Assembly: GCA_026770705.1 (NCBI GenBank)
Contig: JANJGN010000001.1
Location: forward strand, 100,254,001 to 100,318,000
Direction of reading: 5' to 3'
DNA: 64,000 nucleotides
DNA from: Isurus oxyrinchus
Lineage: Eukaryota
The translations under genes and the position numbers were made by a program. Shown here one piece after another: positions 1-64,000 of the stretch. The notes beneath the pieces were generated by a model. It did not search any database, was not told where the DNA came from, and saw only the letters and a program-made list of their open reading frames with translations. Each line of letters begins with the position of its first letter. Position 1 is the stretch's first letter.

Positions 1-471
1 TTATTGGAGGTGGTCATTACCTGGCACTTGTGTGGCATGAATGTTACTTGTCACTTGTCAGCCCAAGCCTGGATATTGTCCAGGTCTTGCTACATTTTGG
101 CATGGACTGCTTCAGTATCTGAGGAGTCACGAATGGTGCTGAACATTGTGCAAAAATGAGCGAACATCCCCGCTTCTGACCTTATGATGGAAGGTCATTG
201 GCGAAGCAGCAGAAGATGGTTGGGCCTAGGACACTACCCTGAGGAACTCCTGCAGTGATGTCCTGGAACTGAGATGATTCACATCCAACAACCAGCAGAG
301 ATTTTTCCCCTGATTCCCATTGACTCCAGATTTGCTAGGGCTCCTTGATGCCACACTTGGTCAAATGCTGCCTTGTCAAGGGCAGTCACTCTCACCTCAC
401 CTTGGGTGTTGAGTTCTTTTGTCCATGTTTGAAGGCTGTAACGAGGTCAGAAACTGAGTGACCCTGGCGGA
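1..471 (-). mobile_element. Family B non-LTR retrotransposon (CR1/L2-group), RT fragment; left part of a copy split by a CR1 insertion
   Basis: Minus strand is RT-like and collinear with the family B copy at 42470-42990. It resumes at 4921 (ccctggcgga|acccaaactg, compare the uninterrupted 42981-43000). Confidence 0.85.
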
Positions 472-2877
472 CCTTGACCTCAGTTTGAAAAGGGCATGGA
501 AAGCGGTGTGAAATTCAGTTTGAAAAGGATGTGGAGGTTGGGAGAGACTTCAGTTTGAAAAGGACATGGAGAGCAGGAGAGACTTCAGTTTTAAAAGGGC
601 ACTGAAGCATCTGGGACTTCAGTTCGGCTACTTTGCTGGGAGTCAGAGCGGAGCGGACCTGTGGGAGACAGTCGGGAGCTGAGCAGCGCATTGTTTCACT
701 GTTTCACTGTTTCAGCTGCTGTGAGGCTGCAGTCTGGGGAAAAAGAGAAAAAAGCAACTGTGATGTCACAGCAAGCTTGTATGTTGATTGGCCGGTAAGT
801 GCTCAGTCTAAGGGACAGTGTGTGAGAAACCAGCTCAGGACCGGCAAGTTCAGGTAGATCTATAAATAAAAAGAACTAAAAATTTACAATAATAATCCAA
901 AATTTTAAAATTAAAATCGAACAATAAAGATAAAAAAGCAATAAAATAATTTAAACAAAAGCACATACCTTGCACATACCTCTCCAGTTAAGAAGCATTT
1001 AACCTTTAGTTGTCAGTGGTACTAGCATTCAATAAACACAGTAAATTGTAGCAAATATAGGAAGAAAACAATTAAAGGAAATGAACTAAATAACACCTGT
1101 CCCACCATTCTAACTTATGTTATGTTGCAGCTGTGAGATGTGGGCGCTTTTGGACACCAAGGTGATCCATGCAAACATGTCTGCAGCAAGTGCAAGCATC
1201 TTGAGGAATTCCGGATCAGGATTAATGATTTGGAAGCCGAACTGTAGACACTGCGCAACATAAGGGAAGGGGAGAAATACCTGGACACTTTGTTCCAGAA
1301 GAGTCACACCTCTTAGAATAGGGACACCTGTTTTGGCCAGCAGAGAGGGACAGGAGGATGTGACTATCACTGAGGACTGTAATGGGACCGAGCAGACAGT
1401 CGTAGAGGAGCCTCAGACTTTGTAATTGTCAAACAGGTTTGAGGTGTTCACAACCTATGTGGATGAAAGGGAAGTCTGCAAAGTGGATGAGCTGACTGGC
1501 CATGACACTGTGGCACAGGAAGCCATTCAAGCCGGGGGAGCAAAAAGGAATGTAGTGGTAGTAGGGGACAGTATAGTGAGGGGGATTGACACTGTTCTCT
1601 GCAGCAAAGAGCAAGCGTCCAGACGGCTATGTTGCCTGTCCAGTGCCAGGGTTCGGGACATCTGCTCAGGGCTGGAGAGGAACTTGCAGTGGGAGTGGGG
1701 GGATCCAGTTGTGGTAGTCCATGTAGGTACCAATTACATTGGCAGGACTAGGAAAAAGGTTCTGCAAAGTCAGAATGAGCGGCTTGGTACCAAATTAGGA
1801 AGCAGAACCTCAAAGGTAATAATCTCTGGATTATTACCTGAGTGACATGCAAATTGGCACAGGGCAAATAAGATTAGAGAGACGAATGCGTGGCTCGAAG
1901 ATGTGTTTGGGATGTGTGGGTTCTGGTTTGTGGGGCACTGGCATCAGTACTGGGGAAAGTGGGGGTTGTACCGTTGGGACGGTTTACACCTGAACCATGC
2001 TGGGACAAGTGTCCTTGCAAATCACATAACTAGGGAAGTAGAGAGGGCTTTAAACTTAACAAGAGAGGGAAGGGATCAAGCTTGGGTAGAGGTAGCAATT
2101 CAAGGAATAGAGTCAAGAAAGGAGAGCAAAATAGGAATATGGGAAATGAGGGTCAGAGAATGGCAGAAAGGGGCAGAGAGAAAAAAACCTAAGAACACAT
2201 CACCAGTCAAGACTAGATGTTACAAGGTGACAAAACTGAAGGCTCTCTCTCTGAATGCACGTGGCATTACTAACAAAGTAAATGAATTGATGGCCCACGT
2301 TGAAGTAAATAAGTATGAACTGATAGCAATTATGGAGATATGGCTACAGGATGAGTGGGAGTGGCCTACATGCCCCCTAATAGTAGCCACAGTGTGGGAC
2401 AAAGGATAAAATATTGTGTGCTTGTGATAAAGGAACGGCGATAGTCATGGGTGATTTTAATCTACATCTCAACTAGAAAAATCAGATTGGCAGTAGTGGC
2501 TTGGATGAGGAATTCTTAGAATGCTTTTGAGGTAGTTTCTTAGAGCAGCACATCCTGGAACCAACCAGATAGCAGGTTATATTGGTATTGTGTAATGTGA
2601 CAGGATTAATGAATGACCTCAGAGTAAAGACACCCCTAGGTAGCAGCAACCACAATATGATTGAATTTTACATACAGATTGAAAGGGGGAAGAGTGGGTC
2701 TAAGACTAGCATCTTAAACTTAAATAAGGGCAACTATGTGGGGATGGAAGCTGAGCTAGCTGAAGTGAACTGGGAAACTAGACTAGAAAATAGATCAATA
2801 GAGAAGCAGTGGGGGATATTTAAGGGGTTATTTCAGAGTATTCAGGATAAATACATTCTTACTATTATACATTTTTT

Positions 2878-2985
2878 ACCTCTGAAGAAGACTCATAAGG
2901 ACTGGAAAAGTTAACTCTGTTTTGTTCTCTCCACGGATGCTATTAGATCTGCTGAGTTTTTCAAGCATTTTCTGTTTTTATTTTG
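2878..2985 (+). mobile_element. Short Penelope-like (PLE)-derived insertion with degenerate hammerhead motif
   Basis: ctgaagaagactcataaggactggaaaagttaactctg...gatgct...ctgctgagtttttc matches the PLE-derived family at 16020-16160 and 50450-50590. It interrupts CR1 ORF2. Confidence 0.7.
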
Positions 2986-4094
2986 TTTCTGTGTTCACTA
3001 CAGAGGATACAGAAAACATTCCAGTAATAGCTACAAATCAGCAGGTGAACAGGAGAAAGGAACTTGGTGAAATTGAAACCACTAGGGAAATGGTACTGAG
3101 CAAATTGATGCAGCTGCGGGCTGGCAAGTCTCCGGGTTCTGGTGGACTACATCCTAGCGTCTTAAAAGCGGTGGCTAATGAGGTAGTAATTTTCCAAAAT
3201 TTGCTAGATTCTGGAAAGGTTCTATCAGATTAGACAGTAGCAAAAAATAAGCCCTCTATTCAAGAAGGGAGGGAGGCAGAAAACAGGAAACTATAGGCCA
3301 GTTATCTTGCCATCTGTCGTGGGGAAGTTATTAGAATTGATCATTAAGGAGGTTATAGCTATGCACTTAGAAGTGCTCAAGGCAATTGGGAAGAGTCAGC
3401 ATGGTGTTGTGAAAAGGAAATCATGTTTAGTCAATTTATTGGAGTTTTCTGAAGGAGTAACATGCACAGTGGATAAAGGGGAGCCTGTAGACAGCCTGTA
3501 CTTTGATTTCCAGAAGGCATTTAATAAGGTGCCACATTAAAAGTTATTACGGAAAATAAAAGCTCATGGTGTAGTGGGTAACATATTAACATGGATAGAA
3601 GATTGGCTGGCAGGTGGAAAGCAGGCAGCTTGCATAAATGGGTATTTTTCTGATTGGCAAGATGTGACGATTGGAGTCTCACAGGGGTCTGTACTGGGTG
3701 CTCAACCTTTTACGATTTACATCAATGACTCAGATGAGGGGAGTGAAGACATGGTAGCTAAATTTGCGGATAACATAAAGATAAGTAGGAAAGTATGTTG
3801 TGAAGGGGACATGAAGAGGTTGCAGATCGATATAAATAGGTTGAGTGAGTGGGCAAAGATCTGGCAAATAGAGTTTAATGTGGAAAAATGTGAAGTTGTT
3901 CACTTTGGCAGGAAGAACAAAAAAGCAGAGCATTACTTAAATGGAGAATGACTGCATAATTCTGAGGTGCAGAAGGATCTAGGTGTTCTAATATGAGTCA
4001 CAAAAAGTTAGTATGCAGGTAGAGCAAGTAACTTAAAAAGCTAATGGAATGCTATACTTTGTTACGAGAGGGATTGAACATAAAAGTAAGGATG

Positions 4095-4299
4095 CATCGG
4101 CGGAGAAGAAAAGAGTTGACGTTTCGAGTCCTCATGACCCTTCGACAGAACTTGAGGTTCTCAAGTTCTGTCGAAGGATCATGAGGTCTCGAAACGTCAA
4201 CTCTTTTCTTCTCCGCCGATGCTGCCAGACCTGCTGAGTTTTTCCAGGTAATTCTGTTTTTGTTTTGGATTTCCAGCATCCGCAGTTTTCTTTGTTTTT
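4095..4299. mobile_element. PLE-derived inverted-repeat insertion with two hammerhead-like motifs and 15-bp target-site duplication
   Basis: Arms 4093-4156 and 4160-4222 are reverse complements. Flanked by ataaaagtaaggatg at 4080-4094 and 4300-4314. Confidence 0.85.
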
Positions 4300-4920
4300 A
4301 TAAAAGTAAGGATGTTATGCTTCAGTTATACAGGGCATTGGTGAGACCGCACCTCGAATACTATGTGCAGTTTTGGTCTCCTTATTTAAGGAAGGATGTA
4401 AATGTATTGGAGGCGGTTCAGAGGAGGTTTACTAGATTGATAGCTGGAATCAGTGGGTTGGCTTATGAGAAAAGATTGGACAGGCTGGGCTTGTTTCAAC
4501 TAGAGTTTCGAAGAGTGAGGGGTGTTTTATTGAAATGTACAAGATCCTGAGCAGCCTTGACAGGGTGGATGTCATAAGGATGTTTCCTTTTGCGGGTGAG
4601 TCCAGAACAAGGGGGCACTGTTTTCAAATTAAGGGTGGCCGTTTTAGGACAGAGATGAAGAGAAATATTTCCCTCACAGGGTTGTGCAACTTTGGAACTC
4701 TCTGCCTCCGAAGGTGATGGAGGCAGGGTCATTGAATATTTTTAAGGCAGAGGTAGCTAGATTCTTGTTAGGCAAGGGAAACAAAGGTTATCAGGGTTAG
4801 ATGGGAATGTGGAAATCGAAACACCAGAAGATCAGCCATGATCTTATTGAATGGCGGAGCAGGCTTGAGGGGCCAAATGGGCTACTCCTGTTCCTATTTC
4901 TTTTGTTCTTATGTTCTTCT

Positions 4921-6195
4921 GAACCCAAACTGAGCGTCAGTGAGCAAGTTATTGCTAAGCAAGTGCCACTTGGTAGCACTGTTGATGACCCCTTCCATCA
5001 CTTCACTGATGATCGAGAGTAAACTGATTGGCAGTAATTCGCTGGGTTGAATTTGTCCTGCTTTTTGTGTACAGGACATACTTGGATAATTTTCCACATA
5101 GCCGGGTAGATGCCTGTGTTGTACCTGTACTAGAACAGTTTGGCTAGGGGCACGGCAAATTCTGGAGCACAAGTCTTCATACCGTTAGAATATTGTCAGG
5201 GCCCAGAGCTTTTGCAGTATCCAGTGCCTCCAGCTGTTTCTTGCTATCACATGGAGTGAACCTAATTGGTTAAAGACTAGCATATGTGATGCAGGTGACC
5301 TCAGGGGGAATCCAAGATGAATCATCCACTGGGCACTTCCGGCTGAATATTGTAGCAAATGCTTTAGCCTTATGTTTTGCACTGCTGTGCTGGGCTACTC
5401 CATCATTGAGGATGGGGATATTTGTAGAACCTGCTCCTCCAGTGAGTTGTGTAATTGTCCATCACCATTCACGACTGGATGTGGCAGGACCGCACAGCTT
5501 AGATCTAATTCGTTGGGATCAATTAGCTGTGTCGGTCGTTTGCTGCTTATGGTGTCTGACACGCAAGTAGTCCTGTGTTGTAGCTTCACCAAGTTGACAC
5601 CTCATTTTTAGGTATGCCTGGAGCTGCTCCTGGCATGCCCTCCTGCACTCTTCATTGAACCAGGATTGATCCCCTGGCTTGATGGTAGAGTGGAGGATAC
5701 ACCAGGCCATGAGGTTATAGATTGTGGCTAAGTACAAATCTGCTGCTGCTGTTGGCCCACAGCACTTCATGTTTTCCCAGTCCTGAGCTGTTAGATCTGT
5801 TCGAAGTCTATCCCACTTAACATGGTGGTAGTGCCACACAACACGATGGAAGCTATCTTCCCTGTGAAGGCGGGACTGCATCTCCCCAAGGAATGTGCAG
5901 TGGTCACTCCAACCGATACTGTCATGGACAGATGCATCTGCGGCAGGCAGACTGGTGAGGATGAGGTCAAGTATGTATTTCCTTCTTGTTGGTTCCCTCA
6001 CCACCTGCTGGAGGCCCAGTCTAGCAGTTATGTCTTTTAGGACTTGGTCAGCTTGGTCTGTAGTGGTGCTACTGAGCCACTCTTGGTGATGGACATTGAA
6101 GTCCCCCACCCAGAGTACATTTTGCACCCTTGCCACACTTAGTGCTTCCTGTCATGGTGTTCAACTTGGAGGAGTACGGGATTAATCAGCTGAGG
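4921..6195 (-). mobile_element. Family B LINE, endonuclease and N-terminal RT region (right part of the split copy)
   Basis: ORF 5519-6136(-): WVGDFNVHHQEWL...LDLILT...IGWSDH, APE endonuclease motifs. Confidence 0.88.
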
Positions 6196-6199
6196 CACC

Positions 6200-9100
6200 T
6201 GACAGGGGACAGTATCAGAGGAACCTGTGATTTGATGGTGCTGGAAAGAAGTGGGCATTCTTTCAATTTTGGAAGATTAACAAGCATTGGTTAAAGTAAG
6301 TTTTATTCAGCTGGATAATAGGTGAAATTCCACAGAAGGTTAGAATTAAGTGCTGTTGGCAGGGAACACAGCTGGTATGCATTGTAAGCATCTGCAGTGT
6401 ATTTTGGAGTGAATATTGAGCAGCTGAATCATTATAACATGTATTCCTCCATAAGTGGCCAAGAGAAGGGAGCGAGCAGAGAGGGAGTGAAAATGTCGAA
6501 CCCGCCCCACGTTTTGTGATGACTCACTTGGGGCCCTCCTCCAGGCTGTGACCACCAGGCATGAGGTTCTCATACCAGCGGATGGGAAGCGAAGATCTCC
6601 CACAATGATCCAAACCGCCTGGGTGAAGGTGGCAACAGCGGTCAGGAGCATTGGCATGGTGTCTCGAAGCTGGAGGCAATACTGGAAAAGGATAAGTGAC
6701 CTATCGAGATCCGCAAAGCTGAGTAAGTCTGCACTCAGTCTATCAGTGTATACAGAAGGAACAGGGAAGGCTCGATAAGTGTCGTGCCTTGTGAGTACTT
6801 CAGAAGTGTGAGGCAGCATTATACACAAATGTCACTGTTCACAGTCCCTATGTCTCTATGGAGGTGTCACCTGGGGGTGGTGGGGGGTGGGTGGTGTGTG
6901 CCCTTAGAATTGTGGGTGATACACTGCACATTGCCTGCCAATCATTGTGCAGGCTATGCATTCTTCACTCTTGGACACAAGGTGAAATTATTGTCCCTGA
7001 GAATAGACATCATAGCAATGTCACACCTCATTGCAGGAAAAGCCGGCCCACAATACCCAGGAGAGGAACAGGACTGGAGGTGGTGTGCCCAACCTGGCAA
7101 TCCTCACAGCACTGGAGGAGGGTGTTCGGCTGTTCTCCTCCATGTAATGGAGCCAGTCAATTGGCAGAGGCGAAATTGGAGGAAGGCCTCAGGATTATGA
7201 GATTGAAAGTGGCTTTATCGAATGTTGGGACAGAGATGGGGAGAGGGCTATGGGGAGGGTGAATGATGCTGGAATACTTACATGAATTGTAAATTTGTGA
7301 CTTAGGCATTCAAAGGCTGGAATGCTTCCTGGTAGAAATATTGTGACGATGGTATAAGTGGTTTAATGGTTATAAAGTATCATCTCATAATCCATATAGT
7401 GCTAATGATGTTGAATCTTGTGTCCTTGCACATGCCATGAAGGTTGTGAAAGGCCCATTAATGCCCTTTCTTCTGTGTCTCCTGCGCAGGTGAACCATCG
7501 TCGTCTGCTGAGCCCGCCAGCTCCGAGAGACCCACACGAGCCTCTGAGGGGGAAGAGGAAGCCTTTGAGGGTGCAGCGTCATATCTTCTCCTTGCACCAA
7601 TCACCAGCACAGATCGTGCACCTCAGCAGAGATTAAGTGCAGTGGAAAGAGGAAAAGCAGAACCTGGTGAAGGTTCTTCACATTCACCTGTGCAGCTGCC
7701 TGACAATGTGGTGGAGCAGGCCTCAGGCAGTCAGCAGAGTGTTCAAGATAATCCAGAAACTGAGTCCCAGTTGGATGATGAGCCTCTGGAGATGTCTGTG
7801 AGGCAGCTCAGAGGCCAAGAACGCTTGGCCATTGGAATCTATGCCTTATTAAGGCCTTCCGTGTGTGGTGGTCATCCATGAGCTCCTTTGCAGGGCCTTG
7901 TATCTCTCCATTGGGGTGTTGCATCACCTCCTCTTTGACCTCATCGCCAGAGGAATATCCACTATCTTGTGTCTCCTCTTCCTCCTGGGCATCCCCTCAC
8001 TGAAGGATGAAGTTTTGCAGAGCGCAGCACACAATAATCATCTGTGACGCTCTGGATGGAGCACACTGCAACGCTCCTCCTGATCTATCCAGGCACCGGA
8101 AGCTTATCTTTAGCAGCCTAGTTGTCTGCACCATTTGGTTCTGGTGGTCCCGTGGCTGTCGTTATAGCTCCTGTCTGTATCTGTTCTAGGGGCCCTCACT
8201 GGCATCATAAGCCATTTTTTCAAAGGTTTACCCTTGTCATCCAGGGAATCAGATCCATTAAACATGTCTGGCACCGGCTGCCCGGGTACCTATGCGGACC
8301 TGCATAATTCTTCGATGGTGTTCACATACCAACTGGACATTTAAAGAGTTGATAGCCCTTCCTGTTAATGAATGTACAGGGCTGGCCTGCTGGAGCCTTT
8401 ATGGCAATGAGTGCAGCCTATAGCTCCCTGAACCCTGGAGAAACCTGCCATCTCCACAAAGCTTCTGGCTCATTCAAGTTGACTGTGGCAGTCCATGGAA
8501 AGTGCAATGTACTGACCTGCCCTTCAGAACACTGCATCTGTAAAGACCTTACTGCCATGGTGGGCAGCAGACTGTGTAATGCCACTGAGGCCTGAGCTTG
8601 AAAGGATCCAGTGGCAAAGAAATTCAGCACCACAGTGACCTTAACAGCTACTGGCATTGGGTGATCATCCAAGCAGCTGGAAGCTATCTCCCCTACCAGC
8701 ATCTCAGAGAGAAAGATCATTGTGGCTCTGGAGAATCTGAGTCTCCTCCAGCACTGTGTCTCAGATACCTGAAGGTAACTCATCCTCTGCCTATATACTC
8801 GATTGGCAGGATAAGTCCTAGCTCTGCGCCTCCATGGTTACAGCAGCATCCTGCCTTCATCAGCTCCTTGCTCCAATGCAGGTCTGCCACCCTCATGCAC
8901 CACCAGTGCATCCTGCCCCTGACCATCTGGCCTTCTCCCTCTCCCTCTCCCTCTACTCCTCCTCCTCCTCTCCAGAAAATGTCTCCCACGGAGACCACTA
9001 TCCCCAACTTCTTAAAACCAAACAGGCTGAGGTCCAGATGTGGCACTAACTGTACATTTCTGCAGGTTCAGTCAAGCCTTAAAACAGCAAAGATATACTC

Positions 9101-9346
9101 TGGAATTACACCTTCCAAGAGCAAATTATAACAGCACTCACAACTGCTGAGGTCAGACAAGGGCCCAGCTGCTGCCTTTAAACCCGCCCTTACAATGAGT
9201 CATTGCAAAAAAACAAGTTCCACATCTGGGGCATAATTTTATGGCCCCGTTTCGGTGGGGATGGGGACATAAAATGCTGCAAGACATTCTAAACCTCATT
9301 GGTTTCAACGGGAACGTAAAATCCCACTGCCGTAAAATTTCGCCCC
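6200..9346. mobile_element. PIF/Harbinger DNA transposon remnant (convergent Myb/SANT-like gene and HARBI1-like transposase)
   Basis: Plus strand FCDDSLGALLQAV...AWVKVA...RSWRQYWKRISDL (6510-6720) is Myb/SANT-like. Minus strand RRLRFSR...VKVTVVLNFFATGSFQ and FRCLDRSGGALQ...IIVCCALQN is a DDE transposase. Terminal aaaatttcgcccc at 9334-9346. Left end uncertain. Confidence 0.8.
7870..8800 (-). pseudogene. Harbinger (HARBI1-like) transposase, frameshifted and deleted
   Basis: ORF 8418-8783(-) plus C-terminal FRCLDRSGG motif near 8070-8105. Confidence 0.75.
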
Positions 9347-9605
9347 TGTTGTGCTTCACTCTCTAACCATAATATAGAATAGTTTTATTGCAGTCAATTG
9401 CACCTTTAATAAGCTAATTGATCCAATTTTAAACAATTTGAATATAGTGGGTGGGCAGCCAATTTCTAGGGCTGGCTGCCTAACATATTAACATGTTCCA
9501 TCACAATGACATAGGGAGCGCGACCTCATGTCATCATAATAAATATTACGTCGGTGCGGGTACATAGGGTACATACTCATTTTCACTGCATAATATTCAA
9601 CCCCC

Positions 9606-12600
9606 CCATGATTTTGAATACCTCTATCAAATCTCCACTTAACTTTCTCTCTCCAGGGAGAACAGTCCCAATTTCTCCAATTTTTCTACGTGACTGAAGT
9701 TCCTCATCTCTGGAACCATTCTTTTGTATCTTCTCTGCGCCCTCTCTAATGTCTTCACGACTTTTCTAAAATGATGCCCAGGTCTGGACACAATATTCCA
9801 GCTGAGGCCAAACTAGTGTTTTATACAGGTTTAACAAACTTCCTTGCTATTGTACTTTACACCCCTATTAATAAGGCGCAGGATACTCTATGCTTTATTA
9901 ACTGCGCTCTCAAGCTACCCCATCACCTCCAATGATTTATGCATATATACACCTAGGTCCCTCAGCTCCTGCATCCCTTTTAGAATTGTACCCTATATTT
10001 TATATTGTCTCTCTGCATCCTTCCTACCAAAATGAATCACCTCACACTTTTCCGCATTAAATTTCATCTGCCACTTGCCCGTCCATTTAACCAACCTGCC
10101 TATGTCCTTTTGAATTTCTACACTATCCTCTTCATGGTGACAATACTTCCAGGTTTCATCTCATCAGCAAATTTTGCAACTGCACTCTGTACAACATGAT
10201 CTGGGTCATTAATATATATCAGAAGAAGCAGGGGTCCTAACACGAATCCCCAGGGAACTCCATTATAACCCTTCCTCTAGTCTGAAAAACTACTCTTCAC
10301 CACTACTCTTTGTTGCCCGTCACTCAGTCAAGTTTGTACCCATGTTGCTTCTGTCCCTTCTATTCGATAAGCTCTAACTTTACTCACAAGTCTGTTTTGC
10401 AGCACTTCATTAAATGCCTTTTCAAAGTCCATGTACACCACATCAATAGCATTACCCTCATCAACCTTCTCTGCTACCTCATCAAAAAAATGTAAGCTAC
10501 TTATATGAGTTTCCTTTAACAAATCCATACTAGCTTTTCTTAATTAACCCGCATTTGCCCAAATTACTTAATTTTATGCTGAATTATCATTTATAGAAGC
10601 TTCCCTACCACTGAGGTTAAACTGACTGACCTGTAGTTGCTGGGCTTATCTTTACACCCCTTTTTGAACTAGGATGGAACATCTATAATTCTCCAGTCCT
10701 CTGGCACCAGCCTTGAGTCTAAGGAAAATTGGAAAATTATAGCCTATGCCTCTGCAATTTCCTCTCTCACTTCCTTCAGACCCTTGGATGCATCTCATCT
10801 GGTCCTGGTGCCTCATCAAATTTAAGTACTGACAGCCTATCCTATACATCCTCCTTATAAATTTTAAAACTTTCAAGTTTAACTACTTTTTCTTTCACCA
10901 TAACCTGGGCAGTGTCTTGTTCCTTGGTAAGAACAAATGCAAAGTATTAATTTAATACCTCAGCCATGCACCCTGTCGCTATGCATAAATACCCTTTTTG
11001 GTCCCTAATTGGCATCTCTCCTCCTTTAGCCACCCTTTTACCAGTTGTATGCCTATAGAAGATTTTTGGATTCCCTTTTATGTTAGTTGCCAATCTCTTC
11101 TCATACTCTCTCTTTGCTTCTTTTCATTGCTTTTTCAAATCCCCCCTGAACGTCCCACATTTGGCCTGATTCCCAATTGTACTATCCACCTGACATCGGT
11201 CATAGACTCACTTGTCTGCTTCATCTTAATCTCTATCTCTTTCGTCATCCAGGGAGCTCTGGATTTGTTTGCCCTATCGTTCCCCTCCACGGACAAATAC
11301 CTTGATTGTACTTAAACTCATTTCTTTAAAGGCAGCCCATTGCTCAGTTGCAGTTTAGCCTGTTAATCTTTGATTCCAATTTATTTTGGCCAGATCCATT
11401 GAAGTTGGCTCATCCCCAGTTAATTATTCTTCCTCTTGATTGTACCTCGCCATTTCCTGTAACCAACCTAAACCTTATGAAAGAATGATCCACTGTTCTC
11501 CCATGACATTTAGTGCACTTAGCCCTTCTCATTCACAAGAACCAGGTCCAGCAATGCTTCCTTTCTCATTGGACTGGAAAGGTACTGCTGTAAAAATTCT
11601 CCTGAACACACTCTAGGAACTCTTATCCCTCCCTGCTCTTTACACTATGATTATCCCAGTCTATATTCAGTTAACTAAAGTCCCCCATTATAATGTTCTA
11701 TAGTTCTTGCACTTCTCTGTAATTTCCTTGCAGATTTGTTCCTCTACATATTGCCCACTATTTGGTAGCCTATAGACTACACTGAGCAATAAAATTGCAA
11801 TTTTTTTTCCTTAGCTCTAGCCAAATAGATTCTGTCCTTGATCCCTCTGGCACATCCTCTCTCTCCATCACTGCAATGTTCTCCTTAATCAATACTGCCA
11901 CCGTCCTCCTTTCTTTTCTTTACTGGGCACTTTGTATCTAGGGGTATTTAATAACCTGTCCTGCCCTTCCTTGAGCCAGGTCTCTGTTATCCCCACAACA
12001 TCATATTTCCACATGGCAATCTGTGCCTCCAACTCACCAATCTTATTTGCTACACTTCACACATTCACATACATACGCTGTAACCCTAATTTAGACTTTA
12101 TTACTTTACCTGTTATGCTAAACCCACCTAATATTTTAATGTTGTTAGGAAATAGTGATAGCTTAAGTAAGTTATACTTGTATTTGTGGGTGTTAGGAAT
12201 GAGTTTTAGCTTTAAAGTTTAAATTTGATATGTATTTTTGTATCAGTGTGTTAAGAAAGGTCAAAAGGAGTTTTAGTTTTACATGCATTTTTAATGAGGT
12301 GTATTATGAGCCCTATAAAATGATGGTAAACATACAAGAGTAGAAGAACAGCACTGTTGCCTAGCAACAGGGGGGCAGATAAACATGTTCCTCCCAGAGG
12401 CGCGCACACACACAGGAGATAGACAATAGTTTTGATTTGGAAGCTATTGGAGTTCAGCTGTTTTTTGAAAGTTGCTGCCAGGAGAGACTGAAGCAAAGGG
12501 GACAAATAGTCAGTCCCAAGCTAAAGAAAAGACCTCAGAAATCCAGGGGAGTGGAAGAGGGGAGATCCCAAAGAAGACCTTCTAGTTAAAGGAAGGATAG

Positions 12601-14190
12601 GAACCTGGAAAAAGGTCCTGTTAAGTGAAGCTAAGAGTGAGGGGCAGAGAGAAAGGCTCCAAACTTCATGTTCAAAGTAAAAACTTGCAAGGGGCAGGAA
12701 GGTTCAAAGGGACAGCTGAAGTTCTGTAACTCTTTGTTATAGGCATATGAAGCAGTGGTGTACTGTTAATGTTGAGTTGGTGAGAGATAATGCATGGAAG
12801 GCCGCTTGAATACATGTGGTGACCCAGGGGAGAGGAACATCAGAAGGAGAGTTCGAAACCTTGAACCCTTGCAGAAGGCATCTGAGAGAAAACGTTGGTT
12901 TGGGAGAAGATTCCAAGGCAAGGTCCTGGAGAGGGGAGATTGGAAACCTTTGTGTCCAAGATGGAGTTCAGTGAGACTGGTTGGCTCATGGTGTGACAAG
13001 CATCTGGGGGGAGATGAGGGGAGATCCATAGCATCTGCCTGGGGTGGCATGTGTCACTTGGTTTCAGAGTGTGGAGTGTCTAAGCACAGTTTACATGGAC
13101 TGGGTACTTACTGCAAACATTAGAATATAAGATAGCTTTTGTGACTTATGTTATCCTTAAAAATCTGTATATATCTGTAAAGATATAGTTGTGGGTGAAG
13201 GAGTATTGAAGTATAATTCATCTTTTCTACTGAAAAAAATGTTTTATTCGTTTGTTAAAAGTTCATCAGCTGACCATTGTGCCTCTGTTCAATAGTGACT
13301 CTCCATGTATCTAAACAAACAAATAAAAGTTAGGATCTATCAAGCTGGGTTCCACTCTGGGATCAGGCTTGTCCAGGGGTAATCTCAGATGTGGAACATA
13401 ACACTATTTCCTACTGTAGTGCTATCTGTCTCTCCCGATATTCTTTGCACCTTGATATTCCTCTCTAGTATTACTTCCTGATTCACACAACCCTGACAAG
13501 TTAGTTTCAACACCTCCAACAGCAATAGAAAATTAACCCACAAGGAAATTAGTCTTGGCTCTGTTTAGGTGCAACATGTCCAGACTGTACAGGTCCTATT
13601 TCCCTCAGAACTGGCCCTAGTGTCCCAAGAATCTAAAGCCATTCCAACTGCACCATACGTTCATCTGCTTTCTCCTCCTATTTTTATGTTCACTTACGCA
13701 TGGCCCTGGAAGTGACCCAGAGATTATTACTTTGGGGGTCCTGCTTTCTATTTAACTAGCTCCCTAAATTCTGATTGCAGGACTGCATCCCTCTTTCTAC
13801 CTATGTTGTTTGTATCAAGATAGACCATAACCACTGGCTGTTCACCCTCCCCCCTCAAAGTGCTCTGCAGCCATTGCACTAGGAAGCCAACCATCTTGAA
13901 TTCATGTCTTGAACTGCAGAAACATATGTCAGTTCACTTAACTAATGAATCTCCAGTCATTATTGCTCATCCAGTCTTCTTCCTGCCCCCTCTGTATAGC
14001 TGAGCCAGCTGTGGTGCCATGGACTTGGCTCTGGCTGCACTCCCCAGATGAACCATCACTTTCATCAGTATTCAGAACAGAGAGTGAGATACACCCAGGC
14101 GACTCTTGCACTACCTGATCATTTCTTCTTGACTGTGTGGTGGTGACCCATTTCCTCCCTCCCTGCATATTTTTAAGCTATGGGGTGACT
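9606..14190 (-). mobile_element. Degenerate near-full-length CR1 LINE, interrupted by a solo LTR at ~12140-13403
   Basis: Minus-strand DVVYMDFEKAF (10328-10528), endonuclease remnants at 11400-12100, ORF1 remnants at 13500-14190. Confidence 0.85.
12140..13403 (+). mobile_element. Long solo LTR (Gypsy/ERV-type, ~1.26 kb)
   Basis: Non-coding block starting TG(ttgttagg) and ending (cataa)CA, with aataaa near the 3' end. It interrupts a CR1 that continues on both sides. No clean TSD seen. Confidence 0.6.
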
Positions 14191-15874
14191 ACATTGTGCT
14201 ATCCACATGAAGGCAAAGATGAATTGTCTGATTTTGTTGGAACTGCCCATTCTTTTTAGCTTGCCTTTTGTCCTCAGTTGCCTGTATTCTCAGCCACTCA
14301 AAGGAAACAAAGCCACTACTTGAGATTGCTCCCAGGTAGTTCTTTCTTGTGCATTCTTTTTCCAGTCCATGGTCAACATGCCACATTGCCTGAGGTTCAT
14401 CTTCAAGGCGAACCTTAATCTTGGCCTACCTCACAGGTGATGCCTAAATTTAAGTTGTGAATACCCTACTCTGTGACACACCCTTGCACCACTTGTTATG
14501 GCAAAGAGGTCAGTGTATTCACCACAGTCACCAACTTTGGCCGTCATTCCATCGTGAAACTGCTGTATCAGATTTACAACTCTGTCAGGACATCCAGGTT
14601 CGGCTAAGACTTTCCATAGGCCTCTCTATTTACTGTGTCAAAGGCCTTCATCAAGTCAACAAAGGCACTGTAGAGTCCCATCTGTTGTTGGCAGCATTTC
14701 TGTTGTATTTGCCCAAGGCTGAAGATCATGTCGTAAGTGCCTTTGCCCTTCCTGAACCCACTCTGACTTTCTGACAGTACACATTCTGCTATGTAGCTTA
14801 CCAGTCTGCTGAGGAGAACTTTTGCTAGAATCTTACCAGCTATCACAGGCAGCAAGATTGTGGTTGTCACACACAAAGGACTTTGTCCTTTTCCTTTGTA
14901 CAAGTGAACAATCGCAGCATCCTTGAACTCCTGGTTTGCTGATTCCACATTCGGTGATAAAATTATATGAGCTTGGTGGGTAGCTGAGGTCTCCCATATC
15001 TGTAAATTTCTCCTGGGATCATGTCTGAGCCTGGAACTTTCCTTGAGAGTAGGGATCTGGGTGCCTTTGTCAATCTCCATAACAGAGGGTTTGCAGTTCA
15101 GGTTTTCACATTTAGGCCAGTCTGGAAGTTTATCTATAGCTACGCCATTTACAGTGGATGGGTGGTTAAACACACCCCTAAAGTGCTCAGCCCAGCCACT
15201 CTTTGATAACTGTCCTTTCCATCAGGAAAGATTCCCCGTCACTGCTGAGCAGTGAGCAGCTGTGTCAGTGAGGACCATACTCAATCTACAGAAAGCTCCT
15301 CACGTCATGCTAATCAGCATAGACCTGAAGCCCTCTGGCTTGTTTGGCCCACTATGCATCTTAAATAGCTTCTCTTATAGGTTCTGTTTGCTCTCCTAAA
15401 GTGGTTTCTTAACAGTGGATGTATCTTTGTTTCCCAGCCGTGCTGCATATGCTACATTTTTCTCCTATAACGGTTCCCTAATTTGATTAGTGTTTCCATC
15501 AAACCAGTCTCAGTGGTTTATTTTCTGTGTTCCCAGGACATCATTGGCAGATTCCAGAACTATTGTTTTGAAGATTTGAACATCATCACTTGAGTTTTCT
15601 TCAGAGGACAGCTGTTCCTCAAATCTGAGCCGGAATTGTTCCCAGCATTCTGCGGGTGCCAGCTTCCCCACATTTAGCTTTCTTGACTGTCTCGTGCATG
15701 TCAGTCTTCCTTTTGGTGAGATAGTAAATTTCATCTTAGAGCGTAGTATCCTGTGGTCTGTAGAGCACACCATTCTGTTAGACAAACTCCCAAGCCTGGT
15801 TATGAAGAAGACATTGAAACTGGGATGCTTTGGGCAGAGACTGTTTATTGCAGAGCTTACTTTTCCTCTCAAAT

Positions 15875-17160
15875 ACAATCTCCCCTGTGCTGGCTAACTC
15901 TTGTTTATGACATCTTTTGCAATATCTCCTTTGCCTCCATCTATCACTGGCCCTCTATCCAGCTCTACCTGTCCCACCCCCTTAAACAGCTCATATTTCA
16001 CCACATTTCTCCTTCTCTTTAGCTCTGAAGAAGAGTCATACGGACTCAAAGCATTAACTCTGTCTTTCTCTCCACAGATGCTGTCAGACCTGCTGAGTTT
16101 TTCCAGCAATTTCTGTTTTTGTTTCAGATTTCCAGCATCTGCAGTATTTTGCTTTTATCTTGGATATTGATTAGTTAATTATACTCAGATCTGTATATAA
16201 CAAAGGTCAAAGGGGTGTTGATGGTGGTGATATTAGCTAAAGGAGGTGCTAATGGTGACATTTAGGTTAGAAAGCAGGATGAGCAAGTGACAGATGGCCC
16301 TAGTGGGGGTGGGGTGGGGGGAGGGGACAGTGTGGGAAAAAAGATTAAAATGGGCTAAAAGATGGAGATAAAATAATGAATGAAAATAAATTTTAAAAAT
16401 AATAATAGAAATAGGTGGGAAAAATAATATATATGTCAAAATTAAAAATAAACATTGGAAAAAGGGGGATCAGAAAGTGGGTGGGGATGGAGGAGAGAGT
16501 TCCTGATCTGAAGTTGTTGAACTCACTGTTAAATCTGGAAGGCTGTAAAGTGCCTAGTCGGAAGATGAGGTGCTGTTCTAATCTTCCGACTAGGCACTTT
16601 TCATCCTTCCGGACTTAACATTGAGTTCTACAACTTCAGATCATGAACTCTCTCCTCCAACCTCACCCCCTTTTTGTGCCCCTTTTTTCAATATTTATTT
16701 TTTAATTTTGACATATATATATTATTTTTCCCACCTTTTTCTATTATTATTTTTTTCATTGTTTAATCCCCACCTTTTAGCCTATTTTAATCCTTGCTCC
16801 CACACCATCCCCTCCCCCCACCCCCCTCCACACCCCTACCAGGGCCATCTGTCAGTTGCTCATCCTGCTTTCTATTCTTAATGTCGCCATTAGTGTCTCC
16901 TTTAGCCAGTATTACCACCATCAACACCCCTTTGACCTTTTGTTTATGACATCTTTTGCAATCTCTCCTTTGCCTTCACCTATCACTGGCCTTCTATCCA
17001 GCTTCACCTGTCCCATCCCCTTAAACAGTATATATTTCACCACATTTCTGCTTCTCTTTCTGATGAAGAGTCATACGGACTTGAAACGTTAATTCTGTCT
17101 TTCTCTCCACAGATGCTGTCAGACCTGCTGAGTTATTCCAGCAATTTTTTGTTTTTGTAA
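15875..17160. mobile_element. Penelope-like element pseudo-LTR cluster in direct plus inverted arrangement, with hammerhead motifs
   Basis: 16200-16567 and 16582-16945 are reverse complements. 15900-16120 is repeated directly at 16940-17160. CTGAAGA at 16025 and CTGATGA...GAAAC at 17060-17087. Confidence 0.8.
17056..17095 (+). ncRNA. Minimal type I hammerhead ribozyme motif (PLE-associated)
   Basis: CTGATGA-a-gagtc-atacg-gactt-GAAAC-GTT: canonical core, short stem II, palindromic ACGT stem III. The stem I 5' strand is degenerate in this copy. Confidence 0.6.
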
Positions 17161-17184
17161 TCATTATGCAACACCTGTTCACCT

Positions 17185-17642
17185 TAACAAAAACAGAATT
17201 ACCTGGAAAAACTCAGCAGGTCTGGCAGCATCGGCGGAGAAGAAAAGAGTTGACGTTTCGAGTCCTCATGACCCTTCGACAGAACTTGATTTCGAGTCCA
17301 AGAAAGAGTTGAAATATAAGCTGGTTTAAGGTGTGTGTGTGGGGGGGCAGAGAGAGAGAGAGAGAGACAGAGGTGCTTGTGTAGACAAACAAGCAGTGAT
17401 AGAAGCAGATCATCAAAAGATGTCAGTGACAATGGTACAAAAGAACACATAGGTGTTAAAGTTAAAGTTGGTGATATTATCTAAACGAATGTGCTAATTA
17501 AGAATGGATGGTAGGGCACTCAAGGTACAGCTCTAGTGGGGGTGGGGGGAGCATAAAAGATTTTAAAATATTTAAAAATAATGGAAATAGGTGGGAAAAG
17601 AAAAATCTATAAAATTTATAGGGAAAAAAAAGGGGAAAAAAG
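17185..17642 (-). mobile_element. Young PLE-derived element (same subfamily as 4095-4299)
   Basis: 17190-17288 is nearly identical to the reverse complement of 4162-4262, with a hammerhead-like motif at 17249-17286(-). Confidence 0.8.
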
Positions 17643-18829
17643 GGCACCTTATTACCTTAAATTACTAGGAATTTAACATCAACAGAACCTATTAAATACT
17701 AACATGCTCCTCTCATAAACCTGGTGAGCATAACATATTTTATGTTGCTCCACCAGTTAATGATAAAATCAGTTTGATGCCAGTGTTTAGAACTTGGTCA
17801 CACCCAAATATCTTTGCACTTTTCCTTCTGTCTAGAGATGGTGTTAGTGATTGACATATTCCAGCAGTTGCTCAGGAGAAGCATGTTATTGCTGTTGAAT
17901 TTGCCCAGCCCTGATTCCCTGGGACAGGGTCCCAAGCCTAATAGTCATCTCCTACCCTTGCATTGAAGTCTGCCATAACTGTGAGCCTGCCCTCCTGTGC
18001 AGAAATTGCAAATATCCAGATCCTCATTGAATTTTTCCTTGATATTGTTAGGATTAGTCATTGTTGAAGCATATGCAGTGATGATTGTTGCATACTTATT
18101 GTTCACAACAGGTTGGCGTAGAGTCATGAGGTAACTGTTTATGCCCCTGGGGACGGTATCCAAACCTTTTGCAATATCAGCCTGGTAGCAAAGACACCTG
18201 CCTCTCACTCTCACCCTTTGGCTTGCCTATCCTGAAAAATGTGTTGCTTGCTGATATTAGCTGGTCCTCTTCTACTAGGCAGGTTTCACTTAAAGCTCTC
18301 TGTCAGTGCTGGGGTCAGGAACTGCGGGTGAATAGTAAAGGAGTGCAGTTCGGGATATAACCTGATTTATGAAGGAGTTGGTAAGGTAAAAGAAACACCT
18401 GCGTGTGAGATGATTACAGTGGCGATAGGTTGCGCTTGGCCTGCACTATTATCTCAATCTTACACATCTGTTATCAATGGCTTGACAAGTCTAGCTAACT
18501 GGAAACGTGGTCGACTGCAGCACTTTCTGTGTCTGGAACAATGTGCTTTACAGCTGTCCACACAGCTGCGATGCAATGTTTTCAGTACCAATGAGGGAAA
18601 ACCATTTCCTCTGCTACATCCGTCAAGGCAGCTATTTTGTGCACTTGACAAAGGATGATTTGAACTAAGCGTACTCCCTCACATATGGACACCAGCCTGC
18701 ATGCTACCCTCACCTGGTTTGACCGGCAATCCAATACAGTTACCAGGGTGTGGCCGCTGCCGTTTACAAACAATTTTGTGAAGCCACGGGTGAGAACCAA
18801 GTGAGCGTCAAGTATCATTAACATCAAAA

Positions 18830-19490
18830 TGAATAACCTCACACTTCCCCACATTGTACTCCATCTGCCACCTTGTTGCCCAATCACTTCACCTGTCTTT
18901 ATCTCTTTTCAGCCTCTTTTTTGTCTAAGTCATTAATATAGATTCTAAATAACTGAGGCACCAGATTTGATCCTTGCAGCACTGCACTAGTTACAGCCTG
19001 CCAACTTGAAAATTCCCCATTTACCCTTACTCTCTGCTTTTTGGCATAAACCAATCCTCCATCTATGCTAATATATTACCCCACAACTCCACGAGCCCTT
19101 ATGTTGTGACTTTTATATGGTACCTTATTGAATGCCTTTTGGAAAGTATACTACATCTCCTGCTTCCCCTTTATCAACCCTACTAGTCACATCGTCAAAA
19201 AACTCTGATAAATTTGTCAAACATGATTTTCCTTTCATAAAACCATGTTGACACTATCTGTTTATACTTTAATTTTATGAGTGCATTGTTACGACTTCCT
19301 TAATAATAGATTCCACCATTTTCCTGATGGCAGGTGCCTGGCCTGTTCTGCTGTCCCTTCTTTCTCAAACAGCAGCGTTACATTTAACTTCCAATCTGCT
19401 AGGACTGATCTCAATTCTAGGGAATTTTGGAAAATCATTAGCAGTGCATCCGTTATCTCTGCAGCTATCTCTTTTGGAATCTTAAATCTT
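18830..19490 (-). mobile_element. CR1 ORF2 (RT) fragment
   Basis: Reverse complement resembles the CR1 RT segments elsewhere in the window (QHGFMKGKSCLTN, FQKAFNKVP). Confidence 0.75.
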
Positions 19491-19802
19491 TTGAATCTTG
19501 AGTTTTCAGCTCTCGACGAGCTGTGTCAGCTTTTCAGAAGCCTTTGCTAATTTTCTAAAATGGAAAGTACAAGTTCTGCATCAACCCTGTCCTAACTCTC
19601 AATTCCACTTCTCGCCTCTGCCCCCAACATCATGAGGATACAGAATGGTCCTAGCAGATTGGAAGTTAAATGTAACGCTGCTGTTTGAGAAAGAAGGGAC
19701 AGCAGAACAGGCCAGGCACCTACCATCAGGAAAATGCTGGAATCTATTATTAAGGAAGTCGTAACAATGCGCTTAGAAAATTAAAGCATGATAAGACAGT
19801 GT
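19251..19802. repeat. Local inverted duplication (~155-bp arms, ~240-bp spacer)
   Basis: 19251-19405 and 19648-19802 are near-perfect reverse complements. Confidence 0.85.
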
Positions 19803-20409
19803 GTTCTCAAGCAATAAACAAACCATTTCCTTTTACTGATTTACACCAGGCTGGTCTATAATAATTTTTTTGCTTTTTATAATGGTTCAGAAAAAGCTTC
19901 AGTTTAGAGGGTATCCTGAAGAGAATAATGAAGCTTCCAGAGAATTATATGGAAAAATAAGAGGGAGTTAGCATAGCTTAACGGAGGAAGATAACATCTG
20001 GCAAACTTATTGAACTTATTTGAGGAGATAATTGACCTAATAGCTATATTGCCTATGGGTTACTCTGGATGTTAGGGTGTTTTCTGAAGTTTTTATCAAG
20101 AGAAACCTTACCCTGAAGTTTCCATCTATGAAGAGGTTGTCATTTATGCGAACTCCTGCCCTCGCAGTGGGCTTGTCAATGGAATGACTGCACTAGTTAA
20201 GCAACTCAAAGGCAATTTGAAGGGTTGAGCAGCCTTTTAAACAACTGCTTCATCATTGTTTGAGCAGAGAAATTGACTTATCGTATTATCCACTTTAATA
20301 ATGCAATTCACACCAGAATCTTGAGAATGAAGGGTTGCATGTATGGAGTGAAAGGACATCTTCCACAAAGTTGAATGGTACAGAAGCCTGTTGGGAGAGA
20401 CCACATATC

Positions 20410-21312
20410 ATAAAATGATTCCAGTTCAGAAGGAGGCTGTTCAGCCTGTTGTGTCCACATTTCTGTCCAGATAATTGTCCAATCCTCTTTTGAAAGCCAC
20501 AATTTGAATCTGCCTCTACCACATCCTCAGGCAGTACATTCCAGAACTTAACCATTCACTGCACAAAAAAGATTTTTCCTCGTGTCGTCATTTCTTCTTT
20601 TGTAAATCACCTTCAGTCAATGTCCCCTGGCTGTCAATGCTTCCGCCAATGGAAACATTTTCTCCCCATCGACTCTGCCTAGACCCCTCAAGATTTTGAA
20701 TACCTCTATGGTCCTCTTAATCTCATCTCAGGGAGAACAGCCCCTGTTTTTGCAATCTATCCTCCACCCATGAATATTTCCTGTACCTTCTCGAATGCTT
20801 TCACACACTTAAATTAACCAAAGAACCAGAAAAGTTACAGCACAGAGAGAGGCCATTCAGCCCATCATGTCTGCACTGGCCAAAAAAGAAAAAAGGATAA
20901 AAAGACTAGCTGCCCATTTTAATCCCACCTTCCAGCACCCCAGTTCATAGCCTTGCAGGTTATGGCACTTCAGGTGCAGATCTAGGTGCCTTTTAAATGA
21001 GTTGAGGGTTTCTGCCTCCACCATCAAACCAGGCAGTGAATTCCAGACACCCACTACCCTCTGGAGGAAGAAGTTTTTCCTCATGTTCCCTCTAATCCTT
21101 CTACCAATCACCTTAAATATGTGCCCCCTGGTAATTGATTTCTCTGTTAGGGGGAAAACGGGGTATCCCTGTCTACTTTGTCAAGGCCCCTCAACATTGT
21201 ACACCTCAATCAGGTCACCCCTCAGCCTCCTCAGTTCCAAGGAAAACAACTCCAGCCTATCCAATCTTTCCTCATAGCTGCAAATCTCAAGCCCTGACAA
21301 CATTCTTGTAAA
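20410..21312 (-). mobile_element. Two adjacent CR1 3'-end fragments
   Basis: WNVLPEDVVEA (20295-20555) and RKNFFLQRVVGVWNSLP (20857-21111), CR1 C-terminal motifs. Confidence 0.8.
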
Positions 21313-21689
21313 TCAAATGTTTACCTGTAACACAAACCACTACAAGTATTATCTTTGTAACTGTCTACACAAATTTGAGGACATGGACCCAAGTCAGAAA
21401 GAAAAAGGCAGATCTGAATCAAACTGCCAAGGTAAGACTACAAAACAGTAGGAGGATATATAAAAACTGAAGAGATGTTCCAACTGCGATTGTCACAAAG
21501 TGTTCCCTTACATAAACTAACCCAATTCCCACTGTCCCATTCAAAACACGTATACACTTCAATTCAGTGCAGTCTTGTCAGGAAACAAAAATAAACACAA
21601 ATAGCAACTTAGAACTGAGCTGGTGTCGGACTGAAATTTCAAAAAGGGCTTGTTACAGTAAAGTTTTGTATAGCAGTAACTTGAGGGGC

Positions 21690-24600
21690 CTCAGCTCAGA
21701 TGAGCTGGAGTCCGAGCTTCAGCCACTGCGATACATCAGGAAGGGGGAAAGTTGCCTGGGCACTTCCTTCCAGGAGGGACTCACACCCATTAGGCTAGGT
21801 CCTTCCGATTTGGCCCATGGTCAAGGATAGGTAGGTATGACTTTAAGTGAGACAGGCATGGGAACCCAGAAGCTAGCAATGGAGGAGCTTCAGCCCCTGC
21901 AGTCGTCCAATAAGCTTGAGGTTCTTGCAGGTTGTGTGGATGAGAACAGGGACTGCAGGATGGATGAGCAAACTGGCCACAGCACTGTGGTGCAGGGGAC
22001 CATTCAAGTGGTGGGGGAGGGTTAGTAAAAAGGAATGTCACTATAGCAGAGGACAGTAGGGGGATATATATACAGTTCTCTGCAGCTGAGAGCATGAGCC
22101 GGGAGGGCTGTATTGCCTGCCTGGTACAGGGTGAAAGGTATCTCCTCCAGTTTGGAGATGAACTTAGACTGGGAGGGGAAGGATTCAGTTGTCATGGCAC
22201 ACGTAGGTACCAACAACAAAGAAAGCACTAAGGAAAAGTTCAGCTGAGGGAGTATGACCTGCTAAAGACTAAATTAAAAAGTAATAATCTCTGGATTACT
22301 ACCTGAGCCATGAGTAAATTAGCATAGGGGAAATAAGATTAGAGAGTTGAATGCATGGCTCAAAGATTACTATGGGAGAAATGGATTTCAATGCATGGGC
22401 CACTGGCACCAATGCTGGGGAAAAAGGAAGATGTACCATTGCGACAGCCTAAATCTGAACTGTGCTGGGACCAGTGTCCTCACAGGTCTTACTAGGGCTG
22501 TAGAAAGGGCTTTATACTAAATTGTTGGGGGAGGGTTCAAATGAGAGAGATTTGGAAAGTTAAAGAGGAAAGATAAGGCAATAGTGTAGGATAGCAATAA
22601 GAGTAATGGTAACCAGAGTGTAACAAAAAGGGACAGAGTGTACAAACATAATAATGCACCAGCAGATATAGGCAGAGTTGAAAAAAATGGCTTTAAACTA
22701 CAACGGGGGTATGGGGGTCAGGTGAAGGTTAATTTAGAATCCAAAGATGAAAGTTGAGGCAATAAAAAAGTATACCAATTTGGATAAAGACGCTGAGTGG
22801 TTAAGGAAGGAACAGAGAGTTTAATGATAATAGTGCATCGGAGAGTAGGGGAAAATGCAAGAAAAAACAGTTTTTAAAAAATTGAGTCATTTTATTTGAA
22901 TGTGTGGAGCATTGCAATAAGACAGATGAACGAATGGCACAAATAGAGATAAATGGCTTAGATCTAATCGTTATCACAGAGACATGGTTTCAAGGTGACC
23001 AAGGTTGGAGAAAAAAATTCCAGGGTGCACAACATTTCAAAAAGACAGGCAGAATAGAAAAGGAGTAGTCCTGATAATAGTGCATTAGTGACAAAGGATC
23101 TTGGTTTAGAAAATCAAGAACTAGAAACAGAATGGGTAGAGATTAGGAATAGTTGCATCTTCCAGTTCCATTCAGCTTTTCTTTTCCCACACCAACATAC
23201 TTTTCTATTGCCTTAACTTTTATCTTTGGATTTCTAAATCTCCCTTCAGTATGTGTGGAAATTAAAAATAGCAATGGTTAGAAAACACTGATGGGTGCAG
23301 TTTATAGGCTTCCTGATAACAGTTATGCCATTGGACCGAACATTAAACAAGAAATTAATGGAGCCTGTAACAAAGGCAATGTAATAGTTAGGGGAACTTT
23401 AATCTTCATCTGGCTGGTCCAATCAAATTGCAAAGATAGTCTGGAAGAACCTAGAATGGTTGTAGAATGCTTTTGTGACAGTTTCCTGGAGCAATATGTT
23501 GTGGAACCAACTAGGGATAATACTATTTTTGATCTAGTATTGTGCAGTGGGGCACAATGTAATGTCATAGTAAAAGATCCTCTGGGAAATAGTGATCATA
23601 ATAAAATTGAATTCCACATTAAGTTTGGAAACAGCATACTCCAATCACAAACAATAATCCTAAGCTTAAACAAAGTCAATTGCAGGGGTATGAAAGAAGA
23701 GTTGGTTTAAGGTTGATTGGGTAGACTAAAAGGTATGGCAGTAAATAAACAGTGAAAAGCATCTAAAGAAATAATTCAAAATCTTCAACAAAAATACATT
23801 CCTTTGAAAAACAAAAACTCGGTGGGAAAGATCCATCTGTGGCTTACTAAGGAGGTGAAGGATAGTATTAGATTTAAAAAGGAGTCTTATAATGTTGCAA
23901 AGAACAGTAGTAAGTCTGAGGATTGGGAGTCTTTTAGAAACAGCAAAGGGCCACCAATAAGTTGTTAAAAAGGGAAAAAAAGAATATGAGTGTAAACTAG
24001 ACAGTAAAATAAAAACAGATTATAAGAATTTTTACAAGTATATAAAAAGGAAGAGAGTAGCTAAAATAAAGGTTGCTCCTTTAGAAGGCGTACTGGAGTA
24101 ATTATCATGGGGAACAAGAACAGAGCAGATATTGAACAAATATTTTGTGTCTTTTTCACAGTAGAAGGCACATGTTACATACCAGAAATAGAGCTAATAA
24201 AAGTGGGGAAGTTAAGGCAATTAATGTCAGCAGAGAAAAAGTACTTCAGAAACTCAAGGGACTAAAATCTGACAAATCCCCAGGGTGTGATGGCTTATAT
24301 CCTTGAGTTCTAAAAGAGATAGCTGCAGAGATAGTGGATGCGCTGTCCACAATTTTCCAAAGTTCTTTAGATCCTGGAATGATCCCAGCAGATTAAAAAT
24401 TAGCAAATGTAACACTGCTATTCAAGAAAGGAGGGAAAGAGAAAACAGGGAGCCATAGGCAAATTAGCCTGTCATCAGTCATCAGGAAACTACTGGAACC
24501 TATTATTAAGGAAGACTTAACAACGCACTTAGAAAGCACAGGACGATTAGAACAAGTCCACATGGTTTTACGAAAAGAAATCTGTTTGACAAATTTATTA

Positions 24601-25446
24601 GTTTTTTGAGGATGTAGCTGGTAGGATAGATAATGGGGAGCCAGTAAATGTAGTATGTGGAGACAGAAAGAAGAGAGAATAAGATAAATGGGGCATTTTC
24701 AATTTGGCAGGCTGTGAGTAGTGAATGCCCCAAGCATCAGCGCTGGAGCCTCAACTATTTACTATCTATATTAATAACTTAAATGAAAAGACGGAGAGTA
24801 ATGTATCCAAGGTTACTGACAATACAAAGCTAGGTGGGAATGCAAGCTGTGAGGAGAACACAAAGAGGATGTAAAGTGATATAGACAGGTCAAATAAATG
24901 GCAACAAGATGGCAGATGGAGTATAGTGTGGGCAAGTGTGAGGTTATTCACGTTGGTCGTAAGAAAGGAAAAAACAGAATGTTTTTTTAAAAACATCAAA
25001 CTTGTAAAAGTTGATGTTCAGCAGGGCTTTGGTGTACTTGTACAAAGAACATAAAAAGCTGCCATGCAGGTACAGCAAGCAATTAGGGGAACAAGTGGCA
25101 ATTGGTTGTTATTGCAAGGGGATTGGAGCACAAAAATAAAGAAATCATGCTACAATTATACGGGACTTTGATGAGACCACATCTGTGTACAATTTTGGTC
25201 TTGATATTTAAGGAAGGATATACTTGCATTGAAGGCAGTACAGGGAACGTTCACTAATTTGGCTTCTGGGATGAGAGGGTTGACCCATGATAAGAGGCTG
25301 AGCAAATTGGGTCAATATTCTCTGGATGAGAGTAATCTCATTGAAAAATACCAGATTATGAAGGAGCTTGCAATGGTAGATCTGACACATCCCCTGGCTG
25401 GGGAATCTAGAACACAGGGGCACAGCCTCAGGATAAGGAACCAATC
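21690..25446 (+). mobile_element. Degenerate CR1 LINE(s): ORF1 esterase remnant and ORF2 endonuclease-RT remnant
   Basis: ORF1 HVGTN and WGHWH-type remnants at 22030-22510. Endonuclease GAVYR...DLVL...LGNSDHN at 23291-23710. RT remnants to 25440. Possibly two joined copies. Confidence 0.85.
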
Positions 25447-25449
25447 CTT

Positions 25450-25637
25450 TATTTTTATTATTTCATGGGATGTGGACGTTACTGGAAAGGCCAGCATTTG
25501 TTGCCCATCCTCATCGCCCTTGCTAGGCCATTTCAGAGATCAGTTAAGAGTCAACCACATTGTGGTAGGTCTGGAGTCACACCTAGGCCAGACTGGGTAA
25601 GATGCTCCAGATTTCCCTTCCTAATGGACATCAGCGA
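25450..25637 (-). mobile_element. tRNA-headed SINE related to family B LINE, 3' half
   Basis: Shares the family B 3' tail (catgggatgtgg...gcatttgttgcccatcc) and 5'UTR segment (aagagtcaaccacattg). Confidence 0.7.
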
Positions 25638-26827
25638 TGTGAGAATAGATTTAATTTTTTAATATTTTGGAGAATATTGTGTTATTCTGTAAAGAAGGCT
25701 TTGTGTGTGTTTGTGTATGTGGATTTAATTTCTGCTGACAGCTGTTTTTTAAAAATTCTTCACACAATCCTTGGATTACTGATGTATACTGGGCATTATT
25801 AGGTTTTAAGTTTCTAAATTTACAGATATGATTGGACATATTTATCTCTTGGGCTCTTGGCCAGAGCCACAATGGATTGTTTGTGTTTTTTTTAAACATG
25901 GATGATGATTTTCAGCTCCAAGTGAACCCAGTAGTTTTGAGAATTAAAGCACAGCAAAAAGACGTTACCTTTCAGAGACTGGGCCTTAACCATTCAGGCC
26001 TTTTGTTACCATTTGTTATCTTTCAAGGCAAAGTGTTTGACTGCGGGAGACATGGAAATCACCTCTAAACTGATGGCAAACGCTTTTGTCTCTGATGCAA
26101 ACCCACTATTTAAAACCCCCAAGCCTGAGAAATTGGAATTGATAAACAACTGGACATGCGGTACTATTTCAAGCATTCAAAGGGAAATTTACCCGACATT
26201 TAAGGGAATAAACAAATTCTAATTTTTCCAAAAAAAAAAGCTAATGGACAAACAGTCTGGATCGTTTCTCGGTATCAAAAATATTTTTTCAAAGTTGGTT
26301 TTTGGAAGAATAATTGAATAATAAATAAATTGGACACTAACAAAACCTGTCAGCCCAACAGCGCTGCTATTTGAATTTGGGATAATTCTAATATAAAATA
26401 AGTCAGGTCCAATCTAGTGCTTGTCCAACCTTTTTGCTTGTGAGGGTCCCATTTTAACATTTTTGGGAAGAAAAGGAATCAGCCTCAGAGGATTGGAAAT
26501 CTGCCCTTGTTTTTGCCTGCCACAAAGAGACAATGTCATGCCATGGTCCATCCCAGGCCTGATGCCCATCTGTCAGGCCATGAAGAGACCTCCCTCCCGC
26601 CACATGCTGTCTCAGGGCCCTGCCACATCTGCCTCGCAGGCCAGCCCTTGGACAAGCCTGATCCAGTGGGTTACTTTTGAGAAAATAAATTGTTGTTTAA
26701 GTGAAAGAACAAACAGACAAAGTGCCTGAAATCAAGTGGGAGTAATTAATTTCTGTTTTAAAGATATTACGAAAACATATTATTGGACTATAAAGTTTCT
26801 CCAGAGCTCCTGAAAGAGATACAATGG

Positions 26828-27223
26828 TGTGGGAATCTGCGGATTGCCACGGTCTCAGAATGATACTCATGGGTTAATATAGTATAATCTGTCTAATGTT
26901 TGCAAGCACCAAATGACCATGACTAACTTGAGAAAGAATGTAACAAACAAGATACTTCCTTTGTTCACACCATACTATAAAGGCTGGGAGCTTCCGGTCG
27001 AATTTGGACTTCACCTATGGACTGGGTTCGCGACCAGTGCCAAGGAACATGAGGATATCTCTCGATCAGCTGTTGCCACGGGGTCCCCCATGGGCAGAAG
27101 GACATGAGGTTATTGCTTGTAGTTGTGTAAATGTAATAAAGTAACATTTATAGTCAGTTGCCTCCTTTGATTCCACTAATATCTGTTAGATCCAAACAAA
27201 GCGTTATACTATATAACGTAACA
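26828..27223 (+). repeat. ERV 5' LTR (396 bp)
   Basis: tgtgggaatc...acgtaaca, with TATA-like tataaa at ~26976 and aataaa at ~27135. About 27 substitutions plus one 31-bp indel versus the 3' LTR (hand count). Confidence 0.95.
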
Positions 27224-27225
27224 TT

Positions 27226-27243
27226 TGGTGTAGTCGGCAGGAT
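27226..27243 (+). promoter_or_regulatory. Primer-binding site complementary to tRNA-Ser 3' end
   Basis: TGGTGTAGTCGGCAGGAT versus TGGCGTAGTCGGCAGGAT expected for vertebrate tRNA-Ser, 2 nt after the LTR. Confidence 0.88.
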
Positions 27244-27252
27244 CTGAGCGAT

Positions 27253-28075
27253 ATGTGGAAGAAAAAGTCAGATTCTAGTGTCCCTGAAGGTGATAGAATA
27301 TGTCAGGTGCCAGGATGGACTGCCTCAGATCATTTTGGGGTAGTAGCGAACGTGTTAGCTAAAGCTATGAGAATATGTTATTGGACTGTAAGTGTCTCCA
27401 GACAACCTGAACAAGATAAGATGGTAGCTATTGCATGTGTAAAATGGTATGAGGAAGTGAGACAGACAGAGAGAGAGAGAGTAAAGCAATTTGTCCAGGA
27501 GATGTGCAGGCAGCTTCACAGGCCAAGGCAGGCACCCTGGACTGATGTGACAGAGGCAGGTAACTATTTGTGAGAGATGGCGGTTCAAATAGGGATTTAT
27601 ACTGCAAACTTTCAGGGACAAGGTCATGAGCCATTTATAGCTGGTATGCGAAATTGATTAATGTGACATGGTCCTCCACATTTAAAAGGCGGTTTGTTGG
27701 CTTTGTTAGGTCCAGCACAAGGACAACCAGTGGGAACTGTGGTAATGTTGTTAGGACAGTTAAGGGGTGTCGAAGAAGGGCGAGCCAGAGCCAGAGTCAC
27801 AAATTGTGGAGACAGGAAACCGAGGGGAGATAAAAATGGGAATGGTGGTATTAGGAAGAATATAACCAGGCGAGCGATGTTTACAGCTCTCTTGAAGTCA
27901 GGGGTACCTAAAGAAGAAATAGGTGGTATCCCGACTGGGACTATGTTTGCATTATGGAAGAAACAGTGTGGGAGTAAAAGGGAGCCAAGTGCGCCTCTGG
28001 TGTGGGAAGCTGTGTCTGACCTAGAGAAACCAGATAAGTCACACAATAAAGGCAATCAGGGAGAGCCACCAAAGC
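27253..28075 (+). pseudogene. gag: ERV gag remnant (deleted, disrupted)
   Basis: ATG right after the PBS (ORF 27253-27573). C-terminal RRAMFTALLKSGVPKEEIGG...LWK motif typical of class III gag. Confidence 0.7.
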
Positions 28076-29846
28076 AAGGTATGGATGAATGGTATGCTGT
28101 GATTGATTTGGCCAATGCATTCTTCTCCATTTGCTTGGATGAAGAATCCCAGAATCAGTTTGCCTTCACATGGGATGGTAGGCAATATACTTATCAGAGA
28201 CTGCCCCAGGATTATCTACATCGTCCAACTCTGTGTCATGGCTTGTTAGCACGTGATTTGGAAAGGAATTAGCATCACCCACTATATTGATGATATCCGA
28301 GGACCAACTGAAGAGATAGTTGGGGAAGCTTTGGCTACATTGGTGCAACATATGAGAAAAAGAGGATAAAGGAGGAGGAGGAGAAAGCACTTCAGAAAAA
28401 GCAGGAAATCAAAGCTGAAATAGTAAAGCCTGTTCCACAAGAGAAAACCAGTCATAAAGAAGAGCTGCAGATAAAGGTAGATTCAAGCACCATGCAGTGG
28501 CACCAACAATTGCAGGATATTTGTGACCAATGTGCAGCATCGATTAATGATCTTAACAATGGCAAGGATTCCAAAGGTGGAGTGCCACCCCGGGAGGACA
28601 TTCTGAATGCAGAGTGAGCCTTGCTGCAAATGCAAGAACTGATGGCTGAGATACATGAGAAAATTGCTGCTGCAGCTGCCAAGATAAAGAGGACAAAGGA
28701 GGGACTAGCAGTACATATTTACAGTGACTTGTGGGCAGTAACCAATGGAATGGCAGTCTGGGATGCCAAACTGAAAGGATAATCAGTGAGTGATACATGG
28801 AAAACCCCTTTGGGGAAAAGATTGTGGGCTCAGATATGGGAAGAAGCTGACAAACAGTTGTATGTAAATCATGTGGACACCCACATGAAAAATACCACAT
28901 CCACCATGAACAATGCAAATGTTGATGAGATGGCAAGAGTTTGAGTAATTGAAGTTAAAGAAGGGGAAGTTAAGCAGTTTGCACAATGGGCTCATCAGAA
29001 ATCCAGACACCTAGGAGTGGCAGGAACCCGACAATGGGTAGTTAACCGAGGAATCCCAGTTACACATGATACCTCACAAATGGTAGTGTTGAATGCCCAA
29101 CATGCCAGAATGTGAAACAATTCCCACTACAGAAGAAACACTTAGGACAGATTAAAAAGGGGGGTGGGACAAGGGCAAATCTTGTAAATTGATTATACAG
29201 GGCCCTTACCCCTTTAGCAACAATATCAGTATGTACTTACAATGGTAGATACGTACTCAGGTCATATGGTCACCCATCCCACTGTAAAAGCAAACCAAGC
29301 TGTAACGATAAAAGGGTTAGATTATCTTGTGCAGATATATGGTGTCCCTAATGAGATACAATCAGATAATGGCTCACACTTTGTTGGGCAAGAAGTCGGG
29401 TAATGGGCAATGGACAATGGGATTTTGTGGGTGAACCATATACCACATTATCCACAGGCCTCAGGATTATTTGAATGAATGAATGAATGGGCTCTTGAAG
29501 CAACAAATCAAATTGCTCAGCCCCAACCACTCTAAAGGGATGGTTGAAAGTATTAGCTCAAGCAGAATACAATCTTAACAATCGGCCTAGGCCTGGGGGT
29601 ACTCCAATTGAATGGATGATGGGGCGGAACCGAGTCCCTCACCAACAACTAAAGTCCACTGAACAAAACGTATGTAAAGGTGGAAAAGTATGGGTGCATT
29701 ACCCTAATAAGAAACTGGTACAAGGAGAAGTGTTGGTACAAGGAGAAGTGTTGGCACATGGGGAAGGTAATACCTATTGGGTGTTACTTGAGAGTGAAGA
29801 TATACCAATCTTTTTAAATACTGATAAACTGAGGAAAAGAAACTGA
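28076..29846 (+). pseudogene. pol: ERV pol remnant (partial RT, RNase H C-terminal half, integrase), interrupted by a GLE1-derived insert
   Basis: WYAVIDLANAFFSI, RLPQDYLH, HYIDDI; VHIYSDLWAVTNG; HQKSRHLG...C..C, IDYTGPLP, VDTYSG, QSDNGSHF, HIPHYPQASG. Protease and the RT N-terminus are absent. Confidence 0.92.
28359..28702 (+). pseudogene. GLE1: Retrovirally captured, intronless, circularly permuted fragment of GLE1 (mRNA export factor)
   Basis: Reads KRIKEEEEK...EELQIKVDSSTMQWHQQLQDICDQCAASINDLNNGKDSK|GGVPPREDILNAE*ALLQMQELMAEIHEKIAAAAAKIKR. It matches human GLE1 [25 protein letters not shown]...NSKDSQ and, after the junction, the normally upstream [23 protein letters not shown]...EDKRR (human sequence recalled from memory). 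Confidence 0.85.
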
Positions 29847-29849
29847 AAT

Positions 29850-30600
29850 GGTAAATAAGAGCAGTTATTACATTATGTCATTACAGGTGAAGGCAACGTG
29901 GTTACTTCTGTTATACCTCTGATGGATGGACATGGGACCTTATTTTTGTTCTAACACATTGCAATTTGATGGAATTGTATGAGATAGCCTAACGGAATGA
30001 ATTGAAACTTACTCTATATACCGGACATTATAATGCATGAATGAAGCTGTTAAATTTGACTAATACTAATTTGACTATAAACCCAGATCTGAAACGTACA
30101 GAATGTAATGATACTGCATGCAATGTAACATTTACAATTCTAAATGGAACTCGTAAAGATATATGGTGTAAATTTATTACATTACCACATTTATTTGGAG
30201 CTAAGTTTTGGCTCTCTATTCTATGGAACATGGTTGGATGAATATAATAAGACCCGTGTTGGGGAGGATTGTGAGTATTGGCCTGAAGGATTGGTATGTC
30301 CTTATCATACCCCCATGTTTGAGCCAAATACCATGTGAGCTTTGGGAGGAACATGTAAATGAAGGAAGTTACCTGTAAATAATACACAAATCAGGGATTA
30401 GTTCATATTACGGATGAATTACATACCTTAACTACCCATGATTGGTGGGACATTTTCAGCGGATGTTCTCCCAAAGCCTCTATGATCCTTACCTTAATTA
30501 TGCATCCAATTGTGATTTTACTAATCATATTCTGTATTGCATTTTTGGTTTTAATTGATATTGCTATGTAAATTATATACATTGTATCATAAGGTAATGG
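29850..30600 (+). pseudogene. env: ERV env remnant (N-glycosylated SU piece and TM anchor, large internal deletion)
   Basis: Splice-acceptor-like cattacag at ~29886, then a hydrophobic start. Sequons NLT/NLT/NDT/NVT/NGT (30041-30150). HDWWDIFSGCSPKASMILTLIMHPIVILLIIFCIAFLVLI at 30437-30560. Confidence 0.75.
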
Positions 30601-30666
30601 CTATTGAGCAATTAATTTGTGCGTATACTCGTTTGCTTGATAACCCCTGAATATCAGGAGGTGGAA

Positions 30667-31031
30667 TGTGGGAATCTGCAGATTGCCACGGTCTCAGAAT
30701 GGTACTCATGGGTTAATATAGTATAATCTGTCTAATGCTTGCAAGCACCAAATGGCCATGACTAACTCAAGAAAGAATGTAGCAAACAAGATAATTCCTT
30801 TGGTTACACTATACTATGAAGGCTGGGAGCTTCTGGTCGAATTCGGACTTCACCTATGGACTGGGTTCGCGACCGGTGCCAAGGAACATGAGCATACCTC
30901 TCGATCAGCTGTCGCCACGATTGCTTGTAGTTGTGTAAATGTAATAAAGCAACATTTATAATCAGTTGTCTCCTTTGATTCCACTAATATCTGTTAGATC
31001 CGAACAAAGCATTACGCTGTATAACGCAACA
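30667..31031 (+). repeat. ERV 3' LTR (365 bp), preceded by purine-rich PPT (aggaggtggaa)
   Basis: Direct repeat of 26828-27223, followed by the TSD copy aatag. Confidence 0.95.
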
Positions 31032-31064
31032 AATAGTAATTAAGGAGGTGCCCCACTCAGAATA

Positions 31065-32787
31065 AGAGATAGAGTTAGAGTTACTTTGGTTCTGTCTTCA
31101 CAAAGGAGGACACAAATAACAGCCCAGAAAGGTTGGGGAACACATAGTTTAGTGAGACGGAGGAGCTGAACGAAATCAGTATTAGTGGGGAAGTGGTGTT
31201 GAGGAAATTGATGGGATTGAAGGCCGATAAATCCCCAGGGCCTGATTATTTACATCCCAGAGTACTGAAGGAAGTGACCCTAGAAATAGTGGATGCATTG
31301 ATTGTCATCTTCCGAGATTCTATAGACTCTGGAACAGTTCCTACTGATTGGAGGGTAGGCAATGTAAGCCCACTATTTAAAAAGGGAGGTAGAGAGAAAA
31401 CAGGTAATTATAGACCAGTCAGCCTGACGTCAGTAGCAGGGAAAATTCTAGAGTCCATTTTAAAAGATTTAATAGCTGAGTACTTGGAAAACAGTGGCAG
31501 AACTGGACAGAGTCAGCATGGATTATGAAAGGGAAAGCTTGACAGGTTTACTGGAATTTTTCAAGGATGTAACTAGTAGAGTTAATGAGGGGGAACCAGT
31601 GGATGTGGTTTATTTGAACTTTCAGAAAGTCCCACATAAGAGATTAGCGTGTAAAATTAAAGCGCATGGGATTGGGGGTAGTGTATTAAGATGGATAGAA
31701 AACTGGTTGGCAGACAGGAAACAAAGAGTAGGAATAAACAGGTCTTTTTCTGAAAGGCAGGCAGTGACTAGTGGGGTACCACAGGGATCGGTGCTGGGAC
31801 CCCAGCTATTCACAATATATATTAATGATTTAGATGAGGGAACTAAATGTAATATCTCCAAATTTGCAGATGACACAAAGCTGGGGGGGAGGATGAGCTG
31901 TGAGGAGGATGCAGAGATGCTTCAGTGTGATTTGGACAAGCTGAGTGAGTGGACAAATGCAGTATAATGCGGATAAATGTGAGGTTATCCACTTTGGTAG
32001 CAAAAACAGGAAGGCAGATTATTATCTGAATGGCTATACATTGAAAGAGGGGAATGTGCAACGAGACCTGGGTGTCCTCGTACACCAGTTGCTGAAGGTA
32101 AGCATGCAAGTGCAGCAGGCGGTAAAGAAGGTAAATGGTATGTTGGCCTTCATAGCGAGAGGATTCGAGTATAGGAGCAGGAATGTCTTGCTGCATTTGC
32201 GCAGGGCCTTGGTGAGACCCTGAAATATTGTGTGCAGTTTTGGGCTCCTTACCTGAGGAAGGATGTTCTTGCTATAGAGGGAGTGCAGCAAAGGTTTACC
32301 AGGCTGACTCTTGGGATGGCAGGACTGACATATGAGGAGAGATTGAGTCGGTTAGGATTATATCTGCTGGAGTTCAGAAGAATGAGGGGGGATCTCATAG
32401 AAACCTATAGAATTCTAAAAGGACTAGACAGGGTAGATGCAGGAAGGATGTTCCCGATGTGGGGGAGTCCAGAACCAGGGGTCACAGTCTGAGGGTAGGG
32501 GGTGGACCATTTAGGACAGAGATGAGGAGAAATTTCTTCACCCCAAGAGAAGTGAGCCTGTGGAATTCACTACCACAAAAAGTAGTTGAGGCCAAAACAT
32601 TGTATGTTTTCAATAAGGATTAGATATAGCTCTTGGGGTGAAAGGGATCAAAGGATATGGGAAGAAAGCGGGAGCAGGTTATTGAGTTGGATGATCAGCC
32701 ATGATCTTAATGAATGGTGGAGCAGGCTTGAAGGGCTGAATGGCCTACTCCTGCTCCTATTTTGTATGTATGTTTCTATGTATGTTT
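31065..32787 (+). mobile_element. 5'-truncated CR1 LINE (RT to 3' tail)
   Basis: KSPGPD, NYRPVSLTS, SGVPQGSVLGP, KFADDTKL; (tatg)n tail at ~32765-32787. Confidence 0.92.
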
Positions 32788-32790
32788 CCA

Positions 32791-33027
32791 CCTCGGGGAT
32801 TCGCAGCCTAGTTCCAGGGAGCAGAGTCGGAGGACAGAGTTCCAGAGAGGTGAGTATAAAAACCTTACCTCGGGGATTCATGGCCTAGTTTGAGGGAGCA
32901 GAGTCGGAGGGCGGAGTTCCAGAGAGGTGAGTATAAAAACCTTACGCCAGGGATTCGCAGCCTAGTTCCAGGGAGCAGAGTTGGAGGGCGGAGTTCCAGA
33001 GAGATGAGTATAAAAACCTTACCTCAG
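32791..33027 (+). repeat. 77-bp tandem repeat (3 units) in the CR1 5'UTR
   Basis: Units start at 32791, 32868 and 32945, with a partial unit at 33022. Confidence 0.9.
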
Positions 33028-35512
33028 GTCTTTTAAAAACAAAATTAAAAGTGGCATCACAGTAAATCTGTTATCTGATTGGCTGGTAGAGATTCTACAC
33101 TAAATTTGAAACTAAAACTTTGTTCAACTAATTAAACCAAATAAATTAATCACTTAATTAATAAGTAGAGGGTATCTAGACCAGAATCAGGTGATTACTG
33201 TTCTTAGAATTTAGCATTTATAGTAGAAATCTAGCCCTAGGGAACGTATAGTTAATAAGGAGTCAATAGGCAGTTATTAGATTTAAATTAATTTACTAAA
33301 TAGTTCTATAAATGGCAGTTGCTGGGGTGAAGTGCTTCACCTGTGGGATTTGGGAAATCTGTGACGCTTCAAGTGTCCCAGACAACTACACCTGCAGCAA
33401 GTGTACTCAATTGCAGCTCCTCTCAGACCGCATGGATCGGTTGGAGCAGCAGTTGGATGCACTTAGGAGCATTCAGGTGGCAGAAAGCGTCATTGACAGG
33501 AGTTTTACAGACGTGGTCACACCCAAGGTACAGACAGATAGATGGGTGACCGCTAGAAGAGGCAGGCAGTCAGTGCAGAAATCCCCTGTGGCTGTCCCCC
33601 TAACAGGTATACCATTATGGATACTGTTGGGGAATGGCCTATCAGGGGAAAACAACAGCAGTAGCCAGAGCAGTGGCACCACGGCTGTCTCTGTTGTTCA
33701 GCAGGGGTGGGGTCAAAGCACAGAAGAGCAATTGTCATAGGGGACTCTATAGTCAGGGGCTCAGATAGGCGCTTCTGTGGTCGTGAAAGAGACACCAGGA
33801 TGGTATGTTGCCTCCCTGGTGCCAGGGTCTAGGATGTCTCTGATCGGGTACAGGACATTCTGAAGGGGGAGGGAGAACAGCCAGGGGTTGTGGTACACGT
33901 TGGTACTAACGACACAGGCAGGAAGAGTGATGAGGTCCTGCAGCAGGAGTTCAGGGAGTTAGGCAGAAAGTTAAAAAACAGGACCTCTAGGGTTGTAATC
34001 TCAGGATTACTCGCTGTGCCACATGCCAGTGAGGCTAGAAATAGGAAGATAGTGCAGCTGAACACATGGCTGAACAGATGGTGTAGGAGGGAGGGTTTCT
34101 GATATCTGGATCATTGGGATCTCTTCTGGGGCAGGTGGGACCTGGACGAGAAGGATGGGTTGCATCTAAACTGGAGGGGCACCAATATCCTAGCTGCGAG
34201 GTTTGCTAGTGTCACTCGGGAGGGTTTAAACTAGTATGGCAGGGGGGTGGGAACCAGAGCAATAGGTCAGCAGGTGAAATAAAGGACTGGGTACCGGTGA
34301 ATATGGCCAGTAGGACTAAGAGGAAGGGCAGGCAGGGAGAAATTACTGAACACAGTGGGACTGAGGGTCTGAAATGCATTTGTTTCAATGCAAGAAGTAT
34401 AACAGGCAAGGCAGGTGAGCTTAGAGCTTGGATTAGTACTTGGGACAATGATGTTATTACTATTACAGAGACTTGGTTGAAGGATGGACAGGATTGGCAG
34501 GTAAAAGTTCCAGGATTTAGATGTTTCAGGCAGGATAGAGTGGGATGTAGAAGAGGTGGGGGAGTTGCACTGCTGGTTAAGGGGAATATCACAGCTGTAC
34601 GACAGGAGGACACCTCGGTGGGCTCATGCAGCGAGGCAATATGGGTAGAGCTCTGGAATAGGAAGGGTGCAGTCGCAATGTTGGGGGTTTACTATAGGCC
34701 TCCCAATTGCCGGCGGGAGATTGAGGAACAGTTATGTAGGCAGATTTTGGAAAGATGTAAAAGCAATAGGGTTGTTGTGGTGGGTGATTTTAACTTTCCC
34801 GATATTGACTGGGAATCACTTAGTACTAGGGGTTTGGATGGTGCAGAATTTGTAAGGTGCATCCAGGAGGGCTTCCTGAGACAATATGAAGATAGTTCAA
34901 CTAGGGAAGGGGAAATACTAGACCTGGTATTAGGGAATGAACCCGGCCAGGTGGTCGAAGTTTCAGTAGGAGAGCATTTCGGGAAAAAGTGACCATAATT
35001 CAGTAAGTTTCAAGATACTGGTGGATAAGGATAACAGGAGTCCTCCGGTTAAGATGCTTAATTGGGGGAAGGCTAATTATAACAATATTAGGCAGGAACT
35101 GAGGAATCTAGACTGGAGGCGGATGCTTGAGGGCAAATCAACAACTGACATGTGGGGGGGCTTTCAAACGTCAGTTGATAAGAATTCAGGACCGGCATGT
35201 TCCTGCTAGGATGAAGGATAAGCATGGCAGGTTTCAGGAACCTTGGATAATGAAGGATATTGTGAGATTAGTCAGAAAGAAAAGGGAAGCATTTGAAAGG
35301 GCTAGAAGGCTGGGAAGAGATGAAGCCCATGGAGAATACAAAGAAAGCAGGAAGAAACTTAAGCAAGGTGTCAGGAGGGCTAAAAGGGGTCATGAAAAGT
35401 CACTGGCAACCAGGATTAAGGAAAATCCCAAGGCCTTTTATACATATGTAAATAGCAAGAGGGTAGCCAGGGAAAGGGTAGGCCACTCAGGGACAGAGCT
35501 GGGAATCTGTGT

Positions 35513-37171
35513 GTGGAGCCAGAAGAAACGAGAGAGATACTGAATGAATACTTCTCATCAGTATTCAGCAAAGAGGACTTAGCGGTCGATTTGTCTAGGG
35601 AAGAGTGTGTAGATAGCCTGGATCATGTTGAGATCAAAAAAGAGGAGGTGTTAGGTGTCTTGAAGAATATTAAGGTGGATAAATCCCCAGGGCCAGATGG
35701 GATCTACCCCAGACTACTGAGAGAGGCAAGGGAGAAGATTGCTGGGGCCTTGACAGAAATCTTTGTATCCTCACTGGCCACGGGTGAGGTCCCAGAGGAC
35801 TGGAGAATGGCCAATGTTGTTCCATTGTTTAAGAAGGGTGGCAGGGATAATCCAGGAAATTATAGGCCAGCGAGCCTTAAGTCAGTGGTAGGGAAATTAT
35901 TGGAGAAGATTCTTCGTGACAGGATTTACTACCATTTGGAAGCAAATGGGCATATTAGTGAGAGGCAGCATGGTTTTGTGAAGGGGAGGTCGTGTCTCAC
36001 TAACTTGATCAAGTTTCTCGAGGAAGTGACAAAGATGATTGACGATGGAAGGGCAGTGGATGTTATGTACATGGATTTCAGTAAGGCCTTTGACAACGTC
36101 CCTCATGGCAGACTGGTACAGAAGGTAAAGTTGCACGGGATCAGAGGTGAGCTGGCAGGATGGATACAGAATTGGCTTGGTCATAGAAGACAGAGGGTAG
36201 CAGTGGAAGGGTGCTTTTCTGAATGGAGAGCTGTGACTAGTGGAGTTCCGCAGGGATCAGTGCTGGGACCTTTGCTGTTTGTCGTATACATAAATGATTT
36301 GGAGGAAAATGTAACTGGACTAATTAGTAAGTTTGCAGACGACACTAAGGTTGGAGGAGTTGCAGATAGTGAAGAGGATTGTCAAAGGATACAACGGGAT
36401 ATAGATTGGTTGGAGACTTGGGTGGAGAAATGGCAGATGGAGTTTAATCCAGACAAATGTGGGATAAAGCATTTTGGAAGGTCTAATACAGGCAGGAATT
36501 ATACAGTAAATGGAAGAACCCTTAAGTGCATCGATGGGCAGAGGGATCTGGGTGTACAGGTCCACGGGTCACTGAAAGTGGCAACACAGGTGGATAAGGT
36601 AGTCAGGAAGGCAAATGGCATGCTTGCCTTCATTGGCAGGGGTATTGAGTATAAAAGCTGGGAAGTCATGCTGCAGCTGTATAGAACCTTGGTTAGGCCA
36701 CACTTGGAATATTGCGTGCAATTCTGGTCACCACATTACCAGAAGGATATGGAGGCGTTGGAGAGGGTGCAGAGGAGTTTTACCAGGATGCTGCCTGGTC
36801 TGGAGGTTATTAGCTATGAGGAGAGGTTGGAGAAACTCAGATTGTTCTCACTAGAGCAACAGAGATTGAGGGGTGACTTGATAGAAGTTTACAAAATTAT
36901 GAGTGGCATGGACAGAGTAGATAGTCAGAAGCTTTTTCCCAGGGTGGAAAAGTCAATTACTAGGGGACATAGATTTAAGGTGAGAGGAGAAAACTATAGA
37001 GGAGATGTGCAGGGCAAGTTTTTTACACAGAGGGTAGTGAGTGTCTGGAATTCGCTGCCAGAGGAGGTGGTGGAAGCTGATACGATAGTGATGTTTAAGA
37101 GGCAGCTTGACAAATACATGAATAGGATGGGAATAGAGGGATATGAACCTCAGAAGTGCAAAATGTTTTAG
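35513..37171 (+). pseudogene. CR1 ORF2 reverse-transcriptase segment (open 552 aa; upstream frameshifts separate it from the endonuclease)
   Basis: ORF track; complete set of RT motifs. Confidence 0.9.
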
Positions 37172-37284
37172 TTGACGGGCAATATGATCGGTGCAGGCTT
37201 GGAGGGCAGAAGGGCCTGTTCCTGTGCTGTACTTTTCTTTGTTCTTTGTTCTTTGAAAAAGGACACAAAACCAAATGTGAACAA

Positions 37285-38036
37285 GAAAGAATCCAACAAG
37301 AGAGAATCCAACCATCTCACCTTGATGTTCAATGGCATTGCCATCACTGAATCCCCCACTATCAACATCCTGGGGGTTAGCATTGACCTGAAACTGAACT
37401 GGACTAGCCAGATAAATACTGTGGCTACAAGAACAGGTCAGAGGCTAGGAATTGTATGATGAATAACTCACCTCCTGACTCCCCAAAAACTGTCCACCAT
37501 CTACAAGGCATAAGTCAGAAGTGTGATGGAATGCTCCACGCTTGCCTGAATGAGTGCAGTTCTCATAACACTCAAGAAGCTTGACACCATCCAGGACAAA
37601 GCAGCTCACTTGATTGGCACCACATCCACAAACATTCACTCCATCCACCACCAATACACAGTTCACAGCAGTGTGGACCACCTACCAGATGCACTGCAGG
37701 AATTCACAAAGGCTCCTTTAATAGCACGTTCCAAACCCACGACCACTACCATCTAGAAGAACAAAGGCAGAAGAAAAAATGGCAAATACCACCACCTGCA
37801 AGTTCCCCTCCAAGTCACTCACCATCCTGACTTGGAAATATATCACTGTTCCTTCATCGTCGCTGGGTGAAAATTCTGGAACTCCCCTCCTAACAGCACT
37901 GTGGATGTATCTACACCACATGGACTGCAACAGTTCAAGAAGGCAGCTCACTACCACCTTCTCAAGGGCAACTAGGGATGGGCAATAAATGCTGGCCCAG
38001 CCAGCAGAGCCCACATCCTGTGAATGAATAAAAAGA
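37285..38036 (+). mobile_element. Family B LINE 3' fragment
   Basis: ESPTINILGVSIDLKLNW; ends gaatgaataaaaa. Confidence 0.85.
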
Positions 38037-38888
38037 AAACTCACCTTGGGTGTAGTTCAATGGAACATATAAATTTGGGTATTTATGTATGTTCTAGTGA
38101 AAGGGAAGAGTAGGTGGGATGAATAAGATGACAGCTTTCTCTTGAAGATACTTGTATCTTTGCCTATGAACTTACAAGAGCATGAAATTTGATAATCTGG
38201 CCACCACCATTGGGACCATCACTGGAAAGTCAGGAAGAATTAGCATATGGTGCATCCTTTTCAAGACAGTGAAATCCAAGATGATGAAGTTGATTGGCAA
38301 AATACACAGCTCGATCCCTATAGACCTGCTAATGCTTCCACAAATGCAAAACAAGGTTACCACCAAGCATGACGAAGAGGTGTGTAGTGGAAGGAACAGG
38401 ACCCAAATAGAAAATTTAGGAAAAAGAGAATCCCTGGAAGCCACATCCAACGAATAGGGAAATGTGTAAAGGTGACTTACATATGTGAAAATTCCAACAG
38501 AGGATTAAAGAAGGAATTGGAGCAGCGGTGTGAGTGCGCAGAAGTGATTTGTAACTTGTGAAGTAACTGACCTGCGAGAGTACATGGTGCAGCTGCACTG
38601 AGGAACGGGCAGAGACTTGCTCAGCTACTTGACCAACAGCGTGACATGAAATGGTTAATATAGCCTGAAGAGTAAGAAAATATTTTTAGATGATCAAGGC
38701 ACTGACAAATATTCCATAGGGAAACCAACTTTAAGACAATTAATTTTACTCCCCTTGATCATTATTACCATCTTCGAGTTAAATTGAAGTAAGTATAAAA
38801 GAAATTTTGGATTGGGACAACTGAAGGCTAGGGAGAAATAGTACTTAGTAAGAATTATCCATAAGATGGATACAGGTGAAGGGAGAGC

Positions 38889-39782
38889 TGGAGAATCTTT
38901 TAAGTCCATGCATAATCTGTTGTTTTAATTATATGTACTTAGATGTGGTTTTAGAATTTAGAATTACGTTTGCATTTTTAGTTAAGTTGAGAGTTTGTTT
39001 GAATATCGAAGAGGATTCAGAGGTAACAAGAAACATATTTGCATCTTGCAGGAGTTCCATAGGTAAACAGTAGAGAGGATATTATATTTTATTGACCCAA
39101 AAGCAAAGACAAGATGGAAACATGAAAGTCTTTATATTTGGAAGGGTCTGAGTTTCTAAGAGGTGTGAGAACAGTGGGTGAAATGAAAGGGGGGGAAAGG
39201 TATTTTAAAGTTGCTGTTGAGCTGGAGCTATGGAGATAAGTGGAGATAGCTAGAGTTGTTTTAGCTGTTGAACTATAGCTGGAACTCTGGGCTGGGAAAG
39301 GATTAAGTTTCAATCACCCATCCAGTCAAACCAGAAAAGTCTTGGGCTGCAACAAGCAGTTTTATTCTGAAGTGGACTCTACCACAGAGTGGAAGAGGGT
39401 AAAGGTCATGTGGTATGTCTCTTTGAAGCTACAGCAGTTTGCCTTGTGTAATATTACTGGATTTCATAGCAGACATCTATAAGGGAGTGTTGCCTGGAAG
39501 GTGGTTACTTGTGAGTTAGACCAAGTAGAGAGAAATTAGGGGAATGTTTTGTAAGATAGCCTTAATTGTGTAACTGTAGTTTTGTGTGCTTAAGTTTTCT
39601 TTTATTTTTGTTAATAAAACTTTTGCTTTTAATTTTTACAATCACAAAAGTTTTACTGGACCTCTTACTGCTGAGATCGGTACACCTTCTTCTTGTTTTC
39701 AGAATATGAAAAGAAGGTTATGGCCTATAATCCCTCTGGGATTTGGTTTGCGCAGCAATTAACATCAGCTGTGGTCATAATA
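38889..39782 (+). mobile_element. LTR-like block (Gypsy-type) with upstream purine tract
   Basis: gaagggagag at 38878-38887 precedes it; aataaa at ~39613; ends gtggtcataata, similar to the 3' end of 12140-13403. Confidence 0.45.
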
Positions 39783-39982
39783 GTGAACCAGGTAAGTTTT
39801 TATAATAACTGATGGTAGTTTCATGTTCACCATTACTGAGACTACCTTTAAATGACAGGCTTTATTAATGAAGCTTAAATTCCACAGACTGCCATGGAGG
39901 GATCTGTACCTACATCCCCAGGGCATTAGCATGGGCTCTGGATTACTAGCCCAGTGACATTACCACTAAACCACCATCTCCA
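39783..39982 (-). mobile_element. tRNA-headed SINE, 5' half (tRNA-Thr-like head)
   Basis: Reverse complement GGAGATGGTGGTTTAGTGGTAATGTCACTGGGCTAGTAATCCAGAG: A box and CTAGTAA anticodon loop. Confidence 0.75.
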
Positions 39983-39994
39983 TTTTAGTACTGA

Positions 39995-40210
39995 AGAGAA
40001 ATTTCTTCACCCAAAGGGCTGTGAATCTTTGGAATTCTCTACTCCAGAGGGTTGTGGATGCTCCATCATTGAATATATTTAAGGCTGAGATAGGCAGATT
40101 TTTGGTCTCTCAAGGAATCAAGGGGTATGGGGAGCATACGGGCTAGTAAAGTTGAGGCCGAAGATCAGCCATGATCATATTGAAAGGCAGAGCAGGCTCG
40201 ACGAGCCATA
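39995..40210 (+). mobile_element. CR1 3'-end fragment
   Basis: aatttcttcacccaaagggctgtgaatctttggaattc...gatcagccatgatc, as in the other CR1 3' ends. Confidence 0.75.
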
Positions 40211-40757
40211 TAAATACTGTGGCTACAAGAGCACGTCAGAGGCTCCTGCTCAAAATTATGTTCTTATGTGGTAACCTTGTTGCAAGGTTCATTTTCATTA
40301 CAGGCAGGGTGGACTGCAGTGTAAGATGACTGCCAGATGTGCTCCTGAAATTTTCATAGATTATTTCCCTGCTTATCATGCAATGTGTCTTACAACAGAC
40401 TAGAAACAGAGGAGGGTGCAGACGTGACACGTTCCTGATTCATTTGGAGGGGCTCTGTGGATAGTTTGTCTCTGGAACCTTGAGGGATCATGAGACAGAG
40501 GTCAAGAAAGATGTAAAATTAAGATTCCCTTAAGCTCAGAGCCAAAACCTAATTTTCTCAATTCTTTTTCCAAATCATTGACGCAGTGGTATAAACTCAG
40601 TAGCAAAAGTATCACAAATGCAACACTGTAATGCAAGCTCTGCTTGGAGATTTCAAAACTCTTCACACACATGATTTGCCACAAGTCACTGTTACATAGG
40701 CAAAGATGACATGCATTTTGTACCTAGTCACATCTTAAACACAGTAATAAATCACTA

Positions 40758-41570
40758 AAAAAGAAAGCCTTGCATTTATACAACATTTTTTATGACCATC
40801 GGACATCTCAAGCATTTTACAGCCAATAAAGTACTTTTGAAGCACAGTCACTGTTGTAATTTGGGAAATTTGGCATCTAATTTGCACAGAGCAAATTCTT
40901 ACAAACAGCAAAGTGATAATGAGCAGATAATCTGCTTTTCTGTGATGTTGATTGAGGTATAAATATTGACCAGGGCACCAATTTCTTCCTCTATTATTCT
41001 TCAAAATATCGTGGAATCTTTGACATCCACTTGGGCAAGTAAATCAAGTAGATGGGGCCCCAATATACTATCTCATCCAAAAGTTCCCAAGTAGATGGGG
41101 CCCCAATATACTATCTCATCCAAAAGTTCCCAAGTAGATGGGGCCCCAATATACTATCTCATCCAAAAGTTCCCAAGTAGATGGGGCCCCAATATACTAT
41201 CTCATCCAAAAGTTCCCAAGTAGATGGGGCCCCAATATACTATCTCATCCAAAAGTTCCCAAGTAGATGGGGCCCCAATATATCTCATCCAAAAGTTCCC
41301 AAGTAGATGGGGCCCCAATATACTATCTCATCCTAAAGGCAGCACCTGTGACACTGCAACACGGGAGCATCTCCCTCGATTTTGCTCTCAAGTCCTGAAG
41401 TTGGATTTGGACATGGAACCTTGTGATTCAGAGACAAGTGTGTAACCAACTCAATCACAGCTGATAAAGGCAAAATACTGCGGATGCTGGAACTCTGAAA
41501 CAAATACAAAAAATGCTGGAAAAACTCAGCAGGTCTGACAACATCTGTCTTTCTCAGTCACAGCTGACAC
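40758..41570 (-). mobile_element. DeuSINE/SacSINE1-like SINE containing a minisatellite and a small PLE insertion
   Basis: tttacagccaat..agtacttttgaag..agtcactgttgtaat...cagataatctg block, also seen at 46070-46460. PLE piece 41465-41557 is flanked by tcacagctga. Confidence 0.65.
41045..41338. repeat. 43-bp minisatellite, ~6.9 nearly identical copies
   Basis: Unit caagtagatggggccccaatatactatctcatccaaaagttcc at 41045, 41088, 41131, 41174, 41217, 41260 (3-nt deletion) and 41300. Confidence 0.95.
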
Positions 41571-41749
41571 TGACAGCGACCTGTTAATCTGTTTCCTTTT
41601 GTGGAGTTGACCGTGAGAACTCTCTGTTCTTCTTTGAATGGTGCCTTCTCAACCATAGGAAAAGGTAAATATGGAGCATGAATTTTAACATTGCATCAGG
41701 AAGACAGCACCTCACTCAGTACTGTGCAAGACTTTCAGCTTGGTTTCTT

Positions 41750-44700
41750 GTTTTTTTTATTCATTTACTGGATGTGGGCAACTCTGGCTAGGTCAGCATT
41801 TATTGCCCACCCCTAATTGCCCTCGGAAAGGAGGTAGTGAGCTGCCTTTCTTGAACCGCTGAAGTCCCTGCGGTGTAGGTACACCCACAGTGCTGTTAGG
41901 AAGGGAGTTCCAGGATTTTGACCCAGCAACAATGAAAGAACGGCGTTATATTTCCAAGTCAGAATGATGAGTGGCTTGGAGGAGAACTTCCAGGTGGTGG
42001 TGTTCCCATATATCTGCTGCCCTTGTCTTTCTAGATTGTCATGGTCATGGTTTTGGAGGGTGCTGCCTAAGGGGCCTGGAGAGCTTCTGCAGTGCATCTT
42101 GTAGATGGTACACACTGCTGCCCGTGTTCGTCAGTGGTGGAGGGAGTGAATGTTTGTGGAAGGGGTGCTTTGTCCTGGATGGTGTCAAGCTTCTTGAGTG
42201 TTGTTGGAGCTGCACACATCCAGGTAAGTGGAGAGTATTCCATCAAACTCCTGACTTGTGCATTGTAGATGGTGGACAGGCTTTGGGGAGTCAGGAGGCG
42301 AGTTACTCACTACAGGATTCCCAACCTTTGACCTGCACTTGCAGCCACAGTATTTATATAGCTAGTCCAGTTCAGTTTCTGGTCAATGTTAACCTCCAGG
42401 ATGTTGATAGTGAGGGGTTCAGTGATGGTAATGCTTTTGAATGTCAAGGGCTAGATTCTCTCTTTTTCAAGATGGTCATTGCCTGGCACTTGTGTGGTGC
42501 GAATGTCACTTGCCACTTGTCAGCCCAAACTGGATATTGTCCAAGTCTTGTTGCATTTGGACATGGGCTGCTTCAGTATCAGAGGAGTCCTGAATGGTGC
42601 TGAACATTGTGCAATCATCAGCGAACATCCCCAGTTCTGATGTTATGATGAAAGGAAGGTCATTGATGAAGCAGCTGAAGATGTTGGGCCTGGGACACCA
42701 CCCTGAGGAACTCCTGCAATGACGCTCTGGAACTGAGAAGATTGACCTCCAACAACCTCCAACAACCACAACCATCTTCCTTTGTGCGAGGTATGACACA
42801 AACCAGCAGAGAGTTTTCCCCCAAACTCCCATTGACTCCAGTTTTGTTAGGGCTCCTTGATGTCACAGTCGGACAAATGCTGCCTTGATGTCAAGGGCAG
42901 TCACTCTCACCTCACTTCTGGAGTTCAGCTCTTTTGTCCATGTTTGAACCAAGGCTGTAATCAGATCAGAAACTGAGTGACTCTGGCGGAACCAAGCTGG
43001 GCATCAGTGAACAAGTTATTGCTAAACAAGTGCCACTTGGTAGCACTGTTGAAGACCCCTTCCATTACTTTACTGATGATGTCGAATAGACTGATGGAAT
43101 GGTAATTGGTTGGGTTGGACTTGTCCTGCTTTTTGTGTACAGGGCATACTTGGGCAATTTTCCACAATGTCGGGTAGATGTCTATATTGTAGCTGTACTG
43201 GAACAGCTTGGCTAGGGGCACGGCAAGTTCTGGAATACAAGTCTTCAGTACTTTTTCTGGAATGCTGTCAGGGCACATGGCCTTTTCAATATCCAGTGCC
43301 TTCAGTTGTTTCTTGATATCATGTGGGGTGAAACAAATTGGCTGAAGACAGTCAACTATGATGCGGGAGACTTCCAGAGGAAGCCAAGATGATTCATCCA
43401 CTTGGCACTTCTGGCTGAAGATTGTTGCCAATGCTTCAGCCTTATCTTTTGCACTGATGTGCTGGGCTCCTCCATCATGGGGATATTTGTGGACCCCCCT
43501 CCTCCAGTCAGTTGTTATATGTCCATCACCATTCTTGACTGGGTATGGCAGGACTGCAGGGCTTAGATCTGATCCATTGGCTGTGGAATTGCTTAGCTCT
43601 GTCTGTCACTTGCTGCTTATTCTATTTGGCACGCAAGAAGTCCTGTGTTGTAGCTTCACCAGGTGGACACCTAATTTTTAGGTATGCTTGATGCTTCTCC
43701 TGGTATGCCCTCATCATTGAACCAGGGCTAGTCCCTTGGCTTGGTGGTAATGGTAGAGTGGGGGGTATGCTGGGTCATGAGGTTACAGATTGTGGTTGAA
43801 TACAATTCTGCTGCTGCTGATGGCACCAGTGCCCCATGGATGCCCAGTCTTGAGTTTCTAGATCTGTTCAAAATCTATCCCATTTAGCACAGTGGTAGTG
43901 CCACAAAATGCAGTGCAGCGTGTCCTCAATGTGGAGACGGGACTTTGTCTCTACAAGGTCTGTGTGGTGGCCACTCCTACCGATGCTGTCATGGACAGAT
44001 GCATCTGTGGCAGGCAGGCTGGTGAGGATGAGGCCAATATGTTTTTCCCTCTTGTTGATTCCCTCACCACTTGCCACAGACCCAATCTAGCAGCTATGCC
44101 CTTTAGGGCTTGGTCAGTTCAGCTACCAAGCCACTCTTGGCGATGGACATTGAAGTCACCCACTCAGGGTTCATTTTGCATCCTTGCCACCCTCAGTGCT
44201 TCCTCCAAGTAATGTTCAACATGGAGGAGCAATGATTCATCAGCTGAGGGAGAGTGGTACGTGATAATCAGCAGGAGGTTTCCTTGCCCATGTTTGACCT
44301 GTTGCCATGAGGCTTCATGGAATCCAGAGTCAATGTTGAGGACTCCCCGGGCAACTCCCTCCTGACTGTATACCACTGTGCCACCACCTCTGCTGTGTCT
44401 GTCCTGCCAGTGGGACTGGACATACCCAGGAATGGTGATGGTGGTATCTGGGGCATTTTCTGTAAGGTATGACTCCGTGAGGATGACTCTATCAGACTGT
44501 CGCTTGACTAGTCTGCGAGGCAGCTCTCCCAATTTTGACACTAGCCCCAAGATGTTAGTAAGGAGGATTTTGCAGGATCAACAGGGCTGAGTTTGCCATT
44601 GTTGTTTCTGGTGCCTAGGTTAATGCCGGGTCGTCCGTTCAGTTTCATTCCATTTTATTGACTTTTTAGTGGTTTGATTCAACTGAGTGGTTTGCTAGGC

Positions 44701-44830
44701 CATTTCAGAGGGCATTTAAGAGTCAACCACATTACTGCAGGCCTGGTGTCACATGCAGGCCAGACCAGGTGAGGATGGCACCTAGGTCAGTAGTGGCCCA
44801 AAAGGGCTTTAGTGAACCAGGCGAGTTTTG
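41750..44830 (-). mobile_element. Near-full-length family B LINE (single APE-RT ORF, degenerate)
   Basis: ILTESYL...RGGGTVVY (44164-44550), YHSISL..ISKVME, ALDIKAAF, MFADDCT; 3' tail at 41750-41820. Confidence 0.9.
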
Positions 44831-46064
44831 TTGCACTATCTAGCTCAAAAGAGAGATTACTAACAACTGAGCCAAATTGGTATCTTTATAGCCCTTTATC
44901 AGCAGACTGTAACATGTCTAGTGTCCACAAGCATACCAGTACATCATTCCACCTTACATCACTGTCACTATCTTTGTCAAGCAACAGCACACTCAGCCCA
45001 AAAGATATAGATAGTGAACTTGGGGAGATAGCACCAGATGACTCACAGTGCACAATTGAGGAGGGGTAAGTGAAAGTGACAGCCAGCTGCTTTCCAGAGA
45101 GCTATCCCAGTTTATCCATGTTGCCTCTGCGTTTGGCCCTCTCAGGGCCTGAGTATAGGAGAAGAAAGTTTTTGAAGCAAGATCGTCTACAATAATTGCT
45201 TAATTCTGTTCAAATATGTTGCAAGATCTGGCTAGGAGAGTGAGCTGTTTGGCAACCGCAGGGCCGTCTGCAGTAGAATCCCCAGTGACTGGGGTCTAGC
45301 GGAACTGGAGTCTCTTTTATGAATGTGAACATTTATATAATCCTTGAACTCGCATCTCTTGTCCACATTAAATATGCTATGGGATTGAATGGACAGACAC
45401 ATGAGGCAACAGTTCACCTGCCTGATTAGTCTACCTCCTGCTGTATCTCAGGGCAGTACTGCCTCTGGCTCTTGCCCTGCTCAAGTGACAAAAGCAACCG
45501 GAATTGACCAGCCACAGCAGCAGAATGGCCTTCTCAAGGTATAACTCTCTACTCAGTTTTAGTGGTTTCTGCACTTGGACTCTTAAATCTCTCTGCTCCT
45601 TCATAGTTCCTAGCTTCTCACCATTTAGAGAATCTGTTCCTTCACTGTCGCTGGGTCAAAATCCTGGTACTGATCCTAACAGCACTGTGGATGTACTTAC
45701 ACAGCATGGACTGCAGCGGTTCAAGAAGACAGCTCACCACCACCTTCTCAAGAGCAACTAGGGATGCCCAACATCCCGTGAAAGAATAAAAAATACTCTG
45801 ATCTTGTCCGTTTACTGTATTTTCATCAATTTACTTAGTTTATCAATATCACTTTGCAACTTCCTGCTCTTATATGCATTTTGAGCTGGACTGTGTAACT
45901 TAGTGTCTTTGGCAAACTTAGATATACTACTCTCTATTCCTTCATTTAAGTCTTTTACAAATAAATGAAAAACTAAGACTCTGGAACAGATCCTTTGGGG
46001 ATAGCACTGGTTACATTCTGCCTGAAAGAATAGACTTTCATTTATCTAGCAACTTTAATGTCCT

Positions 46065-46462
46065 TTGAACAGTCCAAAGCATATTACAGCCAATTAAGTA
46101 CTGTTTGAGGCATAGTCACTGTTGTAATGTAGGGAACACAGCAGCTAATTTGCACACCGCAAGGTCCCACAAATAACAATGTGACAATGACCAGATAATC
46201 TGACTCTAGGTTGAGCAATAAATGTTGGCTAGGACATTAGGGAAAACCCGACGGACTTTTTTCAAATAATGCCCTGTGGTCTTTTACACGCATATGAACG
46301 GGCAGACAGGGCCCCAGTTTAACATCTATCTGAAGGATGGCACCTTCCACAGTGCAGCACACTCTTAGTACTGCATTGGAACAACAATTGGAGTATTTGC
46401 TCAAGTCTCTCAAGTGAGTCTTGAAGCCAGCACCTTCTGATACAAAGACAAGAGTGCCTTCC
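46065..46462 (-). mobile_element. DeuSINE/SacSINE1-like SINE
   Basis: Homologous to 40758-41460 without the minisatellite. Confidence 0.65.
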
Positions 46463-46893
46463 ATTAAGCCATGGCTGACATCCTATTGGTAGCCTACCCA
46501 TTATCCATAGTCTAATACTCCCAGCTTCTAACCAATTCCCTACTGAGATCAATAGGCTGTCTCCAGTCCCATGCATTCTCATTTTTGTTAGCATCCTTTA
46601 TGTAGAACACTAATGAATGCCTTCTAGAAATTCATGCAGTTTCTTTTATCCACCACACTAGTTATCTCCTCAAAAAGTTCAACTAGCTTCATTACAAACC
46701 ATGGAACCTTGCTTAGATCTCAATTAAATGAGTACTGTACACGCTCCTGGTCTTCATATTATAAAACAGATATGGAGAGTGGAAGTACAAAATAGACTTA
46801 AGGACGATACTAGATTTTAATTTTTTTAAATGTCCACAATCAAAGACAGGGTAGCTAGCACCTTATTTCTACACTGAAGCTACATCTTAAAAT

Positions 46894-46903
46894 GGAACAG
46901 AAA
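46894..46903 (+). promoter_or_regulatory. Candidate Ets-IRF composite element (PU.1/IRF4) in the JCHAIN proximal promoter
   Basis: GGAACAGAAA fits GGAANNGAAA; ~140 bp upstream of the ATG in non-repetitive sequence. Confidence 0.45.
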
Positions 46904-47041
46904 CTAACCTGGAGTTATTAAAAGAAACAAACTCATAAGACAGGCAAAACCGTTTGCTGTTTCATTTTGTTTAAGCTACAGTTGTGGCCAAGTGAACAGC
47001 TGCCACACTGAAGGAAGATCATAGAAGGAGACAGTCTCACG

Positions 47042-47111
47042 ATGAAGACTAAACATATGCGAGGGCCACTTGCAGCAATTCTACTTTACACATGTGCAAC
47101 TCTTACAGCAG
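47042..47111 (+). CDS. JCHAIN: Immunoglobulin J chain, coding exon 1 (signal peptide)
   Basis: MKTKHMRGPLAAILLYTCATLTA+g, donor G|GTAAAG, phase 1 compatible with exon 2. The second ATG at 47057 is an alternative start. Confidence 0.8.
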
Positions 47112-48351
47112 GTAAAGTTTTAATTATTATTACATTTTGCATTATGGCATATGATGAGTAAATACTTCCTGTTTTGTTAGCCCAGGGGCATGGGAAGACT
47201 AGGGACTTCTCCATGATAATTAGACACGGTATCAGTGGACTTAGGTTAAGTGAGGACGGTATGAGTGTTCACCAAAGATCTATGCCATAGATTGAATTTT
47301 CAATGTTCATTTGTGAACATTGATGTTGTGTACCATGGTTGTGTAATCTCTTTGTTGTAAACTAAAGGGGAAATGGGCACTTTTGCACACTTTGGACAGA
47401 GACAAAATTAAGTCAAGGTTGTTAACTTACCTGACAGTTATTCCTAATATGTCAGAACAAGCTTTCAAAATGTGTCTGTCAGCCTAATGTTAAAGTATTT
47501 TAGTATCTCACAGCAAGGTAACTATACATTAAGCAATAATTACAATGACTATCTGTTTCTGTGTATCTCAAAATGGAAAATGGACTACTTGGTCAAGGAC
47601 CATTCTTTTAATGAGGTGAGCTGTTTTAAAGATGTTGTTTGAGGGATAAATGGTAATCCGTACGCTGGGAGAACCTTTCTGCTCATCTTTGAATATTTTC
47701 ATTAGAACTTTTATGTCTGCTTGCGAAGGCAGGCAATGCTTTGGTTCAATGTCTTATTCTGAAGAAAGTGACAGTACAAGGCCCTTTCTACAATGTTCAA
47801 AGTCACATCAAAAGGCATGATTTTTAAAAAAAACTTTTACATTGTTTCTTGATGAGGGAGTTTAACAGTGTATATTATATTAAATCCATGATATGTCAAG
47901 GATTACCAGAGAAACTCTTGAGATAGTCCTGTGTTGCACCTGAACAGTTTTGCCCCTCATTTCCTCTCTCCTATGGGTTAGTACCTAGCCTCTGTTCAGT
48001 GTTTCCTAACAGCAATTTCTTAAGTTAAAAACTGCAAGGATACAGCTTTCACAACACTTTGCACAAACTAGTAATTTCATGTATTAACTTTTACACTTCA
48101 TTAGTCAGATAGTGCCTTTCAGAACCTAATAGGTACAAGTTCTCCAGCTTTCTATTTCTTATTGAGAGGAAGTGACCTGGCTCTGCTCGATACTTTTATT
48201 TTTAATTTTTAAAATTGTTTAACACACACCTAGTCTCTCTCGGTAAGGCAATGAATTAGTATATTAATATGCTAATACATTGTCAGGTCACGTCCACTTG
48301 TTTATCTCACACAAATATCAGAAAATTGTTAGATCAGGTCCTGAAATAAGC

Positions 48352-48567
48352 AGAAAGATAAAAGTAAAATACTGCGGATGCTGGAAATCCAAAACAAAAA
48401 CAAAAATACCTGGAAAAATTCAGCAAGTCTGGCAGTATCTGCGGAGAGGAACACAGTTAACATTTCGAGTCTGAATGACCCTTCAACAGAACTAAGTAAA
48501 AATAGAAGAGATGTGACTCCGCAGAGGCTGCCAGACTTGCTGAGTTTTTCCAGGTATTTTTGTTTTT
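48352..48567. mobile_element. PLE-derived inverted-repeat insertion with 14-bp TSD (JCHAIN intron 1)
   Basis: gtcctgaaataagc at 48338-48351 and 48568-48581. Arms caaaaacaaaaatacctggaaaaa...ctgcggag and its reverse complement. Confidence 0.85.
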
Positions 48568-48879
48568 GTCCTGAAATAAGCTGAATGGTCTATTCCCATT
48601 TTGGATCAAGACCTTGGTTAAAGCTTAAAATTGGAAAAGATGCAGTTGCTGATGAACTATTGTAGCATATGATAAATTCCAGAATGTGCCAGAAGTGTTT
48701 GAGTTCAAATTAACTCATCTCCTTTGTAAACTAAGACAAATCATGATAAGCTCATCAGAGTATACACATTTGCCTGTTTTAACTTTAACCAACAGCCTTG
48801 TCATTCTCCTGCAGCAAATGTGATGTGCATTTTATTTGACTCAATGTAGGCTAGAAATACAGGACATTGGCAGAGACTG

Positions 48880-49950
48880 TAAAGAGATATCAGCAGCTGC
48901 AAAAAGGTATAGACAGGTTAAGTGAGTGGGCAACAAGGTGGCAGATGGAATATAATGTGAGAAGGTGTGAGATTACTCACTTTCATAATAAGACTAGAAA
49001 CGCAGAATATTTTTTAAAAAGTGTGAAACTTTTAAACATTGATGTTCGGAGACATTTGGATGTACTATGTACATGAAAAACAAAAATATAGCATGCAGGT
49101 ACAGCAAGCAATTAGGAAGGCAAAAGGCATGTTGGGGATTGGAGTACAAGAATAAAGAACTCTTGCTACAATTGTATAGATCTTGGTGAGACCACACCTG
49201 GAACACTGCGCACAGTTTTTGGTCTCCATATCTCAGAAAGGATATATTTGCCTTGGAGGCAATACAGTGAAGGTTCACTGCATTGATTCCTGGGAATGAA
49301 ACGTTTTCTTGTGAGACTGAGTAAATTGAGCCTATATTCTCTTGAATTTAGAAGAATGAGAGATGGGTCTTATTGAAACATACAAGATCCTGAAGGGACT
49401 TGACTGAGAGGTTGTTTCCCCTGGCTGGGGAATCTAGAACATGGGGCACCTTCTCAGGATAAGGGATCAATCAGTTAGGGCTGAGACGAGGAGAAATTTC
49501 TTCACTCAGAAATTTGTGAATCTTAGGAATTCACTACCCTAGATGGTTGTGAATACTTCATTATTGAGTATATTCAAGGCTGGGATAAATGGATTTTGAA
49601 CTCTCAGGAATTCAAATGATATGGGAAGTGGGAGTAAGAATGGAGTTAAGGCAGAAGCTCAACCTTATTATCAATAAAAACAGAAAATGCTGGAAAAACT
49701 CAGCAGACCTAGCAGCATATGTGGAGAGAGAAAAACAGAGTTAATGTTTTGAGTCCATGTGACCCTTCTTCATCACTCTCTCCACAGATGCTGCCAGACC
49801 TGCTGAGTTTTTCCAGCATTTTCTGTTTTTATTTCAGATTTCTAGCATCCGCAGTATTTTGCTTTTATCTCAGCCTTATTATGTTGAATGGTGGAGCAGT
49901 GTCAAGAGGCCATATAGTCTACTCAGCTCCTATTTTTATGGTCTTATGAT
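48880..49950 (+). mobile_element. CR1 3' fragment containing a PLE inverted insertion (49672-49868, TSD ctca(a/g)ccttattat)
   Basis: RLSEWATRWQMEYN, LVRPHLE remnants and CR1 tail. TSD copies at 49658-49671 and 49869-49882. Confidence 0.85.
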
Positions 49951-50446
49951 TTTATTAATGTGGCAGAATAGGAGATCGGCAGAATGACTGAAATGTAATT
50001 TCTTACAATCCAGGTCAGTCATTGGTCCCGAAAACTAAGTAAACAGCACCAACTGTGAACAAAGTGCTCACTCTGGACACCGGTGTTAAATAGAATATTT
50101 TAATCATAAAATATAAAGCTATTTTCATGAATAGCGTATTTAAATTCAATATCTATAACATGCCACAATTAAAATAATTACAATAAAATGAAAGATTTGT
50201 ACAAACTTGGCTAAGTCAAGACAATTTTCTAAAGAAACAAAATATCAAGGTTTGTCAAAAGTTAAGAAGTAATAACAAAATAATGAAAACAATTTCAAAA
50301 TACAGGAATATAAAAAAACACGTCTTTTATTAAAATGCACAAAACTAAAATATGAAATTGTCAAATCGCATATATTTAAAAAAGCTAAATTCTGCCCCTA
50401 AGCTTAAAAAAATGCAGTTCAATAAGTCCACAACATAAGAAAGTAT

Positions 50447-50592
50447 AAGAAAGTTCTGAAGAAGAGTAATATTCGACTCGAAACATTAAATCTGTTTCTC
50501 TCTCAACAGATGTTGCCAGACCTGGTATTTATTTCCAGCACTTTCTGTTTTTATTTCACATTTCCAGCATCTGCAGTATTTTGCTTTTATTA
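50447..50592 (+). mobile_element. PLE-derived short element with hammerhead-like motif
   Basis: agttCTGAAGAagagtaatattcgactcGAAAC; flanked by an ataagaaagtat duplication. Confidence 0.75.
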
Positions 50593-50832
50593 TATAAGAA
50601 AGTATGTGTTGTTTCATGAAAATAAATTAATTAAGTCACATTGTTCTTTTTTAAAGAGAGCTGATATTGCTTTTTACATTGTATGTTACTGGATTACAGC
50701 TTCCCAATGCCAGGTCCCTTGATCAGGCATTGAGAACAAGGAGCCTTTGAACTTGGACCCCACAAGCAACTCTACACAGGTTTGCTCATCATGTTCCTCA
50801 CATGGCAAACCCCCCCACCTACCACTGGATGC

Positions 50833-51108
50833 TTTTTTTATTTGTTCATGGGATGTGGGCATCACTGTGGGCAAGCATTTATTACACATCCCTAACCATC
50901 CTTATTCAGAGGGCAGTTAAGACCAAGTAAGGGCAGCAGATTCCCTTCCCTAAATGACATGGGCTTTTACAACAATTGGTCATCATCAGACTTTTAATTC
51001 AAATTTCACTATCTGCTATGGTGGGATTTGAACCCAGGTCCTCAGAGTATTACCCTGGGTCTCTGGAATACTAGTCCAATGACAATACCACTCTGCCACC
51101 ACCTCCCC
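50833..51108 (-). mobile_element. Complete tRNA-headed SINE (internally deleted derivative of family B LINE)
   Basis: Reverse complement has A box TGGCAGAGTGG and B box GGTTCAAATCC, then the family B 5'UTR piece and 3' tail. Confidence 0.8.
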
Positions 51109-51941
51109 AGGATTGGGATCAGTGGCGGTGGGATGTGGCCTGCAAGTTGGCATTAATCGCCTTAAGGGCCTCAATTGGCAGCAGGGCAGGAAGTCCACCA
51201 TGGACTAAATCAGGGTGGAGAAGGGCAGGTAGTGGTGTCCCCATCAGCCACACCCCTGCCTGATTAAATGCCCCCCACATCACCAAGCTCAACACTGGAG
51301 CAGGCATTAAATGCTGCCCCATGATGAAGGTAATGTCATAGAATGGGTTGGTAATTGGTTGGGAGGTCAAATACATACAATAGTGAAAAAAGCAATATTT
51401 TCTGACTGGCAGGATGTGACAAATGATGTTGCCCAATGATCTGAACTAGGACATTAGCTGTTCTCCTTGCATAATCAGTGACTTAGATGAAGAAATAGGG
51501 AGTTACATATACAAGTTTACAGATGGCACAAAGTTAGAAGACATTGTAAGTTGCGTAGATGGGAGTTGAAAGTTAGGAAGTGACATTGATAGATTAAATG
51601 AGTGGGCAAAGCTGACAGAATTCAATGTGGGAAAGTGAGATGTCGCCTACTCTGATTAAGACAAATCACACTATTTTCTTGGTGGCACATATATTTCCTC
51701 TTACCAAGCAGTGTCATAGTGAAGTTGCTTTGTACCCTTTCTAAAGCCTCAATATGTTTCCTATAATATGGAGCCCAATATTGCAATCATCTAGCTGAGT
51801 TCTTATAAAGGTTTTAGTTGCCTTCTGATCAAAATCACTGCGGTTTCCACAATAATTTAACAATTAACTAGTTAGTTACAAGTTTATAATTTCAATCCCA
51901 ACCTAGAATGTACCTTGGTATATTCTATTTTTCCTGACACA

Positions 51942-52640
51942 TGGGGCGGAATTTTACATTCAGCTTACGGGCACACGCCCAACATGTTGGAACGTAAAAT
52001 GACGCGCAATGCTGTTGGGCATGCGTCCCAATGTCATCGCAAACTCACACCATATTTCATTCGGCGGGCACGCACCGGAATCACTGTGCACCTGCTGATA
52101 ATTGACAGACCTATTAAGGCCATTAACTAGGTAATTAAGTTGAATTTTATTCTGCCCATCCAACCTGATGGTTAGCGGGTAGGCGAAAAGGCCAAGCGGC
52201 CTTTACGTTTTTTAGGAAACCTCATCCATGAGCGGGATGAGGTTTCCTAAAGCTAAACCTGATTAAATAAAATTTCTATTTTGAAGATAAAAACATGTCC
52301 CATCTCATGCGTTACAGTCACATGAGGGGACATGTTTCATTAAATTTTTAATGTCCATATATATTTTTTTAAAAAGCCCTTCAATCTCCCTGAGGCAGCC
52401 CGGTGCCTCAGGGAGATTTAAGCACTCTTTCGCGCACATGCATGAAAGAGCGCTGGACCCGACTCTCCCTCCTCCCCCCACCCGCACAGGTAACGCTCAG
52501 CATGACTGTTCACGATCCACGCAGGGCAGGCCTTACTTGGCCCGCCCACATGAAATCACAGTGCGGAGCCGATCGCGGGCGGTGGTCGGCTCCCTGACCA
52601 TTCCTGCCGAGCCCGCCTGAAGACTGGAAAATCCTGGCCA
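51942..52640. mobile_element. Non-autonomous DNA transposon (Harbinger-type MITE) with three internal hairpins
   Basis: Termini ggggcggaatttt and aaaatcctggcc resemble the 9334-9346 TIR; homologous to 54678-55350. Confidence 0.65.
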
Positions 52641-53050
52641 TGGTAATGATGCTGGGTGGCTCTGGAGCCACAGCAATTTCTGTGAAAGCAAGTTTCCTAT
52701 TAACAGATGCTAATAAACTCTTGACACTCAGGAGTGACATTTGTAGTCACCTAGAATACTGGTCAGCAGCTTTTCTTTCCTAGCCCTTTTGTTTGTTATC
52801 TGTCAGTGCCATTCCCAGATCATCAACGTACTTCTGCTAAATAGCACTGGTCCTTTGTGATTCACTTTGGCAACAAGAGATTCAGTGTGTACAGCTCAGA
52901 CATCAAAACCAAACTATTACTCATACTGGTGAGGCAATTAATATCTGACTGAGCTCACACGTGGGCTTCCAATACAGGAAATACTAGTTCCTCATTTTTA
53001 ATGGTAGTGCTTCAGTTTTAGAGATCTGGTAACCATGTCTATCTTTACAG

Positions 53051-53177
53051 CTGCCTCCGAAAGCCAGCTTCTAGTTTCATCGAAGTGTAAGCTTTTGGAG
53101 GTGACATCCAGAACGTTTTTTACGGAACTACCTAATGGTGCAACAGTGGAACGTATCGCACGAGATATAAAAATTAT
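53051..53177 (+). CDS. JCHAIN: Immunoglobulin J chain, exon 2
   Basis: Acceptor ctttacAG, donor GTAAGT. ASESQLLVSSKCKLLEVTSRTFFTELPNGATVERIARDIKI resembles human VLVDNKCKCARITSRII...IVERNIRII. Confidence 0.92.
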
Positions 53178-54342
53178 GTAAGTTGATGCATTGTTGATTT
53201 CTGATCATATTCACCATACAGTAAAATTAAATGAAACGGTATATTACTAGAAACTGATTAGAGACAGCTTGTCCTGTGAACACGAGAAAATAAATGGAAA
53301 GGCATATAACAGAGTGGAGACAATGATTTCATCAGTCAGACCAGATGCCAGGTGTAGCATAGTTCTCCTGTTGGGAGCATAGGAATTTGGACACACAAAC
53401 ACCCCACCATCATTGTCCTACAAAACAATTTCATTCCCATGATGGACATGGAGTCCAGAGATTGGAGGTCAAATTTACTCCTCCATTTCTACTTCTATAT
53501 ATAGAAATATCAGAATTCTAGAGAGTTCTATTACCAGGTTAAAATGTTCCATTGGTAGGAAAAGCAATGTACACAGTTTTGATGCTATTATTCTTGTAGG
53601 ATTTTTCCTACAGAAACTACAAGCTGTTGCTGCAATGAGCTAAAAATGGGAGTATCACAATATTGCTTACTGCAGGTGGATGAACATGTCTACTGGATGA
53701 ACTTATCCAGATTGCTGGGCATGGTGCTGCATAAGCAGTTGATGGGAGGCGTAGTGACTGTACGAAGTACCTGTCCATGGAAAACAAGCTGGTACCAGTT
53801 GATCACAAGATGGGGAAAGCCATTTATCTCATCTCAGTTTTATCCGCAGCAAAAGGCCCTATCCTACTGTGGCACAAAATTGTTCCTTAATTAATTCAAG
53901 AGTTCTTTCCCCAAATTGAATAGAATACTCTATTCAAAATACAATTTTATGATATTTGTTTTAATAAGTCATAGAATTACTCAGTCAATCGGATTCGATT
54001 GTGCAATGTATCATTCAGTTGGCATGAAGCTACCTTTTTAGTCACATCAGAAAGAAAAACTCAGATGGACTCAGGTTCAGTTTGAGTCATGCTACACATA
54101 TTGCCTCTTTATGAAACTTAAAGTTTCTCAAAAGGTGCAATAAAACTATTAATTATCCAGCTTGCCCTCAGTTTCAGTGCTATTCAGCTAAATTGTAAAG
54201 GATTTGAAATGATTGATTTTAATTAACAGCATTATAAAATTTCATCAGCAATGATAAATGTCCACACACAAAATTATCTAGGATCAGACAATGAGAGTCC
54301 CTGATAATCTTGGGATGACTGTGAATTTCTCTTTCATTACAG

Positions 54343-54423
54343 AGTTCCCATGAGAAGCAGAGAGAACATTTCGGATCCAACCTCCCCGATTCGGACCAAG
54401 TTTGTCTACAAGATTTCAGATTT
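54343..54423 (+). CDS. JCHAIN: Immunoglobulin J chain, exon 3 (conserved glycosylation block)
   Basis: Acceptor tttcattacAG, donor GTATGA, 81 nt, phase 2-2. VPMRSRENISDPTSPIRTKFVYKISDF resembles human VPLNNRENISDPTSPLRTRFVYHLSDL. Confidence 0.97.
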
Positions 54424-54677
54424 GTATGATTGCTATTTTTTATGACTTTTGCCATGTATAATTGCAGTGGAGTTCAGATCACCATTCCAATCCAGATGTT
54501 ACAATATATTTTGCACATGGTGTATAAAGCAGAAGCTCAATTATCCAGTATTAGTTATTTTACATAATTTTGCCTCTTTCAAAGGAATCAGATTATTCAG
54601 AAGCAACTGTTCGATTGCTTTTGAGGGGCATTTTAGTGGAAGAAGGGGAGATGAAATGGAAGCAATCAAAATTATAT

Positions 54678-55350
54678 GGCAGGGTCTTCTGGTCGGTGAG
54701 TGGGGGGTGGGGCCCGCTCGCCGACGCGTAAAATGATGTGGGATGACGTCGGACGGAATTCCCGACATCACCCCGCCTCATTTCCATTTTCAGGTCGGCG
54801 GGGGCACAGCTGAGTCAGCTGTGCACCCGCCAACCTGCCAACGGCTTATTGAGGCCATTGAGAAACAAATTAAAATCATTAACGGACCTGACCGTCCAAA
54901 CTTAAGATTGGCGGGCAGGCCGGGAGCCCTGGCAGGCTTCAGAAAAAGCACGAAACCTCACCCACAGGTGGAATGAGGTTTCATGAGGGTATTTAAATTT
55001 TTAATAAAGATTTCAATAAAAGGTATGAACATGTTCCAACTCATCTGACAGTGTCAAATGAGGGGGCATGTCAGGGAAAATTTTCTATCATTTGTATGAC
55101 AATTTTTAATTTGGAGCCAATCTCCCTGAGGCAGCACTTAGCCTCAGGGAGATTTGTGTGCTCTTTCATGCGCATGCGGGAATTCCAGCCCCCCCCCCCC
55201 CACCCGCACAGGGAGCGCATAGCGCTTCCTGGCAAACGTCACGCTGGGTGGGCCAATAAAAGCCCGCCAACATAAAATGGCGGTGCACCCTCAATCTGGG
55301 GCACCGACCAAAGGTGTGCCTGCCCACGCCCACTCCCGCACTTTCCCCCA
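54678..55350. mobile_element. Related Harbinger-type MITE (JCHAIN intron 3)
   Basis: Collinear with 51942-52640, with the same three palindromes. Confidence 0.6.
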
Positions 55351-57750
55351 TAAGGTATTTAAATAGAGCAAGTGGGGAGAAATACCTCTGCCTGGAAAGT
55401 GGATCAATAACCTGGAGCAGGCTCTGTCAACCATGCAGAAAGTAACTTTAACCTGAGAAATATTGAAGAATAACACACCATGGGAAAAGCATGGGCTCCA
55501 AGTTTTTTGATGCTGCACTCTAGACCTTGGTGGATGTGTTGAAAAGGTAGAAAGATGTCCTGTATCCAGGGGATGCCCTCCAGACACACACTCAGAAGAA
55601 AGTAGGAACAGATATAGGCATGGAGGTCAATGCCAGGAGTCACGCCCAAGGATCTGGATGCAGTGCCTCAAAAGGTTCAATTACCTCATATGAGTGATCA
55701 AGGTCAGTAAATGCATCTTCAAATGACATATCCTACCAACTGCACCACTAGTCAGAGGCATTGTTCAATTCATCACACCCCCAATACTAACCTGCCAATA
55801 ATCTTTATCATTGAAGTCTCACACCTGACATTCACAAGCTTCACATCACTCCCATGCACTCCTGCAAGCCTCACACACACACATCTCACAGCTTGCACAT
55901 GCTGCCAGCTATTCAACCATGACCGCCCCATCAACCAAACAACTTGCACCACGCTCACTGACACACTTATCACTCTCTACCAGGACAAGGTAGCACAGAA
56001 CTGGAGGCAACAGGAACTAACCGGATGGAAACTAATGCATCTGCAAGTTCTAACCCCCATGGAGGAGATAGTACAGGCTGGTTCATCGCTGAGGCCATGG
56101 ACAGTGGTGGAGTAAAAACTATTGCAGATGAAAGTATCCCCATAGTTAATCCGCCTTCTCAGATCCCACCAACTCCTTATTCTACAATTTTTTCTGTTTT
56201 ACAAGTTGCAGACAGCATAAGCATGTACTTCTTTCTTTCCCCCACATAACAACCTTCCCTTTCTGCCTTTCTCCTTTCAGATGCCGAAAAAGTGCACCCT
56301 AGCCAAGCAATAGAGGAACAGCAAGAAGACAATGACGATGAAGAAATATTGTCACTCAATTTCACACTCACAACCACCAGCTCAGATACTGTTGTGCATA
56401 ATTCAGAGGATAGGTGTATTGGAAGGATAATTAGAGGATAGCATTGTGCCAGGAGGAGATCCTGTGGTACAGTGCGTAGGTCCCTGCATCTGAGCCAGAA
56501 GCTCTGGGTTCAAGTCCCACTCCAGGACTTGATGGCCACAGAAGGTGTATTCATAATGTGGCCAAACAGGATGATTATCAACCTGCAAACTCTTCCAATA
56601 TGCTGGTGATAATGTTGGGAGGGTTTCCTGGTCAACCATGCTTGATGCAGACTGGTGCCCCTCAAGCTATAGCCTCTGGCAACAGACTGGCGACATGTGC
56701 CAGGAAAAACTAACTACAGAAACAGACATAAGCATGAGCTTCATCTGCTTCATGTGTCTCTGGGAGGGGAAGGGATTGAAGAAGAAGAAGCATACAGGCA
56801 GTATCTAGATGTAGTGAGACATCAGGGTTTTGCATAGGACTTGGAGGCCATCCTTTCCAGCATGGAAGTGGTGGCTCATTCCATTCATACACTTGTGGAG
56901 CCAATTGCAATGCACTACCAGATGGCCAATGTCTCAGCTTCCATTGCAGCATCTGAATGTTTCAGTGGAAGATTAGACTGCTGCTGTGCAGGGTTAACTT
57001 ACCATCATACAAGCTCAGACTGCTGCCTTCCTCCAGCCATGTTGTGGGTGTTGAGGTAGCATTGCATAGAAGCAAGAAGACAGACAATGGCACATGGATG
57101 ACAGGCACTAAGGGTTTGCACGTGGATGATTAGTTGACTTTTGAAAGCAATATGGCAAGATTTCACTTAAGAGTTTAGTTTGGAATGTTTAATTTTGTGG
57201 TAGTTTTAATTTTTGCATTGTGCTCAAGAGGTTGCTGTGACAGTCAGTGACAGAAAAGATGTGGGATTTAGCGAATGGGGGAATTAGGGTTGTGATTACT
57301 ATTATTGCACTTAGATGAGTTCTTCATTGACAGCCAGGCCAGAAAGAAATTGCTTATATTACCTCCTCCCTTCCTCTTCCTCATCCGCACACTCCTCTTT
57401 CTCGGCTGCTCAGCTGGTGGCAAGGTTGTCCTTTCATGATGGTGAGGTGGTGCAGCCTACAGCAGATCATCACAAATCCTAGCATTTACTTTTTTGAGTA
57501 CTTCAGCCTCTTTCAGAGCAGTCCAAGCAGCAGAAGCGCTGTTTTAGCATCCCAATGTTCTGCTCTGTCACACTTTCCTTGCATGCATGCTGCAGGTATG
57601 TGCTGTGGTTGCACACCAGAATGATCAGGCAGGTGGCCCTTGGATCGCCCTTGGCACCCAGTGGCCACCCTTTGGTTTGTCATGGTAACTCAAATGTAGC
57701 TGGTATGGGGGACTGCCACAGAAGGAAGGAATCATAAATCCCATCACGCT
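55350..57750. mobile_element. Old PIF/Harbinger remnant (Myb/SANT-like exons on +, transposase C-terminus on -), with a small insert at ~56455-56720
   Basis: FFDAAL.TLVD...W..C.KRFN.L at 55500-55700; DKVAQNWRQQELTG...LTPMEE; minus-strand FVMICCRLH at 57450-57480. Confidence 0.6.
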
Positions 57751-58880
57751 TCATCTCCAATCTCCAATGAGTGTGAGAATCGCATGGACTTCTATCACTA
57801 AGATTGAGACTATCCAATCAGGTGTCTCTGTCACATCCCTTTCTTCCGCTAGCCCTTTGGACTAAACTTCCTCTAACTGTTACCCCCTCTACCCAAGACC
57901 TGAATTCATATCTTTCTCGAGTTTCTGTCCAATCTCCACTCATACCCTCTCCAAGCTTATCTTCTCCATTAGACTCGCCTCCTGTTCCCTCAATCCTATT
58001 CTCACTAAACTACTAGCCATTAAACTTCATCTCTTGTTCCCCATATTAGCTGATATCATTAACTATTCTCTCTCTTCAGGTACTCTCTCCTTGATATTTG
58101 CCTTCAACACTGCTCTCCCCAAAAAAGCAACCCCTTTACTCTTATGCCATTCCAAACTACCACCATATCTCCAACCTCCCTTTCCACTCCAAAGTCCCTG
58201 AACATGTTGACATCTCCCAAATTTGTTCCCATCTTTCCTGGAACTCCATGTTGAACCCCCGCCACAGTAGCAAAACAGCTCTTAAATTCACAAATAATAT
58301 CCTATATGACTGTGATAAAGGTAAACATTCCCTCCTTGTCCTTCTCAACCTGTCTGCAGCCTTTGACATGGTTGCCCACATCACTCTCCTCAAATGTCTC
58401 TCCACTGTGGTACAACTGGGTGGAATTGCAATCACCTTGTTCCATCCTTATCTATCTGATCATAGCCAGAGAATCACTTGCAATGGCTTCTCTTACCATT
58501 CCTATGCCGGTACATCTGGTGTTGCTCAAAGGTCTATCCTTGGCCCCCTCTTGTTTATCTGCATACTGCCCCTCAGCAACATCATCAAAATCCTGTGTTA
58601 GCTTTCACTTATACACCAACAACGCTCAGCTCTACTCATCAGCAGCTCACTCAACTCCTCTACTATTCTTAAATTATCAGCTTACTTGTCCAGCATCCAG
58701 TTCTGAATGAGCAAATATTCCCTCGAGTTAAATATTGGGACAACTGAAGCCATTACATTTGGTCCCAACTACAAGCTCTTACATGGCTTGTGTCAAGTTT
58801 TACTTTAGAATGCTTGTGTGAATCACCTTGAGACATTTCATTATTTAAAGGCACTATATAAATACAAGTCATTATTATTG
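57750..58880 (+). mobile_element. L2 LINE remnant
   Basis: NYHHISNLPFHSKV...HSSKTAL...LVLLNLSAAFDMV...SGVAQRSILGPLLF; (tta)n tail. Confidence 0.85.
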
Positions 58881-59319
58881 ATGATAAGTTTCTATTCGCT
58901 TTAAGTAGCAGCCACATCCCTTTCTCTGTTATTCTTCCCTTCTCTTTCTTTTATTTTCTCTGATTGCTCTTAGTTATTTCTCTGTCATATCATTAGCTTT
59001 CCCAGCTGTGTCAATTTTCCCTCGGTGATCTCTTCCAATTGCTATGCAGCCTCAATCCCATTATGATCTATCTCTGCAAATCATTTATTAGCTGATGAAA
59101 CACAATGAAAGGTTTGGGAAAACACAGAATAATTTTGCCATTCAGAATTTGAGCAGATGTCAGAAGTGCTGTGAGTAGGATTTTCAGCCACACTTTTCCC
59201 AGTGTTGACTCATATCCCCTTCCCACTGAAGAGCTACACGTCTTGGGAAAATGTTGGTAGATTCCCTGAAGCCACTTTCCCACCAGCACTGTGATTGACA
59301 ATCTATTAGGAAGTTAACT

Positions 59320-62083
59320 TTTTTTAAATTCATTCAAGGGATGTGTGCATCGCTGGTCAGGCCAGTACTTATTGCCCATCTCTAATTGCCCATGAGAAGG
59401 TGGTGAGATGCCTCCTTGAACCGCTGCAATCCAAGTTGTGTAGATACACCCACAGTGCTGTTAGGGAGGGAGTTCCAGGATTTTGACTGGGCAATAATGA
59501 AGGAACAATGATATATTTCCAAGTCAGGATGGTGAGTGGCTTGGAGGGGATCTTCCAGATGGTGGTGTTCCCATGTCTCTTCTGCTCTTATCCTTCTTGG
59601 TGCTATAGGCTGCAGGTTTGGAAGGTGATGCCTAAGGAGCCTTGGTGAGTTCCTGCTGTCCATGTTGTAGATGGCACAAACTGCTACCACTGTGCCTCAC
59701 TGGTGGAGGGAGTGAATGTTTGTGGATGGGGTCCCAATCAAGTGGGTTGCTTTGTCCTGAATAGTGTCAAGCTTCTTGAGTGTTGTTGGAGTTGCATTCA
59801 CTCAGGCAAGTTGGGAGTATTCTATCACACCCCTGACTTGTGCCTTGTCATTGGTGGACAGGCTTTGGGGAGTGAGGAGGTGAGTTACTCACTGAAGGAT
59901 TCCTAGCCTCTGAACTGCTCTTGTAGCCATTGTATTTACATGGCTAATCCAGTTCAGTTTTTGGTCAATGGTAACCCCCAGGATGTTGATAATAGAGAGT
60001 GGGCTGATGGGGCAGTAGGCTGATGGGGCAGTAATTGACCAGGTTGCATTTGTCCTGCTTTTTGTACAGAACATACCTGAGCAATTTCCCACATAGCCGA
60101 ATCGATGCCAGTGTTGTAGCTGTACTGGAACAGCTTAGCTCAGGGTGCAGCAAGTTCTGGATTACAAATCTTCAGTACTGTTGCTGGAATATTGTCAGGG
60201 CCCATAGGCTTTGCAGTATCCAGTGTCTTCAGCTGTTTCTTGATATCACGTGGAATGAATCGAATTTGATGAATACTGGCATCTGTGATGCTGGGGGACT
60301 CCAGAAGAGGCTGAGATGGATTACCCACTTGGCACCCCTGGCTGAAGATTGTTGCCAATGCTTCAGCCTTATCTTTTGCACTGATGTGCTGGGTTCCTTC
60401 ATCTTTGAGGATGGGGATATTTGTGGAGCCTCCTTCTCTGGTGAGTTGTTTAATTGTCCACCACTATTCACAACTGGATGTGGCAGGACTGCAGAGCTTG
60501 GATCTGATCCAGTGGTTGTGGATCACTTAGCTCTGTCTATTACCTGCTGCATATGCTGTTTGGCACACAGGTCATCCTGTGTTATAGCTTTACCAGGTTG
60601 GCACCTCATGTTTAGGTATACCTGGTGCAGGTTAGTGAGGATGAGGTCAAGTATGTTTTTCCCTCTTTTTGATGCCCTCACCACCTGCCACAGACCCAGT
60701 AAAGCAGCTGTGTCCTTTAGGATTTGGTCAGCTCAATCTGTAGTGGTGTTACTGAGCCACTCTTGGTGATGGACATTGAAGTCCCCCACCCAGAGTACAT
60801 TCTGTGTCCTTGCCGCCCTCAGTGCTTCCTCTAAGTGATGTTCAACATGGAGGAGTGCTGATTCATCACCTGAAATGGGGGAGCTATATGGTAATCAGCA
60901 GGAGATTTCCTTGCTGATCTTCAACCTGACACCACGAGAATTCATGGGGTCCGGAGTCGATGTTGAAGACTCCCAGGGCAACTCCCTCCCAACTGTATAC
61001 AATGGTGCCACCACCTCTGCTGGGTCTGTCTTATTGGTGGGACAGGGCATACCCAGGAATGGTGATGGTGATGCCTGGGACATTATCTGTAAGGCATGTG
61101 AGAATGTGAGACAGAAACTGAACTGGGCTAGCCTCATAAATACTGTGGCTACAAGAGCAGGTCAGAGGCTAGAAATCCTGCAGCGAATAACTCATCTCCT
61201 GACACCCCAAAGCCTGTCCACCATCTACAAGACACAAGACAGGAGTGTGATGGAATACTCCCCACTTGCCTGGGTGAGTGCAGCTCCCACAACACTCAAG
61301 AAGCTTGACACCATCCAGGAAAAAACAGCCCGCTTGATTGGTACCCCTTCCACAAACATTCACGGTCTCCACCATCGACACACAGTCGCAGCAGTGTGTA
61401 CCATCCACAAGATGCACTGCAGAAACTCACCGAGGCTCCTTTGGCAGGCCCTTCCAAACCCACGACTGCTACCATCTAGAAGGACAAGAGCTGCAGATAC
61501 ATGGGAACACCACCACCTGCAAGTTCCCCTCCAAGCCACTCACCATCCTGACTTGGAAATATATCGCCGTTCATTCACTGTTGCTGGGTCAAAATCCTGG
61601 AACTCCTTCCCTAACAGCACTGCAGCGGTTCAAGAGGGCAGCTCACCACTACCTTCTTAAGGGTAATAAGGGGCTGACAATGAATAGCCTTCTGGTAAAT
61701 GAATGAAAAAACAAGCCCCAGTTGTTGGTAAGGAGGACTTAGCGGGACAACAGGACTGAGTTTGCCTATGTTGTTCCCAATGCCTAGGTCGATGCCAGTT
61801 GGTCTGCCAGTTTCATTGCTTTTAGGCTTTTTAGCAGTTTGATACAACTGAATGCTTTGCTAGGCCATTTAAGAGTGAACCACATTGCTGAGTCACATGG
61901 AGGCCAGCCGATTTCCTTCCCTAAAGCGTTTTAGATGTTTTTTTTATGACAATCAACAACGGTTTCGTGCTCATTCTAATTCAAATTTCACTATCAGCTG
62001 TTTCAAACCTGGGTCCCCCAGGGCATTACCCTGGGTCTGTGGATTACTAGTCCAGTGACAATACCACTACACCACTGCCTCCC
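59320..62083 (-). mobile_element. Family B LINE from 3' tail to tRNA-derived 5' head, internally deleted, with an opposite-strand family B fragment inserted at ~61110-61712
   Basis: Collinear with 41750-44830 and continues through the 5'UTR to a tRNA-like head ending at 62083. Confidence 0.85.
61110..61712 (+). mobile_element. Family B LINE 3' fragment, opposite orientation
   Basis: QKLNWASLIN...SVMEYSPLAW...LDTIQEKTARLI; tail gaatgaaaaaa. Confidence 0.85.
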
Positions 62084-62310
62084 AATAAACCTACCTCCTA
62101 GGTTTGACTATATCATAGATTGTCCTCTTGAATTCACTACAAATGGATGTTAGTTACATGCAAAAGAGTTTCTAGTCATTTTGAACATGCTAAATGAATT
62201 GGAAAATTAATTATAAAGATATTCACCTTATTCTCTGAACATCTAATGACTTTCAGAAAGCAGTGCTATGTATTCAATGACAATTATATCCTTGTTAATA
62301 TATCTTGTAG

Positions 62311-62551
62311 CTGCAAGAATTGCGCCCGAAAAACATCTCCACAAGAACCTCAGTGCAACCCCAAACCTCCACCCATAGATGAATGTTACGCCCATGACAA
62401 CAAGACATGCCTGGACTATCAAAGCCGCTTACGAGCTGCCATTCTGAAACCTGAACACCACCAACATAAAGACAATCTCTGGGTTCAGAAACCTACACAG
62501 GCACCTGTTGAAACTACAAGAGATTTGTCATCGATATCTGATGCTCCGTAG
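62311..62551 (+). CDS. JCHAIN: Immunoglobulin J chain, exon 4 (to stop)
   Basis: Acceptor tcttgtAG. CKNC...QC...DECYAHDNKTC resembles human CKKC...IC...ETCYTYDRNKC. Spliced CDS is 519 nt in frame (172 aa plus TAG). Confidence 0.92.
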
Positions 62552-62676
62552 ATTGTTCTAAAAATCATACAAACAATTGCTCCTGTTTCTTTACAGCTTT
62601 TTAGCTTTGCCATTTAGCCATTCTGGCCTTTTGCCTTCATTGAGAAGAGAATAAGATGCTTCATAGCTTGTTTCAT

Positions 62677-62682
62677 AATAAA
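62677..62682 (+). terminator. Candidate JCHAIN polyadenylation signal
   Basis: First AATAAA ~125 nt after the stop, followed by T/GT-rich sequence. Confidence 0.6.
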
Positions 62683-63079
62683 CACTGATTTCTATATTAT
62701 GTATCATTTATAAATGTGTCATGTTTTGCATCACTTCACAGTGACAAAGAAAACCGAGACAATGGGAAAACATGGCATGCTAACATTCAATACTCATTTC
62801 CCACTAATGCACACTGGAACAAATACATAGATATAAAATAGCATGAAAAAGAATGAAACAGTATATAACACTTTTTGGCCCATCAAACCAGGTTCCTCCA
62901 TGACCATATGCGATCCTTCCTTATCCAAACTGTCTAAAACTGCCTGCTGATGGGCTCTACATATTTTCTCTTATCTCTCTCCCAATGTAATTCAATAATA
63001 TAGTGGTCAGCACTATTATTTTCCTCACAGTATTAAAATTACACTAATTGCACTTATCCTTTGAAGTCTTAATCCTATT

Positions 63080-63830
63080 CCTGGATAAGATGAAGGTGGA
63101 GAGAGATGTAATAAGATGGAAGGGTTTAAAATAAGAGAATTCAGGAATGTAGAGCCATGGTACCTGAAGATGATATAGAGAAGGGGAAGGTCAGAGTGAG
63201 AGAGAAAGGGATCACAAGCTGAGACATAGGACTAGAGGAGGTTGAAAAGGTAGGTAAGGTAGGACACAAGATGGAGGAATTTATAAAGGATTTAGAAATG
63301 CATTGAGGGCAGGGAGCCATCAGTGATCAGCACAAACAGAAATGATAGATGAATAGGAGTCGGTACAATAGGATGTGAGCGGCCAAATTTTTGGCGAGTT
63401 AAGGTGAAGCACAGAGGAGTGAGAGGAGTGCTGAGGTAGCAGGCATGGTTGAGAATTTCAGTGCTGGTGGAAGTGTGATAGGAATCAAGGCTGGTAATAT
63501 TTAAGAGGTCAGAGATAGGTGACCTTGAAGACTGAGAGGATATCAGAATTGCAGTTCAGCTCATGATCAAACGGGTCTCTGCAGGTCAAAACAAGATGGT
63601 TGTTCTGATGTTGCATTGGAGAAAGCAATGGCTCATTTACAATTTGATATTAGGTAAGCATTCAAACAACACAGCAACAATCAAGGTTCATGACAGAGAT
63701 AATATTGGGTCTTGTCAACATGCAAAGTTGGGGGAAAGATCTTAAGAGTTTTGAAAACAAGGGTAAGACTTTTAAAATAGAGACATTGTTGGAGCAAGAG
63801 CCAATGTAGGTCAGCAAGCAGGTGAGTAAT
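63080..63830 (-). mobile_element. Old L2 LINE remnant
   Basis: Purine-rich plus strand with L2-like segments (gagccaatgtaggtcagcaagc) typical of an antisense L2 RT/3' region. Confidence 0.5.
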
Positions 63831-64000
63831 GGATGAACCCCCCACTTCCTTGGGCCAATTCTCGTCCTCTCTGCCCTGTGGGTACTGTGGATCCAAGATT
63901 GGCCAGCTGAGCCACCTGAGGACACACAAATCATGGAGTCTGGCAGACATCAGCCTCATTTCGAGGTGATGATGAGGATGCAAATCGTTAAAATATCATG

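Follow-up and report, generated by a model that had tools for sequence, protein, structure and literature searches.

The window, the whole 64,000-nucleotide stretch of DNA from Isurus oxyrinchus that was analysed, contains a decayed provirus of 4.2 kb, in whose pol region an insert made of exons of the host gene GLE1 is found. The parts of the provirus outside this insert are the following.

26823..26827, + strand, 5' target-site duplication of 5 bp, matching the 3' copy at 4/5 positions
26828..27223, + strand, 5' LTR (TG...CA)
27226..27243, + strand, primer-binding site, complementary to the 3' end of host tRNA-Ser(AGA)
27244..28353, + strand, decayed gag/pro/RT remnant with internal deletions, the RT fragment lying at about 28070-28353
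28703..29830, + strand, remnants of C-terminal RNase H and of integrase, interrupted by stops and frameshifts
29850..30650, + strand, probable env remnant, on a weak GP41 match (E 0.02, below cut-off) that an insert-free copy gives in the corresponding stretch
30656..30666, + strand, polypurine tract, directly 5' of the 3' LTR
30667..31031, + strand, 3' LTR, differing from the 5' LTR at 27 of 365 sites and by one gap of 31 nt
31032..31036, + strand, 3' target-site duplication, pairing with 26823..26827

Of the features by which an endogenous retrovirus is recognized, LTRs, primer-binding site (PBS), polypurine tract (PPT), target-site duplications, RT, RNase H and integrase are found. Integrase was detected with rve (E 4e-8 at 29221-29400) and RNase H with RNase_H (E 7e-14) in an insert-free copy spanning the 3' junction region, and the RT fragment matched RVT_1 at E 2e-4, below the cut-off; gag was assigned by position alone, and the internal deletions by comparison with insert-free copies. 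The best solved-structure matches were gammaretroviral RTs (E 5e-12), followed by Ty3 and foamy virus. The tRNA of the primer site was called Ser-AGA in four of four tRNA genes, a fifth, decayed copy being called Phe. The target-site duplication measures 5 bp in each of the three copies read, and this length, together with the RT motifs, presumably points to a Class III / ERV-L-like affinity.

Between the RT and RNase H remnants lies the insert (28354-28702), in which the end of exon A, exon B and the start of exon A follow one another, amounting to one 327-nt lap of an A+B circle plus 22 nt.

28354..28462, + strand, 3' part of GLE1 exon A (circle 106-214)
28463..28575, + strand, complete GLE1 exon B (113 nt), with a normal splice to A at 28462/28463
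28575..28576, + strand, back-splice-type join of the exon B end to the upstream exon A start, common to all six copies
28576..28702, + strand, 5' part of GLE1 exon A (circle 1-127)

When the rotated A+B circle was compared with 28359-28702, 319 of 344 bases were identical in a gap-free alignment. The insert holds the exons of the circle only, and is free of introns and poly(A). The original prediction, which took the locus for a retrovirus carrying one turn of a GLE1 circular RNA, had described a pair of 17-mers, a 327-nt period, flanking RT and RNase H peptides and GLE1 halves in swapped order, all of which are present where it had placed them; an overlap beyond one lap is present as well, although its length is 22 nt and not 17, and the insert starts at 28354 and not at 28359. 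This terminal repeat (28354-28375 and 28681-28702) is composed of 14 nt shared with the virus, 2 nt found in the circle only and 6 nt again shared with the virus; the portion surely copied twice is 10 nt and the maximum 22 nt. An intronless reading frame had also been claimed, and the insert is indeed intron-free, but the window copy carries a stop codon at 28615-28617 and does not match the frame of pol at its 5' end. At the 3' junction (window 28697-28780) the GLE1 frame continues in frame into the RNase H remnant, the 5' junction being out of frame with RT. No Pfam match was obtained with the insert peptide, because it falls outside PF07817. The stretch across the back-splice join (window 28570-28584) resembles the family's polypurine tract and LTR edge.

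Alignment of the insert to its host locus places GLE1 on the minus strand of C8, where the two exons are as follows.

C8:148404450-148404237, minus strand, host exon A, 214 nt, AG before and GT after
C8:148402867-148402755, minus strand, host exon B, 113 nt, AG before and GT after

As had been predicted, 28575 falls on the end of an exon followed by GT and 28576 on the start of an upstream exon preceded by AG, and the two exons, separated in the host by an intron of 1369 nt, sum to the 327 nt of the insert period (214+113). The assignment to GLE1, also part of the prediction, was borne out: over 71 aa the peptide of exon A shows 100% identity to a protein bearing the name GLE1, for which 12 exons could be placed in order along 30 kb of the host locus, and PF07817 exons are found 4-9 kb downstream, on the same strand as exons A and B. 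The A+B unit corresponds to GLE1 residues 298-406, with phase 0 at both circle ends, and comprises in the host 109 codons without a stop. The host A+B circle (C8:148404450-148402755) contains three internal methionines, and an endless round of translation would be possible on it.

A reversed exon order might also be read from an ordinary mRNA if exons A-B had been tandemly duplicated in the genome at the time of capture, the duplication having since been lost or never fixed. Such a 327-nt duplication would stay in frame, and as the insert copies differ by 5.6-8.1% from the present host gene, the donor allele is an old one that can no longer be observed directly. Nevertheless, each exon is found once in 30 kb of the host locus, and the genome search concurs: exon B gave seven matches (one in the gene, six in proviral copies), the exon that precedes A a single one, and 28359-28702 nine in the 4.98-Gb assembly, six of them at proviral places including the window and three as separate pieces on C8, all copy numbers from genome searches being lower bounds. 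Contigs from two organisms each pass through A and B once, and in three of the four sequencing runs a single assembled contig bridges the linear joins at exactly these exon limits. Moreover, the cartilaginous-fish GLE1 proteins compared (13 of 29 were used) align over the A+B unit in 13/13 cases and are repeat-free, the 109 aa being 100% and 99% identical to basking and white shark GLE1 (as named) and 77-93% to 11 other cartilaginous fishes, which marks the host as a lamniform shark. A genomic duplication of the exons does not explain the reversed order, and one that existed only around the time of capture is very unlikely. The original prediction had named the lack of a GLE1 hit, a join away from exon ends and a tandem duplication as findings that would speak against it; a GLE1 hit was found, the joins lie on splice sites and no tandem duplication was seen. 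The search with the window peptide gave no match among proteins of 46-149 aa, and among longer proteins returned canonical GLE1 only (24 hits among 141 candidates); therefore, no annotated chimera was found elsewhere.

As regards the parental RNA, the assembled contigs of the four runs contain the linear joins and no B-to-A join among 15 listed out of 46 joints, but contigs drop rare variants, so that this speaks neither for nor against the circle. In run X10, a contig of 231 nt (L049:5738-5953) has its start 2 nt upstream of exon A, which may mark a fork at the exon A acceptor, where spliced, unspliced and back-spliced predecessors would diverge. An 18-nt junction pattern, with 2 mismatches allowed, gave 256 matches compared with 201 in the control, which is not above control, and it was left out of copy counting; its sole exact match is the second C1 copy. 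Many of the 2-mismatch hits fall in a clustered repeat array at C5:66917734-66963142.

The viral side of the recombination could be read from insert-free relatives. Searches with the two viral flanks gave 13 and 15 matches, and in a BLAST of the circle the loci of insert-free copies proved devoid of GLE1 sequence. The two flanks are separated by 938-1320 nt of pol in five of the six insert-free copies measured, and the insert substitutes for about 1 kb of pol instead of merely interrupting it. The two switch points are located as follows.

28354..28367, + strand, 5' switch point, 13/14 nt common to the insert-free virus and circle 106-119
28697..28702, + strand, 3' switch point, 5-6 nt common to the insert-free virus and circle 122-127

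At the 5' junction, all seven insert-free copies read (7/7) resemble circle 106-119 with the viral base at the mismatch, 13/14 nt being the typical copy, and the circle base stands at that position in the four insert copies with an intact 5' end (4/4). At the 3' junction, the 5 nt of circle 123-127 recur in six of six insert-free copies read, and the shared length is 6 nt in at least four. In 46% of 1000 shuffles, circle and virus have a 14-mer in common somewhere if one mismatch is tolerated, and the match at the junction is the one present in 3/3 copies scanned; its weight lies in the junction's use of the match, not in its existence. Furthermore, both switch points are held in a 34-mer which is the richest in purine within the circle (33/34), and whose 5' edge coincides with the 5' end of the insert. 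The proposal that RT had switched its template onto GLE1 and back finds support in the microhomology that insert-free relatives show at both ends of the insert.

These junctions also bear on whether a circRNA pseudogene made by a LINE could have landed in a resident provirus, which then spread. LINE RT of what we take to be the CR1 type is abundant in the window; nevertheless, the insert is surrounded neither by a target duplication nor by a poly(A) tail, the marks of LINE-type processed pseudogenes, and the replacement of about 1 kb of virus with homology at both ends is the LTR-element template-switch pattern of Tan et al., as given in the available part of PMC5131818. Such an origin is exceedingly unlikely. 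As for the reversed join itself, it might be the work of RT changing template a third time, from one linear GLE1 mRNA to another, given that 3 nt of splice-consensus bases are common to the exon ends at the join and that false back-splice joins made by RT are described in the part of bioRxiv 10.1101/259556 that was available. However, this would require two mRNA molecules and three jumps, and in a 1431-nt spliced stretch of linear GLE1 only 33 of the 638,946 possible backward joins hit two exon boundaries, or 15 of 11,909 when at least 3 nt of homology, the length at the observed join, are demanded. The probability of a join made in this way is minimal.

A linear GLE1 RNA of the order A-B-A-B, arising from trans-splicing of two pre-mRNAs and captured in part by the virus, would yield an identical exon-exact join and 349-nt substring, and from the sequence alone a circle would not be distinguished from such a repeat RNA. 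In this respect, the co-packaged, back-spliced circRNA originally proposed keeps its exon-exact reversed join and its single gene of origin, but loses its exclusiveness. Exons A+B are enclosed exactly by an inverted repeat with one arm in each flanking intron (91 nt, 77%, the longest in 9.5 kb of the host gene); it is consistent with circle formation, weakly and not decisively, because its arms match at only 70-77% and, of 36 intron pairs, 4 others have higher scores, and pairing of the arms is conceivable both inside a molecule and between two. Against trans-splicing, exon-exact reversed joins come mostly from circles, the insert contains no neighbouring exon, although a full-length repeat RNA could easily supply one, and both switch points are located inside one 22-nt stretch of the unit, as a closed loop predicts. 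A trans-spliced template is thus considered quite improbable.

The reading preferred here, which is very probable, is that a back-spliced circGLE1 served the viral reverse transcriptase as an interim template, which it entered by a switch, copied round and left by a second switch. We infer that the template was circular and co-packaged, a two-exon GLE1 circular RNA (327 nt) being present inside the particle of an ancient shark retrovirus, and the direction of the switches would be that of standard retroviral replication. During minus-strand synthesis, RT would leave the viral RNA inside the RNase H coding region, land on the circle via the 5-6 nt of shared sequence at the 3' junction, cross the back-splice join, go once round and exit at the 5' junction on the second pass, returning to the viral RNA about 1 kb upstream by means of the 13-of-14-nt match. 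The product would thereby lose the RT thumb, the connection and half of RNase H and become non-autonomous, while the LTRs, PBS and PPT, being kept, would allow it to be copied in trans to at least five germ-line sites, with neutral decay of the copies since that spread. The single lap may have been caused by RNase H nicking the circle, perhaps at the purine-tract edge, or several laps may have collapsed into one afterwards, since retroviruses often lose direct repeats from their genomes. According to the available part of PMC9550094, RNase H-intact RTs on a 42-nt RNA circle reached under about 150 nt and reduced-RNase H enzymes 300-1000 nt, and therefore one lap is not a strict limit.

The recombinant is present at five loci plus one local duplicate, which is a lower bound. 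The window, C6 and C16 copies hold both junctions, and each has two LTRs and its own 5-bp target-site duplications; the C17 and second C1 copies have one full LTR each in the stretch examined. In the second C1 copy the 5' junction is present and the insert is joined to the 3' LTR 9 nt past the reversed join (C1:138521978; L016:4979), apparently by a later deletion through the likeness between the join and the PPT-LTR edge. The 3' junction is found, together with a secondary 86-nt deletion, in two neighbouring C17 pieces, one of them being the local duplicate; the latter, of about 680 nt with insert and flanks, is situated just outside the C17 provirus (C17:82168188-82168863; L015:3189-3864). 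Five insert copies share a further deletion of at least 358 nt in pro/RT, from which six insert-free copies are free, and the insert family had one origin and spread later. An apparent shared gag deletion relative to the C2 copy was rejected, another repeat having been inserted in C2. The private changes in the insert comprise 8 synonymous and 35 non-synonymous ones, 32% synonymous being expected for random transitions, and the insert is therefore without coding constraint and in neutral decay. In view of this decay and of the stop codon, a functional GLE1-RNase H fusion was rejected.

The age of the family was approached through the divergence of its LTR pairs. K2P values are 0.079, 0.127 and 0.121 for three of the insert copies and 0.106 for one copy that is insert-free; outside CpG sites, the divergence is 0.054-0.092. 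At 2.2e-10 per site per year, the rate assumed for sharks in the available part of PMC4422223, the non-CpG divergence corresponds roughly to 120-210 million years; when the mutation rate of 7e-10 per generation, measured according to the accessible part of PMC10587355, is taken as a yearly ceiling, a rough 40-65 million years is obtained. The insert family is probably 40-200 million years old. No lamniform divergence date is contained in the available part of PMC11886822. There are six sites at which every covering copy, or every one except a single copy, departs from the present gene, in five cases synonymously, as expected of host changes that followed the capture. The second organism in the read data, whose introns are about 1.2% apart from those of the host (22/1838), agrees with the copies at one of the six sites and, as far as the listed contig pieces go, with the host at the remaining ones. 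In addition, at codon 6 no change from the host residue is common to two copies, and the residue differs in 11/11 non-lamniforms; at codon 24, 5/5 copies have the residue of 8/11 non-lamniforms, unlike basking and white shark. Therefore, the capture is bracketed inside the lamniform lineage, before the basking/white shark split, each bound resting on one site, the second of which is labile.

The nearest precedent of the shark insert is that of the mouse circRFWD2 pseudogenes, 33 copies with MMERVK10C-int flanks for which the mechanism was stated as unknown (PMC4897178). Like the circRNA-derived pseudogenes of that work, the insert has a reversed exon join at splice sites, circle exons only, no poly(A) and no duplication that would explain it, and, as in circRFWD2, multiple copies with ERV internal sequence in their flanks. 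The rare germline record announced in the original prediction must be qualified accordingly: its sequence pattern was confirmed, but ERV-flanked circRNA pseudogenes were already known in mouse, and a multi-copy family is present here. In contrast with the mouse, rat and primate cases of PMC4897178, whose switch points are unmapped, both junctions are resolved against insert-free relatives in a shark host, and pol contains a copy of the whole lap together with an overlap.

On the retroviral side, the available part of PMC5131818 describes LTR-mediated retrocopies in which RT switches template on short homology and replaces internal sequence of LTR elements. The shark insert resembles them, as far as that part of the source goes, in that internal ORFs are partly replaced, both LTRs are kept and further rounds of non-autonomous copying occurred, and the microsimilarity at the junctions, with a median of 6 bp in that source, is 13/14 and 5-6 nt here. 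The donors there are linear mRNAs, and the text available contains neither 'circ' nor 'back-splic', whereas the exon order of the shark insert is reversed. Judged by the sequence features tested, the insert would qualify both as a circRNA-derived pseudogene and as an LTR-mediated retrocopy. Gene transduction by defective, helper-dependent retroviruses likewise replaces viral coding sequence by host sequence, and its spread needs a helper; unlike such transduction, the shark insert gives no sign of an expressed or selected fusion, being out of frame with pol at its 5' end, interrupted by stops and in neutral decay.

Packaging of host circRNAs by HIV-1 and MLV particles is reported in the available part of bioRxiv 10.64898/2026.01.21.700838, where human circGLE1 is one of the 14 circles detected in HIV-1 virions, minimally packaged and not among the Sanger-checked junctions. 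That part of the source deals with co-packaging only, with no capture by a provirus, and does not give the exons of human circGLE1.

What is new in the shark case is that both switch points are resolved against the parent virus, together with the complete lap, the shark host and the greater age; in the open full-text literature no published shark case, or full lap inside pol, was found, which is not proof of absence. The route by which circRNAs return into genomes was left open in PMC4897178, and the shark family lets it be read directly, since both switch points are kept and insert-free relatives exist in the same genome. Moreover, it supplies a fossil date for a back-splice event, beyond the reach of RNA sequencing, and a recipe for further searches, namely for reversed exon joins inside LTR elements of slow-evolving genomes. 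A wider reading is possible, though doubtful, in which the family would be a Mesozoic, base-resolved germ-line record of retroviral rolling-circle reverse transcription, with RNase H opening the circle at the purine-tract edge and forcing the exit after one lap, and in which the GLE1 back-splice would be conserved between shark and human and be that of the circGLE1 of HIV-1 virions. If this were true, the circRNA isoform would predate the shark-mammal split and would have been taken up repeatedly by retroviruses.

Some further repeats were observed in and around the family. The insert-free copies include at least two types (L052, L055 and L056 against L050 and L051), about 450 nt apart in pro/RT, and a repeat of about 680 nt is present at different places in or near several proviral copies (L051 and others). 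In the window, 1.8 kb downstream of the provirus, a near-complete LINE, presumably CR1-type, occupies 32790-37171; its 5' end carries three tandem units of 77 nt, and its RT frame is open over 571 codons. Elsewhere in the window, about seven 43-nt tandem units, with 97% matches, are found at 41045-41338.
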